Source: Confluentibacter lentus | Lineage (GTDB): Bacteria > Bacteroidota > Bacteroidia > Flavobacteriales > Flavobacteriaceae | Reading direction: 5' to 3' | Assembly: GCF_002806995.1 (NCBI RefSeq) | Contig: NZ_NIHE01000002.1 | Coordinates: forward strand, 526,778-590,777 | DNA: 64,000 nucleotides | Shown here: positions 1 to 64,000 of the stretch, piece by piece | Position numbering within the stretch: position 1 is the first letter of the stretch | Layout: every line of letters begins with the position of its first letter | The notes under the pieces: model-generated | The model's input: the letters and a program-made list of their open reading frames with translations, nothing else | Told to the model about the DNA's origin: nothing | Databases searched by the model: none | Program-made: the position numbers and the translations under genes

Positions 1-990
1 TGGTAATAATTGTTCGTATTTAATTCCTACTAAATCTTTGCCAATAAATTCCTTTACAACATAAAATGGAATCTTTTTATCATCCGCTTTGTAATTTAAT
101 AATTCCGCTTTTGTTTCGACTAGATGAAACTTTCCTGAAAATTGGTAGTTCACTAATTTTTTAGCCAAAACCACATTTATTGGCTGGAAAGTATATTGGT
201 TGTATGTTTCAACTAAAACATATTCAATTTTAGGACCAACAGTCAACGCTGTATTTGAAGGCAGTGTCCATGGGGTTGTCGTCCAAGCTAAGAAATAAAT
301 ATCTCCTTCATTTTGTAAAAATTTTGGAAGCGATTCTTCTATGGCTTTAAACTGCGCCACAACCGTTGTATCCGTAACATCTTGATACGTTCCCGGTTGG
401 TTCAACTCGTGTGAACTTAAACCAGTTCCTGCCTTTGGGGAATAGGGTTGAATCGTGTAACCCTTATATAATAAATTTTTATTATAAATTTCTTTTAGTA
501 ACCACCAAACACTTTCCATGTATTTTGGTTCGTAGGTAATGTATGGATGTTCCATATCTACCCAATAACCCATTTTTTCGGTGAGGTCGTTCCAAATATC
601 CGTGTAGCGCATCACGGCTTTGCGGCAAGCGGCATTATAATCTTCTACAGAAATGGTTTTGCCTATATCTTCTTTGGTAATGCCTAATTCCTTTTCAACG
701 CCAAGTTCAATCGGCAATCCGTGCGTATCCCAACCAGCTTTACGTTTTACTTGAAAACCTTTTTGGGTTTTGTAACGACAAAAAATATCTTTAATGGCAC
801 GTGCCATAACATGATGAATTCCTGGAAGTCCATTTGCTGAAGGTGGCCCTTCAAAAAACACAAACGATTCGTTGTTTTCCCTAGTGGAAATACTTTTTTC
901 AAATATGTTATTTTCTTGCCAATAGTTAAGAATTTCTTCTGCTACTTTTGGTAAGTCAAGTCCTTTATACTCAGGAAATTTTGCGCTCAT
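1..990 (-). CDS. ileS: isoleucyl-tRNA synthetase, N-terminal ~330 aa (gene continues beyond window start)
   Basis: Minus-strand translation from the ATG at ~988-990 gives MSAKFPEYKGLDLPKVAEEILNYWQ...FEGPPSANGLPGIHHVMARAIKD (class I HIGH-type motif) ...GWDTHGLPIE. This is a typical IleS N-terminus. The reading frame is open to position 1. Confidence 0.9.
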   Translation of the reverse strand, partial: MSAKFPEYKGLDLPKVAEEILNYWQENNIFEKSISTRENNESFVFFEGPPSANGLPGIHHVMARAIKDIFCRYKTQKGFQVKRKAGWDTHGLPIELGVEKELGITKEDIGKTISVEDYNAACRKAVMRYTDIWNDLTEKMGYWVDMEHPYITYEPKYMESVWWLLKEIYNKNLLYKGYTIQPYSPKAGTGLSSHELNQPGTYQDVTDTTVVAQFKAIEESLPKFLQNEGDIYFLAWTTTPWTLPSNTALTVGPKIEYVLVETYNQYTFQPINVVLAKKLVNYQFSGKFHLVETKAELLNYKADDKKIPFYVVKEFIGKDLVGIKYEQLLP

Positions 991-1078
991 TATATCCAAT
1001 TTCATTTCGATGCGCGAAAATAAGGAATTTTGATAAAAAAGTAACCTTAATAAGGTAAAAAACCATTAACTCTATGGA

Positions 1079-1543
1079 TTAGTGCGTTTCCTTAAATGCT
1101 TTTTGAAAACGCTTTGCCTTAGCTATGAAAAGTTTTTGTTCTTCTGGGCTTAAATTTTCTATGGAAACGACTTTGCTATTGTAGAGATATATTTTTTTAG
1201 GCTTCGAATTTCCCAAATGAGAACCAAAATAACTAAGCTTATTATTTTTAAAATAATACGTTTCGGTGATGGTTTTGTCGGTTGTTTCTACATTTGTAAT
1301 TTTTAATAATTCATTTGTTTCCTTATTAAAAAATACGGTGAATTTAAATTTTCCGATATCTTCAAATCCGTCGGTGTCTGTTAGGGCTCCTTCTGTAGTT
1401 TCAATCTCTAAGGCTTTGTCTGAATCTATTTTTGCGGAATGTAGTTCAACTTCTTTTACTAAAATTTCAGGGTTTTTAGATACCTTTGTACCACATGAAA
1501 CCAAAACAATAACCAACACCAAGTATAAAAAACGTTTTCTCAT
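1079..1543 (-). CDS. small lipoprotein of unknown function
   Basis: 154-aa ORF. N-terminus MRKRFLYLVLVIVLVSCG is a signal peptide with a lipobox Cys. I recognise no catalytic motif. Confidence 0.55.
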   Translation of the reverse strand: MRKRFLYLVLVIVLVSCGTKVSKNPEILVKEVELHSAKIDSDKALEIETTEGALTDTDGFEDIGKFKFTVFFNKETNELLKITNVETTDKTITETYYFKNNKLSYFGSHLGNSKPKKIYLYNSKVVSIENLSPEEQKLFIAKAKRFQKAFKETH

Positions 1544-1552
1544 GTTACAAAT

Positions 1553-1592
1553 TTAAATAAAAAAAACCAAAACAGTTGTTTTGGTTTTTGAT
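1553..1592. terminator. Rho-independent terminator hairpin, accCAAAACAgttgTTTTGGt, flanked by an A-run and a T-run (usable from either strand)
   Basis: Perfect 9-bp stem with a 2-nt loop. On the minus strand it is followed by T8. It lies immediately downstream of the stop of the 1613-5338 gene. Confidence 0.65.
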
Positions 1593-1612
1593 GTCAAATT
1601 CAAATTATTATT

Positions 1613-4600
1613 TTAATTAATTATTATTTTTTTTGTAAAAACCTGGTTGGTATCTGTTCTAAAATAAACTACATAGGCACCACTTGCCATACTTGGAATA
1701 TTCACTCCATTAATTAACTGGTCTTGTGATACATTATTGAATTCAGCAGTAGTTTGACCTAACATATTTACAATAGCCAATTTAGTTACCAAAGCGTTTA
1801 ATTTTTTGGCAAACAATTTACGTTCAGAATTCTTGTAATAAATAAAATTCTCAGTGATTTTAGATTCTTGAACATCCAAACTTTTTTCCTCAGATTGGAA
1901 AACAATTTCAAACCTTTCATTAAACTTACCTTGCTCTGAAGTGAAGCTATAAGGTTTGCTCTCTTTTAAATTGAAATATGTTCCTGTAAAATTATCCTTT
2001 AAATAAATCTCTTGGGAATCATCGATATTTTCAAGGTCTGTTATCTTTATTTCAAATGAATTACTTCCAGATGATTTAAAATTCAATGGCACAACTTTGT
2101 CATTTGTTATTTGACTGTAGGCTTGGATATTCATATCCAAACCATCTAAGTTTAAATGTATATCATTGTTGTTTATATCTGTGTTTTCAGCATCATAACC
2201 ATAATCAAAGTCATCAGAAGTAACATCACTAAATCCTAAAAGCAGTTCCCTTTTGGTAGCTGGCCCAGTTACAGAATTAAGCTCTAAACGTATCTTTTTA
2301 AATTCTTCCTCTACTTCATCTGTACTTTCTGAAATACTTTCACTTTCTGATTTACCTGAAGTTCCTTTAAAAAATACCGAGCCATTGTTATAAGTCTTAT
2401 CTGCATCTGCTTCTTTAATAAACAAACGCTGACCATTATTAAATTCTAATTTTCCATCAGCAATAATTTCTACCATAAATGCCTGTCCTACTGGAAGATA
2501 TTTTGTTGGGGTTAATGTACCGTCTTGCGACCCTTTAGTGGCTCCATATATCCCAACAAATTGATAAGCTCTTACAGAACCTAATTTGTTTACCATAGCG
2601 TAACCCCCGTTATAATCTTTAAGATTATGTGAGTTACCACTCCATTGTTGCCATAATTGTAAATTACCACTTATAATACCTTTATTGTCATTAATAAATT
2701 TACTTATATTAAGTGCTGAAGGGTAAGGATTTCCCACTAAATAAGTGGTTGCAGATACTGAAGGCACTGACCCCTTCCCCCCTTTATCTTTAACATCTAT
2801 TAAAATGGTACCATTATTTGGTTTACCTTCAAAAATATATTGCTGTTGCATACCTACAATGCCACTTCCTTTTTGAGTATAGCCAACACCTGGGCTTATA
2901 TTGGTGGTTTTAGTTAATTTGCCCCAGTCATAATAGGTAACGCCATTTTTAAATGTGTATAACCAGTAGGTGCTTATATTGCCATTTGCTGTATATCCAT
3001 TGGTAAATTGCATATTTAAACCATTACCATCTTTAAGGAGTTCTAACCTAAAAGCAGAATTATTAGCGTTGTTGATTGAACCATTGTTATTTGATAAGGT
3101 TGTTGCAATCGTAGCACCAACTGGCGATGACCAATAGTTATACCAAAAAGGATTTGAAGCCCCTTCTTGTCTTCTTAAAATTTTTCCGTTTGCAGAAGTT
3201 ACCAAATCGCTGTTAATGGTTTGTATTAATTGTGAATCATTCAATAAATCCAGTTTGCCGTTCAACTCTAAATACCAGTTATTTTCAACTAAATTATCCC
3301 CTTTAACTGTTAATGTTTTTTCAGAATCAATTATCAATCCACTTGTTTTAAATGAACCTTCAACAGTGACATTACTAGCAATTTTTATAATACTCCAATC
3401 TTTATTATTTGTAATTCTTTCGATATCCCAAACATCCCCATGAAGCCATGTTGAGGCATTTGTCCAATCGCCATCATTTGCTGAAACATAAGGCATTGGT
3501 GCTGTTTGTTCTTGAATGGTTTTTAGATTATATAGTTTAAGATCATGGTCATAACCAGAAAAATCTAAAATGGTTCTATCCTTAACATCGGTCATGGGGT
3601 AATAGGCCAATAAATTAGTCCAAGATACCGTGTTACCTGTATCTTTTTCCTGAATATCTTTTTTTACAATAATGCCTTTTACTATATCAGAATTATTTTC
3701 AATTTCTTGATAAACCATTTGATGTATTTGGTCTTCAGATAATGCTACGTTAAAAACCCTAACTTCATCAATATTTCCTTTAAAATATTGCCCATCAGTT
3801 TGTTTGTTTGAAAATCTTCCTATCTCAAATGTTTTATTGGTATTTTGACTTACAGCGATTGGCTTATCCTTTTTCCCAACGTTCTTTTTCTCTATTAAAA
3901 AACCATCAACATATAGCATTATCAAGCCAGTAGCACTAGAGTAACTCCCTGTAATATGATGCCATTCATCAAAATTAATGGTACTGCAATTTTTGCAATC
4001 TCCAGCAGTTTTCTCTTTACCTTCCGTAGTTGTTATTGTAAATACAGGTTTATTACCGCCTTTTAATGATAATTGACAAGCTAAATCTTCACCTACAATA
4101 ACCATATCTGCTGTGTTTCCTTTGTCAGATTTTACCCAAGCCATAATAGTGACATCATCCGAACCGTCTATAAATGAATCTCCAGATACATAATTATCAA
4201 TACCATTAAAATATAAAGTAGCACTAGATGGCGGGGTTGATTCAAAATAATCTGAATCATCATCTTTAGATGCCATATTTATTTTATAATCTTCAATTTC
4301 TCCTGATTGATAATTATAATCGCACGCTGTAAAATTAGTATCGGTGCCTGTTCTAAAACCAACTCGCAACATTGTAAAACCTGTGGGTGTAGAATCTGGT
4401 ATTGGAATACTTATGGGTATGTTTACAACTTTATTACCACCAATATTTCTGTTATCTCGCACCGTAAATAGAAAACGTTCTCCTGGATCATTAAAATCAT
4501 CATCTTCATTTTCATTGAAGTTCATCCAAACTACAAGTGTATTTGAGTTTGTGTTCCAACCGTTCATCGTGACACTTACAGTACCATTTATTGTTTCACC

Positions 4601-5338
4601 AACTAAAAGATCAGTTGCTGCTACCGAAGAATAATAAGTATAACCTCCTGTTGAACCTGAGCTACTATTGTTGATACTTCCAAATGTAACATTGGAAATA
4701 TAATTTACATTAAAATTACCTCTATTTGAAGGCACGCAATAATTAGGTTGGTAAACAATATCCCCAGAATCAGTTGAACCCGATATAATATTAATTTTAT
4801 AATCTTCAATATCTCCAGCTTGCCAATTGTAATCACATGATGTGAAATTGGTTGCATCACTTGTTCTAAAACCTATTCGAATTCTAGAAGCTCCCGATGG
4901 TGTATTACTAGGTATTGGAATACTTATTGGCACATTTACAGTTTTATTGCCCCCAACACTATTATTATCTCTTATGGTGAACAAAAAGCGTTCACCACTA
5001 TCTTCAAAATCGTCATCGGCATTTTCATTAAAATTTACCCAAACTGCTACGGTATTTGTGTTGGTGTTCCAGCCATTCATAGTAACGCTTATGGTACCTG
5101 TTATTGTTTGACCAGCAGTCACATCAGTTGCAGCTACTGAAGAATAATAGTTGTAACCACCTGTCGTTCCAGAGCTTGAATTATCGATGCTTCCAAACTT
5201 GACTTTTGAAATATAATTGACATTAAAATTTCCAATGTTTGTTGGAGTGCAATATTGAGCTTGGATATGCCCAATTGTAAAAAATCCAAAAAATAGTAAT
5301 AAAACCCAGTAATGGGAATTTGAGTAATTTTTTTCCAT
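1613..5338 (-). CDS. giant T9SS-secreted surface protein: signal peptide, two tandem GEVED-type domains, a LamG/concanavalin-like domain, and a C-terminal type IX secretion sorting domain
   Basis: 1241 aa. N-terminal signal peptide (MEKNYSNSHYWVLLLFFGFFTIGHIQAQ). Two ~160-aa repeats each end in CDYNWQAGDIEDYKINI / CDYNYQSGEIEDYKINM (GEVED-like motif). A LamG-like stretch follows (DDVTIMAWVKSD...LIMLYVDGF). The C-terminus (...GAYVVYFRTDTNQVFTKKIIIN) is typical of the T9SS type-A C-terminal domain. Confidence 0.8.
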   Translation of the reverse strand: MEKNYSNSHYWVLLLFFGFFTIGHIQAQYCTPTNIGNFNVNYISKVKFGSIDNSSSGTTGGYNYYSSVAATDVTAGQTITGTISVTMNGWNTNTNTVAVWVNFNENADDDFEDSGERFLFTIRDNNSVGGNKTVNVPISIPIPSNTPSGASRIRIGFRTSDATNFTSCDYNWQAGDIEDYKINIISGSTDSGDIVYQPNYCVPSNRGNFNVNYISNVTFGSINNSSSGSTGGYTYYSSVAATDLLVGETINGTVSVTMNGWNTNSNTLVVWMNFNENEDDDFNDPGERFLFTVRDNRNIGGNKVVNIPISIPIPDSTPTGFTMLRVGFRTGTDTNFTACDYNYQSGEIEDYKINMASKDDDSDYFESTPPSSATLYFNGIDNYVSGDSFIDGSDDVTIMAWVKSDKGNTADMVIVGEDLACQLSLKGGNKPVFTITTTEGKEKTAGDCKNCSTINFDEWHHITGSYSSATGLIMLYVDGFLIEKKNVGKKDKPIAVSQNTNKTFEIGRFSNKQTDGQYFKGNIDEVRVFNVALSEDQIHQMVYQEIENNSDIVKGIIVKKDIQEKDTGNTVSWTNLLAYYPMTDVKDRTILDFSGYDHDLKLYNLKTIQEQTAPMPYVSANDGDWTNASTWLHGDVWDIERITNNKDWSIIKIASNVTVEGSFKTSGLIIDSEKTLTVKGDNLVENNWYLELNGKLDLLNDSQLIQTINSDLVTSANGKILRRQEGASNPFWYNYWSSPVGATIATTLSNNNGSINNANNSAFRLELLKDGNGLNMQFTNGYTANGNISTYWLYTFKNGVTYYDWGKLTKTTNISPGVGYTQKGSGIVGMQQQYIFEGKPNNGTILIDVKDKGGKGSVPSVSATTYLVGNPYPSALNISKFINDNKGIISGNLQLWQQWSGNSHNLKDYNGGYAMVNKLGSVRAYQFVGIYGATKGSQDGTLTPTKYLPVGQAFMVEIIADGKLEFNNGQRLFIKEADADKTYNNGSVFFKGTSGKSESESISESTDEVEEEFKKIRLELNSVTGPATKRELLLGFSDVTSDDFDYGYDAENTDINNNDIHLNLDGLDMNIQAYSQITNDKVVPLNFKSSGSNSFEIKITDLENIDDSQEIYLKDNFTGTYFNLKESKPYSFTSEQGKFNERFEIVFQSEEKSLDVQESKITENFIYYKNSERKLFAKKLNALVTKLAIVNMLGQTTAEFNNVSQDQLINGVNIPSMASGAYVVYFRTDTNQVFTKKIIIN

Positions 5339-5679
5339 AAGTTAGAATTAATAGCTTGGGGCTATTTGATTACCTGTACTAACGTAAATAATAGTAAAAT
5401 GGATTTAAACTTTGAGGGAAATTGCTAATTGTTAAAAAAAAATCACTTAATTCTTATACAATTAACACTGCAATATTAGAAATTAATCATGATATTAACA
5501 AAGAAAAGGTAATTTATTTTTCGATTAAGTGATTAAAAAACCCGACAAATAACATGGTTATGGATATAAAAAATGAAATATAGTTAACTTGAATTTAATC
5601 TTTAATTTAAAAAAAATATAATTAAATCATTGATTTTCAATAATATAAACAAAAATATTTATTTATATTAAATAAGTAT

Positions 5680-7038
5680 TTAAACCAAAATACCTACCAA
5701 ATCTTCAATTTTTGAAATCAATTGAATTTTAATGAGAGTATTTTTAAGTGCTATTTTGTTATATTTAGAAACAAAAATGGTGGAAAATCCTAATTTTTCA
5801 GCTTCCAATATCCGTTGTTCCACGCGTTGAACTGGCCTAATTTCACCAGATAATCCAACCTCAGCAGCAAAACACACGTCTTTTTGCAAAGCAACATCTT
5901 CATTAGAAGATAAAATAGCGGCAACTACAGCTAAATCTATAGCCGGATCATCTACATTAATACCGCCAGTAATATTTAAAAAAACATCTTTAGCACCCAA
6001 GCGAAAGCCAGCACGTTTTTCTAGAACTGCCAAAAGCATATTTAATCGCTTGGCATTAAAACCGGTTGCACTGCGTTGTGGCGTTCCATAAACTGCCGTA
6101 CTCACTAATGCTTGAACTTCAATCATTAATGGGCGCATGCCTTCTAAGGTTGCGGCAATAGCATTTCCAGATAATTCTTCATCTTTCTTAGAAATCAATA
6201 TTTCCGATGGGTTGGAAACTTCACGCAATCCAGAACCTTGCATTTCATATATACCAAGTTCATTTGTAGAACCAAATCTATTTTTATGCGCCCTTAAAAT
6301 TCTGAACACATGGTTTCTGTCGCCTTCAAATTGCAGCACGGTATCCACCATGTGCTCTAAAATTTTCGGCCCCGCTATATTTCCATCTTTAGTGATATGC
6401 CCTATAAGAACTACGGGGGTTGCGGTTTCTTTTGCAAACTTAATTAACTCAGCCGTACATTCCTTTATTTGTGAAATACTTCCAGAAGATGACTCGATAT
6501 AATCACTATGCAACGTTTGAATGGAATCAATAATCACAATATCGGGCTCTAAAACTTCAATTTGTTTAAAAATATTTTGGGTTTTGGTCTCAGTTAAAAT
6601 GTAACAATTATTATTACTAGGATTAATACGTTCGGCACGCATTTTTATTTGTTTCTGACTTTCTTCACCAGAAACATACAAAGTTTTATAAGGTAATTTT
6701 AATGAGATTTGAAGTAGCAAAGTGCTTTTTCCAATACCCGGTTCACCGCCCAACAAAGTTAAAGAACCAGGCACAATACCACCGCCCAATACTCTGTTGA
6801 ATTCACCATCAAAAGTATCCAATCGAATTTCATTAGACGCATCTATGTCTTTTATTTTTAATGGTATGGTGGCTTTTTTTACTGTTGATATTGGTGATTT
6901 CCAATCGCTTTTCTCTGGTGTTTGAATCACTTCTTCAACAATGGTATTCCACTCTTTACAAGCCGTGCATTGCCCTTGCCACTTGGCATATTGATTGCCA
7001 CAACTCTGACAAAAAAAAGTCGTTTTTAATTTAGCCAT
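5680..7038 (-). CDS. radA: DNA repair protein RadA
   Basis: 452 aa. N-terminal C4 zinc finger (CQSCGNQYAKWQGQCTACKEW), Walker A (GEPGIGKST) and a Lon-protease-like C-terminal domain. Confidence 0.92.
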   Translation of the reverse strand: MAKLKTTFFCQSCGNQYAKWQGQCTACKEWNTIVEEVIQTPEKSDWKSPISTVKKATIPLKIKDIDASNEIRLDTFDGEFNRVLGGGIVPGSLTLLGGEPGIGKSTLLLQISLKLPYKTLYVSGEESQKQIKMRAERINPSNNNCYILTETKTQNIFKQIEVLEPDIVIIDSIQTLHSDYIESSSGSISQIKECTAELIKFAKETATPVVLIGHITKDGNIAGPKILEHMVDTVLQFEGDRNHVFRILRAHKNRFGSTNELGIYEMQGSGLREVSNPSEILISKKDEELSGNAIAATLEGMRPLMIEVQALVSTAVYGTPQRSATGFNAKRLNMLLAVLEKRAGFRLGAKDVFLNITGGINVDDPAIDLAVVAAILSSNEDVALQKDVCFAAEVGLSGEIRPVQRVEQRILEAEKLGFSTIFVSKYNKIALKNTLIKIQLISKIEDLVGILV

Positions 7039-7092
7039 ATTCCTATCCTAACCTCTCAAAAGGAGAGGAATTAATTCTGTTATCAATTTATA

Positions 7093-8244
7093 TTAGTAAC
7101 CAAAATCGGCTTTAATGGCATCTGATTTTTCTAACATTAAATCTTTCGTAATACCTGCAATTTCTTCAAGAATATAAGCCGATTGATAGGTCTTCATTGC
7201 TTTTTTTGGATCTCCTGTCTCTTCATGGAAACGCCCTATATAATAACTTCCTAAAAGCGTTTTTGGATATTCCTTTGTCGCCATTTTACCCAATTCTTCA
7301 TAATATTCGAACTTTTCAGTTTTTTCTATAGCTGCGGAAATAGCTTTAAAATCGTTAATAAGAATTTGTTTTTCTATCCCAAACAAGTCTTTTATAGTTT
7401 GATATTTTTCCTGTAAATAAGTGACTGGGGACGTATCTAATTTAAGTATGGTTTCTTGATATTCCTTTTTACTGATGGGTTGAAAAACATGAAAAATACT
7501 CTCTAAAGCATTTGGCAGTGCATGTGCTGGAACGGAATAATGCGTTGGATTTTCAAAGGTATCGTATTTATATAAAAGGTTTTTGTTATCAATAGCTTTA
7601 ACATCAGCATTTAAGGCTTCGGTCATTTTTTTAATGGACTCCGAATCGTTATTGGTTGTTGCTAAATAATAAAATGTTTTTGTTTGTATTTTAGACAACC
7701 GTTCCGGAAGATACGTTATCATTTTAGGCGCCAATTCTGGACTTATCACTATATAAGCTTGAAATAACGGTTGTTCTTTAAGCAAATAATAATTTATGAA
7801 ATTGGCTGTTTCTCCATGTCCAATCGCTACTTTAAATTTTCCTGTTCTGTATGTGGTTTCAATAAATGGAATAAGTTCTGCTCCAATAAACTCAAAAAAA
7901 GCAGCTCCAGTTTCTACAGGTAATGAGTTTTGTGAAGAATACATGGAATCCTCAAACCGATCATCGAATTGATTGACCCCAACTACAATAGCTTCGGGCA
8001 TATCTTCCCAATAGGTATAATAATCAACATTTCCAGCCACTGCTTCAAATAAATAGTCGCCATCCAACACAATGAACAACGGGTAGCTTTTATCTTTATC
8101 GTTGTTATAGCCTCTTGGCAATTGTATTTTTAATTCCCTTGTTTTGCCAAGCTTTGAAGATTCTAGTGTTTTATATATGACTTGAGCATCCATAAAACTT
8201 GTAGAAGACATTACAAGTAATAGGTAAATGATTGATTTCTTCAT
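7093..8244 (-). CDS. secreted alpha/beta-hydrolase, putative esterase (enterochelin-esterase-like) with a C-terminal helical extension
   Basis: 383 aa. Signal peptide MKKSIIYLLLVMSSTSFMDAQ. Esterase-family pattern (PLFIVLDGDYLF...GHGETANF). Confidence 0.6.
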   Translation of the reverse strand: MKKSIIYLLLVMSSTSFMDAQVIYKTLESSKLGKTRELKIQLPRGYNNDKDKSYPLFIVLDGDYLFEAVAGNVDYYTYWEDMPEAIVVGVNQFDDRFEDSMYSSQNSLPVETGAAFFEFIGAELIPFIETTYRTGKFKVAIGHGETANFINYYLLKEQPLFQAYIVISPELAPKMITYLPERLSKIQTKTFYYLATTNNDSESIKKMTEALNADVKAIDNKNLLYKYDTFENPTHYSVPAHALPNALESIFHVFQPISKKEYQETILKLDTSPVTYLQEKYQTIKDLFGIEKQILINDFKAISAAIEKTEKFEYYEELGKMATKEYPKTLLGSYYIGRFHEETGDPKKAMKTYQSAYILEEIAGITKDLMLEKSDAIKADFGY

Positions 8245-8333
8245 TTTAAAATGATTTGAGATTTAATATATGGCAAGGTAAGAAATAAGCCCTAACTTTT
8301 CAAACAGATGAAAATGAAATCTTCCGACTGTTT

Positions 8334-9302
8334 TTACAAGGCTTTATGGGCTTCTTTTCTATTGTAAATCGGTAAATAGATTAATGATAATCCGCCAAAA
8401 ATAATAATCATAAGTGTTTGTGCAAACCACATGATCCAACCAAAAGCAATACTAGGTTCTTCGGGGATATTAAAAATGGATAAAGCGGCATAAATGGCCA
8501 CAGGATAAGATCCTATCCCGCTGTTGGTAGCGGCAATACTAAAACTGCCAGCAATAAAACCAACCAAAACGGCGCCTAAGGGCAAATCCCCTAAATCTTT
8601 AAAAGCAAGAGACGTGACATAAAACATGAGCACATACATAGTCCATATAAACAGTGTATGAAAAATAAAGGCCCATTTTTTTTTCATTTTGAAAATACTA
8701 AACACCCCTTCAATTAAACCTTTAGCAAAAGTTCTTATTTTTAATGCCATTTTTGAGCTACTATTCTTTAAATATTTAAAAAGTAAGACTCCTAAAAAAA
8801 TGAACAAAACAAAGGCAATCACAATCTTTAAGGGATTGAATTTTTCAATTAGCAAACTGTATAAAAAATCAAATTCAATGAAGAGCGTTATAAATATAAT
8901 AGCAAACATCATAATTAAATCGGCTATTCTCTCAGACACAATAGTCCCAAATCCTTTTTCAAAAGGCACATCCTCGTAATTTGTTATGATGGTAGCCCTT
9001 GCAATTTCCCCAGCTCTTGGTATGGTATAATTAATTAAATATGCCGAAAAAATGGCCATCACGCTGTTATTAAACTTCATTTTATACCCTAAAGGCTCTA
9101 GCATAAACAACCAGCGATATGCTCTGGATAAATGGCTAAGAAACCCAAAAAACATACCCAATACAATCCACCTATAATCTGCTTCTTTAAAAAAAACAAT
9201 TAATTTATCAAAAGAAACTTTGTGTAATGAATACCAAACTAAAAAAACAGCCAAAAGTAATGGGAGAATGATTTTTAGTGCTTTAGATATTTTCGGATTC
9301 AA
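8334..9302 (-). CDS. flippase-like / lysylphosphatidylglycerol-synthase-TM-like (UPF0104) membrane protein
   Basis: 322 aa. Multi-pass hydrophobic profile. The N-terminus resembles YbhN/UPF0104-family proteins. Confidence 0.5.
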   Translation of the reverse strand: MNPKISKALKIILPLLLAVFLVWYSLHKVSFDKLIVFFKEADYRWIVLGMFFGFLSHLSRAYRWLFMLEPLGYKMKFNNSVMAIFSAYLINYTIPRAGEIARATIITNYEDVPFEKGFGTIVSERIADLIMMFAIIFITLFIEFDFLYSLLIEKFNPLKIVIAFVLFIFLGVLLFKYLKNSSSKMALKIRTFAKGLIEGVFSIFKMKKKWAFIFHTLFIWTMYVLMFYVTSLAFKDLGDLPLGAVLVGFIAGSFSIAATNSGIGSYPVAIYAALSIFNIPEEPSIAFGWIMWFAQTLMIIIFGGLSLIYLPIYNRKEAHKAL

Positions 9303-9306
9303 AAGT

Positions 9307-9657
9307 CTATTTTAGCAAGTTTGTGGCTTCGTCTGGAAAGACTAAAGAAGGTTTGAATACTTTTGCTTCTTCTATATCCATAAGAGCATATGTAATTAAA
9401 ATAAGGGTGTCTCCTACGGACACTTTTCTGGCGGCAGCGCCATTTAGTGTAATTTCCCCCGTATTTCTCGGTCCGGGAATTACATAGGTTTCTAATCGTT
9501 CACCATTATCGTTATTAACAACTTGAACTTTTTCGCCTTGTATGATGTTTGCTGCGTCCATTAAGTCTTCATCAATAGTAATACTACCAATGTAGTTAAG
9601 CTCAGCGCCAGTACATTTTACCCTGTGAATTTTAGATTTTACTACTTGAATTTGCAT
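9307..9657 (-). CDS. panD: aspartate 1-decarboxylase
   Basis: 116 aa. [36 protein letters not shown]... aligns with PanD throughout, including the G-S processing site region. Confidence 0.93.
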
Positions 9658-9670
9658 GTGGTAAAGATAA

Positions 9671-10519
9671 TTAATTTAATGCGATATTGTCAATCAGCCT
9701 AACATCATCTGCATATACCGCTATAAATCCTCTATATTTTTTATTCTTAGATTTTCGTTTTAATAATTTTAGGGTATCGACATCTGCAATTATAAAATAT
9801 TCCAATTTTAACAACTGATGATTTGCAAACTGTTTTTCAACCCAGCTAGTTACCCAATTAGCACTTTTTGTGCCAAAATACATTTTGGCAGTTTTTAGTG
9901 TTTTATATATAAAAGGTGCCTCTTTAATGAACTCTGGCTTTAGTCGTGTATTTCTTGAACTCATTGCAAGACCATTAGTCTCCCGATGTATTTTACATCC
10001 AATCACATTTACGGGAATGTGCTGTTTTTTTACCAGCTTTTTAATAATTTGTAATTGCTGAAAATCTTTTTCTCCAAAATACGCATTGTTTGGTTTTATA
10101 ATATCGAAAAAACGTTTTACAACTGTGCCTACTCCATCAAAATGACCCTGACGAAATTTTCCTTCCATTTCAAATTCCAATCCATCAAAATCAAAACTTT
10201 CTGAAGCCGTTTTTCCTTCATAGATATCTTCAACGGTTGGCGCATAAATCAATAAATCCTTAGAGAGCGTTGCTAAAAGTGAGATGTCCTTTTCTAAAGT
10301 TCTTGGATATTTTTTAAGATCATCGGGATTATTAAACTGTGTTGGATTTACAAAAATACTTACCACAACCACATCATTATTTTGTGTTGCTTTTTCAACT
10401 AATGCCAAATGTCCTTGGTGCAATGCACCCATGGTTGGAACAAAACCAATGGTTTGTTGTTTTGCCTTATAAGTATCTAAAGTCGCAATAATATCCCTCT
10501 TTTCTGAAAAAACTTCCAC
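9671..10519 (-). CDS. panC: pantoate--beta-alanine ligase
   Basis: 282 aa. [15 protein letters not shown] (HIGH-like) and the PanC fold. It sits directly upstream of panD, the conserved pairing. Confidence 0.93.
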
Positions 10520-10804
10520 CTTTTATTATAAAATTTACGCTGGCAAACTTAAGATTTTACAATCAATCTGCATAAATTTTTGTACTTTTGCGTGTTTTTT
10601 ATTTTGAATTTTCAAAAGAAAGACATTTATGTAGCGCTCATAGACGATTTTTAAATTAGAAAAATCGCCTAAAACAGTTACATAAAATCATCAGAAACGG
10701 CAAAAGCAAACATATGAAATGAGCCACAACAATAAGTTTATACAAACCGAAGCGTTTAATGGCGAATTGCATCTGACCATTAAAAAACAAATAAATATAA
10801 GCAG

Positions 10805-11614
10805 ATGAAAGATAAGAGGATATTATATGTATCATCTGAAGTAGTGCCTTATTTACCAGAGACTGAAATTTCTTCAATGTCTTTTGAAGCACCAAGATTA
10901 GTGAATCAACAAGGCGGCCAAATAAGGATTTTCATGCCCAGATACGGAAATATTAACGAAAGAAGACATCAACTGCACGAAGTTATTAGGCTTTCTGGTA
11001 TAAATTTAGTTATTAATGATTTGGATATGCCCCTGATAATAAAAGTGGCTTCTATTCCAAAAGAACGTATTCAGGTCTATTTTATTGATAATGACGAATA
11101 TTTTAAAAGAAAAGCAACACTAACAGACGAAAATGGTGTATTATTTACCGACAATGATGAACGTGCTATTTTCTTTGCCAAAGGCGTTATAGAAACAGTT
11201 AAAAAATTAAACTGGTCTCCAGATGTTATTCATATACATGGTTGGTTAGCCGCCTTGCTTCCTATTTACCTAAAAGAATATTACAAAGACGAACCTTTGT
11301 TTAACGAAAGTAAAATTGTTACCTCTGTATACAATCAAAGTTTTAACAATACGTTAAGTCTTGATATGTTTAATAAAGTTAAATTTGACAATCTTAATGA
11401 GGACGCCATTAAAGTTTTAGAAGAGCCATCTTATGTTAATTTAATGAAAATTGCCATTGATTATTCTGACGCTTTGATTGTTGGATCAGAAGAAATTCCT
11501 AAAGATTTAACGACCTACATTAAAAATTCAAACAAACCAGTTTTAGAATACAAAAATAGAGATGATTTTGGTGAAGCTTACACAAAATTTTTCAACAAAG
11601 AAGTTTTAAGCTAA
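10805..11614 (+). CDS. short glycogen/starch-synthase-like protein (N-terminal Glyco_transf_5 domain only)
   Basis: 269 aa. [25 protein letters not shown]... matches the N-terminal half of GlgA-type synthases. No C-terminal GT1 half is present. Divergent from panC. Confidence 0.65.
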
Positions 11615-11637
11615 CAAAATATTTCTTAGATAATTAT

Positions 11638-13302
11638 ATGAAAAAGATATTTAAAGCCCTTAATCTTACCGGTGTTAGTCTGTTTTTAATAATCTCTTTT
11701 ATTGCTTGCGATAAAGATTTTAGCACGATAGAAAGTGACGTTTTAGGAGAGGATAACATTAATTTTAATACAGACCGAGTAAGCTTGCCTGTCATTGCTT
11801 ACAATAAAAAACTGGACTCTTTACAGATTAATAATTTATCATCAAATTTATTAGGTGTTTTTAATGATCCAGCGTTCGGACAAACCATTGCTAGTATCAT
11901 AACTCAAGTAACGCCTGCAACTTATGACCCAGACTTTGGGGATAACCCCGTTATAGATTCTGTTGTTTTATCAATTCCTTATTTCAGCAGGGCTTTAACA
12001 GATTCTACCTATACTATTAGTGATTCATTGTATGGAAATAGCCCTATCCGATTATCCATTTATAAAAACAATTACTTTTTAAGGGATTTTGATCCAAATT
12101 CCCCAACTAATGCCCGCCAAAATTATTATTCAAAAGCAAACGGTTCAATAAACAATACAGATAATTTTGCTTTGACGAACAATACCGTTATAAATTTTGA
12201 TACCAACAAAGGGGAGTTACTTAAAGATACCATATTCACCCCTAGCAGTAAAGCTATTGTCACAAAAACAATTGGTGAAGACAGCACCATAACAAGATCG
12301 AGATCTGTACCTGCTTTAAGATTTAAATTAGACCCTTCCTTTTGGACCACAACTATCATAAATAAAGGAGGTCAATCAGAGCTTAGCAATGAAAATAATT
12401 TTAAAAATTATTTTAGAGGATTATATTTAAAAGCTGAACCAATAAATGGTAATGGCAACTTGGTTTTATTGAATATAGCATCTACAGCTTCAAATATTAC
12501 CATTTACTATTCAAAAGACGATTCTGCAGCAACTGGAGAGAGAACGCAAGACTCCTATGTTTTAAACATAGCGGGTAATAGATTAAATACATTTATAAAT
12601 AATTACACCGTTCCTTTAGGCAATGGAAACAAAACATTAGGTGATGAAAAACTTTATTTAAAAGGTACAGAAGGCTCTATGGCAATTGTTGATTTATTTG
12701 GCGGCATGGTTGATTGCGATGGAGATGGTATCTTAGACACATCAGCCTTAGATTGTTTTAAAGAAACGTACCGGGTTCCAGATGGCAATGGTGGATATAA
12801 GAAAGACAACTCTGGCAACTATATCTTAAAACAATTGATTAATGAAGCGCGATTGGTTATCTATGAAGATGAAGCTATGGTAAGTACTACTACAGATTAT
12901 CATAAATATGATAGAATTTATGCCTATGATATTAAAAACAACATCCCGACAATTGACTATCTTTCGTACGATCCTACTACTAATACAAATAACCCTTTAA
13001 GTTCTAAAATAATAAGTTTGGGACAGAGAGACCCTCAACTTTTAAAATACAAAATACGACTTACTGAACATTTAAACAATATTTTAATTAGGGATTCAAC
13101 CAACACAAAAATTGGCTTAGTTTTATCTTCAAATGTAAATTTGAGTAATAATTCAAGTATTCTAAACAGTAACGATATCGTAACTAATATCCCAGCCGTA
13201 TCAATTATAACACCAAGAGGCACCATTTTACACGGAACTAATACAAATGTTCCTGAAAATAAAAAAATGACATTGGAAATATTTTTTACTAAACCTAAGT
13301 AA
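11638..13302 (+). CDS. lipoprotein, probably DUF4270 family
   Basis: 554 aa. Signal plus lipobox ([11 protein letters not shown]). Its position after the glycogen-synthase-like gene and before glmS is typical for DUF4270 genes in Flavobacteriaceae. Assigned from memory only. Confidence 0.5.
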
Positions 13303-13465
13303 ATTAGATAAATATCTAGGTGTAAATTTACATCGAACATTATTATTTTGTTTGTTTTAAATGAACTTCATCGTTTAAAAAGAAACTTATATATAATAAT
13401 TATAATACATTAGAGTTTATTTTACATATTTGTACTGATTAATATTAACCCAAGTCAAATTAATT

Positions 13466-15313
13466 ATGTGTGGAATCGTTGGATATTTAGGGTACAGGGA
13501 TGCTTACCCAATCATTATTGAAGGTCTTAAAAGATTAGAGTATCGTGGTTATGATAGTGCGGGAATTGCTTTATTTGATGGTACGAACCTTAATATTTCA
13601 AAAACAAAAGGCAAAGTCACAGACTTAGAAAATTGTGTTGAGAATCAAATTTCTAAGCAAGGTAAACTGGGTATAGGACATACCAGATGGGCGACTCATG
13701 GTGTTCCAAATGATGTTAATTCGCATCCTCATACTTCAAATTCGGGTGATTTAGTCATTATCCATAATGGCATTATCGAAAATTACGATTCCCTCAAACA
13801 GGAGCTTATTTCTCGTGGTTATACATTTAAGTCGGATACAGATACCGAGGTTTTGATTAACTTAATTGAAGATGTTAAAAAGAAAGAAAATGTAAAACTA
13901 GGAAAAGCAGTTCAAATAGCACTAAACCAAGTTGTTGGGGCCTATGCGATAGCTGTTTTTGACAAAACAAAACCCAATGAAATTATTATTGCTCGTTTAG
14001 GAAGCCCTCTAGCCGTTGGCATTGGAGAAAATGAGTTTTTTATAGCAAGCGATGCATCTCCGTTTATAGAATATACTAAAAATGCCATTTACTTAGAAGA
14101 TGAAGAAATGGCTATTGTTAGAGAGGGTAAAGACATCAGGATTAGAAAAATTAAAGATGATTCTTTAGTAGATACTTATGTTCAAGAATTGCAGCTAAAC
14201 TTAGAGCAAATAGAAAAAGGCGGTTTTGATCATTTCATGTTAAAGGAAATTTATGAACAACCTAAAGCTATTAACGATACTTATAGAGGCAGACTTTTAA
14301 GGAAGGAAGCCATTATAAAAATGTCTGGTGTTGAGGATAACATGAAAAAATTCCTTAATGCAAATCGTTTTATCATCGTAGCTTGTGGCACTTCGTGGCA
14401 TGCTGGATTGGTAGCCGAATATATTTTTGAAGATTTGGCCAGGATTCCTGTTGAAGTTGAATATGCCTCTGAATTTAGATACCGTAATCCCATAATTACT
14501 GAGAAAGATGTTGTTATTGCCATTTCGCAATCTGGTGAAACGGCCGATACGCTTGCGGCTATAAAATTAGCAAAATCAAAAGGAGCTTTTGTTTTTGGTG
14601 TTTGTAATGTTGTAGGGTCTTCAATAGCAAGAGAAACAGATGCTGGCGCTTATACACATGCTGGGCCAGAAATTGGCGTTGCATCAACCAAAGCCTTTAC
14701 TACTCAAATTACCTTATTAACATTGATTGCTTTACGTTTAGCTAGAGCCAAAGGAACTATTTCTAGTTCTGATTTCCGTCATCATTTATTAGAATTGGAA
14801 ATGATACCTAAAAAAGTTGAAAAAGCCTTAAAATCTGATGAGCACATAAAAGAAATTGCCAATATATATAAAGATGTTTCTAATTTCTTATACTTAGGCA
14901 GGGGTTATAACTTTCCAGTAGCTTTAGAAGGTGCGTTAAAATTAAAAGAGATTTCATATATTCACGCTGAAGGCTACCCTGCTGCTGAAATGAAACACGG
15001 CCCTATCGCACTCATAGATGAAAATATGCCTATTGTTGTTATTGCAACAAAAACAGGACATTACGATAAAGTTGTAAGCAATATTCAAGAAATAAAATCT
15101 CGTAAGGGTAAAATCATTGGTATTGTTACAGAAGGTGATGTAACCGTTAGGGAACTTGCCGACCATGTTATCGAAGTGCCAGAAACTTTAGAGTCTTTAA
15201 CACCTTTATTAACAACTATTCCTCTTCAATTATTATCTTATTATATCGCGGTTATGCTTGGCAAAAATGTGGATCAACCCCGAAACCTTGCAAAATCTGT
15301 AACAGTAGAATAA
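13466..15313 (+). CDS. glmS: glutamine--fructose-6-phosphate aminotransferase (isomerizing)
   Basis: 615 aa. Starts MCGIVGY (N-terminal nucleophile Cys). Two SIS domains. C-terminal ...KSVTVE. Confidence 0.95.
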   Translation: MCGIVGYLGYRDAYPIIIEGLKRLEYRGYDSAGIALFDGTNLNISKTKGKVTDLENCVENQISKQGKLGIGHTRWATHGVPNDVNSHPHTSNSGDLVIIHNGIIENYDSLKQELISRGYTFKSDTDTEVLINLIEDVKKKENVKLGKAVQIALNQVVGAYAIAVFDKTKPNEIIIARLGSPLAVGIGENEFFIASDASPFIEYTKNAIYLEDEEMAIVREGKDIRIRKIKDDSLVDTYVQELQLNLEQIEKGGFDHFMLKEIYEQPKAINDTYRGRLLRKEAIIKMSGVEDNMKKFLNANRFIIVACGTSWHAGLVAEYIFEDLARIPVEVEYASEFRYRNPIITEKDVVIAISQSGETADTLAAIKLAKSKGAFVFGVCNVVGSSIARETDAGAYTHAGPEIGVASTKAFTTQITLLTLIALRLARAKGTISSSDFRHHLLELEMIPKKVEKALKSDEHIKEIANIYKDVSNFLYLGRGYNFPVALEGALKLKEISYIHAEGYPAAEMKHGPIALIDENMPIVVIATKTGHYDKVVSNIQEIKSRKGKIIGIVTEGDVTVRELADHVIEVPETLESLTPLLTTIPLQLLSYYIAVMLGKNVDQPRNLAKSVTVE

Positions 15314-15336
15314 AACCTTTTAAAAAATGGCTTTTT

Positions 15337-15375
15337 AAAAATCTCATATTTTTAAGTTAAAATTATGAGATTTTG
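15337..15375 (+). terminator. possible glmS terminator hairpin (AATCTCATA...TATGAGATT)
   Basis: 9-bp inverted repeat with a ~15-nt AT loop, followed by a T-rich tract. Confidence 0.35.
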
Positions 15376-15426
15376 TTATTTATTTAGCCGTATTCTATCA
15401 ATTAAACAATCTAAAGTTTGCTTTTT

Positions 15427-15462
15427 TAACAAAAATATTATGCAAGCATAATATTTTTGTTA
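15427..15462. promoter_or_regulatory. 36-bp perfect palindrome TAACAAAAATATTATGC-AA-GCATAATATTTTTGTTA, a candidate operator upstream of the TonB-receptor/SGNH-lipoprotein operon
   Basis: 17-bp arms that are exact reverse complements, with a 2-bp spacer. It lies ~65 bp upstream of the 15526 start codon. Confidence 0.45.
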
Positions 15463-15525
15463 TATTTACGCATAACATTATAAGATAATCACTATCTTTT
15501 AATGAGAAATAATTAAGCTAAATAA

Positions 15526-18276
15526 ATGAAGACATTTTTTTCTGTTCTGTTGTTGTTTTTATTTGGATTGTCGTACTCCCAAACAACAATTTCTGGAACT
15601 GTTATTGACGACAGCGGACAACCCATTCCTGGGGCAAATATTATTGTGATTGGAACTTCTACGGGAACAGTCACTGATTTTGATGGCAATTTTACACTAA
15701 ATATAACACAAGAACCTCCTTTTGATTTACAAGCAAGTAGTGTGGGCTTTGAAACAGTTGTGGAACGAATAACATCAAAAAACCAAACTGTTAATTTCAT
15801 ACTTAAAGAAGGAACATCTTTAGATGAGGTAGTAATTTCTGCTTCAAGAACTCCTGAGCGTATCTTCGAATCGCCAGTTACGGTAGAACGTATAGGACTT
15901 AGAGAAATTAAAAATACAGCTTCAGTTGATTTTTATGATGGTTTAGAAAATCTTAAAGGCGTCGATGTCAATACAAATAGTTTAACTTTTAAATCGGTGA
16001 ACACTAGAGGTTTTGCCACTTTCGCCAATAACCGTTTTATGCAATTGGTTGACGGCATGGACAATTCTACTCCTGCATTAAATTTTCCAATAGGTAACTT
16101 AGTTGGACTGGTTGAAACTGATGTTTTAAGTGTTGAGCTATTACCTGGAGCATCCTCAGCACTATATGGTGCTAATGCCTTCAATGGTATATTATTTATG
16201 CAGAGCAAAAACCCTTTTGATCATCCAGGAATTCGTACCTCAATTAAACGAGGGATTACTTCTCAAAAAGCTGCTGGAGATAATGCCTACACTGATGTTA
16301 GCTTTACTGCGGGACATAAGTTTAGTAATAAATTTGCTGGAAAAGTGAATTTTGGTTACTTAAAAGGTACTGATTGGGCAGCTAATAGTGAAGTAGATAA
16401 AAACATGCTAGGCGGAACAAGAGCAACCAACGTTAATTATAATGGCATAAACGTTTATGGAGATATTGTTTTTACTAATATTAGAGCGGCTTCAGGTGGA
16501 TTGGGCATTGTACCTAATGTTAATGTAAGCAGAACAGGTTATAATGAAAGAGACTTGACGGATTATAATGCAGAGAGTATAAAAGCAGATTGGGGATTAT
16601 ATTATAGACCGTTTGAAAATGACTTTGAAATATCATATGTCGGCAAAGTAGGTACAGGTTCCACAATTTACCAAGGGACCAATAGATACTATCTTGATGG
16701 ATTTTTTCAAGAACAACATAAATTGGAAATAAAAAATAATAACTTTTTTCTTAGAGGCTATATTGTTGGTGATAAAGCGGGAAAATCTTATGATATGGAG
16801 GCCACAGCTATTCAAATTAACCGAACTTGGAAAAGTGATACACAATGGTTTAGAGATTATATTAGCACCTATGTTGGTGCTTCTATTGGCGGAGCAACAG
16901 AGGCTCAATCTCATGCGGCTGCCAGATTAGCAGCAGAAAATGGTCGTTTTGAACCAGGTAGCCCAGAATTTATTGCAGCCTTCAATAAAAGTATAAACGA
17001 CCCCAATTTAGTAACCGGATCTAAATTTCAAGATGCTTCAAAATACTATCATGCCGACGGAAATTATAACTTTAGCCACTTAACAGATATCGCTGAAATT
17101 CAAATAGGCGGTTCTTATAGACAATACAGTTTAAACTCGTTTGGCACTATTTATACTGATAATAATGGCCCTATTGATTATTCGGAATTTGGGGTATATA
17201 CGCAAATTCAGAAAAATTTAGAATTAAATGATGCTCTGGATTTAAAATTAACAGGTTCTATTCGTTATGATAAATCAGAATTCTTTGACGGGTTCTTTTC
17301 CCCTAGAATATCCGCTGGTTTAACTGTAAACAAAAACCATAATTTCAGAGCCTCTATACAAACTGGATTTAGAAATCCAACAACGCAAGATTTATTCATA
17401 GGCTTAGATACTGGCGCATATGTCTTGGTAGGTTCTGCACCTGATAATTTAGACCGCTTTTCCAGAACATATGATATCAGCGCATCAGGCCAATTGTTGG
17501 GCCAGCCTGCTACTATTACACAAACTGGCCGTGCCGCCTATACTAATTCATATACAGCAACTTCTGCCCTAGCTGCAGCTGAAACTGGAAATGCGGCCCT
17601 TCTACAAATTGCAAACCCTGATTTAATAAAACCAGAGCAGATTACTACTTCCGAAATTGGCTATAGAGGTAAATACAGCAACTTAATTGTAGATTTTAGC
17701 GCTTATTATAATAAGTACAAAGATTTTATTTCTCAAGGACGGGTGATTTCTCCATTATATGGAACAGTTGGTGACAATTCTTTGTCTTTTGAAGCCGTAA
17801 AAAATAGAGATTATCAAATCTATGGTTCTTATACAAATGCTGAGGCTGATGTTAAATCTTATGGCGCTTCCATAGGTTTGTCAACTAAAATATTTAATGA
17901 TTTTGACTTAAGTGGAAGTTATACCTATGCAAAATTAGACTTCGACCAAGCCAAATACCCAAGCTTTGTTACCAATTTCAATACACCGGAACATAAATTT
18001 AAAGCATCTTTTGGAAATACAGAACTATTTAAAAATTTTGGATTCAATGTGTCGTATAGATTTAGTGATGATTACTTCTGGGAAGGCACATTTGGCGATG
18101 GTGTTGTACCGGAATTCCACGTGGTTGATGCTCAAATTAACTTAGTAGTGCCTAGTTTGAAATCTATATTCAAAGTAGGAGCTACTAACTTAGGGGGCAA
18201 AGAATATTACACAGCCTTTGGTACTGGATTTATAGGCTCCATGTATTATGCTTCATGGACAATTAACAACTTATAA
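15526..18276 (+). CDS. TonB-dependent outer-membrane receptor with an N-terminal carboxypeptidase-regulatory-like domain
   Basis: 916 aa. Signal peptide. SGTVIDDSGQPIPGANIIV (CarbopepD_reg-like), plug and barrel regions. The C-terminus ends in an aromatic residue (...WTINNL). Confidence 0.85.
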   Translation: MKTFFSVLLLFLFGLSYSQTTISGTVIDDSGQPIPGANIIVIGTSTGTVTDFDGNFTLNITQEPPFDLQASSVGFETVVERITSKNQTVNFILKEGTSLDEVVISASRTPERIFESPVTVERIGLREIKNTASVDFYDGLENLKGVDVNTNSLTFKSVNTRGFATFANNRFMQLVDGMDNSTPALNFPIGNLVGLVETDVLSVELLPGASSALYGANAFNGILFMQSKNPFDHPGIRTSIKRGITSQKAAGDNAYTDVSFTAGHKFSNKFAGKVNFGYLKGTDWAANSEVDKNMLGGTRATNVNYNGINVYGDIVFTNIRAASGGLGIVPNVNVSRTGYNERDLTDYNAESIKADWGLYYRPFENDFEISYVGKVGTGSTIYQGTNRYYLDGFFQEQHKLEIKNNNFFLRGYIVGDKAGKSYDMEATAIQINRTWKSDTQWFRDYISTYVGASIGGATEAQSHAAARLAAENGRFEPGSPEFIAAFNKSINDPNLVTGSKFQDASKYYHADGNYNFSHLTDIAEIQIGGSYRQYSLNSFGTIYTDNNGPIDYSEFGVYTQIQKNLELNDALDLKLTGSIRYDKSEFFDGFFSPRISAGLTVNKNHNFRASIQTGFRNPTTQDLFIGLDTGAYVLVGSAPDNLDRFSRTYDISASGQLLGQPATITQTGRAAYTNSYTATSALAAAETGNAALLQIANPDLIKPEQITTSEIGYRGKYSNLIVDFSAYYNKYKDFISQGRVISPLYGTVGDNSLSFEAVKNRDYQIYGSYTNAEADVKSYGASIGLSTKIFNDFDLSGSYTYAKLDFDQAKYPSFVTNFNTPEHKFKASFGNTELFKNFGFNVSYRFSDDYFWEGTFGDGVVPEFHVVDAQINLVVPSLKSIFKVGATNLGGKEYYTAFGTGFIGSMYYASWTINNL

Positions 18277-18287
18277 AAAAGATCATT

Positions 18288-19925
18288 ATGAACGTAAAAT
18301 ATATATGGCTATTAATAATCCTGTTTGGATTTACAGCATGCAACGACATTGAGGATGTTAGCAGACTTGAAGCGGAAGCTGAATTACCAGAACTAACAGC
18401 TGGTTCTGCCGATTTTTCAAATTATGTAGCAATTGGCGCATCATTTACTGCAGGTTTTACCGATAATGCTTTATTTAAAGCTGCTCAAGCAAATTCATTC
18501 CCAAACATATTATCACAACAATTTTCGAAAGTTGAAGGTGGTGATTTTAAACAACCTTTAACAAGTGATAATTATGGTGGTTTAGCAGCAGGTGGTTCTA
18601 GAATTCCCGGTTTTGACCCAAGATTGATTTTTGGTGGTGCTGGCCCAGTTCCTTTAGAATCTGTAATTGGACCTGTAACCGTGACCACAGATATCGCTTT
18701 AAATAAACCAACAGGGCCTTTTAATAACATGGGAGTTCCTGGTGCTAAAAGTTATCATTTACTATTTAATGGTTATGGCAATATTGCAAATTTAGCAACC
18801 AAAACCGCTAATCCGTACTTTGTGAGAATAGCATCTAGCACTAGTGCTACCATATTAGGTGATGCCATGGCACAAAACCCTACTTTTTTTACTTTATCGG
18901 AAATTGGCGGGAATGATGTTTTAGGATATGCCCTGGCAGGTGGAGACAGCACCATTGATAACATAACACCCTCAGCAGGACCACTAGGAGTAGGTTTTGA
19001 CCAAACATATAGCTACATAGTTACAACATTAACATCAGCCGGAGCTAAAGGCGTTGTTACAAATATCCCTTATATCACAGATTTACCTCATTTTACAACT
19101 GTTCCATATAATCCTTTAAGTCCATTAAACCCTTCTTTCGGGCCTCAAATACCAACTCTTAATGGCATTTTTGGTCAGTTAAATCAAGTATTTGCTTTTC
19201 TTGGTGCTTCAGAGCGTTCAATTGTGTTCTCAACTACTGCCGCAAGCCCTGTAATCATTAAAGATGAGTCTTTAGTAAATTTATCCGCACAAATTGAAGG
19301 GGTTCTTAATGCAAGTCCAACATTTCCCGCTTTTGTTCAAAGTTTTGGGTTACCAGCTCAGGCAGCACCTTTAGTTGCTAGTTTATTCGGAATAACATAC
19401 GGGCAAGCAAGAATGGCCAATGACAATGATTTATTGGTTTTGCCAAGCAGTTCCGTAATAGGAACTGTTAATACAACATCTGTTGCTTTTTTAATGAACC
19501 AAGGTTTACCTCAAGCATTAGCGGGGCAATTTTCTGCTGAAGGCATTACATTACCATTAGCTGACAAATGGGTATTGATACCAAGTGAACAACAAGAAAT
19601 AAAAACAGCAACAGATGCTTATAATACAACCATTGCATCGGTTGCAAGCTCAAATCCGAATGTGGCTTTAGTAGATTTAAAAGGTATTCTTCAAGAAGCA
19701 ACTATCAGCGGAATCATTTTTGATAATTACATACTACAAACAAGTTTGGTTACAGGCGGTGCCATAGGATTAGACGGTGTACATCTCACGGCTAGGGGCT
19801 ATGCCTATTTGGCAAATAAATTTTTAGAAAAAATTGATGAAGCCTTTGGTTCCAACTTTATAGCTTCAGGAAACGTTGCAAAAGCTGGAGATTACCCAAC
19901 AAATTATTCGCCTACACTACAATAA
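18288..19925 (+). CDS. lipoprotein with SGNH/GDSL-hydrolase-like motifs
   Basis: 545 aa. Lipobox LFGFTACND. Block I-like VAIGASFTAGF, block III EIGGNDV, block V DGVHLTARGY. It starts 12 nt after the receptor stop. Confidence 0.5.
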   Translation: MNVKYIWLLIILFGFTACNDIEDVSRLEAEAELPELTAGSADFSNYVAIGASFTAGFTDNALFKAAQANSFPNILSQQFSKVEGGDFKQPLTSDNYGGLAAGGSRIPGFDPRLIFGGAGPVPLESVIGPVTVTTDIALNKPTGPFNNMGVPGAKSYHLLFNGYGNIANLATKTANPYFVRIASSTSATILGDAMAQNPTFFTLSEIGGNDVLGYALAGGDSTIDNITPSAGPLGVGFDQTYSYIVTTLTSAGAKGVVTNIPYITDLPHFTTVPYNPLSPLNPSFGPQIPTLNGIFGQLNQVFAFLGASERSIVFSTTAASPVIIKDESLVNLSAQIEGVLNASPTFPAFVQSFGLPAQAAPLVASLFGITYGQARMANDNDLLVLPSSSVIGTVNTTSVAFLMNQGLPQALAGQFSAEGITLPLADKWVLIPSEQQEIKTATDAYNTTIASVASSNPNVALVDLKGILQEATISGIIFDNYILQTSLVTGGAIGLDGVHLTARGYAYLANKFLEKIDEAFGSNFIASGNVAKAGDYPTNYSPTLQ

Positions 19926-19947
19926 TGACGCCTTAATTTACAATACT

Positions 19948-19978
19948 GAAACACCTCCTTTTTGGAGGTGTTTTTTTA
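19948..19978 (+). terminator. Rho-independent terminator aaACACCTCCttttGGAGGTGTttttttt
   Basis: 8-bp GC-containing stem with a 4-nt loop and T7. Confidence 0.75.
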
Positions 19979-20089
19979 TTACAAAAAAGCTTAAAAACGA
20001 CTTTAATTATAAATATAAAAAATATATCTTTGCACGCGAAAACAAAATGCGTTTTCATACAATTAAATCGCATAATATTAAACATATAA

Positions 20090-21601
<1,512 letters not shown>

Positions 21602-21703
21602 CCGAAGCTAATGCTGAATTTATTTCAGCATCTTTTAAATTGAAACTCGAATAAACATTAAAAGACCCTGAAATAAATTCAGGGTAGTTAAACAAGTCTA
21701 ACT

Positions 21704-21982
21704 ATGTATTTAGAAATTGTATCGCCTGAAGCAACCTTATTTAATGGAGAAGTAACAAGTGTGACTGTTCCGGGAGTTAATGGGGATTTTCAAATGTTAA
21801 ATAACCACGCTGCCATTGTTTCTTTGTTAAGAGAAGGGGTTGTGAAGATTTCAGGAAATAAAGAATTAGCTGAAAATGTTAAAGATAAATTCAGTAAAGG
21901 CGACAACAACACGCTTTTGCTTAAAATTAATTCTGGAACGCTAGAAATGAAAGATAACAAAATAATCATTTTAGCTGATTAG
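21704..21982 (+). CDS. atpC: F0F1 ATP synthase subunit epsilon
   Basis: 92 aa. MYLEIVSPEATLFNGEVTSVTVPGVNGDFQMLNNHAAIVS is epsilon-like. It follows atpD. Confidence 0.85.
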   Translation: MYLEIVSPEATLFNGEVTSVTVPGVNGDFQMLNNHAAIVSLLREGVVKISGNKELAENVKDKFSKGDNNTLLLKINSGTLEMKDNKIIILAD

Positions 21983-22004
21983 ATTAGTTTCATTCAAAAT
22001 ATAA

Positions 22005-22043
22005 AACAAAAAACGCGAAACATATATGTTTCGCGTTTTTTTA
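22005..22043. terminator. bidirectional terminator aaaACGCGAAACAtataTGTTTCGCGttttttt
   Basis: 9-bp stem, 4-nt loop, A-run upstream and T-run downstream. It lies between convergent atpC and the 22069 gene. Confidence 0.75.
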
Positions 22044-22068
22044 TTCATTAATATACTATAGATGTGAC

Positions 22069-23271
22069 TCATAATTTGTATTTAGTAATGTCAACCATAG
22101 AACCTTTTTCAATTTGAGGTTGAGCCAATAAATATTTATTTTCCCTATTATGAATTACAACATGCCAATACATTCTATCTTCATTTTCTGTTGTCCAAAA
22201 ATTTTGCACTAATGGTTCAAACTCTTTGTAAGGAATCAAGAATAATTTATCGGGAGAACCGCAACCAAAAGCAACCCATGCGTTCTCTAATGTTCTTAAA
22301 AAATCATTTTGATAAGGATGAAATGCAAACCAAAACTTTTCGTATTGCCCTTGTTTGTGATGTTTTGAAATTGCACAAATAAGTCCCGTAGTTTTATCTT
22401 TGTTAGTATAAGATATTCTTGTTTGCTTAATAAAGTTGATGTTTAGCTTAGCTGTAATTCTTATTAAACATTCTTCGTGAAAGTTTACCTGAATTGTTCT
22501 ATCATCAGATGATTTTCGCTTTTTCTTTTCTACTAGTAGTTCTTCTATTTCGTCAATATCTTCATCTGTTCTTTCTGCAAGCTGAAGGTCTTTTGATGTC
22601 AAGAATATTAATTCTATTAATTTATCAATCCTTGTATATTCTCTAGGTTTTAAAAGCTCATTGATTTGTTGAATAGTTTTTGTATCATTCAAAGTTTCTT
22701 TTAAGCTCAAAAGTTTAAGTAAAGAATCCGTACTCAATAAACGAATATCCCAAGCATGCTGAGAGCCTCTAATTTGAGCTTCAAGGTCACCAGTATCCTG
22801 TCTTCCTACTACAATTAAAATTGATGATTGTGTTTTGCTTATTCGATTTTGTTCAATAAGTTTTCTTCTATATTCGGCAATGGTGTCAAGATTAATTCTA
22901 TAAGCGTCTGTTGTTTTAACTTCAAGAACCAAACTATGCCCTTCGGTTGAAGACCAAATACCGTCAAACCCAATATCATTTTGCCTACCTCTATAAAGTC
23001 CGTGTTCTATATTAAATCCAAGTCGTATTCCTATCTGATTAATGATGTCTTGCAATGCAAGTCCACTATCAGAAAACCCATCTGTCAAACAGTTGTCTGC
23101 GAATTGTTTTAAAAGTGATGAAGGAACATGGTCAAGAAGGTCTCGAAATTCTTTTGATGTTATATTATTGTCTTTAAGTTTTCCGTCACCTGCAAATGCA
23201 AGAATTTGTGAAAGTGATTTTGAGTCGAACGTTCCTTTACTTTTTGCCCAAATCTCTGTAATACTATTCAT
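22069..23271 (-). CDS. solitary Mrr-like PD-(D/E)xK restriction-endonuclease-domain protein with an unassigned C-terminal domain
   Basis: 400 aa. Residues ~85-125 read LGFNIEHGLYRGRQNDIGFDGIW...SLVLEVKTTD, the Mrr_cat signature G-x-x-D-x-G-x-D-G ... E-x-K. An acidic/basic linker follows (EDIDEIEELLVEKKKRKSSDD), then a ~170-aa C-terminal domain that I cannot assign. No partner genes are nearby. Confidence 0.6.
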   Translation of the reverse strand: MNSITEIWAKSKGTFDSKSLSQILAFAGDGKLKDNNITSKEFRDLLDHVPSSLLKQFADNCLTDGFSDSGLALQDIINQIGIRLGFNIEHGLYRGRQNDIGFDGIWSSTEGHSLVLEVKTTDAYRINLDTIAEYRRKLIEQNRISKTQSSILIVVGRQDTGDLEAQIRGSQHAWDIRLLSTDSLLKLLSLKETLNDTKTIQQINELLKPREYTRIDKLIELIFLTSKDLQLAERTDEDIDEIEELLVEKKKRKSSDDRTIQVNFHEECLIRITAKLNINFIKQTRISYTNKDKTTGLICAISKHHKQGQYEKFWFAFHPYQNDFLRTLENAWVAFGCGSPDKLFLIPYKEFEPLVQNFWTTENEDRMYWHVVIHNRENKYLLAQPQIEKGSMVDITKYKL

Positions 23272-23315
23272 TTTGTATTGTCGGTTTTATATTCTTGTTG
23301 GTTATAATTAAGCCT

Positions 23316-24635
23316 TCAACCCCCCACTTTATGCCCAGAAAACGCGTAATATAAAATAATGAGGTAGCACGGTAAAAGAATCCAATACCCAAAAGAAGTG
23401 GCTTCAGCAATGGCGGAAGCTTCGCCCATACCTGTTAAAATCAATTCTTCCTTTTTAACATCAACCAACATACCATATAACGGTGGAATAACAGCGCCTC
23501 CGGAGATCGCCATAATAAGCAACGCAGAAGCCGTTTTGGTAAATTTTCCTAAGCCTTGTAAAGCCAAGGGCCAAATGGCGGGCCATACCAAAGCATTGGC
23601 GATTCCTAAAGCTGCAACAAATAATACGGATACAAAACCATCTGTAAAAAGAATAAAAAAAGAAAACACAATTCCCAAAACAGCGCTGGCTTTTAAAGCA
23701 AATGCTTGATTGATATATTTTGGAATTAAAAAAACACCCAAGGCATACGTTACTACCATCGCCATTAATGTAAACAGCGTGAAAAACTTAGCTTGCTCAA
23801 CAGGAATATCCAAAGCAATACCGTAAGCTATAATGGTATCGCCAGCAATCACTTCAACACCTACGTATAAAAACAATGCCAATACCCCTAACCATAAATG
23901 AGGAAATTGAAAAATACTGGTTTTCACCGTGTCGCCTACTTTTGGTTCTTCAATAAGCGATTCTTCTACATTTGGTAATGGTGCTTTTCTTATTAAAATT
24001 CCTAAGATAAATAACACCATTGCCATAACAATATACGGTGTCACCACACTATCTGCCATGGTATCTAATAAACGCCCCTTTTCCTCAGCATCAACAACCT
24101 CAAATTGTGCTTTTATTTTATCAATGCCCGATAACAATAAAGCTCCAAAAATAACAGAGCCTAACGCACCTGCTACTTTATTGGCGATACCCATTATGGC
24201 AATACGCTTTGCAGCACTTTCTATGGGTCCTAAAATGGTAATATAGGGGTTTGATGCTGTTTGTAATAGGGTCATCCCAGCGCCTTGAACAAAAATACCA
24301 GTTAAGAACATCCAATAGGTTCTGGCTTCGGCTGCTGGTATAAAAATTAAAGCCCCTACAGCCATAATAATTAAGCCTAAGGACATACTTTTTTTGAACC
24401 CTATTCTTTTGATGACATAAGACGCAGGAAGTGCCATAAAGACAAATGAAATATAAGAGGCCGATGCCACTAAATACGATTGCGCATCTGTTAACTCATT
24501 AATGGTTTTCATAAATGGAATTAATGCGCCATTAATCCAGGTTACAAATCCGAAGATGAAAAATAATCCCGCAATAACAATAATGGGAATAAGTGTGTTG
24601 TTCTTTTGCGGAAGTGCTTGATTTGTTTCTGACAT
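23316..24635 (-). CDS. sugar MFS transporter (FucP/glucose-galactose transporter family)
   Basis: 439 aa, 12-TM profile. N-terminal region ...FGFVTWINGALIPFMK... is typical of the FucP family. Confidence 0.8.
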   Translation of the reverse strand: MSETNQALPQKNNTLIPIIVIAGLFFIFGFVTWINGALIPFMKTINELTDAQSYLVASASYISFVFMALPASYVIKRIGFKKSMSLGLIIMAVGALIFIPAAEARTYWMFLTGIFVQGAGMTLLQTASNPYITILGPIESAAKRIAIMGIANKVAGALGSVIFGALLLSGIDKIKAQFEVVDAEEKGRLLDTMADSVVTPYIVMAMVLFILGILIRKAPLPNVEESLIEEPKVGDTVKTSIFQFPHLWLGVLALFLYVGVEVIAGDTIIAYGIALDIPVEQAKFFTLFTLMAMVVTYALGVFLIPKYINQAFALKASAVLGIVFSFFILFTDGFVSVLFVAALGIANALVWPAIWPLALQGLGKFTKTASALLIMAISGGAVIPPLYGMLVDVKKEELILTGMGEASAIAEATSFGYWILLPCYLIILYYAFSGHKVGG

Positions 24636-24650
24636 ATATTAAAGGTTGAT

Positions 24651-25091
24651 TTACACTTTTTTAATCACGTTGGTAACAATGCCCCAAATAATAAAATCAT
24701 TGTCTTTAGTGATTTTTATAATGGGATAATTAGGATTTTCAGGCTGTAACCAAACCTCATCTTTATCAACTTTTAAGCGTTTTACGGTGAATTCTCCATC
24801 TAAAAAACAAACAGCAATTTTGTTGTTTTCGGGTTCCAGACTCCTATCAATAACCAACAAATCGTTATCATCGAGTCCAGCACCAATCATGGATTGTCCG
24901 CTTACACGCGCAAAAAAAGTAGCTTCTTTGTTTTTAATAAGTTCTTTATCCAAAGACAAGCGTTGTTCTTTAAAATCTTCGGCTGGCGATGGAAATCCTG
25001 CAGAAATTCCAGTATCAAAAAACAAAGCTCCTAGATTATTGGTGTCATCTGGAGTGAAAAATGTTAACGGTTGAGCGTTGTGTGATATCAT
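24651..25091 (-). CDS. umuD: S24 peptidase, UmuD-like translesion polymerase accessory subunit
   Basis: 146 aa. FFARVSGQSMIGAGLDDNDLLVIDRS...FTVKRLK carries the Ser/Lys dyad motifs of UmuD/LexA C-terminal domains. No HTH. Confidence 0.8.
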   Translation of the reverse strand: MISHNAQPLTFFTPDDTNNLGALFFDTGISAGFPSPAEDFKEQRLSLDKELIKNKEATFFARVSGQSMIGAGLDDNDLLVIDRSLEPENNKIAVCFLDGEFTVKRLKVDKDEVWLQPENPNYPIIKITKDNDFIIWGIVTNVIKKV

Positions 25092-25173
25092 CTTTTACTA
25101 TTCCTGTGTAGGCAGAAATCTAATTTATAATTAATTTTTTATATGGATTCCTGCCTGCGCAGGAATGACAATA

Positions 25174-26430
25174 CTATTTCACTTTAATAATGTCATTAAT
25201 ATTCGTTGTATATCTGGGTGATAAGCGTTCTTGGCGCATTTTCCAAGTGCGTTTTAAATCTTGATTCCCAAGCTTTACTTTATAATCTGCATACTTTTTA
25301 TTCAACCCATCAATAGCATGCATCAATGGTTTATGCTTCGGGTTTTCGCTTTCAAATAAATCTATTTGATGATTATATGTAGGCACTAAACCCGTAACGA
25401 TAACACCTGCCCGTTTATACTTAATGCCTTCTTTAAAAATGGTTGTGACAGCATGAACGGCTTGTTGACTGATAATCAAACTCGAATCTGTTGGAAAAGG
25501 TAGGCTTATTATTTTACTTGCTCTATGTTGTTCTAAATCTTTTTTATGACGGTCGCTACTTAAGGTCACATAAATAATATGGCAACTGGATTTTTGCCTT
25601 CTGAGTTTTTCGGCACAACTGGTTGCAAATGTGGAAATGCGCTCTTTTATATTATCTATATCGGAAAATGTATATTCAAAACTTCTAGTGGTGGCAATGG
25701 CGTGTTTTGTCTTTATGTCTTCTAATTTAATTTCTGAAATACCTTCCAAATCCTTCTTTAATTTCCATTCGGTGATAGAAAAGGTTTTACGCACCCAATC
25801 ATCTGATAGTTGTGTGAAATCGAATGCCGTCATGCAGTTTTTAGCCTTTAATCGCTTTTGAAGTTGCCGACCAATGCCCCAAACATCTTCAATCTTCATC
25901 CATTTTAAGGCTTTTATTCTTTTTTCTTCGGAATCAATAACGTAAACACCATTAGTTTGATTAGGAAATTTACGTGCAATTTTATTGGCAACCTTGCTCA
26001 ACGCTTTTGTTGGCGCGATGCCCACACAGGTTGGAATACCTGTCCATTTTAAAATGCGTTGCCTAATTTGATTGCCGTAATCATTGAAATCGTAATCCTT
26101 AAACCCTTTAAATTCCAAAAAAGCTTCGTCTATACTATACACCTCAACATCGGGCGTGAATTGTTCTAAAATTTTCATCACACGGCTACTCATATCGCCA
26201 TATAAGGGATAATTTGAAGACAATACCCGGATGTTTTTTTCTTTGCAGAACGCTTCCCATTTAAAAATGGGCGCACCCATAGGAAGCTCTAAAGCTTTGG
26301 CTTCATCACTTCGTGAAATAACACAACCATCATTATTACTTAAAATAGCAATGGGTTTGTGGCGTAAATTAGGGTTAAAAACGCGTTCGCAAGACGCATA
26401 AAAATTGTTACAATCTACTAGGGCGTACAT
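25174..26430 (-). CDS. umuC: Y-family DNA polymerase, UmuC-like
   Basis: 418 aa. MYALVDCNNFYASCERVFNPNLRHKPIAILSNNDGCVISRSDEAKALE... aligns almost residue for residue with the UmuC N-terminus. Confidence 0.9.
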   Translation of the reverse strand: MYALVDCNNFYASCERVFNPNLRHKPIAILSNNDGCVISRSDEAKALELPMGAPIFKWEAFCKEKNIRVLSSNYPLYGDMSSRVMKILEQFTPDVEVYSIDEAFLEFKGFKDYDFNDYGNQIRQRILKWTGIPTCVGIAPTKALSKVANKIARKFPNQTNGVYVIDSEEKRIKALKWMKIEDVWGIGRQLQKRLKAKNCMTAFDFTQLSDDWVRKTFSITEWKLKKDLEGISEIKLEDIKTKHAIATTRSFEYTFSDIDNIKERISTFATSCAEKLRRQKSSCHIIYVTLSSDRHKKDLEQHRASKIISLPFPTDSSLIISQQAVHAVTTIFKEGIKYKRAGVIVTGLVPTYNHQIDLFESENPKHKPLMHAIDGLNKKYADYKVKLGNQDLKRTWKMRQERLSPRYTTNINDIIKVK

Positions 26431-26495
26431 AAAAGTAAATATACGAGAAAGACCTTAAAAAATCTAGAAAGTAATTACTAAAGAAACCCTAAGAA

Positions 26496-26945
26496 CTAAA
26501 TTAATTGACCTTTCTTTAAAATAGTATGTCCGTTTCGCTTATAAGACACTTTAGTGCCATTGGCACAAAAATCGTAAGCGCCTTTGGCTTTATCTTCTGA
26601 TGCCGATAATAATATGACGTCTTCTACTTGACATTTATAGTCTTTAGCCACTTTTTTCTTTATGTCCTCCATAGTTGCGCGTCCTCTTTTTAATTGCGTT
26701 TGAATGTTTTTATCCAACTCTGGTTCTACAAAATCTTGAGCCAAATTACATCCATTAACTTCAGCTGTTCTTACTTTTTCTTCAATAGCATTCTTCACAA
26801 CAGGCACTTCTGCATCAATATATTCCCATGTAAAATCGGCTTTAAGTAAAACACGTCTGCCATCGTCTGTTTTTACAATGTAATTATTTTGTGAAAAACC
26901 AATAAACGAGATAAAAAATAACAAGATTAATAAAGAGGTTTTCAT
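26496..26945 (-). CDS. secreted hypothetical protein (4 Cys)
   Basis: 149 aa. Signal peptide MKTSLLILLFFISFIGFSQ. No recognisable motifs. Confidence 0.5.
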   Translation of the reverse strand: MKTSLLILLFFISFIGFSQNNYIVKTDDGRRVLLKADFTWEYIDAEVPVVKNAIEEKVRTAEVNGCNLAQDFVEPELDKNIQTQLKRGRATMEDIKKKVAKDYKCQVEDVILLSASEDKAKGAYDFCANGTKVSYKRNGHTILKKGQLI

Positions 26946-27032
26946 AAGAAATGGAAATTAGACGTTTTGATTAATCCAAAAATACATTTTTTAATGGAAA
27001 AAGATGAAACTAATCTTGTAAAATAAAACGTA

Positions 27033-28529
27033 TTAACTACTTAAAACCAAATCATAAGCCTTTCTCAATTTCTTTACAATCATCTCAATTTCTTCTTCGC
27101 TTAAATCCCCAAATCCGAAACGGATACAACAGGTATTTTTATCTTGGTAAAGAATGGTTTTTGGAAGAAATAAATCATTTCTTTGGGCGTGTTCAGCCAA
27201 CTTAACCAAGGATATTTGTGGTTCAAAGCGTAGCCATAGGGCTAAACCTCCCGATGGTTTTTCCCAAAATACGTGTTGCTTAAAATGTTCCGAAAGGCAC
27301 TCACATAAAAAATCACGTCTTTGTTTATAAATGAGGACATTTTTCTTGATTAATCGATGTATTTCGCCTTCACAAATCAATTCAGACAACATTTGTTCTT
27401 GAATTAAATCTCCCTGTCTATCCAATATTTTTAAATAGTTTTTTGTTTCTGAAATTAAATTCTCTGGCGCTATCACGAACCCTGTCTGAAAACTAGGAAA
27501 CAAAGATTGCCCTAGTTTACCTAGATAAATTATAACGCCATTGGCATCGGAGCTTGCCATGGGCAACATGGCAGAACCATCAAACTGAAAATCGTAATCG
27601 TAATCGTCTTCAATAATAGCAAACTGATACTCTTTAGCAAGTTGCATCAATTGCAAACGGCGTTCGGCACTAAGCGTGCTCGTAGTTGGGTAATGCCTAT
27701 GGGCACACACATAAATACAACGAATGGTACGTTTTGTGAAATGTTTTCTAATATATTCAACATCTATGCCGTGGTCATCTATGGGGATTGTTTTAATTAT
27801 AGCGCCCGATTGCTGAAAAATCATATTGGCAGCATAATTGCTTAAATTGCCAACCAAAACAACATCATTGGGTTTTAAGAGCAATTGGGAAACAATATAA
27901 AGGCTCATTTCCGTACTTCTGGTGCTCATTAAGTTAGACGGCTTTATATGAAATCCGCGCGTGGCATTTAAGTAATTACATAGCTGAATTTCAAACGTTG
28001 AATGCGAAGATAATGAGGTTTGATTCCAATTCGGAATCAACGATTTTCGTTTCATGGAAGCACTGTACCATTTAGAAAATTGGTGTGTAGGGTGTAATCT
28101 CAAATCGGGTTGCCCGTCATTAATACTGTATTTATTTTGATTCTGTTCACGTGTAGAAGCTAAATTAAATGAAGGCTGAAACGGAAATCCTGTGGTTATG
28201 GAATACTCATGCACTTGGTCTACATGCTGAGATGTTGCTTTTATAGCTGCGGTTTTTTGTTCTGGAACTAACACACAAGTACCTCTATTTGGTATAATCT
28301 CTACCCAACCTTGTGACGCCAATTCATCATAAATAGCGACAACCGTATTTCTATTAATATTAAATAGCTCACTAAACGTGCGCGTTCCAGGTAACCAAGT
28401 ACCTTCTGTTAAGTAACCACGTTGAATAGCATTAATAATTTGTTGCGCCGTTTGGATATATATAGGTGTTGTATTCGATTTTTCGAGATGAATTAATTGC
28501 GTTAAAAGCTTACCAACCGGACTATCCAT
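27033..28529 (-). CDS. MocR/GntR-family transcriptional regulator fused to a PLP-dependent aminotransferase-like domain
   Basis: 498 aa. N-terminal GntR winged helix-turn-helix (TPIYIQTAQQIINAIQRGYLTEGTWLPGTRTFSELFNINRNTVVAIYDEL) plus a large class-I aminotransferase fold. Confidence 0.85.
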   Translation of the reverse strand: MDSPVGKLLTQLIHLEKSNTTPIYIQTAQQIINAIQRGYLTEGTWLPGTRTFSELFNINRNTVVAIYDELASQGWVEIIPNRGTCVLVPEQKTAAIKATSQHVDQVHEYSITTGFPFQPSFNLASTREQNQNKYSINDGQPDLRLHPTHQFSKWYSASMKRKSLIPNWNQTSLSSHSTFEIQLCNYLNATRGFHIKPSNLMSTRSTEMSLYIVSQLLLKPNDVVLVGNLSNYAANMIFQQSGAIIKTIPIDDHGIDVEYIRKHFTKRTIRCIYVCAHRHYPTTSTLSAERRLQLMQLAKEYQFAIIEDDYDYDFQFDGSAMLPMASSDANGVIIYLGKLGQSLFPSFQTGFVIAPENLISETKNYLKILDRQGDLIQEQMLSELICEGEIHRLIKKNVLIYKQRRDFLCECLSEHFKQHVFWEKPSGGLALWLRFEPQISLVKLAEHAQRNDLFLPKTILYQDKNTCCIRFGFGDLSEEEIEMIVKKLRKAYDLVLSS

Positions 28530-28539
28530 TATTTTAAAA

Positions 28540-28562
28540 GTGGACTACTTAACTAGTCCAGA
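28540..28562. promoter_or_regulatory. inverted repeat TGGACTA-cttaac-TAGTCCA in the MocR/receptor divergent intergenic region, a candidate MocR operator
   Basis: 7-bp perfect arms with a 6-bp spacer, 11 bp upstream of the MocR start codon in a 77-bp divergent promoter region. Confidence 0.35.
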
Positions 28563-28606
28563 AAGTTACGAATTTTGCACCGAAAAAATACATTCAATTA
28601 TTTATT

Positions 28607-30439
28607 ATGAAAAATAACGGTTTTTTAACTTTATCATTATTGGTTTCAGTAATGATGGTAAATGCTCAAAACGTGTCAATTACGGAACAAGATACCACAG
28701 CTCTTGGTGAGGTTACGGTCACCTCCTCACGAATAAGTTTACCCTTTAAAGAAAATTCCAGAACCATTTCCATCATATCTTCCGCAGAGATTAAAAACAG
28801 TGCCGCTACCAATCTAGCCGATTTATTACAACAAGAAGCCGGTATTGATATCCGACGAAGAGGTACTGCTGGCATGCAAGCCGATTTATATATTCGTGGT
28901 GGTAGTTTTGACCAAACCTTATTGCTAATTGATGGTATAAAAATGGATGATGCACAAACGGGGCATCACACCATGAACGCCGCTTTACCTTTGGAAGTTA
29001 TAGAACGTATAGAAATCATAAAAGGGCCTGCTGCTAGAGTATTTGGTCAAAATGCCTTTACAGGAGCGATTAATATTGTTACCAAAAAAGTAACCGAAAA
29101 CGCCACTTCGGTAAATTTAGAAACCGGTTCTTATAATCAGCTAAATACATATGTAACTTCGGCTTCCAATCTTGAAAATTCATCACATATTGTACATGTA
29201 AGTCGATTAACTTCAGATGGGTATCGCTATAATACTGATTATGAAAACACTAATTATTTTGTTAAAAGTACTTTTAATAAAAAAACACAAGCTATTGAAA
29301 TGATTACCAATTTCTCTGAGCGTAAATTTGGTGCCAATGGATTTTATTCTACGCCATCGGCCATCAATCAATATGAAGAAACCCAAAATAGTTTGGTTGG
29401 TTTTTCAACGCAATTTACTTCAGAAAAGTGGCAAATTACACCTCGCGTTTACTGGAAACGCAATCAAGATGAATATGTTTTTGTACGCCAAAACCCTTCT
29501 ATTTACAGAAACTTACATATTACAGATAAGATAGGTGCTGAAGTAAATGTCTCATACACCTCAAGTTTAGGAGTGACTGGTTTTGGTATTGATATGTCTA
29601 AAATATATTTGCGTAGTAATAATTTAGGCGATAGAAATCGGTTTATGACCACCCTATTTTTAGAACATCAATTTAAATTAGCCAATAACCAATTGGATAT
29701 TACGCCCGGTGTTGCCGTTACTTATTTCTCGGATTTTAAATTTCATGCCTTCCCAGGAATTGATGTTGGCTATCGCTTGAACGACAACTTAAAAGCCTAC
29801 GGAAATATAGGCTACACTTATAGAATACCAACCTACACCGATTTGTATTATGCAGATCCAACCACCATTGGAGACCCTAATTTAAAACCAGAAGAAGCCC
29901 TTTCAGAAGAAATTGGTATCAAATATTTTATGCCAAGGTTTACGGCTTCGGCAGCCGTTTTTAATAGAGATGCCAGTAAGTTAATTGACTATGTAAAAGA
30001 CAATGCACCAGATTTATGGCAAGCCACTAATATTAGGGATTTAAACACTAAAGGTTTTGAAATCAATACGTCTTACTACTTTAAAATAAACACATTTAAT
30101 CAAAATCTTTCTTTAGGTTACACCTTTTTAGAAGATGAAGTGAAGGCGCTTAACGTTAACTTTTCAAGATATGCCATAAACTCGCTGAAACATCAATTTA
30201 CGAGTCGTTTAAGCACCCAATTGTTTAAAAATGTGAGTCAGAATATCATTTACAAACATGCTGAAAGAACTGCGGGAGACAGTTATAATGTGTGGGATGC
30301 CTCCATCATTGTAAGCCTAAAACAATTTGAAATAACTGCAACAGCCAGTAATATTTTTAATGCCGACTATTACGAAACCAACTTAGTGCCCATGCCTAAA
30401 GGCAATATGCTTTTTGGACTTCGATACAATTTCAATTAA
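28607..30439 (+). CDS. TonB-dependent receptor, BtuB-like small class
   Basis: 610 aa. Signal peptide, plug (GEVTVTSSR...DLLQQEAGIDIRRRG), 22-strand-barrel-like length. The C-terminus ends in ...RYNFN. Confidence 0.85.
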   Translation: MKNNGFLTLSLLVSVMMVNAQNVSITEQDTTALGEVTVTSSRISLPFKENSRTISIISSAEIKNSAATNLADLLQQEAGIDIRRRGTAGMQADLYIRGGSFDQTLLLIDGIKMDDAQTGHHTMNAALPLEVIERIEIIKGPAARVFGQNAFTGAINIVTKKVTENATSVNLETGSYNQLNTYVTSASNLENSSHIVHVSRLTSDGYRYNTDYENTNYFVKSTFNKKTQAIEMITNFSERKFGANGFYSTPSAINQYEETQNSLVGFSTQFTSEKWQITPRVYWKRNQDEYVFVRQNPSIYRNLHITDKIGAEVNVSYTSSLGVTGFGIDMSKIYLRSNNLGDRNRFMTTLFLEHQFKLANNQLDITPGVAVTYFSDFKFHAFPGIDVGYRLNDNLKAYGNIGYTYRIPTYTDLYYADPTTIGDPNLKPEEALSEEIGIKYFMPRFTASAAVFNRDASKLIDYVKDNAPDLWQATNIRDLNTKGFEINTSYYFKINTFNQNLSLGYTFLEDEVKALNVNFSRYAINSLKHQFTSRLSTQLFKNVSQNIIYKHAERTAGDSYNVWDASIIVSLKQFEITATASNIFNADYYETNLVPMPKGNMLFGLRYNFN

Positions 30440-30484
30440 AACATTTACAGTTTAGGGATTATTTTTTTGAAGCACTTATTTTTT

Positions 30485-30532
30485 AAAGATTAAATTTTAG
30501 GAAGAATAAAATTTAATCTTTTTTCTTTTCGT
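30485..30532 (+). terminator. terminator hairpin AAGATTAAATTTTA-ggaagaa-TAAAATTTAATCTT followed by a T-run
   Basis: 14-bp perfect inverted repeat then TTTTTTCTTTT. It lies downstream of the receptor gene. Confidence 0.55.
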
Positions 30533-30701
30533 AACAAATCGATGTTTTTAGATACTTATTAAATTGTAAATGTTTTTACATAAAAAGGATGACATTTAAT
30601 ACATCAACCCAAGAGCGGATTGTGTCGATTTTACTTTCAAAATAACATGGTAAAGTCATAAAAAGGTTTTATATTTCATAAATTTTCTAAACTAAATAAT
30701 T

Positions 30702-31274
30702 ATGGCAGAGTGGTTTTCAAACCTTGAACTATTTCCTAAGATATATTGGGTTATAGCATTAGTGTCCTCATTAATTTTTATTATAATCATGGTAATCACC
30801 TTTATGGGCGGAGATGGTGATGGCATTGATACGGATGCAGAAATAGAGTCTGATACCGGCATAGGTTTTCAATTTATCACATTTAAAAATCTCGTTGGTT
30901 TCTTTACCATATTAGGATGGAGCGGTATTGCATGTATAGATTCTGATCTTTCAAAACCATTAACCGTTGTTATCTCTTTTATATGTGGCTTGATAATGAT
31001 GACCATCATGGCTGCCATGTTTTACTACATGCGAAAACTTAACGATAGTGGTACTTTAGATTTTAAAAATGCTGTTGGAGCTGTTGGTGAAGTCTATCTA
31101 ACAATTGGTGCTAATCGCTCATCCATTGGAAAAGTGCACGTAAAAATACAGGGTGCTTTACGCGAATTGGAAGCCCTTACAGATTCTGAAACTACTTTAA
31201 AATCAAGTTCTGTCATCAGAGTCAAAGATGTTACTGAAAACGGAATATTAATTGTTGAACAACTAACCAAATAA
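30702..31274 (+). CDS. NfeD-like (YqiJ-like) membrane protein with a C-terminal OB-fold
   Basis: 190 aa. Three N-terminal TM segments and a C-terminal beta-rich segment GAVGEVYLTIGANRSSIGKVHVKIQGALRELEA. It is 4 nt upstream of a flotillin gene, the canonical NfeD-SPFH pairing. Confidence 0.7.
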   Translation: MAEWFSNLELFPKIYWVIALVSSLIFIIIMVITFMGGDGDGIDTDAEIESDTGIGFQFITFKNLVGFFTILGWSGIACIDSDLSKPLTVVISFICGLIMMTIMAAMFYYMRKLNDSGTLDFKNAVGAVGEVYLTIGANRSSIGKVHVKIQGALRELEALTDSETTLKSSSVIRVKDVTENGILIVEQLTK

Positions 31275-31277
31275 ACT

Positions 31278-32723
31278 ATGCTATTAATTGCAACACAAGA
31301 CGCTTTTAGCTTCGGACTACCAATGACCATTATTGCCGCAGTTTTATTCGTATTTATCTTTTTTATAATCTTAGTAAGGCGTTACAAACGATGCCCTTCA
31401 GATAGAATATTAGTTGTTTATGGTAAAGTTGGCGGTGGTGAATCTGCAAAATGTATTCATGGTGGTGCCGCATTCATCATTCCTGTTATTCAAGATTATC
31501 AGTTTTTAGATTTAACGCCCATTTCCATTGAAGTTAATCTAGTTAATGCGTTAAGTAAACAAAACATTCGTGTTAACGTGCCTTCTCGTTTTACCATTGG
31601 TATTTCTACGGAGCCTGGCATCATGCAAAATGCTGCCGAAAGATTATTAGGCTTAGGTCAAAATGAAATACAGGAATTGGCTCAAGAAATCATTTTTGGC
31701 CAGTTGCGTTTGGTGGTGGCCTCCATGGATATTGAAGAAATCAATTCTGATAGAGACAAATTTTTAACCAATATTTCTGAAAGTGTAGAATCTGAGCTTA
31801 AAAAAGTAGGGTTAAAACTTATCAACGTAAACATCACCGACATTGTTGACGAGTCTGGCTATATTGAAGCTTTAGGAAAAGAAGCTGCTGCACATGCCAT
31901 TAATGCCGCCCGTAAATCGGTTGCTGAAAAAAACAGGGATGGTTCTATTGGAGAAGCAAACGCCGTACAAGACGAAAGAACCCAAGTAGCTGCTGCCAAT
32001 GCGCAAGCTGTGGAAGGTGAAAATACCGCAAAAATAGCTGTAGCTAATTCAGATTCTTTGCGTCGTCAAAGAGAAGCAGAAGCGGAACGCGTTGCTATTG
32101 CATCAGAAAAAGTACAAACAGCAAAAGCCTTAGAAGAATCGTATGCTGCTGAACAGTTAGCTGAGGCCGCCAGAGCAGAGCGTGAACGTTCGTCTCAAAT
32201 GGCCGATGTTATTGTACCTGCTGAAATTGATAAACGTAAAATAGAAATTAATGCTGAAGCGGAGGCCGAACAAATAAGAAGACTAGCAAGAGGTGAAGCC
32301 GATGCCATTTTGTTTAAAGCACAAGCAGAAGCACAAGGATTATATGAAATATTGACCAAACAAGCGGCTGGTCTGGACCAAATCGTGAAAGCGGCTGGCA
32401 ACAATTCCAAAGATGCGGTACTCTTATTAATTGCCGATAAATTGCCTGAACTTGTAAAAACACAAGCTGAAGCCATTAAAAATATTAAAATTGATAAAGT
32501 CACTGTTTGGGAAAATGGCAATGGTAAAGATGGAAAATCTTCAACGGCCAATTTCCTTTCTGGCCTGTATCAATCAGTGCCTCCATTACAAGACATGTTT
32601 AATATGGCAGGTATGGATTTGCCAGATTATTTAAAAGGGAAAGATCCTGAGAATAAAGATTCTGCAGGTAAAAAGAAACCTTCATCTGACGAAACAGATA
32701 TTGATATGGCAGAGAATAAATAA
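31278..32723 (+). CDS. flotillin-family SPFH/band-7 protein (YqiK/FloT-like)
   Basis: 481 aa. N-terminal TM, SPFH domain, then a long Ala/Glu-rich coiled coil (AEAERVAIASEKVQTAKALEES...). Confidence 0.85.
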   Translation: MLLIATQDAFSFGLPMTIIAAVLFVFIFFIILVRRYKRCPSDRILVVYGKVGGGESAKCIHGGAAFIIPVIQDYQFLDLTPISIEVNLVNALSKQNIRVNVPSRFTIGISTEPGIMQNAAERLLGLGQNEIQELAQEIIFGQLRLVVASMDIEEINSDRDKFLTNISESVESELKKVGLKLINVNITDIVDESGYIEALGKEAAAHAINAARKSVAEKNRDGSIGEANAVQDERTQVAAANAQAVEGENTAKIAVANSDSLRRQREAEAERVAIASEKVQTAKALEESYAAEQLAEAARAERERSSQMADVIVPAEIDKRKIEINAEAEAEQIRRLARGEADAILFKAQAEAQGLYEILTKQAAGLDQIVKAAGNNSKDAVLLLIADKLPELVKTQAEAIKNIKIDKVTVWENGNGKDGKSSTANFLSGLYQSVPPLQDMFNMAGMDLPDYLKGKDPENKDSAGKKKPSSDETDIDMAENK

Positions 32724-32730
32724 TAAAAGA

Positions 32731-32765
32731 AGAAATTCCACCCAAGGGTGGAATTTTTGTTTTAA
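32731..32765 (+). terminator. Rho-independent terminator AAATTCCACCCaagGGTGGAATTTttgtttt
   Basis: 11-bp stem, 3-nt loop, T-rich tail. Confidence 0.75.
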
Positions 32766-32910
32766 ATATAACTTCAACCGAGACAAAGTATCATTAGGCC
32801 AAAATAGATACCAAGTCGCGTTTAATTTGTGAATACCAATCTAACACCTCAAATACTATTTTTAATTAGATAACGTTTTCTTAACTTTGACTCACTAAAC
32901 TTTTTTAGCC

Positions 32911-33783
32911 TTGGCACTAAACTTATTGGATATTCCTCGTGTAAAAACCATTACTAAAGAGGATTTTTTTAAGCATTACTTTAAACCACAAAAGCCCGTG
33001 GTTATCGAGCGTTTTATAGACCATTGGCCAGCTTACACCAAATGGAACCTGGATTATATGAAAGCCATTGGTGGCGATATTACCGTTCCACTTTATGACG
33101 ACAGACCCGTAGATTATAAAGATGGTTTTAACGAGGCGCATGCCAAAATGAAATTGGCAGACTACATCGATTTGCTGAAACGCGAACCCACAAAATACCG
33201 TATTTTTTTATGGAATGCTATTAAGGAAATTCCTCAGTTGCAAAAAGATTTTACGTTCCCGGATTTTGGATTGAAACTCATGAAAGGGATTCCTATGTTA
33301 TTTTTTGGCGGACAGGATTCGTACACCTTTATGCATTATGATATTGATTTGGCAAACATTTTCCATTTTCATTTTGAAGGAAAAAAACAAATCATTTTAT
33401 TCGACCAAAAACAGAACGACTTTTTATATAAAGTGCCCCATTCATTAATCACTAGGGAAGATATTGATTTTGCCAACCCCGATTTTGATAAATGGCCCCT
33501 ACTTAAAAAAGCGCAAGGCTATAAAACCGAACTCAACCACGGCGAAGTGTTATACATGCCTGAAGGTTACTGGCATTATATGCGTTATATAACCCCAGGT
33601 TTCTCTATGAGTTTGCGGGCTATTGCTAGAAATCCTAAGAATTTTGGCCAAGCTGTTTACAATTTGGCAATCATGCGAAATTTTGATAACATCATGCGCA
33701 AGCTTAAAGGCCAAAAATGGATTGATTGGAAAAATGAACAAGCCATTGTAAGAACACATAGGAAGAATGGTATTGCTTTGTAA
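32911..33783 (+). CDS. JmjC/cupin-like domain protein
   Basis: 290 aa. The pattern ...WNLDYMKAIGGDITVPLY... and FGGQDSYTFMHYD resembles bacterial JmjC (cupin_8) proteins. Confidence 0.6.
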   Translation: MALNLLDIPRVKTITKEDFFKHYFKPQKPVVIERFIDHWPAYTKWNLDYMKAIGGDITVPLYDDRPVDYKDGFNEAHAKMKLADYIDLLKREPTKYRIFLWNAIKEIPQLQKDFTFPDFGLKLMKGIPMLFFGGQDSYTFMHYDIDLANIFHFHFEGKKQIILFDQKQNDFLYKVPHSLITREDIDFANPDFDKWPLLKKAQGYKTELNHGEVLYMPEGYWHYMRYITPGFSMSLRAIARNPKNFGQAVYNLAIMRNFDNIMRKLKGQKWIDWKNEQAIVRTHRKNGIAL

Positions 33784-33791
33784 CTAACGCT

Positions 33792-33890
33792 CTTGCGAGG
33801 CACGAAGCCCGTCATTGCGAGGTACGAAGCAATCTCATGATTAGAACGAAACAAGAAACAGATTGCTTCGTCGTTCCTCCTCGCAATGAT
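33792..33890. repeat. GC-rich triple motif: two direct copies and one inverted copy of TTGCGAGG-N-ACGAAGC, forming an imperfect long hairpin between convergent genes
   Basis: cTTGCGAGGcACGAAGCc / aTTGCGAGGtACGAAGCa, then the inverted copy gaTTGCTTCGtcgttCCTCCTCGCAAtga. Confidence 0.6.
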
Positions 33891-33893
33891 CAA

Positions 33894-34370
33894 TTACTTT
33901 ATCAATTCATTGGCTTTATCATACACCAAATGCGATTCCCAACCAAGGCGTAAAAAATAATCTATAAACTTCCTTTTTTTCTTCAGTTTATTGGATTCTT
34001 TAATCTGTAGTACTTTTTTTTCGGTTAAGTCATTAAAAACATCGGTATACTCCTTGTCAGATATCTCCCTAATAGCTTGATTTATATTAACTTTGCTTAC
34101 GCCCTTTTGCTTAAGTTGATAAGTTAAACGGCTTTTACCCCATTTCTTGATATGAAACTTACCGCTCACATATGTTTTGGCAAAACGTTCTTCATTAAGA
34201 AAGTTATGCTCTAAAAGATGTATTGTAATCACATCGATAGCCTCGGGTATCATGTGCATGTCCATTAATTTTTGTTGCACTTCTTGATGGCTACGTTCTT
34301 GATAGGCGCAATAATGCTCCATTTTTTTGGTAGCTTCTTGTACCGTATATGTTTTTTTGGGTGGCTGCAT
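33894..34370 (-). CDS. recX: regulatory protein RecX
   Basis: RecX-family helical repeats (...LLEHNFLNEERFAKTYVSGKFHIKKWGKSRLTYQLKQKGV...). I place the start at MQPPKK. The track ORF extends 16 codons further upstream through a Cys-rich, unlikely leader. Confidence 0.75.
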   Translation of the reverse strand: MQPPKKTYTVQEATKKMEHYCAYQERSHQEVQQKLMDMHMIPEAIDVITIHLLEHNFLNEERFAKTYVSGKFHIKKWGKSRLTYQLKQKGVSKVNINQAIREISDKEYTDVFNDLTEKKVLQIKESNKLKKKRKFIDYFLRLGWESHLVYDKANELIK

Positions 34371-34446
34371 GGTTTTCCAAAAATAACAATAACAGAAACA
34401 ACATTTGTAAAAACACAAATCTTTTAGATTTTAAAAACGTAAGCGT

Positions 34447-36765
34447 ATGGTACATAAAATTACTTTAAAACCATTATTCTCTTTTTTAGCTTTTGGCTTG
34501 TTCTTTGTAGGCTTTGGGTTTGGGCAAAGTATATTTAATAATCCAATAACCGAAAACGCTATTAACGCAGAAGTCAATAATCCCTACACAAATGGGCAAT
34601 ATTTTGACCCAAGTATTACGGTTTCAGGTATCGGAAAAGGGACGGGGGTTTCGGGTATTGCTACTGGAACAAATGATAGATATAATGTAAGAGGCTGGAG
34701 TACGGGAAGTATAGATGCCAATGATTATTTTGAATTCACCATTACCCCAAATGCAGGGTATGAAATAGATTTTGGAAATTTTGTATATACAAGTCAGGCA
34801 TCCGCAGGCGGACCTACATTATTTGCTTTTAGAAGTAGTCTAGATGGATATACCTCTAATATTGGAACCCCTTCATCAGGTGGCACAACTATAAATTTAA
34901 CCCCATATCAAAATATTACATCACCCATTACTTTTAGATTTTATGCTTGGGGTGCTGGCGCAGGCACGGGTACTTTTAGCATTGACAGTTTTACATTCAG
35001 TGGCGTAGTATCTGCGCTGCCTTGTTCTACAACAGTAACTTGGAATGGTGCTTGGAGTGGCGTGCCAAATTCAACCACAGAAGTTATTATTGCTGCCGAT
35101 TATAATACTTCAAACGGAGGCAGTGAAATAAGTTTTAGTGCCTGTAACTTAACCATAAACCCTGGAGCAGAACTGTTTGTCGCCAATGGCACTTATGTTG
35201 AAGTAGTAAATGATGTAGTTGTTGATGGCGAACTGTATGTTGAAACACAAGGTAATTTTGTGCAAAGTAGTAATTATGGGACTTTTACATTAAGTCCCGG
35301 TGGAGATTCTAGAGTTGTTAAACAAACAGCTAACAAAGCTCAATGGTATTATTACACCTATTGGAGTTCACCCGTCAATGGTCAAACCATTGAAGAGACA
35401 TTCCCAGACGTAGATGGAGACAGACGATTTTGGTATAACGCTGCAAACTATATAGATGAACATACAGTCGGCACAACCAACGGCATCCCCGATGATATTG
35501 ATGACAACAACAACGATTGGCAAATTGCTTTAGGAACTGACCCTGTTCTACCCGGCGTTGGTTATGCGGTTACTGAATCTCGGTTTCACTTTCCTGGAGC
35601 TACAGGTATAGCAACTTTTATAGGGGAATTTAATACAGGTGATATTCCAATAACAATTATAAATAATACAGAAAATATTTTCCCTGCGTTTAGCTGGAAT
35701 TTTATCGGTAATCCCTATCCTTCCGCCATTGATTTTATTACGTTTCAACAAGCTAATTCAAGTGTTATTGATGGTGCGGCTTATTTTTGGTCACAGGCTT
35801 CTCCGCCTGATGCTGCCAACCCTGGAAACCAAAATTTAAACTTCAACCTAAACGACTATGCCGTCTTTACTGTGGGCAGTGGAGGCACTGCAGGTGGTGG
35901 CCCAGATACACCAACTCAATACATTCCATCAGGACAAGGTTTCTTTGTTGCTGGTTTAGCAAATGGGACTGCTACTTTTACTAATGCCATGCGTATGGCA
36001 GACGGAACCAGTAACTTACAGTTTTTTAAAAATACAAGTGCCAAGAACAGTTCAAATGTTGTGGAAAACAAATTATGGGTTGACTTAAAATCTGATAACG
36101 GAATTTTCAACCAAATTTTGGTGGCTTATGTTGACGGCGCAACTAATGACAATGACGGTTTATCTTATGATGCCCCAAAACTTTTAACAGCTGATTATCC
36201 AGCAGCTTTATATTCAATTATTGAGAGTTCAACTCAAAAATTCGCCATTCAAGGAAAAGCAGAAAGCAGTCTAGATGCGAATGAAACCATTAAACTTGGC
36301 TTTAAAACCAGTATTAACGTTGCTACTTTGTACACTTTATCTATCGCGCAATTGCAAGGAGAGTTTTTAAAAAATAACACCATTTATTTAAAGGATAATT
36401 TATTGAATAAAGTACATAACCTATGTGGTTCCGATTATACATTTACATCAGAAGTTGGTGAGTTTAACGACCGTTTTGTAGTGATGTTCAATAACCAATC
36501 GCTATCAATCGATGAATTGGTAGCCGATACCAACACCTTAAAAATTATTGATTTGGACAACGACCGTGTTAAGTTTACAATTACCAATGATTTAAGGATT
36601 AAAACCGTGACTGTTTTTGATTTATTGGGAAGGGAGTTATATGCGTTCAAAGGGCAAAATAGCGAAGAAATATATCATCTTTCAAATCTGAAAAACAACA
36701 TTTACATCGCTAAAGTGGAACTTTCAAATGGATCTGTTATTACAAAAAAGGCGGTTAAAAAATAG
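34447..36765 (+). CDS. T9SS-sorted secreted protein, paralogous in its C-terminal ~450 aa to the 1613-5338 protein
   Basis: 772 aa. Signal peptide. Shared blocks with the giant protein (YWSSPV..., ...GNPYPSAIDF..., ...FTSEVGEFNDRFVVMFN). C-terminal T9SS sorting domain (...IYIAKVELSNGSVITKKAVKK). Confidence 0.75.
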   Translation: MVHKITLKPLFSFLAFGLFFVGFGFGQSIFNNPITENAINAEVNNPYTNGQYFDPSITVSGIGKGTGVSGIATGTNDRYNVRGWSTGSIDANDYFEFTITPNAGYEIDFGNFVYTSQASAGGPTLFAFRSSLDGYTSNIGTPSSGGTTINLTPYQNITSPITFRFYAWGAGAGTGTFSIDSFTFSGVVSALPCSTTVTWNGAWSGVPNSTTEVIIAADYNTSNGGSEISFSACNLTINPGAELFVANGTYVEVVNDVVVDGELYVETQGNFVQSSNYGTFTLSPGGDSRVVKQTANKAQWYYYTYWSSPVNGQTIEETFPDVDGDRRFWYNAANYIDEHTVGTTNGIPDDIDDNNNDWQIALGTDPVLPGVGYAVTESRFHFPGATGIATFIGEFNTGDIPITIINNTENIFPAFSWNFIGNPYPSAIDFITFQQANSSVIDGAAYFWSQASPPDAANPGNQNLNFNLNDYAVFTVGSGGTAGGGPDTPTQYIPSGQGFFVAGLANGTATFTNAMRMADGTSNLQFFKNTSAKNSSNVVENKLWVDLKSDNGIFNQILVAYVDGATNDNDGLSYDAPKLLTADYPAALYSIIESSTQKFAIQGKAESSLDANETIKLGFKTSINVATLYTLSIAQLQGEFLKNNTIYLKDNLLNKVHNLCGSDYTFTSEVGEFNDRFVVMFNNQSLSIDELVADTNTLKIIDLDNDRVKFTITNDLRIKTVTVFDLLGRELYAFKGQNSEEIYHLSNLKNNIYIAKVELSNGSVITKKAVKK

Positions 36766-36766
36766 T

Positions 36767-37486
36767 TTAATTAAAAACTTGGTTGAAAATCTGCAAGGAT
36801 TTAGGAGTTTTAAAACTTCCTAAATGCAATTCGAAATAAAGCAATAGCATATTTAAAAATGACTGTCTTTGTTTGGAAGTTATTCTTATTTCGGATAACA
36901 TATCAAAACTTGTATGCAAAAGTATCTTTAAAAGTGTTAGATTTTCGCCAGAAATAGCATATTTACTGGAAGGTTTCAACTCGAATTTCCCATCTTGAAG
37001 ATTAAAATAATCATATTCTATATTATTAACTTCGGGGTAAAACCCTAAATATTTAGTAAGCTTCAGTAAAAACACCAAATGAAAATTCGCGTATTCGTCA
37101 TGGGAATCGAACCATAACAAGGTGTTTTCCAAATAAGTGTAAAGTGTTTCGTTTTGTTCTTCTTCTTTTAATGTACTTGACAGGGCTTCAGACAAAAACA
37201 TAACAACGGCACTTTTTACAACATTGGAATGTAAACTGCTATAAAGATGATTTAATTTAACTTCTTTTATGGTGTGGAGAGAGCGGTTGGCTTTATAATC
37301 GATGACCAAAGTCAATTGGGAAAGCAACTGAAAATAAGCCGTTTGAACAATCCCTTTTTTACTTTTTAAAACACCTCTTAATAAAAAACTGAGCATGCCA
37401 TAATGCTGCATGTAACATTTTACAATAAGATCGTTGTCGCCATATTTTAATTTTGAAATAACAATACCATTTGTAGATACTAGCAT
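36767..37486 (-). CDS. recO: DNA repair protein RecO
   Basis: 239 aa. MLVSTNGIVISKLKYGDNDLIVKCYMQHYGMLSFLLRGVLKSKKG... is typical of flavobacterial RecO. Confidence 0.85.
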   Translation of the reverse strand: MLVSTNGIVISKLKYGDNDLIVKCYMQHYGMLSFLLRGVLKSKKGIVQTAYFQLLSQLTLVIDYKANRSLHTIKEVKLNHLYSSLHSNVVKSAVVMFLSEALSSTLKEEEQNETLYTYLENTLLWFDSHDEYANFHLVFLLKLTKYLGFYPEVNNIEYDYFNLQDGKFELKPSSKYAISGENLTLLKILLHTSFDMLSEIRITSKQRQSFLNMLLLYFELHLGSFKTPKSLQIFNQVFN

Positions 37487-39825
37487 TACCTAATAACCAT
37501 TAACTTAATGACTTTGGTTTCAAACGTATCTAAATCTGATAGCATGACCAGATATACTCCAGATTTCACTACATTATTAGCAAGGTTTTTACCATTCCAA
37601 TACGCTGTACCTCCATCAATTTCCAAATTAAAACCTCTATACCTTAAATTGATCCTTGATTGTGCTTCGGCTACCAAATTGCCTTCTATATCGGTGATTT
37701 TAATATTGACATTTTCAGAAATATCCTTGATTTTCACACGGTCTTCGGTAATATTAAATGTTGGCCGTACCGGATTTGGGTACACATGGGCTGCTTGCAA
37801 TGTTTCCTGAGTTCCTGAACTTCCCGAACGAAAAGACACCAATCCTTTGCTGGTTGCTATATAAACTTTACCGTTGGTTTGGTCTATAGAAATATCTGTT
37901 ATTTCATTTGATGGCAACGGGGAATTATCCGTTGTAAAATGAAAAATTGTATTTTGTCCGTCAGATGACAAATAAAAGATTCCAGAGCTTACCGTTCCAA
38001 TCCATTTGTTGTTCGAGCCATCTACTTCAATATCTGTAATTATCTGTTGAAAAAGAAGTTCTTTAGCAATGCCGTCTTCAGAAATAATGATTTCATCAAC
38101 GCTTATATCATTATCATCAAAAAAATTGGTTGTATTATAAAGCACTCTTAATCCTCTATAAGTTCCTATCCAAAGCTGATTTCTTCTATCCAAAGCTAAT
38201 GCCGTCACATAACTCATTGGCATATTTTCTTCTTCTCGGAATATTTTTTTTAACTGAAAACTATTGCCGTTTTCTTTAAACCCAATAAAACCATGTTCGT
38301 AACTGGCAATCCATTTAGTGCCATCGTTTCCAATAACCATATCACCATAGCCTAGATTTCTACTCTGTATAATATCTGTAAAACTATATGATTGCCATTG
38401 ATTGGTTGTTGGGTTATATGATTTTAATGGTCTATCTATTTGACTCGTCACTGTCCATAATAATCCTGCACTATCAAATTTAGAAGGGCCAACTCTTATA
38501 TCAACATAGTTGGGATCGGATGGTAAAACTAACGATTCCAAACCACTATTGCTTTGATTGTATAACATGGTTGGAATGTCTTCATTAACTTCTAACAACC
38601 CATTAAAAAAAGAACTTATAAATACTTGGTTATTATTAAAAGGATTTACAGAAATAGCATTTAAACACATAGCATTTAAAGCGGCACTATAAGGTGTATT
38701 TATCCATTCATCCCCGTTTAAATGACTAAAGCCAAGACTGTTTAAAGGATACGGATTGAAAAAAATATCATAATCTCCAAAAGTAACCCAAAGATTATTA
38801 GGTGTAGCCTGAATTGAAAAAGGGGTGTTTAGCAAGGGCCCTTCGGGATGTACTTCTTCATAGGTTCCTGGACTAGAGATTAGGGTTTTTAAAACACCAA
38901 AATCATGGGTTCCTATATAGATATATTCTGAATCTACAGTAGCCGATGTGAATTGTGTGCTAAATGATGGGGTAACCGCTGCTTGGGAAAGTAAATTAAA
39001 ATTAGAATCGTAAACAAAAACATTATTTATGGTGATAACTATTAAATTCCCATTAGCCGCTCTAACATCAAGGGGTGGATTGGCATATTGAAACAACTGG
39101 GACAATGTGTTATTTGTAATTTGAAAAATCCAATTATCGGTTCGTGTTGTAAATAATTTATCTTCTAAAGTTTCAATGGAAGAAAAACTTCCTGAAACAA
39201 TGGTTTGCCAATTTTGATAATCTATTAAATTCGGACTAGAAACTTGGGCTTTTCTAATACCATGTCCTTCTAAACAAGAAGCATAAATCTCGTCTCCAAT
39301 AATGGCTGTTTGGCTGACCTGAATTTGTGTTCCCAAATCTCCTACAAAATAAGTATCCCCAAATTCCAATCTATCTAAATCAAATACGGAAATGCCATAA
39401 TTTGTAGAAATATAAACCACATTTTGATAGGCATTAAAATGATTGACTCTTTTATTATTGGGTGGTATGGTTGGTTTATCAACAATATCGTTGATTGTAA
39501 GTACATTATCGTCATTATCGAATGCTATTTCTATTAATCCGTTTTCATAACCAATGATTAGCAATTCATAAGTATCACTATAGTATATGGTTGATATATT
39601 TTCACCTGATAATCCGTGAATTGTGGTAAGCTGTTCTAATTCTCTAGTTTGCTTATCATAAGTAAAAACGGCGTTTTGTGCAGCTGCATAAATTTTAGTG
39701 TCGCTTTCTACAACATCTTTTATATTATAAAAAGAAAAATGACCTTGCCATAAGGTTGAAAAATCTTGGGCAAATTGTAAAAATGGAAAAAAGTAAATTA
39801 CTAAGACAAAAATTCTTTTAATCAT
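37486..39825 (-). CDS. T9SS-sorted protein with two-component-regulator-propeller (Reg_prop) beta-propeller repeats
   Basis: 779 aa. Signal peptide. Repeated NKWIGT/QLWIGT-type propeller blades. C-terminal T9SS domain (...GVYLVMLSDLDTFETKVIKLMVIR). Confidence 0.7.
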   Translation of the reverse strand: MIKRIFVLVIYFFPFLQFAQDFSTLWQGHFSFYNIKDVVESDTKIYAAAQNAVFTYDKQTRELEQLTTIHGLSGENISTIYYSDTYELLIIGYENGLIEIAFDNDDNVLTINDIVDKPTIPPNNKRVNHFNAYQNVVYISTNYGISVFDLDRLEFGDTYFVGDLGTQIQVSQTAIIGDEIYASCLEGHGIRKAQVSSPNLIDYQNWQTIVSGSFSSIETLEDKLFTTRTDNWIFQITNNTLSQLFQYANPPLDVRAANGNLIVITINNVFVYDSNFNLLSQAAVTPSFSTQFTSATVDSEYIYIGTHDFGVLKTLISSPGTYEEVHPEGPLLNTPFSIQATPNNLWVTFGDYDIFFNPYPLNSLGFSHLNGDEWINTPYSAALNAMCLNAISVNPFNNNQVFISSFFNGLLEVNEDIPTMLYNQSNSGLESLVLPSDPNYVDIRVGPSKFDSAGLLWTVTSQIDRPLKSYNPTTNQWQSYSFTDIIQSRNLGYGDMVIGNDGTKWIASYEHGFIGFKENGNSFQLKKIFREEENMPMSYVTALALDRRNQLWIGTYRGLRVLYNTTNFFDDNDISVDEIIISEDGIAKELLFQQIITDIEVDGSNNKWIGTVSSGIFYLSSDGQNTIFHFTTDNSPLPSNEITDISIDQTNGKVYIATSKGLVSFRSGSSGTQETLQAAHVYPNPVRPTFNITEDRVKIKDISENVNIKITDIEGNLVAEAQSRINLRYRGFNLEIDGGTAYWNGKNLANNVVKSGVYLVMLSDLDTFETKVIKLMVIR

Positions 39826-39895
39826 AGGTTGTTTTCTTCACCCAAATATATTTATATATAACGAGTTTTACTTTAAAATAATATAAATTAAATGA

Positions 39896-39926
39896 AAAAG
39901 CTCCCTGTTTTATAGGGAGCTTTTAG
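39896..39926 (-). terminator. gdhA terminator aaAAGCTCCCTgttttatAGGGAGCTTtt
   Basis: 9-bp stem. On the minus strand a T-run follows the stem. Confidence 0.6.
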
Positions 39927-39950
39927 TAATTGATATTTTAAATTAAGGCT

Positions 39951-41294
39951 TTATACGATTCCTTGAGCAAGCATGGCATCGGCTACTTTAACAAACCCAG
40001 CGATGTTGGCTCCCTTTACATAGTCAACATAACCATCTTCATTTTTACCATATTTGATGCAAGAATCATGAATATTGGACATGATTTCTTTTAATTTTAA
40101 GTCTACTTCCTCTCTTGTCCAATTGTATCTTAATGAATTTTGAGTCATCTCTAAACCAGAAGTTGCAACACCACCTGCATTGGATGCTTTACCTGGTGCA
40201 TATAAAATTTTAGCTTCCTGAAACACATGAACAGCACCAAGTGTAGAGGGCATATTGGCGCCTTCTGCAACGCAAATGCAACCATTCTTCAACAACATTT
40301 TGGCATCCGCTTCATTAAGCTCATTTTGTGTGGCACATGGCAATGCAATATCGCATGTTACTTCCCAAGGAGTTTTTCCTTTTATAAATTTGGCGTTTTT
40401 ATAAGTTTCTAAATAATCACTTATTCTGCCTCTTTTTACATTTTTAATATGCATGATATGGGCTAGTTTTTCAGCATTTATACCTTCTAAATCGTAAATA
40501 TATCCAGAAGAATCAGACATGGTTAATACTTTAGCCCCCAATTGAATACATTTTTCAACAGCATATTGAGCTACATTTCCCGAGCCAGACACAACAACTT
40601 GCTTTCCAATAAAATCTTTCTCTTTTGTTTCAAGCATTTTTTGAGCAAAATAAACGGTTCCATAGCCAGTTGCTTCAGGTCTGATTAATGACCCTCCCCA
40701 AGACAATCCCTTACCTGTTAAAACGCCAGTGAACTCATTTTTTAATTTTTTATACATCCCAAAAAGGAATCCTACTTCTCTGGCACCAACACCTATATCA
40801 CCTGCAGGTATGTCTGTATTTGGTCCTATATGTCTAAATAACTCACTCATAAACGAATGACAAAAACGCATAATTTCGCCATCACTTTTCCCTTTAGGAT
40901 CAAAATCACTTCCCCCTTTACCACCACCCATGGGCAATGTGGTTAAACTGTTTTTAAAAACCTGCTCGAAAGCTAGAAACTTTAGGATGCTCATATTAAC
41001 CGTAGGATGAAAACGTAAGCCCCCTTTATAAGGGCCTATGGCGGAATTCATTTGAATTCTGTAACCTCTATTAACTTGGATCACACCCGAATCATCAACC
41101 CAACAAACTCTAAATGTTATGGCACGTTCTGGTTCTACCATTCTTAATAAAATGTTTTTGCCATAATAAATATCGTGCTTAACAATGTATGGAAGCACAG
41201 TCTCTGCAACTTCCTCAACAGCTTGTAAAAACTCGGGTTCATTACCATTTCGTTCTTTTACAAGATTTAAAAACTCTTCAACTATATTTTTCAT
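39951..41294 (-). CDS. gdhA: NADP-specific glutamate dehydrogenase
   Basis: KGGLRFHPTVNMSILKFLAFEQVFKNSLTTLPMGGGKGGSDFDPKGKS is the GDH catalytic motif. I place the start at MKNIVEEF. The track ORF begins 16 codons further upstream. Confidence 0.93.
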   Translation of the reverse strand: MKNIVEEFLNLVKERNGNEPEFLQAVEEVAETVLPYIVKHDIYYGKNILLRMVEPERAITFRVCWVDDSGVIQVNRGYRIQMNSAIGPYKGGLRFHPTVNMSILKFLAFEQVFKNSLTTLPMGGGKGGSDFDPKGKSDGEIMRFCHSFMSELFRHIGPNTDIPAGDIGVGAREVGFLFGMYKKLKNEFTGVLTGKGLSWGGSLIRPEATGYGTVYFAQKMLETKEKDFIGKQVVVSGSGNVAQYAVEKCIQLGAKVLTMSDSSGYIYDLEGINAEKLAHIMHIKNVKRGRISDYLETYKNAKFIKGKTPWEVTCDIALPCATQNELNEADAKMLLKNGCICVAEGANMPSTLGAVHVFQEAKILYAPGKASNAGGVATSGLEMTQNSLRYNWTREEVDLKLKEIMSNIHDSCIKYGKNEDGYVDYVKGANIAGFVKVADAMLAQGIV

Positions 41295-41493
41295 AGACAC
41301 AAAAAGTATTGCTTTTATTGATTTTATAATTTTTATGTGCAAATATACGTTGTATTTAAAAAATTATAGTTTTTATTTATGAAATTCATAATCAATATTT
41401 TTCAGGTCTTATCTACTAATTTATTTAAATTTGTTTGTGATGCGAGTTTTTATATATTTGTTTAATAATGCTCCAAAAAAATAAAACCTTATT

Positions 41494-42294
41494 ATGCTTG
41501 ACTTGAAACGGTTAGCTTTCTTTTTTGGCTTGTTTGTACTGAGTCAAACTGCATTCTCTCAATTAGGCTTTTCACACGAACTAGGCGTTATTGCTGGTCC
41601 AGTCCAGTTTCGTTCTGACTTTGGGAATCGATCAGATGAAGAAACAAATTTTGGAAATTCTGGTATTGGCGTTGGAATTATTCATTACTTAAACTTTTCT
41701 TACAGCGCAGATTGTAATTGTTATACCACTGACACCTATTTTAATGACCATTTTAAATTACGTAATGAAATCTCTTGGAACAGAACAAATTTAGAGCATC
41801 TTGGTAAATGGGTAGACCCAAGCAGAACCACTATAGAGGCCAATCAGCTTAGGGGGCACACTGGCGTTGCCAATAATTTAGATATTGGTACACAGCTAGA
41901 GTTTTTCCCCTTAAGTATTCGTTCTTTTCAGGCATTTAGCTATAGACTTGCTCCTTTTGTAAGTTTAGGTGTTCATTATACTTCTTTTACACCAAAGGTT
42001 AAAACAACATATGCAAATCCAAATCCTGCTGCTTTTGGCGATGTTACAGACCCAAGTAATTTTTACTCAGGTTGGGCTCCAGGATCTGTAGACGCCTCTC
42101 CAGGCAACACATTTTCTATGGTTACCAGTGTAGGTTTTAGATATAAAGTTGGAAAACTTTCTGATTTAATGTTAGACCTGAGATGGCAATACTACTTTAA
42201 TGATAGGGTTGATGGACTTGACCATAACCTTAATTATAACAAGTATAACGACTGGCTTTTATGGCTGAATGTAGGTTATATTATTTATTTATAA
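41494..42294 (+). CDS. putative outer-membrane beta-barrel protein of unknown function
   Basis: 266 aa. Signal peptide. Alternating beta-like pattern. The C-terminus ends in aromatic residues (...GYIIYL). Confidence 0.45.
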   Translation: MLDLKRLAFFFGLFVLSQTAFSQLGFSHELGVIAGPVQFRSDFGNRSDEETNFGNSGIGVGIIHYLNFSYSADCNCYTTDTYFNDHFKLRNEISWNRTNLEHLGKWVDPSRTTIEANQLRGHTGVANNLDIGTQLEFFPLSIRSFQAFSYRLAPFVSLGVHYTSFTPKVKTTYANPNPAAFGDVTDPSNFYSGWAPGSVDASPGNTFSMVTSVGFRYKVGKLSDLMLDLRWQYYFNDRVDGLDHNLNYNKYNDWLLWLNVGYIIYL

Positions 42295-42382
42295 TAGGCT
42301 CATTTTTCTAAAGAAACATCCTTTAACAAGCTGTATTCAAACGTAATATTTATACCTTTGTTGTGTGTAAACATTACCCTCC

Positions 42383-43105
42383 ATGTTCAAAAACTTTTAT
42401 TACTTTATTTTTATTGGTTTTCTTATTTTGAGTTCTTGCAAAGACGACCCAAAAATAAGTTTTTCAGACATAAATATTACCACTCAAGAAAACACTCTTG
42501 TTGAAGTTTTAATACCTGTCGCAACGGGAAATATAAACATTATTGATAATATAAATTCCGTTGTTAATAATCATGTTATAGAAATGCTCCGTTTGGACCC
42601 TTCAGAACCTGTGACCATCAAAACGATTGAAGAAGGTATTGATATTTTTAATGATGAATACAATCGCTTTAAAGCTGATTTCCCAGAAAGCTCTCAGCCT
42701 TGGGAAGCACAAATAGATGGCGAGATTATGTACCAATCACCCGAATTAATTAGCATATCACTAACATCCTATCTAGACACCGGTGGTGCCCATGGAAACC
42801 TAACCATTTCATTTTTAAATTTTGATGCCAAAACAGGAAAACCGATTAAAAATTCAGATTTATTTAAAAATATGGCTGATTTTAATGCATTGGCAAATCG
42901 CTATTTTGAAGATACCATTGAAGACAAAGATGTTCTCTTTGATCCTCAATCATTTAAATTACCCGAAAACATAGGCGTTAATGACGAAGGTGTTGTATTA
43001 CTTTATAATGCTTATGAAATCGCACCTTACTCAGAAGGCATCATTGAATTTGTTATTCCTTTTGAAAATATAAATCCCCTTTTAAATTTTGATAGCGCGC
43101 AATAA
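42383..43105 (+). CDS. DUF3298/DUF4163-type lipoprotein
   Basis: 240 aa. Lipobox ILSSCKD. The SYLDTGGAHGN motif is characteristic of DUF3298. Confidence 0.6.
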   Translation: MFKNFYYFIFIGFLILSSCKDDPKISFSDINITTQENTLVEVLIPVATGNINIIDNINSVVNNHVIEMLRLDPSEPVTIKTIEEGIDIFNDEYNRFKADFPESSQPWEAQIDGEIMYQSPELISISLTSYLDTGGAHGNLTISFLNFDAKTGKPIKNSDLFKNMADFNALANRYFEDTIEDKDVLFDPQSFKLPENIGVNDEGVVLLYNAYEIAPYSEGIIEFVIPFENINPLLNFDSAQ

Positions 43106-43546
43106 AGCCATAATATAACCTATGTGCAATCCTTCGTGAAAAGCAGTGAATTGAAGGGCATCTTCAACACTTTTAAGCGTGTTGCCAGTTGTAACAACCA
43201 CATATTCTTGATAATTTTGAAATACCCCATTATTATAATCTTCTTGGGTTTTTTGAATTGGAGAAAATAACAATCCTTTAATTTCTTCGACTTCATCTAA
43301 AGTTATAGGAGCTTCTGGCTTAGAACCTTTTCTATATTTTTCAACAAACGCATCGCTTACCATAAGAGGCAATCCAGATAATTTATAAACAAGTATTTGT
43401 TGTGAAACTATGAGGTGGGCAATATTCCAAATAATGTTGTTATTAAACCCTTTTGGGATTTTGTTTAAATCTTCTAACGAATTACTTTCTATTACGCTAT
43501 GTAAATATTTCCTTGTGTTTGGTAAAACTTCAAATATAAAATCCAT
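43082..43546 (-). CDS. DinB/YfiT-family metal-dependent hydrolase-like protein
   Basis: 154 aa. Four-helix-bundle DinB_2-like pattern (NIAHLIVSQQ...FHEGLHIGYI). Confidence 0.55.
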   Translation of the reverse strand: MDFIFEVLPNTRKYLHSVIESNSLEDLNKIPKGFNNNIIWNIAHLIVSQQILVYKLSGLPLMVSDAFVEKYRKGSKPEAPITLDEVEEIKGLLFSPIQKTQEDYNNGVFQNYQEYVVVTTGNTLKSVEDALQFTAFHEGLHIGYIMALLRAIKI

Positions 43547-43658
43547 GAACTATGCTATATTAATTTTCGATAAATATACTTTTTTATGAAAACATTTCTT
43601 TTATATTGTAGTTAAATTTTCTAGATTTCCATGTGTAGTAAACAATAAAATCAATCAA

Positions 43659-44012
43659 ATGAAAAAGGTATATTATTTAAAAACGTGTAGTACGTGTAAC
43701 CGAATTTTAAAGGAATTAAATCTTCCCTCTGATTATATTTTACAGGATATTAAAACTGAAGAGATTACAGTGAAACAACTTGAAGAGATGAAAAAATTAG
43801 CTGGTAGCTATGAAGTACTTTTCAGTAAACGATCCAATCTTTACAAAGAAATGGATTTGAAAAACCAAGAGTTGACCGAACGTGATTATAAACACTATAT
43901 TTTAGAACATTATACATTTTTAAGCAGGCCAGTCATTATATGTGATGACGCTATTTTTATAGGGAATTCCAGAAATGTTGTTGAAGCTGCTAAAAAGAAA
44001 ATCAACAATTAA
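43659..44012 (+). CDS. ArsC/Spx-family (YffB-like) thioredoxin-fold protein
   Basis: 117 aa. MKKVYYLKTCSTCNR is the ArsC-family N-terminal Cys motif. Confidence 0.75.
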   Translation: MKKVYYLKTCSTCNRILKELNLPSDYILQDIKTEEITVKQLEEMKKLAGSYEVLFSKRSNLYKEMDLKNQELTERDYKHYILEHYTFLSRPVIICDDAIFIGNSRNVVEAAKKKINN

Positions 44013-44146
44013 TGGCATCCGCACCCATCATTACCTCCACACCCTTTTTTTGATTTAGTCGGTTTCCAAATAAACTTTCTGACCATAAAGATTATAGCCA
44101 AACCTACTGCAACGACAACTAATATGTTTTGTATTATGGTGTTCAT
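44009..44146 (-). CDS. FeoB-associated Cys-rich membrane peptide (45 aa), absent from the ORF track
   Basis: MNTIIQNILVVVAVGLAIIFMVRKFIWKPTKSKKGCGGNDGCGCH: one TM helix plus a C-terminal CGG..GCGC cluster. It sits directly downstream of feoB on the same strand. It overlaps the convergent ArsC-family stop codon by 4 nt. Confidence 0.7.
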   Translation of the reverse strand: MNTIIQNILVVVAVGLAIIFMVRKFIWKPTKSKKGCGGNDGCGCH

Positions 44147-44182
44147 GATGATGTTGGTCGGAAATCCTTTTATTTCCTTAAA

Positions 44183-46282
44183 CTATTTTAAAAATTGAAA
44201 CGCCAATAAGGCTACTATATAAGCAAAACTACTCATAATTATCAATTGTAAAGTAGGCCATTTCCAACTGTTTGTTTCACGTTTAACAATGGCTAATGTA
44301 CTCATGCACTGCATGGCAAATGCGTAAAACAATAGTAATGATACTCCTGATGCAAAAGTAAATAAAGGGCCGCCAAGAATTGGGTTTACTTCACCTGCCA
44401 TTCTGTTTTTAATGGTCTCTTCTTCATCGCTTCCTACACTATAAATGGTCGCTAGTGTGCCCACGAATACTTCGCGAGCAGCAAAACTACTCACAATGGC
44501 AATACCAATTTTCCAATCGTAACCCAAGGGTCTTATCGCAGGTTCTATAGCTCGACCCGTAATGCCAATAAATGAATATTCCAATTTTTGAGACGAAATT
44601 TTGCGTTGCAATTCGTCTTCACTTAAATTTTGGGAAGCATACTCTTTTTTCACGATGGTCTCTGCATCATTAAATTCTGGTCCAGGACCATAAGATGCCA
44701 AGCCCCAAAGTAAAATAGAAATGGCTAGAATTATTTTTCCTGCGCCAAAAACAAAGGATTTTGTTTTTTCAACAACCGTTAACACCACATTTTTAAATAA
44801 AGGCAGCTTGTAATTGGGCATCTCAATCACAAAAAATGTTTTGCTTTTGATTTTCAATATTTTGTTTAAGATGTATGCTGAAATTATCGCCGTACCAAAT
44901 CCAATCAAGTACAATAACATAAGCGTAAGTGCTTGGTATCCTAAACCGAAAAAGCGTCCTTCTGGTATGACCAAAGAAATAATAATTAAATATACAGGAA
45001 GTCTTGCTGAACATGTTGTAAAAGGCGTTACCAAAATAGTAATCAAGCGTTCTTTCCAACTTTCAATATTTCTGGTGGCCATAATGGCAGGAATTGCACA
45101 GGCGGTACCTGATATGAGTGGCACCACACTTTTTCCACTTAACCCAAACCGTCTCATAATTCTATCCATTAAAAACACCACGCGACTCATATAGCCACTT
45201 TCCTCAAGAACAGAAATAAATAAAAATAAAAATGCTATTTGAGGAATAAAAATAACAATACCGCCCAGACCAGGAATGATACCTTCAGCTAATAGATTAG
45301 TAAAAACACCTGATGGCAATGCATTTTTTGCCCACTCACTTAAAGACGCAAAAACGCTATCAATAAAATCCATTGGCACACTGGACCAATCATAAATAGC
45401 TTGAAAAATGGTAAGTAAAATGATGAAGAAAATAAGATATCCCCAAACTTTATGGGTTAAAACCCTATCCAATTTCGTCCGTAAATCTTTAGCTTGTGAA
45501 GCATCAATTGTTTGTCCGTTTTTAAGAACATCATTTATAAACTGATATCTTTTAATGGTTTCCTTTTGCTGTAATCGTTTTAAATCGGCTTTACTTTTAG
45601 TCTTAAAATTAGCAATAGCATCAATTTCATTTCTATCTATTTTGCCGAAATTAACATCTTGCGTAATAACCAACCAAAGTTTATAAATTAATTGATTTGG
45701 AAATGCTTTTCGTAAATTATCAAAGTAGTCTTTATCAATTTCAGACGTGTCTAAACAAGGCGTTATAGAGATGTCTTTATAATTGGTTATTAAGTTTTTT
45801 AAATGGTCTATGCCTTCTTTTTTTCTGGTACTTACTAAAGCTACTTTGGTATTAAGACGCTCTTCTAGGTGATCAATATCCAAAGAAATACCTTTATACC
45901 GCATTCTATCTGCCATATTAATGACGAGAATGGTTGGTATCTCTAAATCTTTAATTTGAGTAAAAAGTAATAGGTTGCGTTTTAAATTTTCAACATCGCT
46001 CACTACAACAGCAACATCTGGAAAATCCTTATCATTTTTATTGAGCAGCAATTCTATAACTACGTTTTCATCAAGTGAAGACGCATTTAAACTGTACGTT
46101 CCCGGTAAATCAATGATATGAGCTTTAACACCTCTAGGTAGTTTACAAACACCTTGTTTTTTCTCGACGGTAATGCCTGGATAATTTCCAACCTTTTGAT
46201 TGAGTCCTGTTAAGGCGTTAAAAACAGATGTTTTTCCAGTATTTGGATTACCAATTAAAGCCACATTTATTTGCTTACTCAT
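44183..46282 (-). CDS. feoB: ferrous iron transporter FeoB
   Basis: 699 aa. N-terminal G-domain (GNPNTGKTSVFNALTG) plus a polytopic membrane domain. Confidence 0.95.
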   Translation of the reverse strand: MSKQINVALIGNPNTGKTSVFNALTGLNQKVGNYPGITVEKKQGVCKLPRGVKAHIIDLPGTYSLNASSLDENVVIELLLNKNDKDFPDVAVVVSDVENLKRNLLLFTQIKDLEIPTILVINMADRMRYKGISLDIDHLEERLNTKVALVSTRKKEGIDHLKNLITNYKDISITPCLDTSEIDKDYFDNLRKAFPNQLIYKLWLVITQDVNFGKIDRNEIDAIANFKTKSKADLKRLQQKETIKRYQFINDVLKNGQTIDASQAKDLRTKLDRVLTHKVWGYLIFFIILLTIFQAIYDWSSVPMDFIDSVFASLSEWAKNALPSGVFTNLLAEGIIPGLGGIVIFIPQIAFLFLFISVLEESGYMSRVVFLMDRIMRRFGLSGKSVVPLISGTACAIPAIMATRNIESWKERLITILVTPFTTCSARLPVYLIIISLVIPEGRFFGLGYQALTLMLLYLIGFGTAIISAYILNKILKIKSKTFFVIEMPNYKLPLFKNVVLTVVEKTKSFVFGAGKIILAISILLWGLASYGPGPEFNDAETIVKKEYASQNLSEDELQRKISSQKLEYSFIGITGRAIEPAIRPLGYDWKIGIAIVSSFAAREVFVGTLATIYSVGSDEEETIKNRMAGEVNPILGGPLFTFASGVSLLLFYAFAMQCMSTLAIVKRETNSWKWPTLQLIIMSSFAYIVALLAFQFLK

Positions 46283-46512
46283 AGCTCTATTTTTTCAATT
46301 AGAATGTGAGAAGCCGTTTCCTTTCTGATGGCCAAATGTGTTCCATTAATGTTTAAATACATGGGATCTTTAAACGGTGCCAACTGAACAAGTTCTACAA
46401 AATTACCTGGCAAACACCCCATTTCAAGCAACTTTAAAGGTATATGTATTGAAGAAACATCAGTAATAATACCGCGTTCGCCCCGTTTAAGATGTGCTAG
46501 TGTAATTTGCAA
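46279..46512 (-). CDS. feoA: ferrous iron transport protein FeoA
   Basis: 77 aa SH3-like FeoA. It overlaps the feoB start by 4 nt. Confidence 0.85.
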   Translation of the reverse strand: MQITLAHLKRGERGIITDVSSIHIPLKLLEMGCLPGNFVELVQLAPFKDPMYLNINGTHLAIRKETASHILIEKIEL

Positions 46513-46624
46513 GCTTATTTAGATTGATTTTAAAGAAGCAAAAGTAAGGTAAAAGTTTATAGTTACAAAGTAACTAAGTTATAAAGTTTTCAAAGCTTGA
46601 GCTTAACAACAAACAATCAAAGAT

Positions 46625-47293
46625 TTATTTTTCCTTTTTAAGGATTTTAATATCATCTAGCAAACGTTCAATATCTTCAGGTTTAGTGCCATCATAAAAA
46701 CCTCTTATCTGTTTCTTTTTATCAATAAGCATGAAGTTTTCGGTGTGAATCATATCAAAGGGGCCGCCATCTCCATTGCTTTTAACTGCTAAATAGCTTT
46801 TTCTTGCTAGCTCGTAAATATGTTTTTTATCGCCAGTCACTAAATTCCACTTCGCATCATTAACGCCTTTTTCTTTAGCGTAACGTTTTAATTGTTCAAC
46901 AGTATCTATTTCTGGGGTAACTGTGTGAGATAATAGCATGACTTCATTATCATCCATTATTTCTTTTTGAACATCGGCCATATGGCTAGTCATTATGGGG
47001 CAAATGGTTTGACAGGTTGTGAAAAAGAAATCGGCCACATAGATTTTATTTTGGTAATCATCTTGGGTAATGGTCTTTCCGTTTTGATTAATAAGTTTAA
47101 AATCGGCTATTTTATGATATTTTCTTTTGCTTTGAATGGTACTGTCAACCAATTCTGAATTAACCATTTCTGGCTGATAAACAGGTAAAGGCTTATAAAC
47201 ATTAAGTGTATCGTAAATTATCGTAACAATTATAATAGAAATAATGCCAAAAACAATAGCAAAAATTTTATACTCTTTAAAGAATGACTGCAT
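46625..47293 (-). CDS. SCO1/SenC-family copper chaperone / thiol-disulfide protein
   Basis: 222 aa. N-terminal TM. CQTICP (CxxxC) thioredoxin-like motif. Confidence 0.8.
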   Translation of the reverse strand: MQSFFKEYKIFAIVFGIISIIIVTIIYDTLNVYKPLPVYQPEMVNSELVDSTIQSKRKYHKIADFKLINQNGKTITQDDYQNKIYVADFFFTTCQTICPIMTSHMADVQKEIMDDNEVMLLSHTVTPEIDTVEQLKRYAKEKGVNDAKWNLVTGDKKHIYELARKSYLAVKSNGDGGPFDMIHTENFMLIDKKKQIRGFYDGTKPEDIERLLDDIKILKKEK

Positions 47294-47456
47294 TAAAACG
47301 AATAAAAATTAAATTAATACAAAAATACAATGAAATTAAAAGATGTACTGCCACATAATGGCTTAATTTCTTGTTAAATCACGTCACTATTTATAATTAG
47401 CTTTTTAAAGTTGGTTTAAAAGATTACTTTTGTGCGGTTATAAAAAAAAGCAATAC

Positions 47457-48785
47457 ATGTCTGTATTTTTAATAAAAGCGGCTCAATTATTATTAAGCCT
47501 TTCCATATTGGTAGTTTTACACGAACTGGGGCACTTTATCCCTGCTAAATTGTTTAAAACTAGGGTAGAAAAATTCTATTTGTTTTTTGATGTTAAGTTT
47601 TCATTGTTTAAAAAGAAAATAGGCGATACGGTTTATGGTATTGGCTGGTTACCATTAGGCGGCTATGTGAAAATTTCTGGAATGATTGATGAAAGTATGG
47701 ACACTGAGCAAATGGCACAACCGCCACAGCCGTGGGAATTTCGCTCTAAGCCAGCATGGCAGCGATTAATTATTATGTTGGGTGGCGTTACGGTGAATTT
47801 TTTACTGGGCTTTTTTATTTATATGATGATATTGTTTGTATGGGGGAGAGATTACCAAAATACAGATGATATAAAATATGGGTTTGGAGTCACTAAAACC
47901 ATGGAAAAATATGGTTTTAAGGATGGAGATAAAATAGTATCCATAAACAATATCCCTTTTGCAGAAACTGACAATATATCTGCCCATTTAATGTTTAGAA
48001 AAACGGAACATATAACGGTAAAAAGAATTGATGGCACTATTGAAGAGTTAAAATTACCTGAAAACATAGGAACAGAGCTTTTTGAAACAGGAGACATTCC
48101 TGCTTTAGCACCAAGGCAAAAATTCAAAATAGATTCTATAGTTCCTGATTCACCTGCATTTAAAGCAGGACTTTTGGATACAGATAAAATTTTAAGTGTT
48201 GACGGAAAAGAAATAAATTATTTTACCGATTTTACCTATGCTTTAAAAAACAGAAAAGAATCAAGTGTTAGCTTGGATGTTGAAAGAAATTCAGAAGTTA
48301 AAACTTTAAAAATAACTCCGACAGATGACAATAAAATTGGAGTAAGTATTGAAGGAATAGAAGATTCTTCAATTGTTATCAGACATCGGGATTATTCTTT
48401 TGGAGAAAGCATTGTATCCGGTTTTTCAGTGGGTTATTGGACCATTAAAGATTATTTGTCGCAGTTTAAATACATCTTTACTAAAAAAGGTGCCTCACAA
48501 ATTGGTGGATTTGCTGCTATTGGCAAAATGTTCCCTGCAACATGGAACTGGGCCGCTTTTTGGCAATTAACAGCTTTCTTATCTATTATGCTTGCTGTGT
48601 TAAACTTATTGCCAATACCTGCTTTAGATGGTGGGCACGTTATGTTTTTGTTATATGAAATGATATCGGGCAGAAAACCTGGAGACAAGTTTATGGAATA
48701 TGCGCAAATGGTTGGTTTCTTTATACTTATAGCCTTGGTTCTTTTTGCCAATGGGAACGATATTTTTAAAGCTATTTTTAATTAA
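47457..48785 (+). CDS. rseP: RIP metalloprotease RseP (site-2 protease)
   Basis: HELGHF zinc motif in the first TM. PDZ domains. C-terminal LDGG motif. I place the start at MSVFLIKAAQ (the track starts 9 codons earlier). Confidence 0.9.
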   Translation: MSVFLIKAAQLLLSLSILVVLHELGHFIPAKLFKTRVEKFYLFFDVKFSLFKKKIGDTVYGIGWLPLGGYVKISGMIDESMDTEQMAQPPQPWEFRSKPAWQRLIIMLGGVTVNFLLGFFIYMMILFVWGRDYQNTDDIKYGFGVTKTMEKYGFKDGDKIVSINNIPFAETDNISAHLMFRKTEHITVKRIDGTIEELKLPENIGTELFETGDIPALAPRQKFKIDSIVPDSPAFKAGLLDTDKILSVDGKEINYFTDFTYALKNRKESSVSLDVERNSEVKTLKITPTDDNKIGVSIEGIEDSSIVIRHRDYSFGESIVSGFSVGYWTIKDYLSQFKYIFTKKGASQIGGFAAIGKMFPATWNWAAFWQLTAFLSIMLAVLNLLPIPALDGGHVMFLLYEMISGRKPGDKFMEYAQMVGFFILIALVLFANGNDIFKAIFN

Positions 48786-48802
48786 TATTTTTTTAATTTT
48801 TA

Positions 48803-48836
48803 TATTGCAAAGTATAAAAATATATATATATTTGCG
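48803..48836 (+). promoter_or_regulatory. Bacteroidetes sigma-A-type promoter for tRNA-Asn (TTG ... TATATTTG)
   Basis: -33 TTG at ~48805 and -7 TAnnTTTG at 48827-48834. This would place the transcription start roughly 15-20 nt before the mature tRNA 5' end. Confidence 0.4.
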
Positions 48837-48859
48837 CTCGCAAAAGCGAAAAGAAACAC

Positions 48860-48933
48860 TCCTCCTTAGCTCAGTTGGTTAGAGCATTTGACTGTTAATC
48901 AAAGGGTCCTTGGTTCGAGCCCAAGAGGGGGAG
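48860..48933 (+). tRNA. tRNA-Asn (anticodon GTT)
   Basis: Cloverleaf drawn by hand. Acceptor stem TCCTCCT/AGGGGGA (one G-U pair). D arm TAGCTCAGTTGGTTAGAGC. Anticodon stem TTTGA/TCAAA with loop CTGTTAA (anticodon GTT at ~48894-48896). T arm CTTGG-TTCGAGC-CCAAG. No encoded CCA. Confidence 0.9.
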
Positions 48934-48943
48934 CAAAACAAGA

Positions 48944-48976
48944 AAAGACTTTACAGAAATGTAAGGTCTTTTTTGT
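48944..48976 (+). terminator. tRNA terminator AAGACTTTAcagaaatgTAAGGTCTTtttt
   Basis: 8-bp stem (one G-U pair) and T-run. Confidence 0.55.
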
Positions 48977-49079
48977 TACTAGCAAGGTTATTAAGCACTA
49001 ATACAAAATATTAAAAAAGATTACATCCGCTTAAACCTTTATACTAAAACTTTATCTAAGCATTATAATCATTAATAAT

Positions 49080-50603
49080 ATGAATACTAACATCCTAAAA
49101 AGCAAAGCATCATTTATAGTGTTCTTGTTTTCAGCCATTTTATTAACTAGTTGGAATCTTCCAATAAAAAACAAAGAAAAAAATAGCTCTGTTTTTATAT
49201 CCCATTTTGAAAATATATTGGGAACTTCTTTTGAGATGAAAATAAAAACAACGTCAAACAAACAAGCCCTCATTGCTGAAAAAATTGCTTTAAATGAAAT
49301 AAATAGACTTTCTAAAATATTAAGTGCATATGATACACAAAGCGAATTTAGTATTTGGATGCGTACCCAAAATATTCCTGTGAAAGCATCCAAAGAACTT
49401 ATAGAAGTTTTAAGTTTATTCGATACATGGAAACAATATACCAATGGCACCATAAATCCTGCTTTTGAAGTGGTTAGCCAAGTTTGGGAAAATGCCGAAA
49501 ACACACAAATTTCACCTTCAAAAAACGAGTTGCAAATGGCTGCAAATAAGGCCAATCAAACACACTGGAAAATTGATTATAAAAACGGCACCATTACACA
49601 TCTTACAAACGCGCCATTAAAGCTAAATACCTTTGTGAAAAGTTATATTATAGATCGTGCCACAAAAAAAGTAATGGCAAATACTGATGTGGAAGGTGTT
49701 GTGATGAACATAGGAGGTGATATTTTTGTTGTTGGCAATCAAAACGAGACGATAGAAATTGCCAACCCAAAAGCCAGTGCTATTAACGATGCTGCCTTAG
49801 ATGTTGTTAAAATTCAAAATAAATTTATCGCTACCAGTGGAAATTATAAAAGAGGCCATCTCATTAAAAATGAATGGTATTCACACATCATTAACCCAAC
49901 AACAGGTATGCCGGCAGATAACATTATATCGGCTACTGTTATCGCAAATAATGCTATCGATGCGGGCGCATTAGCTACCGCTTTTAATATCATGACTATT
50001 GAGGAAAGTACTCAACTGGCTAATCAGTTTCCAGATGTAGCCTATCTTATTATTAACAAAGACGGAAAACGAATTGAAAGTGATAATTGGAAATCGGTTG
50101 AAATAACCAAACAAAATAATACTGATATTACTATTGCCAAAGATGGCCAGTGGAATCCAGCATATGAGTTAACCATCAATCTTGAATTGGCACAATTTAA
50201 TGGTCCTTACAGAAGACCATTTGTTGCTATTTGGATTGAAAATCAAGACAAAACCCCCGTAAGAAACTTATTGGTTTGGTATAACAAACCAAAATGGCTG
50301 AGGGATTTGAAAGCTTGGTATCGAGCTAATTATGTAACTTTTAATGTAGAATCACAAACCATTAATTCCATATCGAGTGCCACAAGACCCCCTGGTAACT
50401 ACGCTATTAAATGGGATGGTAAAAACGATAAAGGCGAATATGTAAAAGAAGGCACGTACATCGTAAATATTGAAGTTGTTAGAGAACACGGCACTTACCA
50501 ATTAATAACCCAAGATATTAAGATAAATAATAAAGCGAATAAAATTGAATTGGCTAAAAACCCTGAAGTAGCTTCTGCTTCTTTAGAAATTAAAAAGAAA
50601 TAA
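49080..50603 (+). CDS. FAD:protein FMN transferase (ApbE family) fused to a C-terminal DUF2271-like periplasmic domain
   Basis: 507 aa. Signal peptide. ApbE-like core (...GGDIFVVG...GHLIKNEWYSHIINPTTG). An extra ~150-aa C-terminal domain (RRPFVAIWIENQDKTPVRNLLVWYNKPKWLRDL...) resembles the DUF2271 proteins normally encoded next to ApbE and PepSY-TM genes. Confidence 0.65.
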   Translation: MNTNILKSKASFIVFLFSAILLTSWNLPIKNKEKNSSVFISHFENILGTSFEMKIKTTSNKQALIAEKIALNEINRLSKILSAYDTQSEFSIWMRTQNIPVKASKELIEVLSLFDTWKQYTNGTINPAFEVVSQVWENAENTQISPSKNELQMAANKANQTHWKIDYKNGTITHLTNAPLKLNTFVKSYIIDRATKKVMANTDVEGVVMNIGGDIFVVGNQNETIEIANPKASAINDAALDVVKIQNKFIATSGNYKRGHLIKNEWYSHIINPTTGMPADNIISATVIANNAIDAGALATAFNIMTIEESTQLANQFPDVAYLIINKDGKRIESDNWKSVEITKQNNTDITIAKDGQWNPAYELTINLELAQFNGPYRRPFVAIWIENQDKTPVRNLLVWYNKPKWLRDLKAWYRANYVTFNVESQTINSISSATRPPGNYAIKWDGKNDKGEYVKEGTYIVNIEVVREHGTYQLITQDIKINNKANKIELAKNPEVASASLEIKKK

Positions 50604-50604
50604 A

Positions 50605-51195
50605 ATGGCTAAGAAGTTAATAGCCAAATATTCAAGATGGCTACATATTTATCTGTCAATGGTTAGCTTTATAATTGTGTTGTTTTTTTCAATTACAGGC
50701 CTAACGTTAAACCATGCCGATTTTTTCCAAAAAAACACTTCCATTACACAACATAAAGGCACATTAGAGCCTAGTTGGGTAAATGCTACGGACACATTGA
50801 AAATTAAAAAGCTTGAGATTGTAGAACACTTTAGAAATACATATAAAGTAAAAGGTGCTGTTGCCGATTTTAACATTTATGACAGTGAAATAAGTGTTAC
50901 TTTTAAAGCTCCGGGTTATGCTGCTGATGTATTTATAAATCGGTCTGATGCCAGTTACTCCTTAATGGAAACCAATCAAGGTTTAATGGGGTTTTTTAAT
51001 GATTTACACAAAGGAAGGGATACTGGCAAAGCATGGCTATGGGTTATTGACATATCTGCAATTTTAATGACCGTAATTTCACTATCGGGCCTCATCCTAT
51101 TGTTATATATTAAGAAAAAAAGGTTGGCGGGGATTGTATTGCTTTTTACTGGATTGGTTATAATTTATGTCATCTACCATTTTTGGGGGCAATAA
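50605..51195 (+). CDS. PepSY-associated TM-helix protein (short form)
   Basis: 196 aa. The N-terminal TM segment plus HADFF motif (LHIYLSMVSFIIVLFFSITGLTLNHADFF) is typical of PepSY_TM proteins. Second TM segment near the C-terminus. Confidence 0.7.
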   Translation: MAKKLIAKYSRWLHIYLSMVSFIIVLFFSITGLTLNHADFFQKNTSITQHKGTLEPSWVNATDTLKIKKLEIVEHFRNTYKVKGAVADFNIYDSEISVTFKAPGYAADVFINRSDASYSLMETNQGLMGFFNDLHKGRDTGKAWLWVIDISAILMTVISLSGLILLLYIKKKRLAGIVLLFTGLVIIYVIYHFWGQ

Positions 51196-51285
51196 AAAGA
51201 AACAAAAAAGGTAAATCAACCCTAATAATAGATGTTGTTTTATCAGTTAAATATTCTTAAGAATCTAGTTAGGCTTACTGTTCAA

Positions 51286-53370
51286 TTACCCTTTAATTTT
51301 TTCATTTGCTTTACTAGGTAATACTTTAAAACCCATATTAAAAAGTGTAAATACAAAAATATCTGCATATTCCTCAATGGTTTTGTTTACAGGTGTTCCT
51401 GTCCCATGACCTGCATCGGTTTCAATGCGTATCAATGTTGGATTATTTCCCGATTGCTTGCTTTGTAATTCGGCTGCAAATTTAAAACTATGTGCTGGTA
51501 CCACACGGTCATCATGCTCGGCAGTTGTGATTAAAGTTGCAGGATATGCTACACCAGCTTTCACATTATGAACTGGGGAATACCCTTTTATATACTCAAA
51601 CATCTCTTTGCTTTGTTCGGATGTACCATAATCGTAAGCCCAACCCGCGCCTGCCGTAAATGTATGGTAGCGTAACATATCTAAAACCCCAACAGCAGGC
51701 AGTGCTACTTTTGCTAAATCAGGTCTCTGTGTCATGACGGCACCCACCAATAAACCCCCATTGGAACCACCTCTTAAAGCCAAATAATTTGAAGACGTAT
51801 AGTTGTTTTTTATTAAATATTCTGCGGCGGCAATAAAATCGTCAAACACATTTTGTTTTTTCAATTGTGTTCCGGCGTCATGCCATGACCGACCATATTC
51901 GCCACCGCCACGTAAATTTGGTATGGCTAATACGCCCCCTTGTTCCATCCAAATGGCGTTGGCTATACTAAAGGCTGGTGTTAAACTAATATTAAAACCA
52001 CCATAACCGTAAAGTATTGTTGGATTTTTTCCATTTAGCTCCAATCCTTTTTTATAAGTAATCAACATGGGGATTTTTGTCCCATCCTTTGAATTATAAA
52101 AAACGTGTTTGCTTTCATAATCATTACTGTTGAAATCTATTTTTGGAAACCAATATAATTTGGTTTCACCTGTTTTGGGATTCAACGAATAAATTCTAGA
52201 AGGCGTATTGTAATTGGTGAATAAATAGTATAGTGTTGTATCTTCTTTTTTTCCAGAGAAACCAGACACCGTTCCTAATCCTGGCAACTCTATATCACTT
52301 ATTAATTTACCATGGTAATCGTATTGCTTTACTTTAGATATGGCATCTACCATATATTCGCAAAAAAAATAACCTCCACCAACCGAAACATTTAATACAT
52401 GGTCTGTTTCAGGAATGACATCGATCCAATCATCTGGATTTGGGTTTAAAGCATCAGCTTTAACGATCCTTTTATTGGGCGCATTTAAGTTTGTTACCAA
52501 ATATAATGTGCTGCCATTGTTTTCAATGATGGAAGTATCGCTCTCTGTATCATTCAAAATGGTTATAAACGGACTGTTTTTAACTGATAAATCTTTAATT
52601 AAAAGCTTATTCCCTGATGTTGAAATTCTAGGTGTTAGAATTAAATACTTATTGTCTTCAGTAACATGAGCATAAATATAACGATGCTTTTCTTCAGCCG
52701 TCCCTCCAAAAATCAAAGTATCTTCTTTTTGAGGCGTTCCTAATTTATGGTAATATACTTTATGCTGATCTGTTTTAGCTGAAAGCTCGCTCCCTATGGG
52801 TTTGTCGTAACTGGAATAATAAAAGCCTTCGTTTTTGTACCATGATATTTGGGTGAATTTTATATCGATGAGGGTGTCTTCTGTAACCTTTTTAGTTTCA
52901 GCATCCATGACTAGAATTTTTCTCCAATCACTACCACCTTCCGAAATAGAATAGGCGACAATACTGCCATCTTTTGAAAAGCTTAAAGCATCTAAAGAGG
53001 TTGTGCCATCTTTCGAAAACGTGTTTGGGTCTAAAAATAGTTCTTCATCTTCACTGCCCATTTTTTTCCTATAAACAACATATTGATTTTGTAAGCCATC
53101 ATTTTTGGAAAAGTACATGTAGTCGCCTTCTTTAAAAGGGGCGCTTACTTTTTCGTAATTCCAAAGGTTTGAAAGGCGTTCTTTAAGTTCCTCTCTAAAA
53201 GGAATGTTTTCCAGATAATTACTTGTAACCTCATTTTGAGCTTTTACCCAAGCTTCAGTTTCCTTGCTTCTATCATCTTCTAACCAACGGTAAGGATCCT
53301 TAACTTTAACATCAAAATAGGTATCAATACTGTCTACAGTTTTTGTTTTAGGGTAGTTTATTTCAATCAC
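51286..53370 (-). CDS. prolyl oligopeptidase (S9A) catalytic body; its upstream lipoprotein signal peptide is cut off by an in-frame TAA (possible pseudogene or sequencing error)
   Basis: 694 aa. N-terminal beta-propeller (DPYRWLED...) plus C-terminal peptidase domain (GGSNGG catalytic Ser region). The ORF only opens with GTG (VIEINYPKT). Twelve nt upstream a TAA ends a 20-aa in-frame lipoprotein signal peptide (MKKITLSIFALMILLACNKK). Confidence 0.8.
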
Positions 53371-53530
53371 TTCTTCCTTGGATTATTTTTTGTTACAAGC
53401 TAACAATATCATAAGGGCAAAAATAGATAGGGTTATCTTTTTCATCAATAAGTAGGTTTATAACAAAAATAAGCAAAAAAAAGCTCCTATGTAACATAGA
53501 AGCTTTAGTCTAACTAAGATAAATAAAGGT

Positions 53531-54520
53531 TTACACTAATTTTTTATCAATTAAATATTCAGCAATTTGTATGGCATTGGTTGCGGCGCCTTTTCTCAAA
53601 TTATCGGCAACAATCCACATATTTAATGTATTTGGTTGTGATTCATCCCTACGCAAACGACCCACAAAAACTTCATCTTTATCATGCGCAAACATAGGCA
53701 TGGGATACGTGTTGGTTGCCGTATTATCTTGTAAAACAACACCAGGTGTTTCACTGATGATTTGTCGAACATCGGCTAAATCAAAATCGTTTTCAAACTG
53801 AACGTTTACAGATTCTGAATGCCCTCCAGACGTGGGAACACGCACAGCCGTAGCCGTTACCGAAAATGTTTTGTCGTTAAATATTTTTTGAGGCTCTCTG
53901 GCCAATTTCATTTCTTCTTTAGTATAACCATTTTCTAAAAACACATCACAATGTGGCAGCACATTTCTGCTAATTGGATACGGATATGCCATATCCCCTT
54001 TTATACCTGCAATTTCGTTTTCCAATTGTTTTACGGCTTTAACACCAGTACCTGAAACGGATTGGTAAGTTGAAACCACAATACGTTTCATTTTGTATTT
54101 TTTATGTAGTTGCGATAACGCCAAAACCATTTGTATGGTTGAACAATTAGGATTTGCTATAATCTTATCGTCTTTGGTCAATTCATTGGCATTAATTTCT
54201 GGAACTATTAATTTTTTAGTCGGATCCATGCGCCATGCAGATGAATTATCAACCACCGTTGTGCCAGCTTCGGCAAACTTGGGAGCCCATTCTAAAGACG
54301 TGTCTCCTCCAGCGGAAAAAATAGCTATTTGAGGTTTTGCAGCAACCGCATCAGCCAACCCAATAACAGTATATTCCTTATTTTTATATGTCAATTTTTT
54401 TCCTACTGAACGCTCTGAAGCTACTAACAATAATTCGGTAACAGGGAAATTACGTTCTTCCAATACTTTTAACATCACTTCGCCCACCATTCCAGTGGCG
54501 CCAACAACAGCTACTTTCAT
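53531..54520 (-). CDS. asd: aspartate-semialdehyde dehydrogenase
   Basis: MKVAVVGATGMVGEVMLKVLEE NAD-binding N-terminus, with the catalytic Cys region. I place the start at MKVAVVG (the track adds 13 codons upstream). Confidence 0.92.
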   Translation of the reverse strand: MKVAVVGATGMVGEVMLKVLEERNFPVTELLLVASERSVGKKLTYKNKEYTVIGLADAVAAKPQIAIFSAGGDTSLEWAPKFAEAGTTVVDNSSAWRMDPTKKLIVPEINANELTKDDKIIANPNCSTIQMVLALSQLHKKYKMKRIVVSTYQSVSGTGVKAVKQLENEIAGIKGDMAYPYPISRNVLPHCDVFLENGYTKEEMKLAREPQKIFNDKTFSVTATAVRVPTSGGHSESVNVQFENDFDLADVRQIISETPGVVLQDNTATNTYPMPMFAHDKDEVFVGRLRRDESQPNTLNMWIVADNLRKGAATNAIQIAEYLIDKKLV

Positions 54521-54664
54521 TTTTCTTATATTAATTATTTTTAATGGTAAAATGAACATTCAAATAATCATTTTAAATAATGATTAAATCTTTATTATGA
54601 ATATTTCATTTCTTTACTTTTTATTAAATTACTCGACAAAACTAATTATTAATTCTATTTTAAA

Positions 54665-54708
54665 ATCAAAAAAAAGCCCTTGTTTTCATGAAACAAGGGC
54701 TTTTTAAC
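54665..54708 (-). terminator. terminator aaAAGCCCTTGTTTtcatgAAACAAGGGCTTttt between mscL and asd
   Basis: 12-bp stem. On the minus strand it is followed by T8. Confidence 0.65.
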
Positions 54709-54743
54709 AACAAATAACACGTTGTTATATATTTAACAGTTTG

Positions 54744-55151
54744 TTATTTTTTTAACAAATCCCTGATTTGAATTAATAATTCTTCTTGGGTTGGACCAGC
54801 TGGTGGCGCAGGAGCAGCCTCCTCTTTCTTTTTCATTTTGTTAATCGCTTTTATAATCATAAACATTACGAAAGCCACGATAATAAAATCAATTAAGCTT
54901 GTTATAAAACTGCCATAGAGAACAGCTATTTCTCCCGTTACATTTCCTGCTTCATCAAGAGTTCCTGGGGTAATGACGTATTTTAAATCATTGAAATCGG
55001 ATTGGAAAATCAATCCAACAAGTGGTGACACAATCCCTCCTGTAAATGTTGTGACTACTTTATTAAAAGCGGCACCCATTACAAAAGCAACGGCAATATC
55101 TACCAAGTTGCCTTTCATTGCAAATTCCTTAAATTCTTTTAGCATTCCCAT
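54744..55151 (-). CDS. mscL: large-conductance mechanosensitive channel
   Basis: MGMLKEFKEFAMKGNLVDIAVAFVMGAAFNKVV matches the MscL N-terminus. I place the start at MGM (55151) or M21 (55145). The track ORF extends further 5'. Confidence 0.88.
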   Translation of the reverse strand: MGMLKEFKEFAMKGNLVDIAVAFVMGAAFNKVVTTFTGGIVSPLVGLIFQSDFNDLKYVITPGTLDEAGNVTGEIAVLYGSFITSLIDFIIVAFVMFMIIKAINKMKKKEEAAPAPPAGPTQEELLIQIRDLLKK

Positions 55152-55227
55152 AATTAAAATCGGTTTTATAGTTAGTGAATCACTAAAATAGTTAAAAATT
55201 GGCAAATGTTATTATCTGCTAACGTTA

Positions 55228-56337
55228 TTATTTTAACAAAACACGTTTAACTCTTTGGGATATAGAAGTTATGAGTTCGTATGAAATAGTGCTGGCAGAT
55301 TCGGCTAAAGTTTCAGCTGAAGTATATTCGGGGCCGAAAACAATTACCTCATCACCTTCTTGACAATCAATATTGGTGATGTTCACCATAATCATATCCA
55401 TACACACATTGCCAACAATAGGTGCTTTTTTTCCATTGATGGTAACAAATCCTTTTCCGTTGCCATAAATTCTATTAATCCCATCGGCATGCCCAATAGG
55501 AAGAGTTGCAGTCATCAACAACAACTCACTTTTAAATGCCCGATTATAGCCAACAGATTCTCCTTTTTCAATAGTATGAATTTGCGAAATAATAGTTTTT
55601 AATGTGGCTATGGGCTTCAGATTTTTACTTTCCTTTACAGAATTTCCAAAACCATACAATCCAATACCAGTTCTCACCATATCAAAATGTGCTTCGGGAT
55701 AATTTAAAATCCCTGATGTGTTGCACATGTGGCGAATAGGGGCATATCCTATTAAATCAATAAGCTTTTCTGAATATTTTTTAAATTTATTTATTTGATT
55801 TAAAGTAAATTCCCTTTCATTTAAATCTTCACTAGCGGCCAAATGTGAGAACAAAGATTTGACTTTAACAACATTCGTTTTATCTAAAGTATTGGCAATA
55901 AAATCGATATTACTTTCATCAAAACCCAATCGGTTTAATCCGGTGTTGAATTTAATATGAACCGGATAATTGGTTTGATTTTCTTCCGAAGCTACTTTAA
56001 TAAATGTTTCTAAAATTTTCTTGCTGTATAAATTTGGTTCTAGGCAATATGCAATCAACGTTTTAAAATTAACGGCAATAGGATGTAGCACCAAAATAGA
56101 TTTTGTAACGCCAGCTTCTCTTAAAGCAACCCCTTCATTGGCATAGGCTACCGCAAAATAATCAACGTTTAGGGTTTCTAAATATTTAGCAATTTCTCTA
56201 GCATCGTTTCCGTAAGCGAATGCTTTTACAACTGCTAAAACTTTGGTATGATTTTTAAGTTTGGATTTAAGATGCGTAAAATTATGTTTTAAAGCGTTTA
56301 AATCTATTTCTAAAACGGTTTCTTGTGCTTTAGGCAT
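55228..56337 (-). CDS. alr: alanine racemase
   Basis: 369 aa. PLP-binding VVKAFAYGN near the N-terminus. Two-domain racemase pattern. Confidence 0.85.
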
Positions 56338-56977
56338 TCGTGTCTGTTGGTTTGTTTGGGATTTCTTCTGGATCGTTCACTTTCATATTTCTAACTTTGT
56401 CACGCGTCATGGCTTTATAAAAAGCAGCTCTGCTTAAAGGTTCGTATTCATCGGTTTCACCTAAAAGTACCAAATTATCGTTTTTAGATTTTCTATAGCT
56501 ATACTGTGCCAAATTGCCTGTTCTTGTACAAACGGCGTGTACCTTGGTCACATAATCGGCTGTTGCCATTAAATTGGGCATGGGACCAAACGGATTTCCT
56601 TTAAAATCCATATCCAATCCGGCCACAATAACGCGCACGCCTTTATTGGCCAAATCATTGCAAACACGAACAATTTCATCATCAAAAAATTGGGCTTCAT
56701 CTATGCCAACCACATCGCAACCATCAGCTAAAATAGGGATATTCGCTGCTGCGGGAACGGCCGTAGAACGTATTTCATTAGCATCATGCGACACCACTTT
56801 ATCTTCGTTATAACGCACATCAATTGCAGGTTTAAAAATCTCAACTTTTTGTTTTGCAAATTGTGCACGCTTGAGTCTGCGGATTAATTCTTCTGTTTTT
56901 CCAGAAAACATAGAACCACAGATAACTTCAATCCACCCAAATTGTTCTTTATGATTTACCGTATTTTCAAGAAACAT
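56330..56977 (-). CDS. tdk: thymidine kinase
   Basis: 215 aa. [15 protein letters not shown]-loop. C-terminal Cys zinc ribbon. It overlaps the alr start by 8 nt. Confidence 0.9.
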
Positions 56978-57094
56978 TTCGTAATTTTAACACTAAAACA
57001 AAGCCTTTTTTCGTTCGTATAAAGGTGACATAAATTTATTAAAAATCAAAAGCCCAAATAGCATTAATTTTAAAATAACAATAAATAAAACAAA

Positions 57095-57829
57095 ATGAAA
57101 AAGAAGTTGGAATCTGAGCTTGTTAGTATTGCACACAGAATTCTTAAATTAAAAGGGAAGGAAGATGTTATTAAAATGCATGATGAAGCTAAAGTACTTT
57201 TTGAAAAACTATCGGTTTTAAAATTTGCTTACGAAAATTTTGAAGATAGCATGCCTACCATTGGCAGCAATACCTCATTTTTTGGGATGTTAGATGAATC
57301 TTTCAACAATAAAATAAGTGATTCCATTGAAATAGAGGATAAAATATACATTAATTTAGATGAGGTTGAGGATGATAACATTATGGAACGCGGCATGGAA
57401 ACCATTAAAGACATGGTATCTCAAATGCCCGATAAACCAGAAGACGTTGATACGGTATTGGAATCCCTTACCCAGAAACATGACCATTTAAAAAATAATT
57501 TTGAACATATTACGGCCGACTTTAAAAATATGCCCATTTTCGAGCCTGTTTCTAAATCACAAAATGGTATAGATAAAAAATCTTTAAATGATAAGCTAAA
57601 AATCGGAGGCATACATATAGGCCTTAACGATAAAATTGCCTTTATTAAACATTTATTTAATGGGAAGCCCGAAGATTATGAGCGTGTATTATCTCAATTA
57701 AACACCCTAAATTCTTTAGAGGAAGCCTCCAATTTCATTCAAAATATTGTAAAACCAGATTATAATAATTGGATTGGCAAAGAGGAATTTGAAGCCCGCT
57801 TTATGAACATTATAGAAAGTAAGTTTTAA
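57095..57829 (+). CDS. acidic hypothetical protein
   Basis: 244 aa. No signal peptide. Rich in D/E. No recognisable motifs. Confidence 0.45.
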   Translation: MKKKLESELVSIAHRILKLKGKEDVIKMHDEAKVLFEKLSVLKFAYENFEDSMPTIGSNTSFFGMLDESFNNKISDSIEIEDKIYINLDEVEDDNIMERGMETIKDMVSQMPDKPEDVDTVLESLTQKHDHLKNNFEHITADFKNMPIFEPVSKSQNGIDKKSLNDKLKIGGIHIGLNDKIAFIKHLFNGKPEDYERVLSQLNTLNSLEEASNFIQNIVKPDYNNWIGKEEFEARFMNIIESKF

Positions 57830-57831
57830 TA

Positions 57832-58506
57832 ATGGGCAAACTCTACATTGTTCCAACTCCGATTGGAAATTTAAAAGACATCACACTTCGGGCATTGGAT
57901 GTTTTAAAGGAAGTGGATTTAATTCTTGCGGAAGACACCCGAACCTCTGGAAAGCTTTTAAAGCATTTTGAAATTTCCACACACATGCAATCGCACCACA
58001 TGCACAACGAGCATAAAACGGTTGAAAATCTAATTAATAGATTAAAAAGTGGCGCCTCGGTTGCTTTAATTAGTGATGCCGGAACACCGGCTATTTCCGA
58101 TCCTGGATTTTTATTAACCCGGGCTTGCATTGAACATGGTATTGAAGTCGATTGTTTACCAGGTGCGACAGCCTTTGTCCCTGCATTGGTGAATTCTGGT
58201 TTACCAAACGACAAATTTGTTTTTGAAGGTTTTTTGCCCGTAAAGAAAGGGCGGCAAACCCGGTTATTACTATTAGCCGAAGAAACTCGAACCATTATTT
58301 TTTATGAAAGTCCGCATAAACTTGTGAAAACATTAGCCCATTTTTGCGAGTATTTTGGTGAAGATAGACAGGTCTCCGTATCTAGAGAACTTACCAAATT
58401 GTATGAAGAAACCATTCGTGGCACAGCCAAAGAAGTTTTAGATTATTACACCAATAAACCACCAAAAGGTGAGATTGTTATTATTGTTGGTGGAAAAAAT
58501 AAATAA
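57832..58506 (+). CDS. rsmI: 16S rRNA (cytidine1402-2'-O)-methyltransferase
   Basis: MGKLYIVPTPIGNLKDITLRALDVLKEVDLILAEDTR is the RsmI tetrapyrrole-methylase-fold N-terminus. Confidence 0.9.
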   Translation: MGKLYIVPTPIGNLKDITLRALDVLKEVDLILAEDTRTSGKLLKHFEISTHMQSHHMHNEHKTVENLINRLKSGASVALISDAGTPAISDPGFLLTRACIEHGIEVDCLPGATAFVPALVNSGLPNDKFVFEGFLPVKKGRQTRLLLLAEETRTIIFYESPHKLVKTLAHFCEYFGEDRQVSVSRELTKLYEETIRGTAKEVLDYYTNKPPKGEIVIIVGGKNK

Positions 58507-58508
58507 TT

Positions 58509-58853
58509 ATGACATTAGAAATATTCCTAAATAAATTAAAAACAACTCCAAAAGACATTGATTTTACAGACACCATAAGTGTTATTGAATCAAACTACAG
58601 TTTTACACCTACCGCTTTTAAAAATGGCGAATTACGCAATAATGCTGGCGAGAATTCTGGTTCTTGTAAATTATTGGCGTTTGCTAAACTGCAAAGTTTA
58701 ACTAAAGAGGAAACCTTGGCGTGTTTTGGAAAATACTATTTTGAAGAGGTGTCAAACGACCCAAATGGCAATGGCCATCAAAATATTAGAAACTTTATGA
58801 AAACAGGGTTTGAAGGATTGGTGTTTGATAATATGCCTCTTAAGGAGAAGTAA
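58509..58853 (+). CDS. HopJ type III effector family protein (bacterial homologue of unknown function)
   Basis: 114 aa. The N-terminal region resembles HopJ-family proteins common in Bacteroidetes. Assigned from memory only. Confidence 0.5.
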   Translation: MTLEIFLNKLKTTPKDIDFTDTISVIESNYSFTPTAFKNGELRNNAGENSGSCKLLAFAKLQSLTKEETLACFGKYYFEEVSNDPNGNGHQNIRNFMKTGFEGLVFDNMPLKEK

Positions 58854-58993
58854 CAATCCGTTTAAGACATAAAATAAACCCTTATTTGCACAGACAAAAT
58901 CTATTATACAAATGTTTAGTTATAAAACTAAATCATAATCGACTAATAAATTAATCCGTAATTTTGTTTTACTAATATCAAAAAAACACTAAC

Positions 58994-59422
58994 ATGTCAT
59001 TACATATTACAACAACTTGGTTGGGCAACATGAAGTTTGAAAGCACGAACCCATCAGGACACAACTTATTTATTGATGCGGGTCCAGAAAATGGTGGCAA
59101 CAGCGAAGGTTACAGGCCAAAAGCCTTGATGCTTTCTGCATTGGCGGGCTGTTCTGGCTTGGATGTGGCATCGCTTATAAAAAAAATGAAATTGGAGGTT
59201 GCTGATTTTAAAATAGAAATCGATGCCAATCTCACCGAAGAAGATCCTAAATATTACGACAAAGTGGGTATGCATTTTCATTTTTCAGGAAGTGATTTAA
59301 ATGAAAAAAAATTGCAACGCGCTGTTGATTTATCCGTAGAAAAATATTGTGGCGTTATGGAAATGTTTCGCCAATTTGCTGATTTGAAAGTAGAAACACA
59401 TTTTCACAATAAAAGTACCTAA
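58994..59422 (+). CDS. OsmC/Ohr-family peroxiredoxin-like protein
   Basis: 142 aa with two conserved Cys regions (AGCSGLDV..., EKYCGV). Confidence 0.7.
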   Translation: MSLHITTTWLGNMKFESTNPSGHNLFIDAGPENGGNSEGYRPKALMLSALAGCSGLDVASLIKKMKLEVADFKIEIDANLTEEDPKYYDKVGMHFHFSGSDLNEKKLQRAVDLSVEKYCGVMEMFRQFADLKVETHFHNKST

Positions 59423-59518
59423 AGTTTTTAAGTGTCTAAAATATTTAAATTTGTGTTTAATTTCTGTATTTTTATACTTTAGGACCCTCCAATAATTTTA
59501 ACTTAAAAACTTATAAAA

Positions 59519-61210
59519 TTGCGTTGGACACTTAAACCAAAACCAGATACCACAAAACTGGCAGATTTAAAAGAGTCGCTTAAAGTCGATGAAGTTATTG
59601 CGACGTTATTATTACAGCGTGGCATAGAAACCTATGAAGATGCGAAACGGTTTTTTCGTCCGAGTTTAAGTGATTTACACGATCCATTCTTGATGAAAGA
59701 CATGGACAAAGCTGTTGAACGCATTGAAAAAGCGATCGCCAATAAAGAAAATATTTTAGTGTATGGCGATTACGATGTCGATGGCACTACAGCCGTTGCC
59801 CTAATGTCTTCCTATTTAAAAATCATCCATCCACTAGTTTACACTTACATTCCTGACAGATATGACGAAGGTTATGGTGTTTCATATAAAGGCATTGACT
59901 TTGCTTTGGAGAATGATTTCACACTTATTATTGCCTTAGATTGTGGTATAAAAGCCAATGAAAAAGTAGATTATGCCAAAAATTTAGGAATCGACTTTAT
60001 TATTTGCGATCACCACAGGCCTTCGGCTGAACTCCCAAATGCGGTTGCCGTTTTAGACCCAAAACGAGACGATTGCAAGTATCCGTATAAAGAATTATGC
60101 GGTTGTGGCGTTGGTTTTAAACTCATTCAGGCATTAGCTTCAAAAGAAGGTAAAACGGCCGAAGATTTAACCGAGTATTTAGATTTAGTTGCCACCGCCA
60201 TTGGTGCCGATATTGTCCCCATTACTGGAGAAAACAGAACCTTGGCTTATTTTGGTTTGGACATAATAAACACCAATCCGAGACCGGGCATTAAAGCTAT
60301 TTTAAATCAGATTGAAAAAACAGAACTCACTATTACTGATGTTGTTTTTATTATCGCTCCCAGAATTAATGCGGCTGGCCGTATGGAACACGGTAATTTT
60401 GCCGTGTCTTTATTAACGGAGCAAGATGAGACATTAGCCGCCAAACAAGCCTCAGGAATTAACACTTATAATTTAGACCGCCGTGAAGCAGATAAACTCA
60501 TTACACAAGAAGCTCTTAAGCAAATTGAAGAACAAAAAGAACAGGAACGCCTTACTACTGTTGTTTATAACGAAAACTGGCATAAAGGTGTTATTGGTAT
60601 TGTGGCTTCTAGATTAACAGAAACCTATTACCGACCTACTTTGGTATTCACCAAAAGTGGCGACAAACTGGCTGCTTCGGCGCGTTCCGTAAGGAATTTT
60701 GATATTTACAATGCCTTAGAAAATTGTAGCGCATATCTTGAACAATTTGGCGGCCATAAATATGCGGCTGGATTGACGCTTAAAGAAGAAAACTACGAAG
60801 CCTTTAAACAGGCTTTTGAGGATGAAGTTTTTAAAACCATTGACAGAAACTTATTGATTCCAGAAATCAAAATAGATGCCCAAATAAATCTAGAAGATAT
60901 CACGCCTAAATTTTATAGAGTTTTAAAACAATTTGCGCCTTTTGGACCAGAAAACATGACGCCTGTTTTTATGACCGAAAATTTAAAAGATACCGGCTAT
61001 GGAAAATGTGTGGGCGAAGACAAAACCCATTTAAGAATCACGGTTACGCAACCACAATCCAATAGTTTTGTCGCCATTGGTTTCGGAATGGGAGATAAAG
61101 AATCTATTATTTCTGATAAAAAATCATTTAAAGCCGTTTATTCCATTGATGAAAATGCATGGCAAGGTAATGTCTCACTTCAGCTTAAATTAAGGGATAT
61201 TAAAGAATAA
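59519..61210 (+). CDS. recJ: single-stranded-DNA-specific exonuclease RecJ
   Basis: 563 aa. DHH (GDYDVDGTT, DHH) and DHHA1 domains. The apparent TTG start may be off by one nt in my count. Confidence 0.9.
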   Translation: MRWTLKPKPDTTKLADLKESLKVDEVIATLLLQRGIETYEDAKRFFRPSLSDLHDPFLMKDMDKAVERIEKAIANKENILVYGDYDVDGTTAVALMSSYLKIIHPLVYTYIPDRYDEGYGVSYKGIDFALENDFTLIIALDCGIKANEKVDYAKNLGIDFIICDHHRPSAELPNAVAVLDPKRDDCKYPYKELCGCGVGFKLIQALASKEGKTAEDLTEYLDLVATAIGADIVPITGENRTLAYFGLDIINTNPRPGIKAILNQIEKTELTITDVVFIIAPRINAAGRMEHGNFAVSLLTEQDETLAAKQASGINTYNLDRREADKLITQEALKQIEEQKEQERLTTVVYNENWHKGVIGIVASRLTETYYRPTLVFTKSGDKLAASARSVRNFDIYNALENCSAYLEQFGGHKYAAGLTLKEENYEAFKQAFEDEVFKTIDRNLLIPEIKIDAQINLEDITPKFYRVLKQFAPFGPENMTPVFMTENLKDTGYGKCVGEDKTHLRITVTQPQSNSFVAIGFGMGDKESIISDKKSFKAVYSIDENAWQGNVSLQLKLRDIKE

Positions 61211-61212
61211 AC

Positions 61213-62480
61213 ATGTCAAAAATTGATCCTTACGCCGCCCTGCGTTTTAAAGAATTCAATATTTTTTTATTGGTCCGGTTTTTTTTAGTATTTGGCTGGT
61301 CCATGCAATTTATTGTTATAGAATGGGAAGTATATTCAATAACCAAAGACCCTTTGTCTCTTGGCATGATTGGTTTAATGGAAATAATCCCAGCTTTTAC
61401 CATGGCATTATTTGCAGGCCATATTGTAGATCAAAAAGAAAAACGAAATCTGTTGTTATTATGCATCGGTGCTTTTTCATTAATCAGTTTAGGGTTGTTT
61501 TTACTTACTTGGCCTAAAATAGTAGCGGATTGGTCTACAAAAACCATTTTATACAGCATTTATGCACTCGTTTTTTTTGGTGGTTTTTTGCGTTCCTTTT
61601 TTGGCCCAACCATTTTCTCATTAATAGCATTAATTGTTCCAAAAAAAGCCTATCCAAATGCCGCCACTTGGAACAGTTCTACATGGCAAGTCGCATCCGT
61701 TTTAGGCCCTGCTTTTGGAGGCTTTTCCATTGGATGGATGGGTGTGCATTGGTCGCTTTGCATTATTTTCGGATTGGTTGTTTTATCGTTAATTATACTC
61801 CTTCAAATTAAGCGTAAGCCCATTTTAAACCCTAAAATTGGAGAACCTGTGATTGAAAGCCTGAAAGAAGGTGTGCGTTTTGTTTTTAAATCGAAAGCCG
61901 TTTTGGGGCTATGACGTTGGATATGATAGCCGTTTTATTTGGAGGGGCTATTGCGCTTTTACCCATATTTGCCCAAGATATTTTAAAGGTTGGTAGTGAA
62001 GGGTTTGGTATATTACGTGCCGCTCCTGCTGTTGGTGCTTTTATAACCTTGATGATTACCGCTCATATTCCGATTAGCAAAAATGCTGGTATGAAATTAT
62101 TGGTGGCGGTTTTTGGATTTGGACTTAGTATTATTGTGTTTGGGTTATCCTCTATATTTTGGATTTCGGTCGTTGCCTTGTTTTTTAGTGGCGTCACCGA
62201 TGGGGTATCTATGGTGGTGCGACAAACCATTCTGCAAATTAAAACGCCAGACCACATGCGCGGACGTGTATCATCTGTGAATTCTATGTTTGTGGGGTCT
62301 TCAAATGAATTAGGTGCTTTTGAAAGTGGCTTAACCGCCAAACTTTTTGGAACCGTGAATGCCGTAGTTTTTGGTGGTACGATGACGCTAATCACCGTTT
62401 TAACAACAGGCATTGTATCGCCTTCCTTTAGAAAATTGGATTTAACAAAAGATATTGAGGAACATCAAAGGGATAATTAA
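61213..62480 (+). pseudogene. EntS-like MFS transporter split into two overlapping ORFs (61213-61914 and 61911-62480) by a frameshift at a GGGG run
   Basis: ORF1 carries TM1-6 and ends ...LKEGVRFVFKSKAVLGL*. ORF2 starts MTLDMIAVLFGGAIALLPIF... in another frame. The junction corresponds to a contiguous EntS-like loop. One extra G in ttttGGGGct would restore a single ~422-aa protein. Confidence 0.65.
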
Positions 62481-63229
62481 AACATCTTCAGTTCAAATTC
62501 TTCCCCATCAAAAACACCATACGTATAATACGTAATCCAATCCCCAAGATTGATGTATTTAGAAGTATCATTTAATTGAATTTCCAAAGGTAAATGGCGG
62601 TGACCAAACACAAAATAATCGCGGTGTTTGCTTTCTAATTTCTTTTTGCTGTACTGTGCCAACCACTCTTTATCTTCGCCTAAAAAGGTAGCATCATCTT
62701 CACCAGAAATCAATTTATTTTTTACCGATAAATATTGAGCAATGCGCATACCAATATCTGGATGTGCCCATCGAAACACCCATCTAAAAAACGGATTGGT
62801 AAATACTTTTTTCATGCGCTTGTACCCTTTGTCCCCAGGGCCTAAACCATCACCATGACCAATAAAAAAGACCTTGTCATTAAACGTGAATTCTTGTGGT
62901 TTATGATAAACGGGAATGTTAAGTTCTTCTTCAAAATAGCCATGCATCCATAAATCATGATTGCCGACAAAATAATAAATGGGGATTCCAGAATCACTAA
63001 TTTCTGCCAATTTACCCAAGGTTCTGGTAAAGCCTTTTGGCACTACTTTTTTATATTCAAACCAAAAATCGAACAAATCCCCTAAAAGGAAAATAGCCGC
63101 CGCATCGTGTTTTATGGTATCTAACCAAGCAACAAACTTTTTTTCACGCGGACGCGAAGCTTCTGTGGTTGGAGCCCCTAAATGATTATCGGATGCGAAG
63201 TATATTTTCTTGCCTTCAGGTATTTGCAT
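62477..63229 (-). CDS. lpxH: UDP-2,3-diacylglucosamine diphosphatase-like metallophosphoesterase
   Basis: 250 aa. Calcineurin-like motifs DNH (ASDNHLG), GDLFD, GNHD. Confidence 0.7.
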   Translation of the reverse strand: MQIPEGKKIYFASDNHLGAPTTEASRPREKKFVAWLDTIKHDAAAIFLLGDLFDFWFEYKKVVPKGFTRTLGKLAEISDSGIPIYYFVGNHDLWMHGYFEEELNIPVYHKPQEFTFNDKVFFIGHGDGLGPGDKGYKRMKKVFTNPFFRWVFRWAHPDIGMRIAQYLSVKNKLISGEDDATFLGEDKEWLAQYSKKKLESKHRDYFVFGHRHLPLEIQLNDTSKYINLGDWITYYTYGVFDGEEFELKMF

Positions 63230-63258
63230 GATGTAAATATAGAAAATGTTTTTTTGCG

Positions 63259-63711
63259 TTAAGCATTATCTGAAGCATACCATTCGGCAAACGATGTTTC
63301 GGTTTCTTGAAGTTTTAATGAATGTAATTTTATATGACTCGGTAAACGCTTGACTATTTTATTTGAAAAATCAATCACCATCATTTCGCTAGTTGGCTGA
63401 TAATTTACCAATAGTACGTTGTGCCCTCGATTTTCTAATTCTTTGGCGAGTTCAACATGAGGCGTATTTTTATTAAAAACAGTGGCATGATCAAACACAT
63501 CAACAATCTCTTCCTTAACGATTTTCTTTAAATCGCTAAAATCAATCACCATTCCAAACTTAACATGACTAGTATCTGTAATGGGCGTTCCAATAACGGT
63601 TACCGACAGCTTATAACTGTGTCCGTGCACGTTTTTACACTTGCCATCGTAACCATAAAGGGCATGACCTGTTTCAAAAGAAAATTGTTTTGTAATGCGT
63701 ATGTGACTCAT
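63259..63711 (-). CDS. queD: 6-carboxytetrahydropterin / 6-pyruvoyl-tetrahydropterin synthase family protein
   Basis: FSFETGHALYGYDGKCKNVHGHSYKLSVTV carries the Zn-binding His triad context of the QueD/PTPS family. I place the start at MSHIRIT. Confidence 0.75.
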   Translation of the reverse strand: MSHIRITKQFSFETGHALYGYDGKCKNVHGHSYKLSVTVIGTPITDTSHVKFGMVIDFSDLKKIVKEEIVDVFDHATVFNKNTPHVELAKELENRGHNVLLVNYQPTSEMMVIDFSNKIVKRLPSHIKLHSLKLQETETSFAEWYASDNA

Positions 63712-63804
63712 CAAACTTGGATTTGTTTTGCAAAGATATTCATTTTGTAAAAGCAATTTGTTTTTAGATTACTTTTGGCTACTAATTGATATATATTATA
63801 TTGA

Positions 63805-64000
63805 ATGAGTCATCTTTTTGAGGATATTGATTTTGTTGAAAATCCGCTTTACGAAGCTATTATTACTGATATTTTATCTAAAAAATATAGCATTGTAGAG
63901 GATTTTTTTTCTGCGGAAGACGTTGCCGTTTTAAGGCAATCCTTACTTAAAAAGCATGAGGACAACGCTTTTAAAAAAGCGGCTATTGGCAATCGGTTTG
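63805..64000 (+). CDS. hypothetical protein, N-terminal fragment (possibly 2OG-Fe(II) oxygenase-like); continues beyond window
   Basis: The ORF is open from the ATG at ~63805 (MSHLFEDIDFVENPLYEAII...). Too short to assign. Confidence 0.35.
   Translation, partial: MSHLFEDIDFVENPLYEAIITDILSKKYSIVEDFFSAEDVAVLRQSLLKKHEDNAFKKAAIGNRF

Follow-up and report, generated by a model that had tools for sequence, protein, structure and literature searches.

The window analysed here, a 64-kb stretch of DNA (64,000 nucleotides) from Confluentibacter lentus, carries a complete 400-aa ORF of a nuclease family on its minus strand, lying between atpC and a gene for a sugar permease. The original prediction had described this ORF, and its coordinates, ATG start and flanking genes are all as given there. 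The features of the locus are listed below.

21704-21982, plus strand: atpC, one flank of the nuclease ORF
22008-22041, strand not assigned: strong bidirectional intrinsic-terminator hairpin, native to the site
22044-23302, strand not assigned: inserted segment, as judged against the empty site, made up of the ORF, a 5' leader of ~31 bp and a 3' tail of ~25 bp
22069-23271, minus strand: 400-aa nuclease-family ORF, complete, with an ATG start and its stop codon at 22069-22071
23316-24635, minus strand: MFS sugar permease, the other flank of the nuclease ORF, convergent with atpC

Sequence comparison marks the ORF as a genuine gene and rules out a chance reading frame, because an identical C. 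lentus protein, an exact match to the 400-aa product, is already on record and because the protein has 3412 homologues. The strings that had been quoted from the protein are all found in it: residues 84-122 read LGFNIEHGLYRGRQNDIGFDGIW...SLVLEVKTTD, residues 234-254 hold the charged linker EDIDEIEELLVEKKKRKSSDD, and the C-terminal part contains KFWFAFHPYQ...YWHVVIHN. The observation that no methyltransferase, ATPase or immunity gene is nearby also holds: PADLOC models had no match at E<=1e-5 among the 51 substantial ORFs of the window, and local HMMs for C5-MTase and Vsr gave zero matches within the same 64 kb.

In two sister species, C. citreus and C. flavum, the site is empty and synteny is otherwise identical. 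The insertion of ~1.26 kb, in the spot between the convergent permease and atpC, is specific to C. lentus. The inserted segment has a GC content of 31.9% versus 36.4% in its flanks. The same terminator hairpin is found at the empty site, and in C. lentus it now also lies 27 bp past the stop codon of the inserted nuclease gene. Across the family, 70 of 73 loci have the gene at a lower GC content than the DNA around it, with a mean difference of -9.9 points, none of the 87 loci examined shares the neighbours of the C. lentus window, and copies with 81-85% nucleotide identity still occupy entirely different flanks. The C. lentus gene is a recent insertion that moved as a single-gene unit, and the family spreads horizontally. 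It offers a clean, datable case in which a single gene entered a housekeeping locus.

As a side note, manual inspection suggested attC-like ends of the kind found on integron gene cassettes in three closely related loci (L008, L010 and L002), where a ...TAAC is found ~30 nt past the stop codon with a GTTRRRY-like site 100-130 nt beyond it, and where upstream homology between the loci ends at G|TTAGCT-type sites. The hairpins at these ends are no more stable than those of shuffled DNA (z of -0.1 to -0.8), neither an integrase nor a cassette array came to light, and an automated attC finder returned zero sites. The copy in the window does not have these ends. Terminal inverted repeats, examined family-wide, were the same as the null.

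Spread of the family

The family has at least 3412 proteins in 1613 clusters at 50% identity and is carried by at least 330 of 185,579 species genomes (~0.2%) in more than 10 phyla. The best 120 of the 3412 homologues are full-length, with 65-100% identity. An 80%-identical copy assigned to 'Bosea' was not counted as evidence across phyla: the flanking DNA has a GC content of 34% and the contig is probably mis-binned. A haloarchaeal match is a hypothetical fragment of 109 aa and is uninformative. Carriage on plasmids or phages was rejected, based on one weak partial match in 72,556 plasmid records and none in 50,697 phage records.

Judging from sequence and profile searches, the family is nameless in every library that we searched. 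Pfam, NCBIfam, PADLOC, PHROGs and PDB sequences were searched with single sequences and with profiles, and nothing in them matched significantly; at E<=10 the query alone matched nothing in Pfam and 0 families in PADLOC-DB v2. In the Pfam-level searches there were sub-threshold matches only, to REase-ARP and RecU; a literature search for REase-ARP yielded no paper.

Domain architecture

The segments of the predicted protein are listed below with their positions in the window.

23023-23271, minus strand: N-terminal helical region, residues 1-83, with conserved Q22, G28, L32 and R43
22732-23022, minus strand: predicted catalytic PD-(D/E)xK core, residues 84-180, the most conserved segment
22915-22965, minus strand: predicted catalytic motif D103...E117-V-K119, with D103 at 22963-22965, E117 at 22921-22923 and K119 at 22915-22917
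22588-22731, minus strand: helical extension of the nuclease domain, residues 181-228, with conserved P209 and E211 and invariant D216
22486-22587, minus strand: charged linker, predicted disordered, residues 229-262, pLDDT 25-31 (the disordered stretch as a whole covers about 35 aa, 226-262)
22072-22485, minus strand: predicted second restriction-endonuclease-fold domain, residues 263-400, a putative DNA-recognition or regulatory domain

Residues ~60-228 are, from the alignment and the AF2 model, a predicted PD-(D/E)xK nuclease domain whose catalytic set is complete and near-invariant, made up of D103 and E117-x-K119 together with Q74, D75 and N78 of the helix before them. Among 66 diverse homologues with 30-48% identity to the query, D103 and E117 are conserved in 66/66 and K119 in 65/66, and the mean pairwise identity of the core among diverse members is 48%. 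In the model, residues 1-83 consist of helices only and join the nuclease domain without a break, and the helix at 71-83, in which Q74 and N78 are invariant and D75 is near-invariant, runs into the core. The core elements are beta strands at 87-90, 104-107 and 113-119, an alpha helix at 128-140, and beta strands at 149-157 and 173-180. The alpha-beta-beta-beta-alpha-beta topology is satisfied by helix 71-83 together with these elements up to strand 149-157; D103 opens beta-2 and E117-x-K119 lies within beta-3. The nuclease signature that had been predicted in the N-terminal half is borne out by this topology and by the conserved residues. Structural similarity of the N-terminal domain to solved PD-(D/E)xK members was found, with no Foldseek match to the PDB at E<1e-3 and with only moderate confidence (pLDDT 55-81) for the model of this domain. 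The structural neighbours of the family protein include the nuclease domains of Type II, IIS and IIG enzymes.

The charged linker has a mean pairwise identity of just 10.6% among diverse members. What follows had been predicted to be a domain of ~170 aa that could not be placed, and we revise both statements: the domain spans ~138 aa (263-400) after the disordered linker, and it appears to be a second restriction-endonuclease-fold domain. Its model has a pLDDT of 95.9 and a pTM of 0.89, and structural similarity to solved PD-(D/E)xK-fold members was found, the closest match being the PD-(D/E)xK homing endonuclease I-Ssp6803I. The tRNA-splicing endonucleases are among its fold neighbours, and I-Bth0305I is among the structural matches of the full-length model. 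In Pfam the consensus sequence of the domain matched RecU at E 0.004, which is below threshold. Readers of the SRA, EVE/PUA, winged-helix, DUF3427 and McrB-N types were all absent from Pfam searches with the query, the 66 diverse members and the domain consensus sequences.

The mean pairwise identity of the C-terminal domain is 25%, and it diverges about twice as fast as the catalytic core. Its conserved residues are S302, K/R303, Y305, Y313, W314, C337, P347, T361, Y368, W369 and H370. At residues 263-393 there is no position with D/E in at least 60% of the members, and only D394, near the C-terminus, reaches 71% D/E. By alignment and model, then, the domain is a putative restriction-endonuclease fold minus every conserved catalytic acidic residue, with basic, aromatic and His residues kept. 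An origin of the two domains by internal duplication is undetectable, with an hhalign probability of 0.3% between them.

The protein had been called Mrr-like with an inverted domain order. Membership of the Mrr family is rejected: Mrr_cat was not among the Pfam matches listed for the query (E<=10), the 66 diverse members (E<=1) or the consensus sequences, and hhalign against E. coli Mrr gave a probability of 0.4-0.6%, so that homology has no statistical support. What stands is the shared PD-(D/E)xK fold and a colinearity of motifs by eye ('...hLGF/Y' in alpha-1, then 'G-x-D-G-h', 'h-h-(E/Q)-x-K' and 'h-h-h-T/V-x-G/S...A'). Like the copy in C. lentus, E. coli Mrr is solitary and has no cognate methylase. 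The domain order is indeed opposite to that of Mrr; no Mrr_N winged-helix domain precedes the nuclease in the Pfam matches, and the extra domain, which sits C-terminal, has a predicted restriction-endonuclease fold instead. However, the order is not unusual among modification-dependent enzymes. In DpnI and PvuRts1I/AbaSI, which require no methylase partner, the nuclease is N-terminal and the reader follows, and the family resembles them in having the nuclease before the second domain.

Gene neighbourhoods and possible functions

Among 81 non-redundant loci of the family, a C5-MTase is found within 7 kb in 13, Vsr in 12 and either of them in 15. This leaves 68 loci without a C5-MTase and 66 without methylase or Vsr over that distance. 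Housekeeping genes make up the majority of the 143 immediate neighbours, of which Vsr is the commonest single Pfam and PADLOC family, and the family gene repeatedly has toxin-antitoxin (TA) modules (DUF433/PIN, MNT-type) or further defence genes next to it. In three cassettes (L042, L075 and L080), an MTase, a GHKL ATPase, a protein of ~430 aa, Vsr and the family gene are found together, and the family protein is the sole gene product besides Vsr that can be assigned to a nuclease family. The ~430-aa protein and a 376-aa cassette protein had no significant Pfam or NCBIfam match. Another cassette (L015) carries its own NgoFVII-type endonuclease. With both methylase and Vsr missing from the surrounding 7 kb in 66 of the 81 loci, the apparent link to m5C could have arisen secondarily, through the grouping of such genes in defence islands.

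Our tentative reading, to which we give slightly less than an even chance, is that the protein is a self-contained, mobile DNA endonuclease, specifically a modification-dependent (Type IV-like) restriction nuclease that needs no partner methylase. The N-terminal domain would carry out Mg2+-dependent phosphodiester cleavage, and the degenerate C-terminal domain, if it binds DNA, would serve as a DNA-recognition module or an allosteric effector. Since the monomer has one canonical active site, a double-strand cut would need dimerisation on DNA, and otherwise the enzyme would nick. The nuclease has no obligatory cognate methylase, either in the window or in most other loci, so host DNA must be spared by some other means, and the most economical account is that the enzyme would cut only DNA with a foreign modification. 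It is possible, although on balance doubtful, that the family is a new class of stand-alone restriction enzymes, in which the degenerate restriction-endonuclease-fold domain reads specificity or modification on behalf of an intact, unrelated PD-(D/E)xK nuclease in the same chain, or, more boldly, that the C-terminal domain keeps a metal-independent active site, which would make the protein a dual nuclease. The dual-nuclease version is raised because the conserved K303, Y305, Y313, Y368 and H370 are reminiscent of Tyr-His-Lys chemistry as used by tRNA-splicing endonucleases. To our knowledge, no characterised Type IV family combines a degenerate restriction-fold reader with an intact nuclease.

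The modification-dependent reading would have precedents in MspJI, with its facultative association with a 5mC methylase and vsr, and in the solved enzymes NhoI and Eco15I of the 5mC-dependent BisI family, where a restriction fold reads 5mC directly. MspJI, of a family of 5mC/5hmC-dependent Type IV/IIM enzymes, has an SRA-like reader at its N-terminus and the nuclease at its C-terminus, the reverse of the order here. Members of the MspJI family are single chains of ~400-460 aa in which a PD-(D/E)xK nuclease is joined to a separate second domain, and, as in our family, some are found in C5-MTase/vsr cassettes resembling ordinary R-M systems while the remainder stand alone in DNA gained by horizontal transfer. 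MspJI itself has a C5-MTase and vsr as neighbours; of its homologues, about half still lie beside a 5mC methylase and the others are solitary in mobile regions (PMC2938202). In our family the proportion with a methylase neighbour is ~16%, and its nuclease matches no Mrr_cat, whereas that of MspJI is recognisably Mrr-like by sequence. NhoI and Eco15I_Ntd detect 5mC within double-stranded DNA and do so with no flipping of the base (PMC11347163). In the BisI family a single domain reads and cuts, in contrast to the C-terminal domain here, which has no conserved catalytic acidic residues, and the similarity is at the level of the fold only, with 3-6% identity. The pseudo-dimeric Sau3AI-type enzymes are similar in being single chains with two restriction-endonuclease-fold domains, of which the N-terminal one is catalytic and the C-terminal one lacks catalytic residues. 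The C-terminal domain of Sau3AI is an allosteric effector that binds a second DNA site.

A solitary gene would also suit an abortive-infection or toxic effector, in which a poorly specific N-terminal DNase is held off by the degenerate C-terminal domain until a phage-derived trigger arrives. An active domain followed by a flexible linker and an inactive look-alike fits intramolecular regulation of this kind, the absence of an immunity or methylase partner in 66 of the 81 loci fits a single-gene effector, the patchy, AT-rich, horizontally transferred spread is typical of defence genes, and TA modules and defence genes recur as neighbours. On the other hand, there is no recognisable sensor domain (ATPase, TPR, CARF/SAVED, etc.), PADLOC gave no match to a known abortive-infection nuclease, and among the recurrent neighbours it is Vsr and C5-MTase that are most specific, not genes of the abortive-infection type. 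We consider this mechanism unlikely, and the same applies to its proposed outcome, in which the released nuclease would degrade cell or phage DNA with the C-terminal domain acting as a pseudo-partner or auto-inhibitor. Another candidate role is the nuclease subunit of a methylase-protected m5C restriction-modification system (Type II-like or multi-component), with the solitary copies being orphans with an unlinked methylase or inactive remnants. The C5-MTase in 13 of the 81 loci, the three cassettes in which the family protein is the sole assignable nuclease besides Vsr, and the Type II, IIS and IIG nuclease domains among the structural neighbours argue for such a system. We find it improbable, given that the 64-kb window has no methylase or PADLOC-recognised gene, that a C5-MTase is lacking within 7 kb of the other 68 loci, and that the L015 cassette already has an endonuclease of its own. 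Without protection a Type II enzyme would kill the cell, and the solitary copy is intact with all invariant residues kept, which makes a remnant unlikely.

We give similarly little credence to a structure-specific repair or recombination nuclease, resolvase-like or mismatch-related and possibly working with Vsr. Its patchiness (~0.2% of species, and absence from the site in two sister species), its AT-richness relative to the host nearly everywhere and its unrelated contexts are not traits of repair genes and so disfavour this role. The resolvases Hjc and RecU are small single-domain homodimers encoded by vertically inherited core genes, whereas the family protein has two domains and is patchy and horizontally transferred; its similarity to archaeal Hjc and bacterial RecU is that of a generic fold, with 8-13% identity. 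The form of the insertion, which is little beyond an ORF and is intergenic between convergent genes, brings to mind a selfish homing-type endonuclease gene that stands on its own and would spread through cleavage of sites that lack it. I-Ssp6803I leads the structural matches of the C-terminal domain, I-Bth0305I is a match of the full-length model, and a fast-evolving C-terminal domain could retarget such an enzyme. Nevertheless, copies that are 81-85% identical lie in wholly different flanks, no conserved target is evident, and the gene is not within introns, inteins, phages or plasmids, so we regard homing as highly improbable.

If the modification-dependent reading is true, a family of at least 1600 clusters (at 50% identity) in more than 10 bacterial phyla joins the single-gene restriction or defence enzymes, a family to which current annotation and defence-finding libraries are blind. 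MspJI and BisI are used as tools for mapping DNA modifications. The modification-dependent AbaSI has also been put to this use (PMC4081097). Given such uses, a new type of reader could bring new specificities. More generally, a restriction-endonuclease fold that has lost its activity may find a second use in recognition or regulation. If the reading is false, the protein is just one more uncharacterised PD-(D/E)xK nuclease.

The conservation of the catalytic domain is unusually strong, with many invariant residues outside the catalytic triad. As seen in the alignment, this hints that the activity or an interaction of the domain may be more constrained than simple restriction would require.

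Insertion beside atpC in C. lentus

The predicted nuclease gene is, as originally described, a 400-aa minus-strand ORF; it has an ATG start, and the motif segment (residues 84-122), charged linker and C-terminal strings quoted from it are all present in the protein. The record with an identical protein is named only 'hypothetical protein [Confluentibacter lentus]'. The relevant features of the window are:

21704-21982, plus strand, atpC, one flank of the nuclease ORF
22008-22041, strong bidirectional terminator hairpin
22044-23302, insert defined by junction alignment
22069-23271, minus strand, nuclease ORF
23316-24635, minus strand, MFS sugar permease, the other flank
24651-25091, minus strand, S24 peptidase (UmuD/LexA-like)
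25174-26430, minus strand, Y-family DNA polymerase (IMS/UmuC-like)

In the proposed synteny check, the permease ortholog of C. citreus and C. flavum (94-96% identical) is followed directly by the convergent atpC, with a spacer of ~62 bp and no nuclease gene between them. Both sister species share with the window the TonB receptor, GDSL lipase, atpD and atpC, and then the permease, S24 peptidase, Y-family polymerase and DUF3157 genes. By the junction alignment, the insert comprises the ORF with ~31 bp of upstream and ~25 bp of downstream sequence and begins immediately within the native terminator hairpin; the C. lentus gene is a recent single-gene insertion. It also lacks a methyltransferase or immunity gene nearby, as had been claimed: PADLOC models gave 0 matches to the 51 substantial ORFs of the 64-kb window, in which local HMMs found neither a C5-cytosine methyltransferase nor Vsr.

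The polymerase, S24 peptidase, permease and inserted gene all run in the minus direction with gaps of 82, 15 and 44 bp, and no intrinsic terminator is predicted from the permease stop codon up to the hairpin (22041-22008), so the insert may receive read-through transcription from a damage-inducible cluster. In the related genus Flaviramulus (sp. BrNp1-15, L092 6349-7440), a different extra gene, of the HGSNAT_cat family, lies at the same permease/atpC spot, so accessory genes may land repeatedly at this convergent-terminator site.

Two predicted restriction-endonuclease-fold domains

In an alignment of 66 members that share just 30-48% identity with the query, no variation is seen at Q74, N78, G91, D103, W106, E117, G169 or D216, while K119 is kept in 65 of 66. 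The full-length AlphaFold2 model (pLDDT 67.8; core strands 75-81) has an alpha-beta-beta-beta-alpha-beta core in the N-domain, where D103 opens the second core strand and E117-x-K119 sits in the third. As modelled, this layout is canonical PD-(D/E)xK, and topology and near-invariant D103, E117 and K119 agree with the nuclease core that had been claimed. Membership of the Mrr family did not hold up, since Mrr_cat is absent from the Pfam matches listed for the query, for the 66 diverse members and for the consensus sequences, and a profile-based comparison with E. coli Mrr gave a probability of 0.4-0.6%. By eye, the core motifs come in the same order as those of the Mrr catalytic domain, and structurally the neighbours are the nuclease domains of Hjc, FokI and Type IIG/IIL enzymes. 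On this basis the same fold as Mrr, and perhaps the same broad branch, is a reasonable reading, not a demonstrated one.

Disorder is predicted for residues 226-262, which are very poorly conserved (mean pairwise identity 10.6%). The C-domain that follows, originally called unassignable, is now predicted to be a second, degenerate restriction-endonuclease-fold domain. Its core has no conserved acidic residues in the 66 sequences; the conserved positions are S302, K/R303, Y305, Y313, W314, C337, P347, T361, Y368, W369 and H370, with basic residues also kept at 271, 282 and 285. The divergence of this domain is roughly double that of the catalytic core (25% versus 48% mean pairwise identity), and the two domains have no detectable sequence similarity (hhalign probability 0.3%). 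Pfam searches with the domain consensuses gave only sub-threshold matches, to REase-ARP (E 0.0099) and, for the C-domain, RecU (E 0.0042), which agree with the assignment of both domains to this fold. The modelling shows a protein with one predicted intact and one predicted degenerate domain of this fold, joined by a flexible linker. Precedents exist both for pairing an active domain with an inactive one of like fold in a single enzyme (Sau3AI) and for a nuclease followed by a reader (DpnI and PvuRts1I/AbaSI). The BisI-family structures NhoI and Eco15I_Ntd, which established that the fold can read 5mC in duplex DNA with no base flipping (PMC11347163), rank among the best fold matches of the C-domain.

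Family size, distribution and mobility

Searches of Pfam, NCBIfam, PADLOC, PHROGs and solved-structure sequences, with the protein and with profiles built from it, gave no significant match. At E<=1e-3 there are at least 3412 homologous proteins, the best 120 being full-length at 65-100% identity. When 1.84 billion cluster representatives were searched exhaustively with a profile, 1613 family clusters passed E<=1e-3 and 435 of them E<=1e-30; leaving aside what look like fragments, these are ~400 aa and cover both domains. In a pattern-seeded scan that took one genome for each species, at least 330 of 185,579 species carried the gene, in phyla including Bacteroidota, Acidobacteriota, Cyanobacteria, Bacillota, Chloroflexota, Nitrospirota, Desulfobacterota, Verrucomicrobiota, Deinococcota, Gemmatimonadota, Spirochaetota and Pseudomonadota. 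Stand-alone restriction-type nucleases are already known as a general class, and so is the fold. What is new is the family itself, large and matched by no library searched, and its predicted pairing of an intact PD-(D/E)xK domain with a sequence-unrelated degenerate one in a methylase-independent single-gene module.

A contig titled as a Bosea thiooxidans MAG (L016) carries a copy 80% identical to the Flavobacteriaceae one within flanks of 34% GC; it is probably mis-binned Bacteroidota sequence and should not be counted as cross-phylum transfer. On a Halalkalicoccus megaplasmid (NZ_CP144462.1; L089 4941-5270), the match of an archaeal 109-aa 'hypothetical protein' is limited to the nuclease core (36.5% identity over residues 72-151); this protein is a fragment or else a minimal, free-standing catalytic domain.

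Copies at 81-85% nucleotide identity still have unrelated flanks, and the 143 immediate neighbours at 80 non-redundant loci belong to as many as 128 Pfam families, for the most part housekeeping. GC content is below that of the flanks in 70/73 loci (mean -9.9 points, extreme -20), and sequenced plasmids and phages essentially lack the gene. By these traits it is chromosomal, self-sufficient and horizontally transferred. In the closest relatives it is bracketed by 15-17-bp inverted repeats, GTTAGSNGCWRCCTT / AAGGYWGCNSCTAAC, which look like integron core and inverse-core sites:

L008, 512-526 and 1797-1811
L010, 6938-6953 and 8206-8222
L002, ~9235-9330

Homology between loci stops at G|TT, suggesting that the gene moves in a single-gene cassette, either integron-type or flanked by TIRs. 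The z-scores of the hairpins are non-significant, the signal does not extend across the family, and these ends are missing from the window copy. In a Verrucomicrobiia MAG (L063), the gene is flanked by a perfect 15-bp inverted repeat, AATAGCCCAGGGCAA / TTGCCCTGGGCTATT, at distances of 120 nt (upstream) and 68 nt (downstream); its sequence is unrelated to the repeats of L008 and L010.

Neighbouring genes and proposed mode of action

Within 7 kb, a C5-cytosine methyltransferase occurs at 13/81 non-redundant loci, Vsr at 12/81 and either at 15/81. Vsr is the commonest family among immediate neighbours (Pfam and PADLOC scans); on the same strand, it lies directly upstream at 20-134 bp in five loci (L015, L028, L042, L075, L076) and 162 bp downstream in one (L080). 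One of two recurring cassette types consists of a methyltransferase, a GHKL ATPase (HATPase_c_3 plus histidine-kinase-type HATPase_c), a ~430-aa protein, Vsr and then the family gene. A recurring restriction-modification-like cassette, with a C5-cytosine methyltransferase, such an ATPase, the ~430-aa protein (or its counterpart) and Vsr, is found at:

L042, 1830-6981
L075, 1981-6980
L080, 8338-13137
L018, 8228-13787
L019, 8205-14047

The ~430-aa protein has no significant Pfam or NCBIfam match; nor does its 376-aa counterpart in L075/L080, which has only a weak sub-cutoff response-regulator hit. The Alistipes version of the ATPase carries a fused EcoRII-N DNA-binding domain. The cassette appears uncharacterised and looks like a two-component-style restriction system. 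Its ATPases (705-923 aa) have the MORC/MutL-type HATPase_c_3 at the N-terminus, resembling that of the BbrUII/HgiDII restriction enzymes, and the histidine-kinase-type HATPase_c at the C-terminus.

The family loci show a gene that moves singly and, in most genomes, has no methylase. We favour, tentatively and at a little under an even chance, a nuclease that cleaves DNA with a foreign feature, most simply a base modification; this dependence would spare host DNA. The N-domain would cut DNA with Mg2+ and the C-domain would recognise DNA or regulate the nuclease; with one canonical active site per monomer, a double-strand break would require dimerisation, and nicking would otherwise be expected. 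An abortive-infection-type effector, auto-inhibited by its look-alike domain, seems unlikely. We consider the nuclease of a methylase-protected system quite improbable: solitary, intact copies contradict it. A repair or recombination nuclease, contradicted by the family's distribution, is equally improbable, and a homing-type selfish nuclease would surprise us most.

The family's facultative association with 5mC methylases and vsr matches the one reported for 5mC-dependent MspJI, about half of whose homologues retain a 5mC-methylase neighbour, the others being solitary in mobile regions (PMC2938202). With its predicted activity, the family nuclease is a good candidate for experimental characterisation.

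Other neighbours include toxin-antitoxin pairs, integrases, a phosphorothioate-DNA-dependent restriction endonuclease and MzaB (L034), ZacB/ZacC (L052) and Nmad2 ('nucleotide modification associated domain 2', PF18753). On a Pyrinomonadaceae chromosome (L001/L021, 7252-7947), Nmad2 lies directly upstream of the family gene on the same strand, and three small ORFs and a DUF8412 gene follow; this neighbour is a further hint of some tie to DNA-modification biology.
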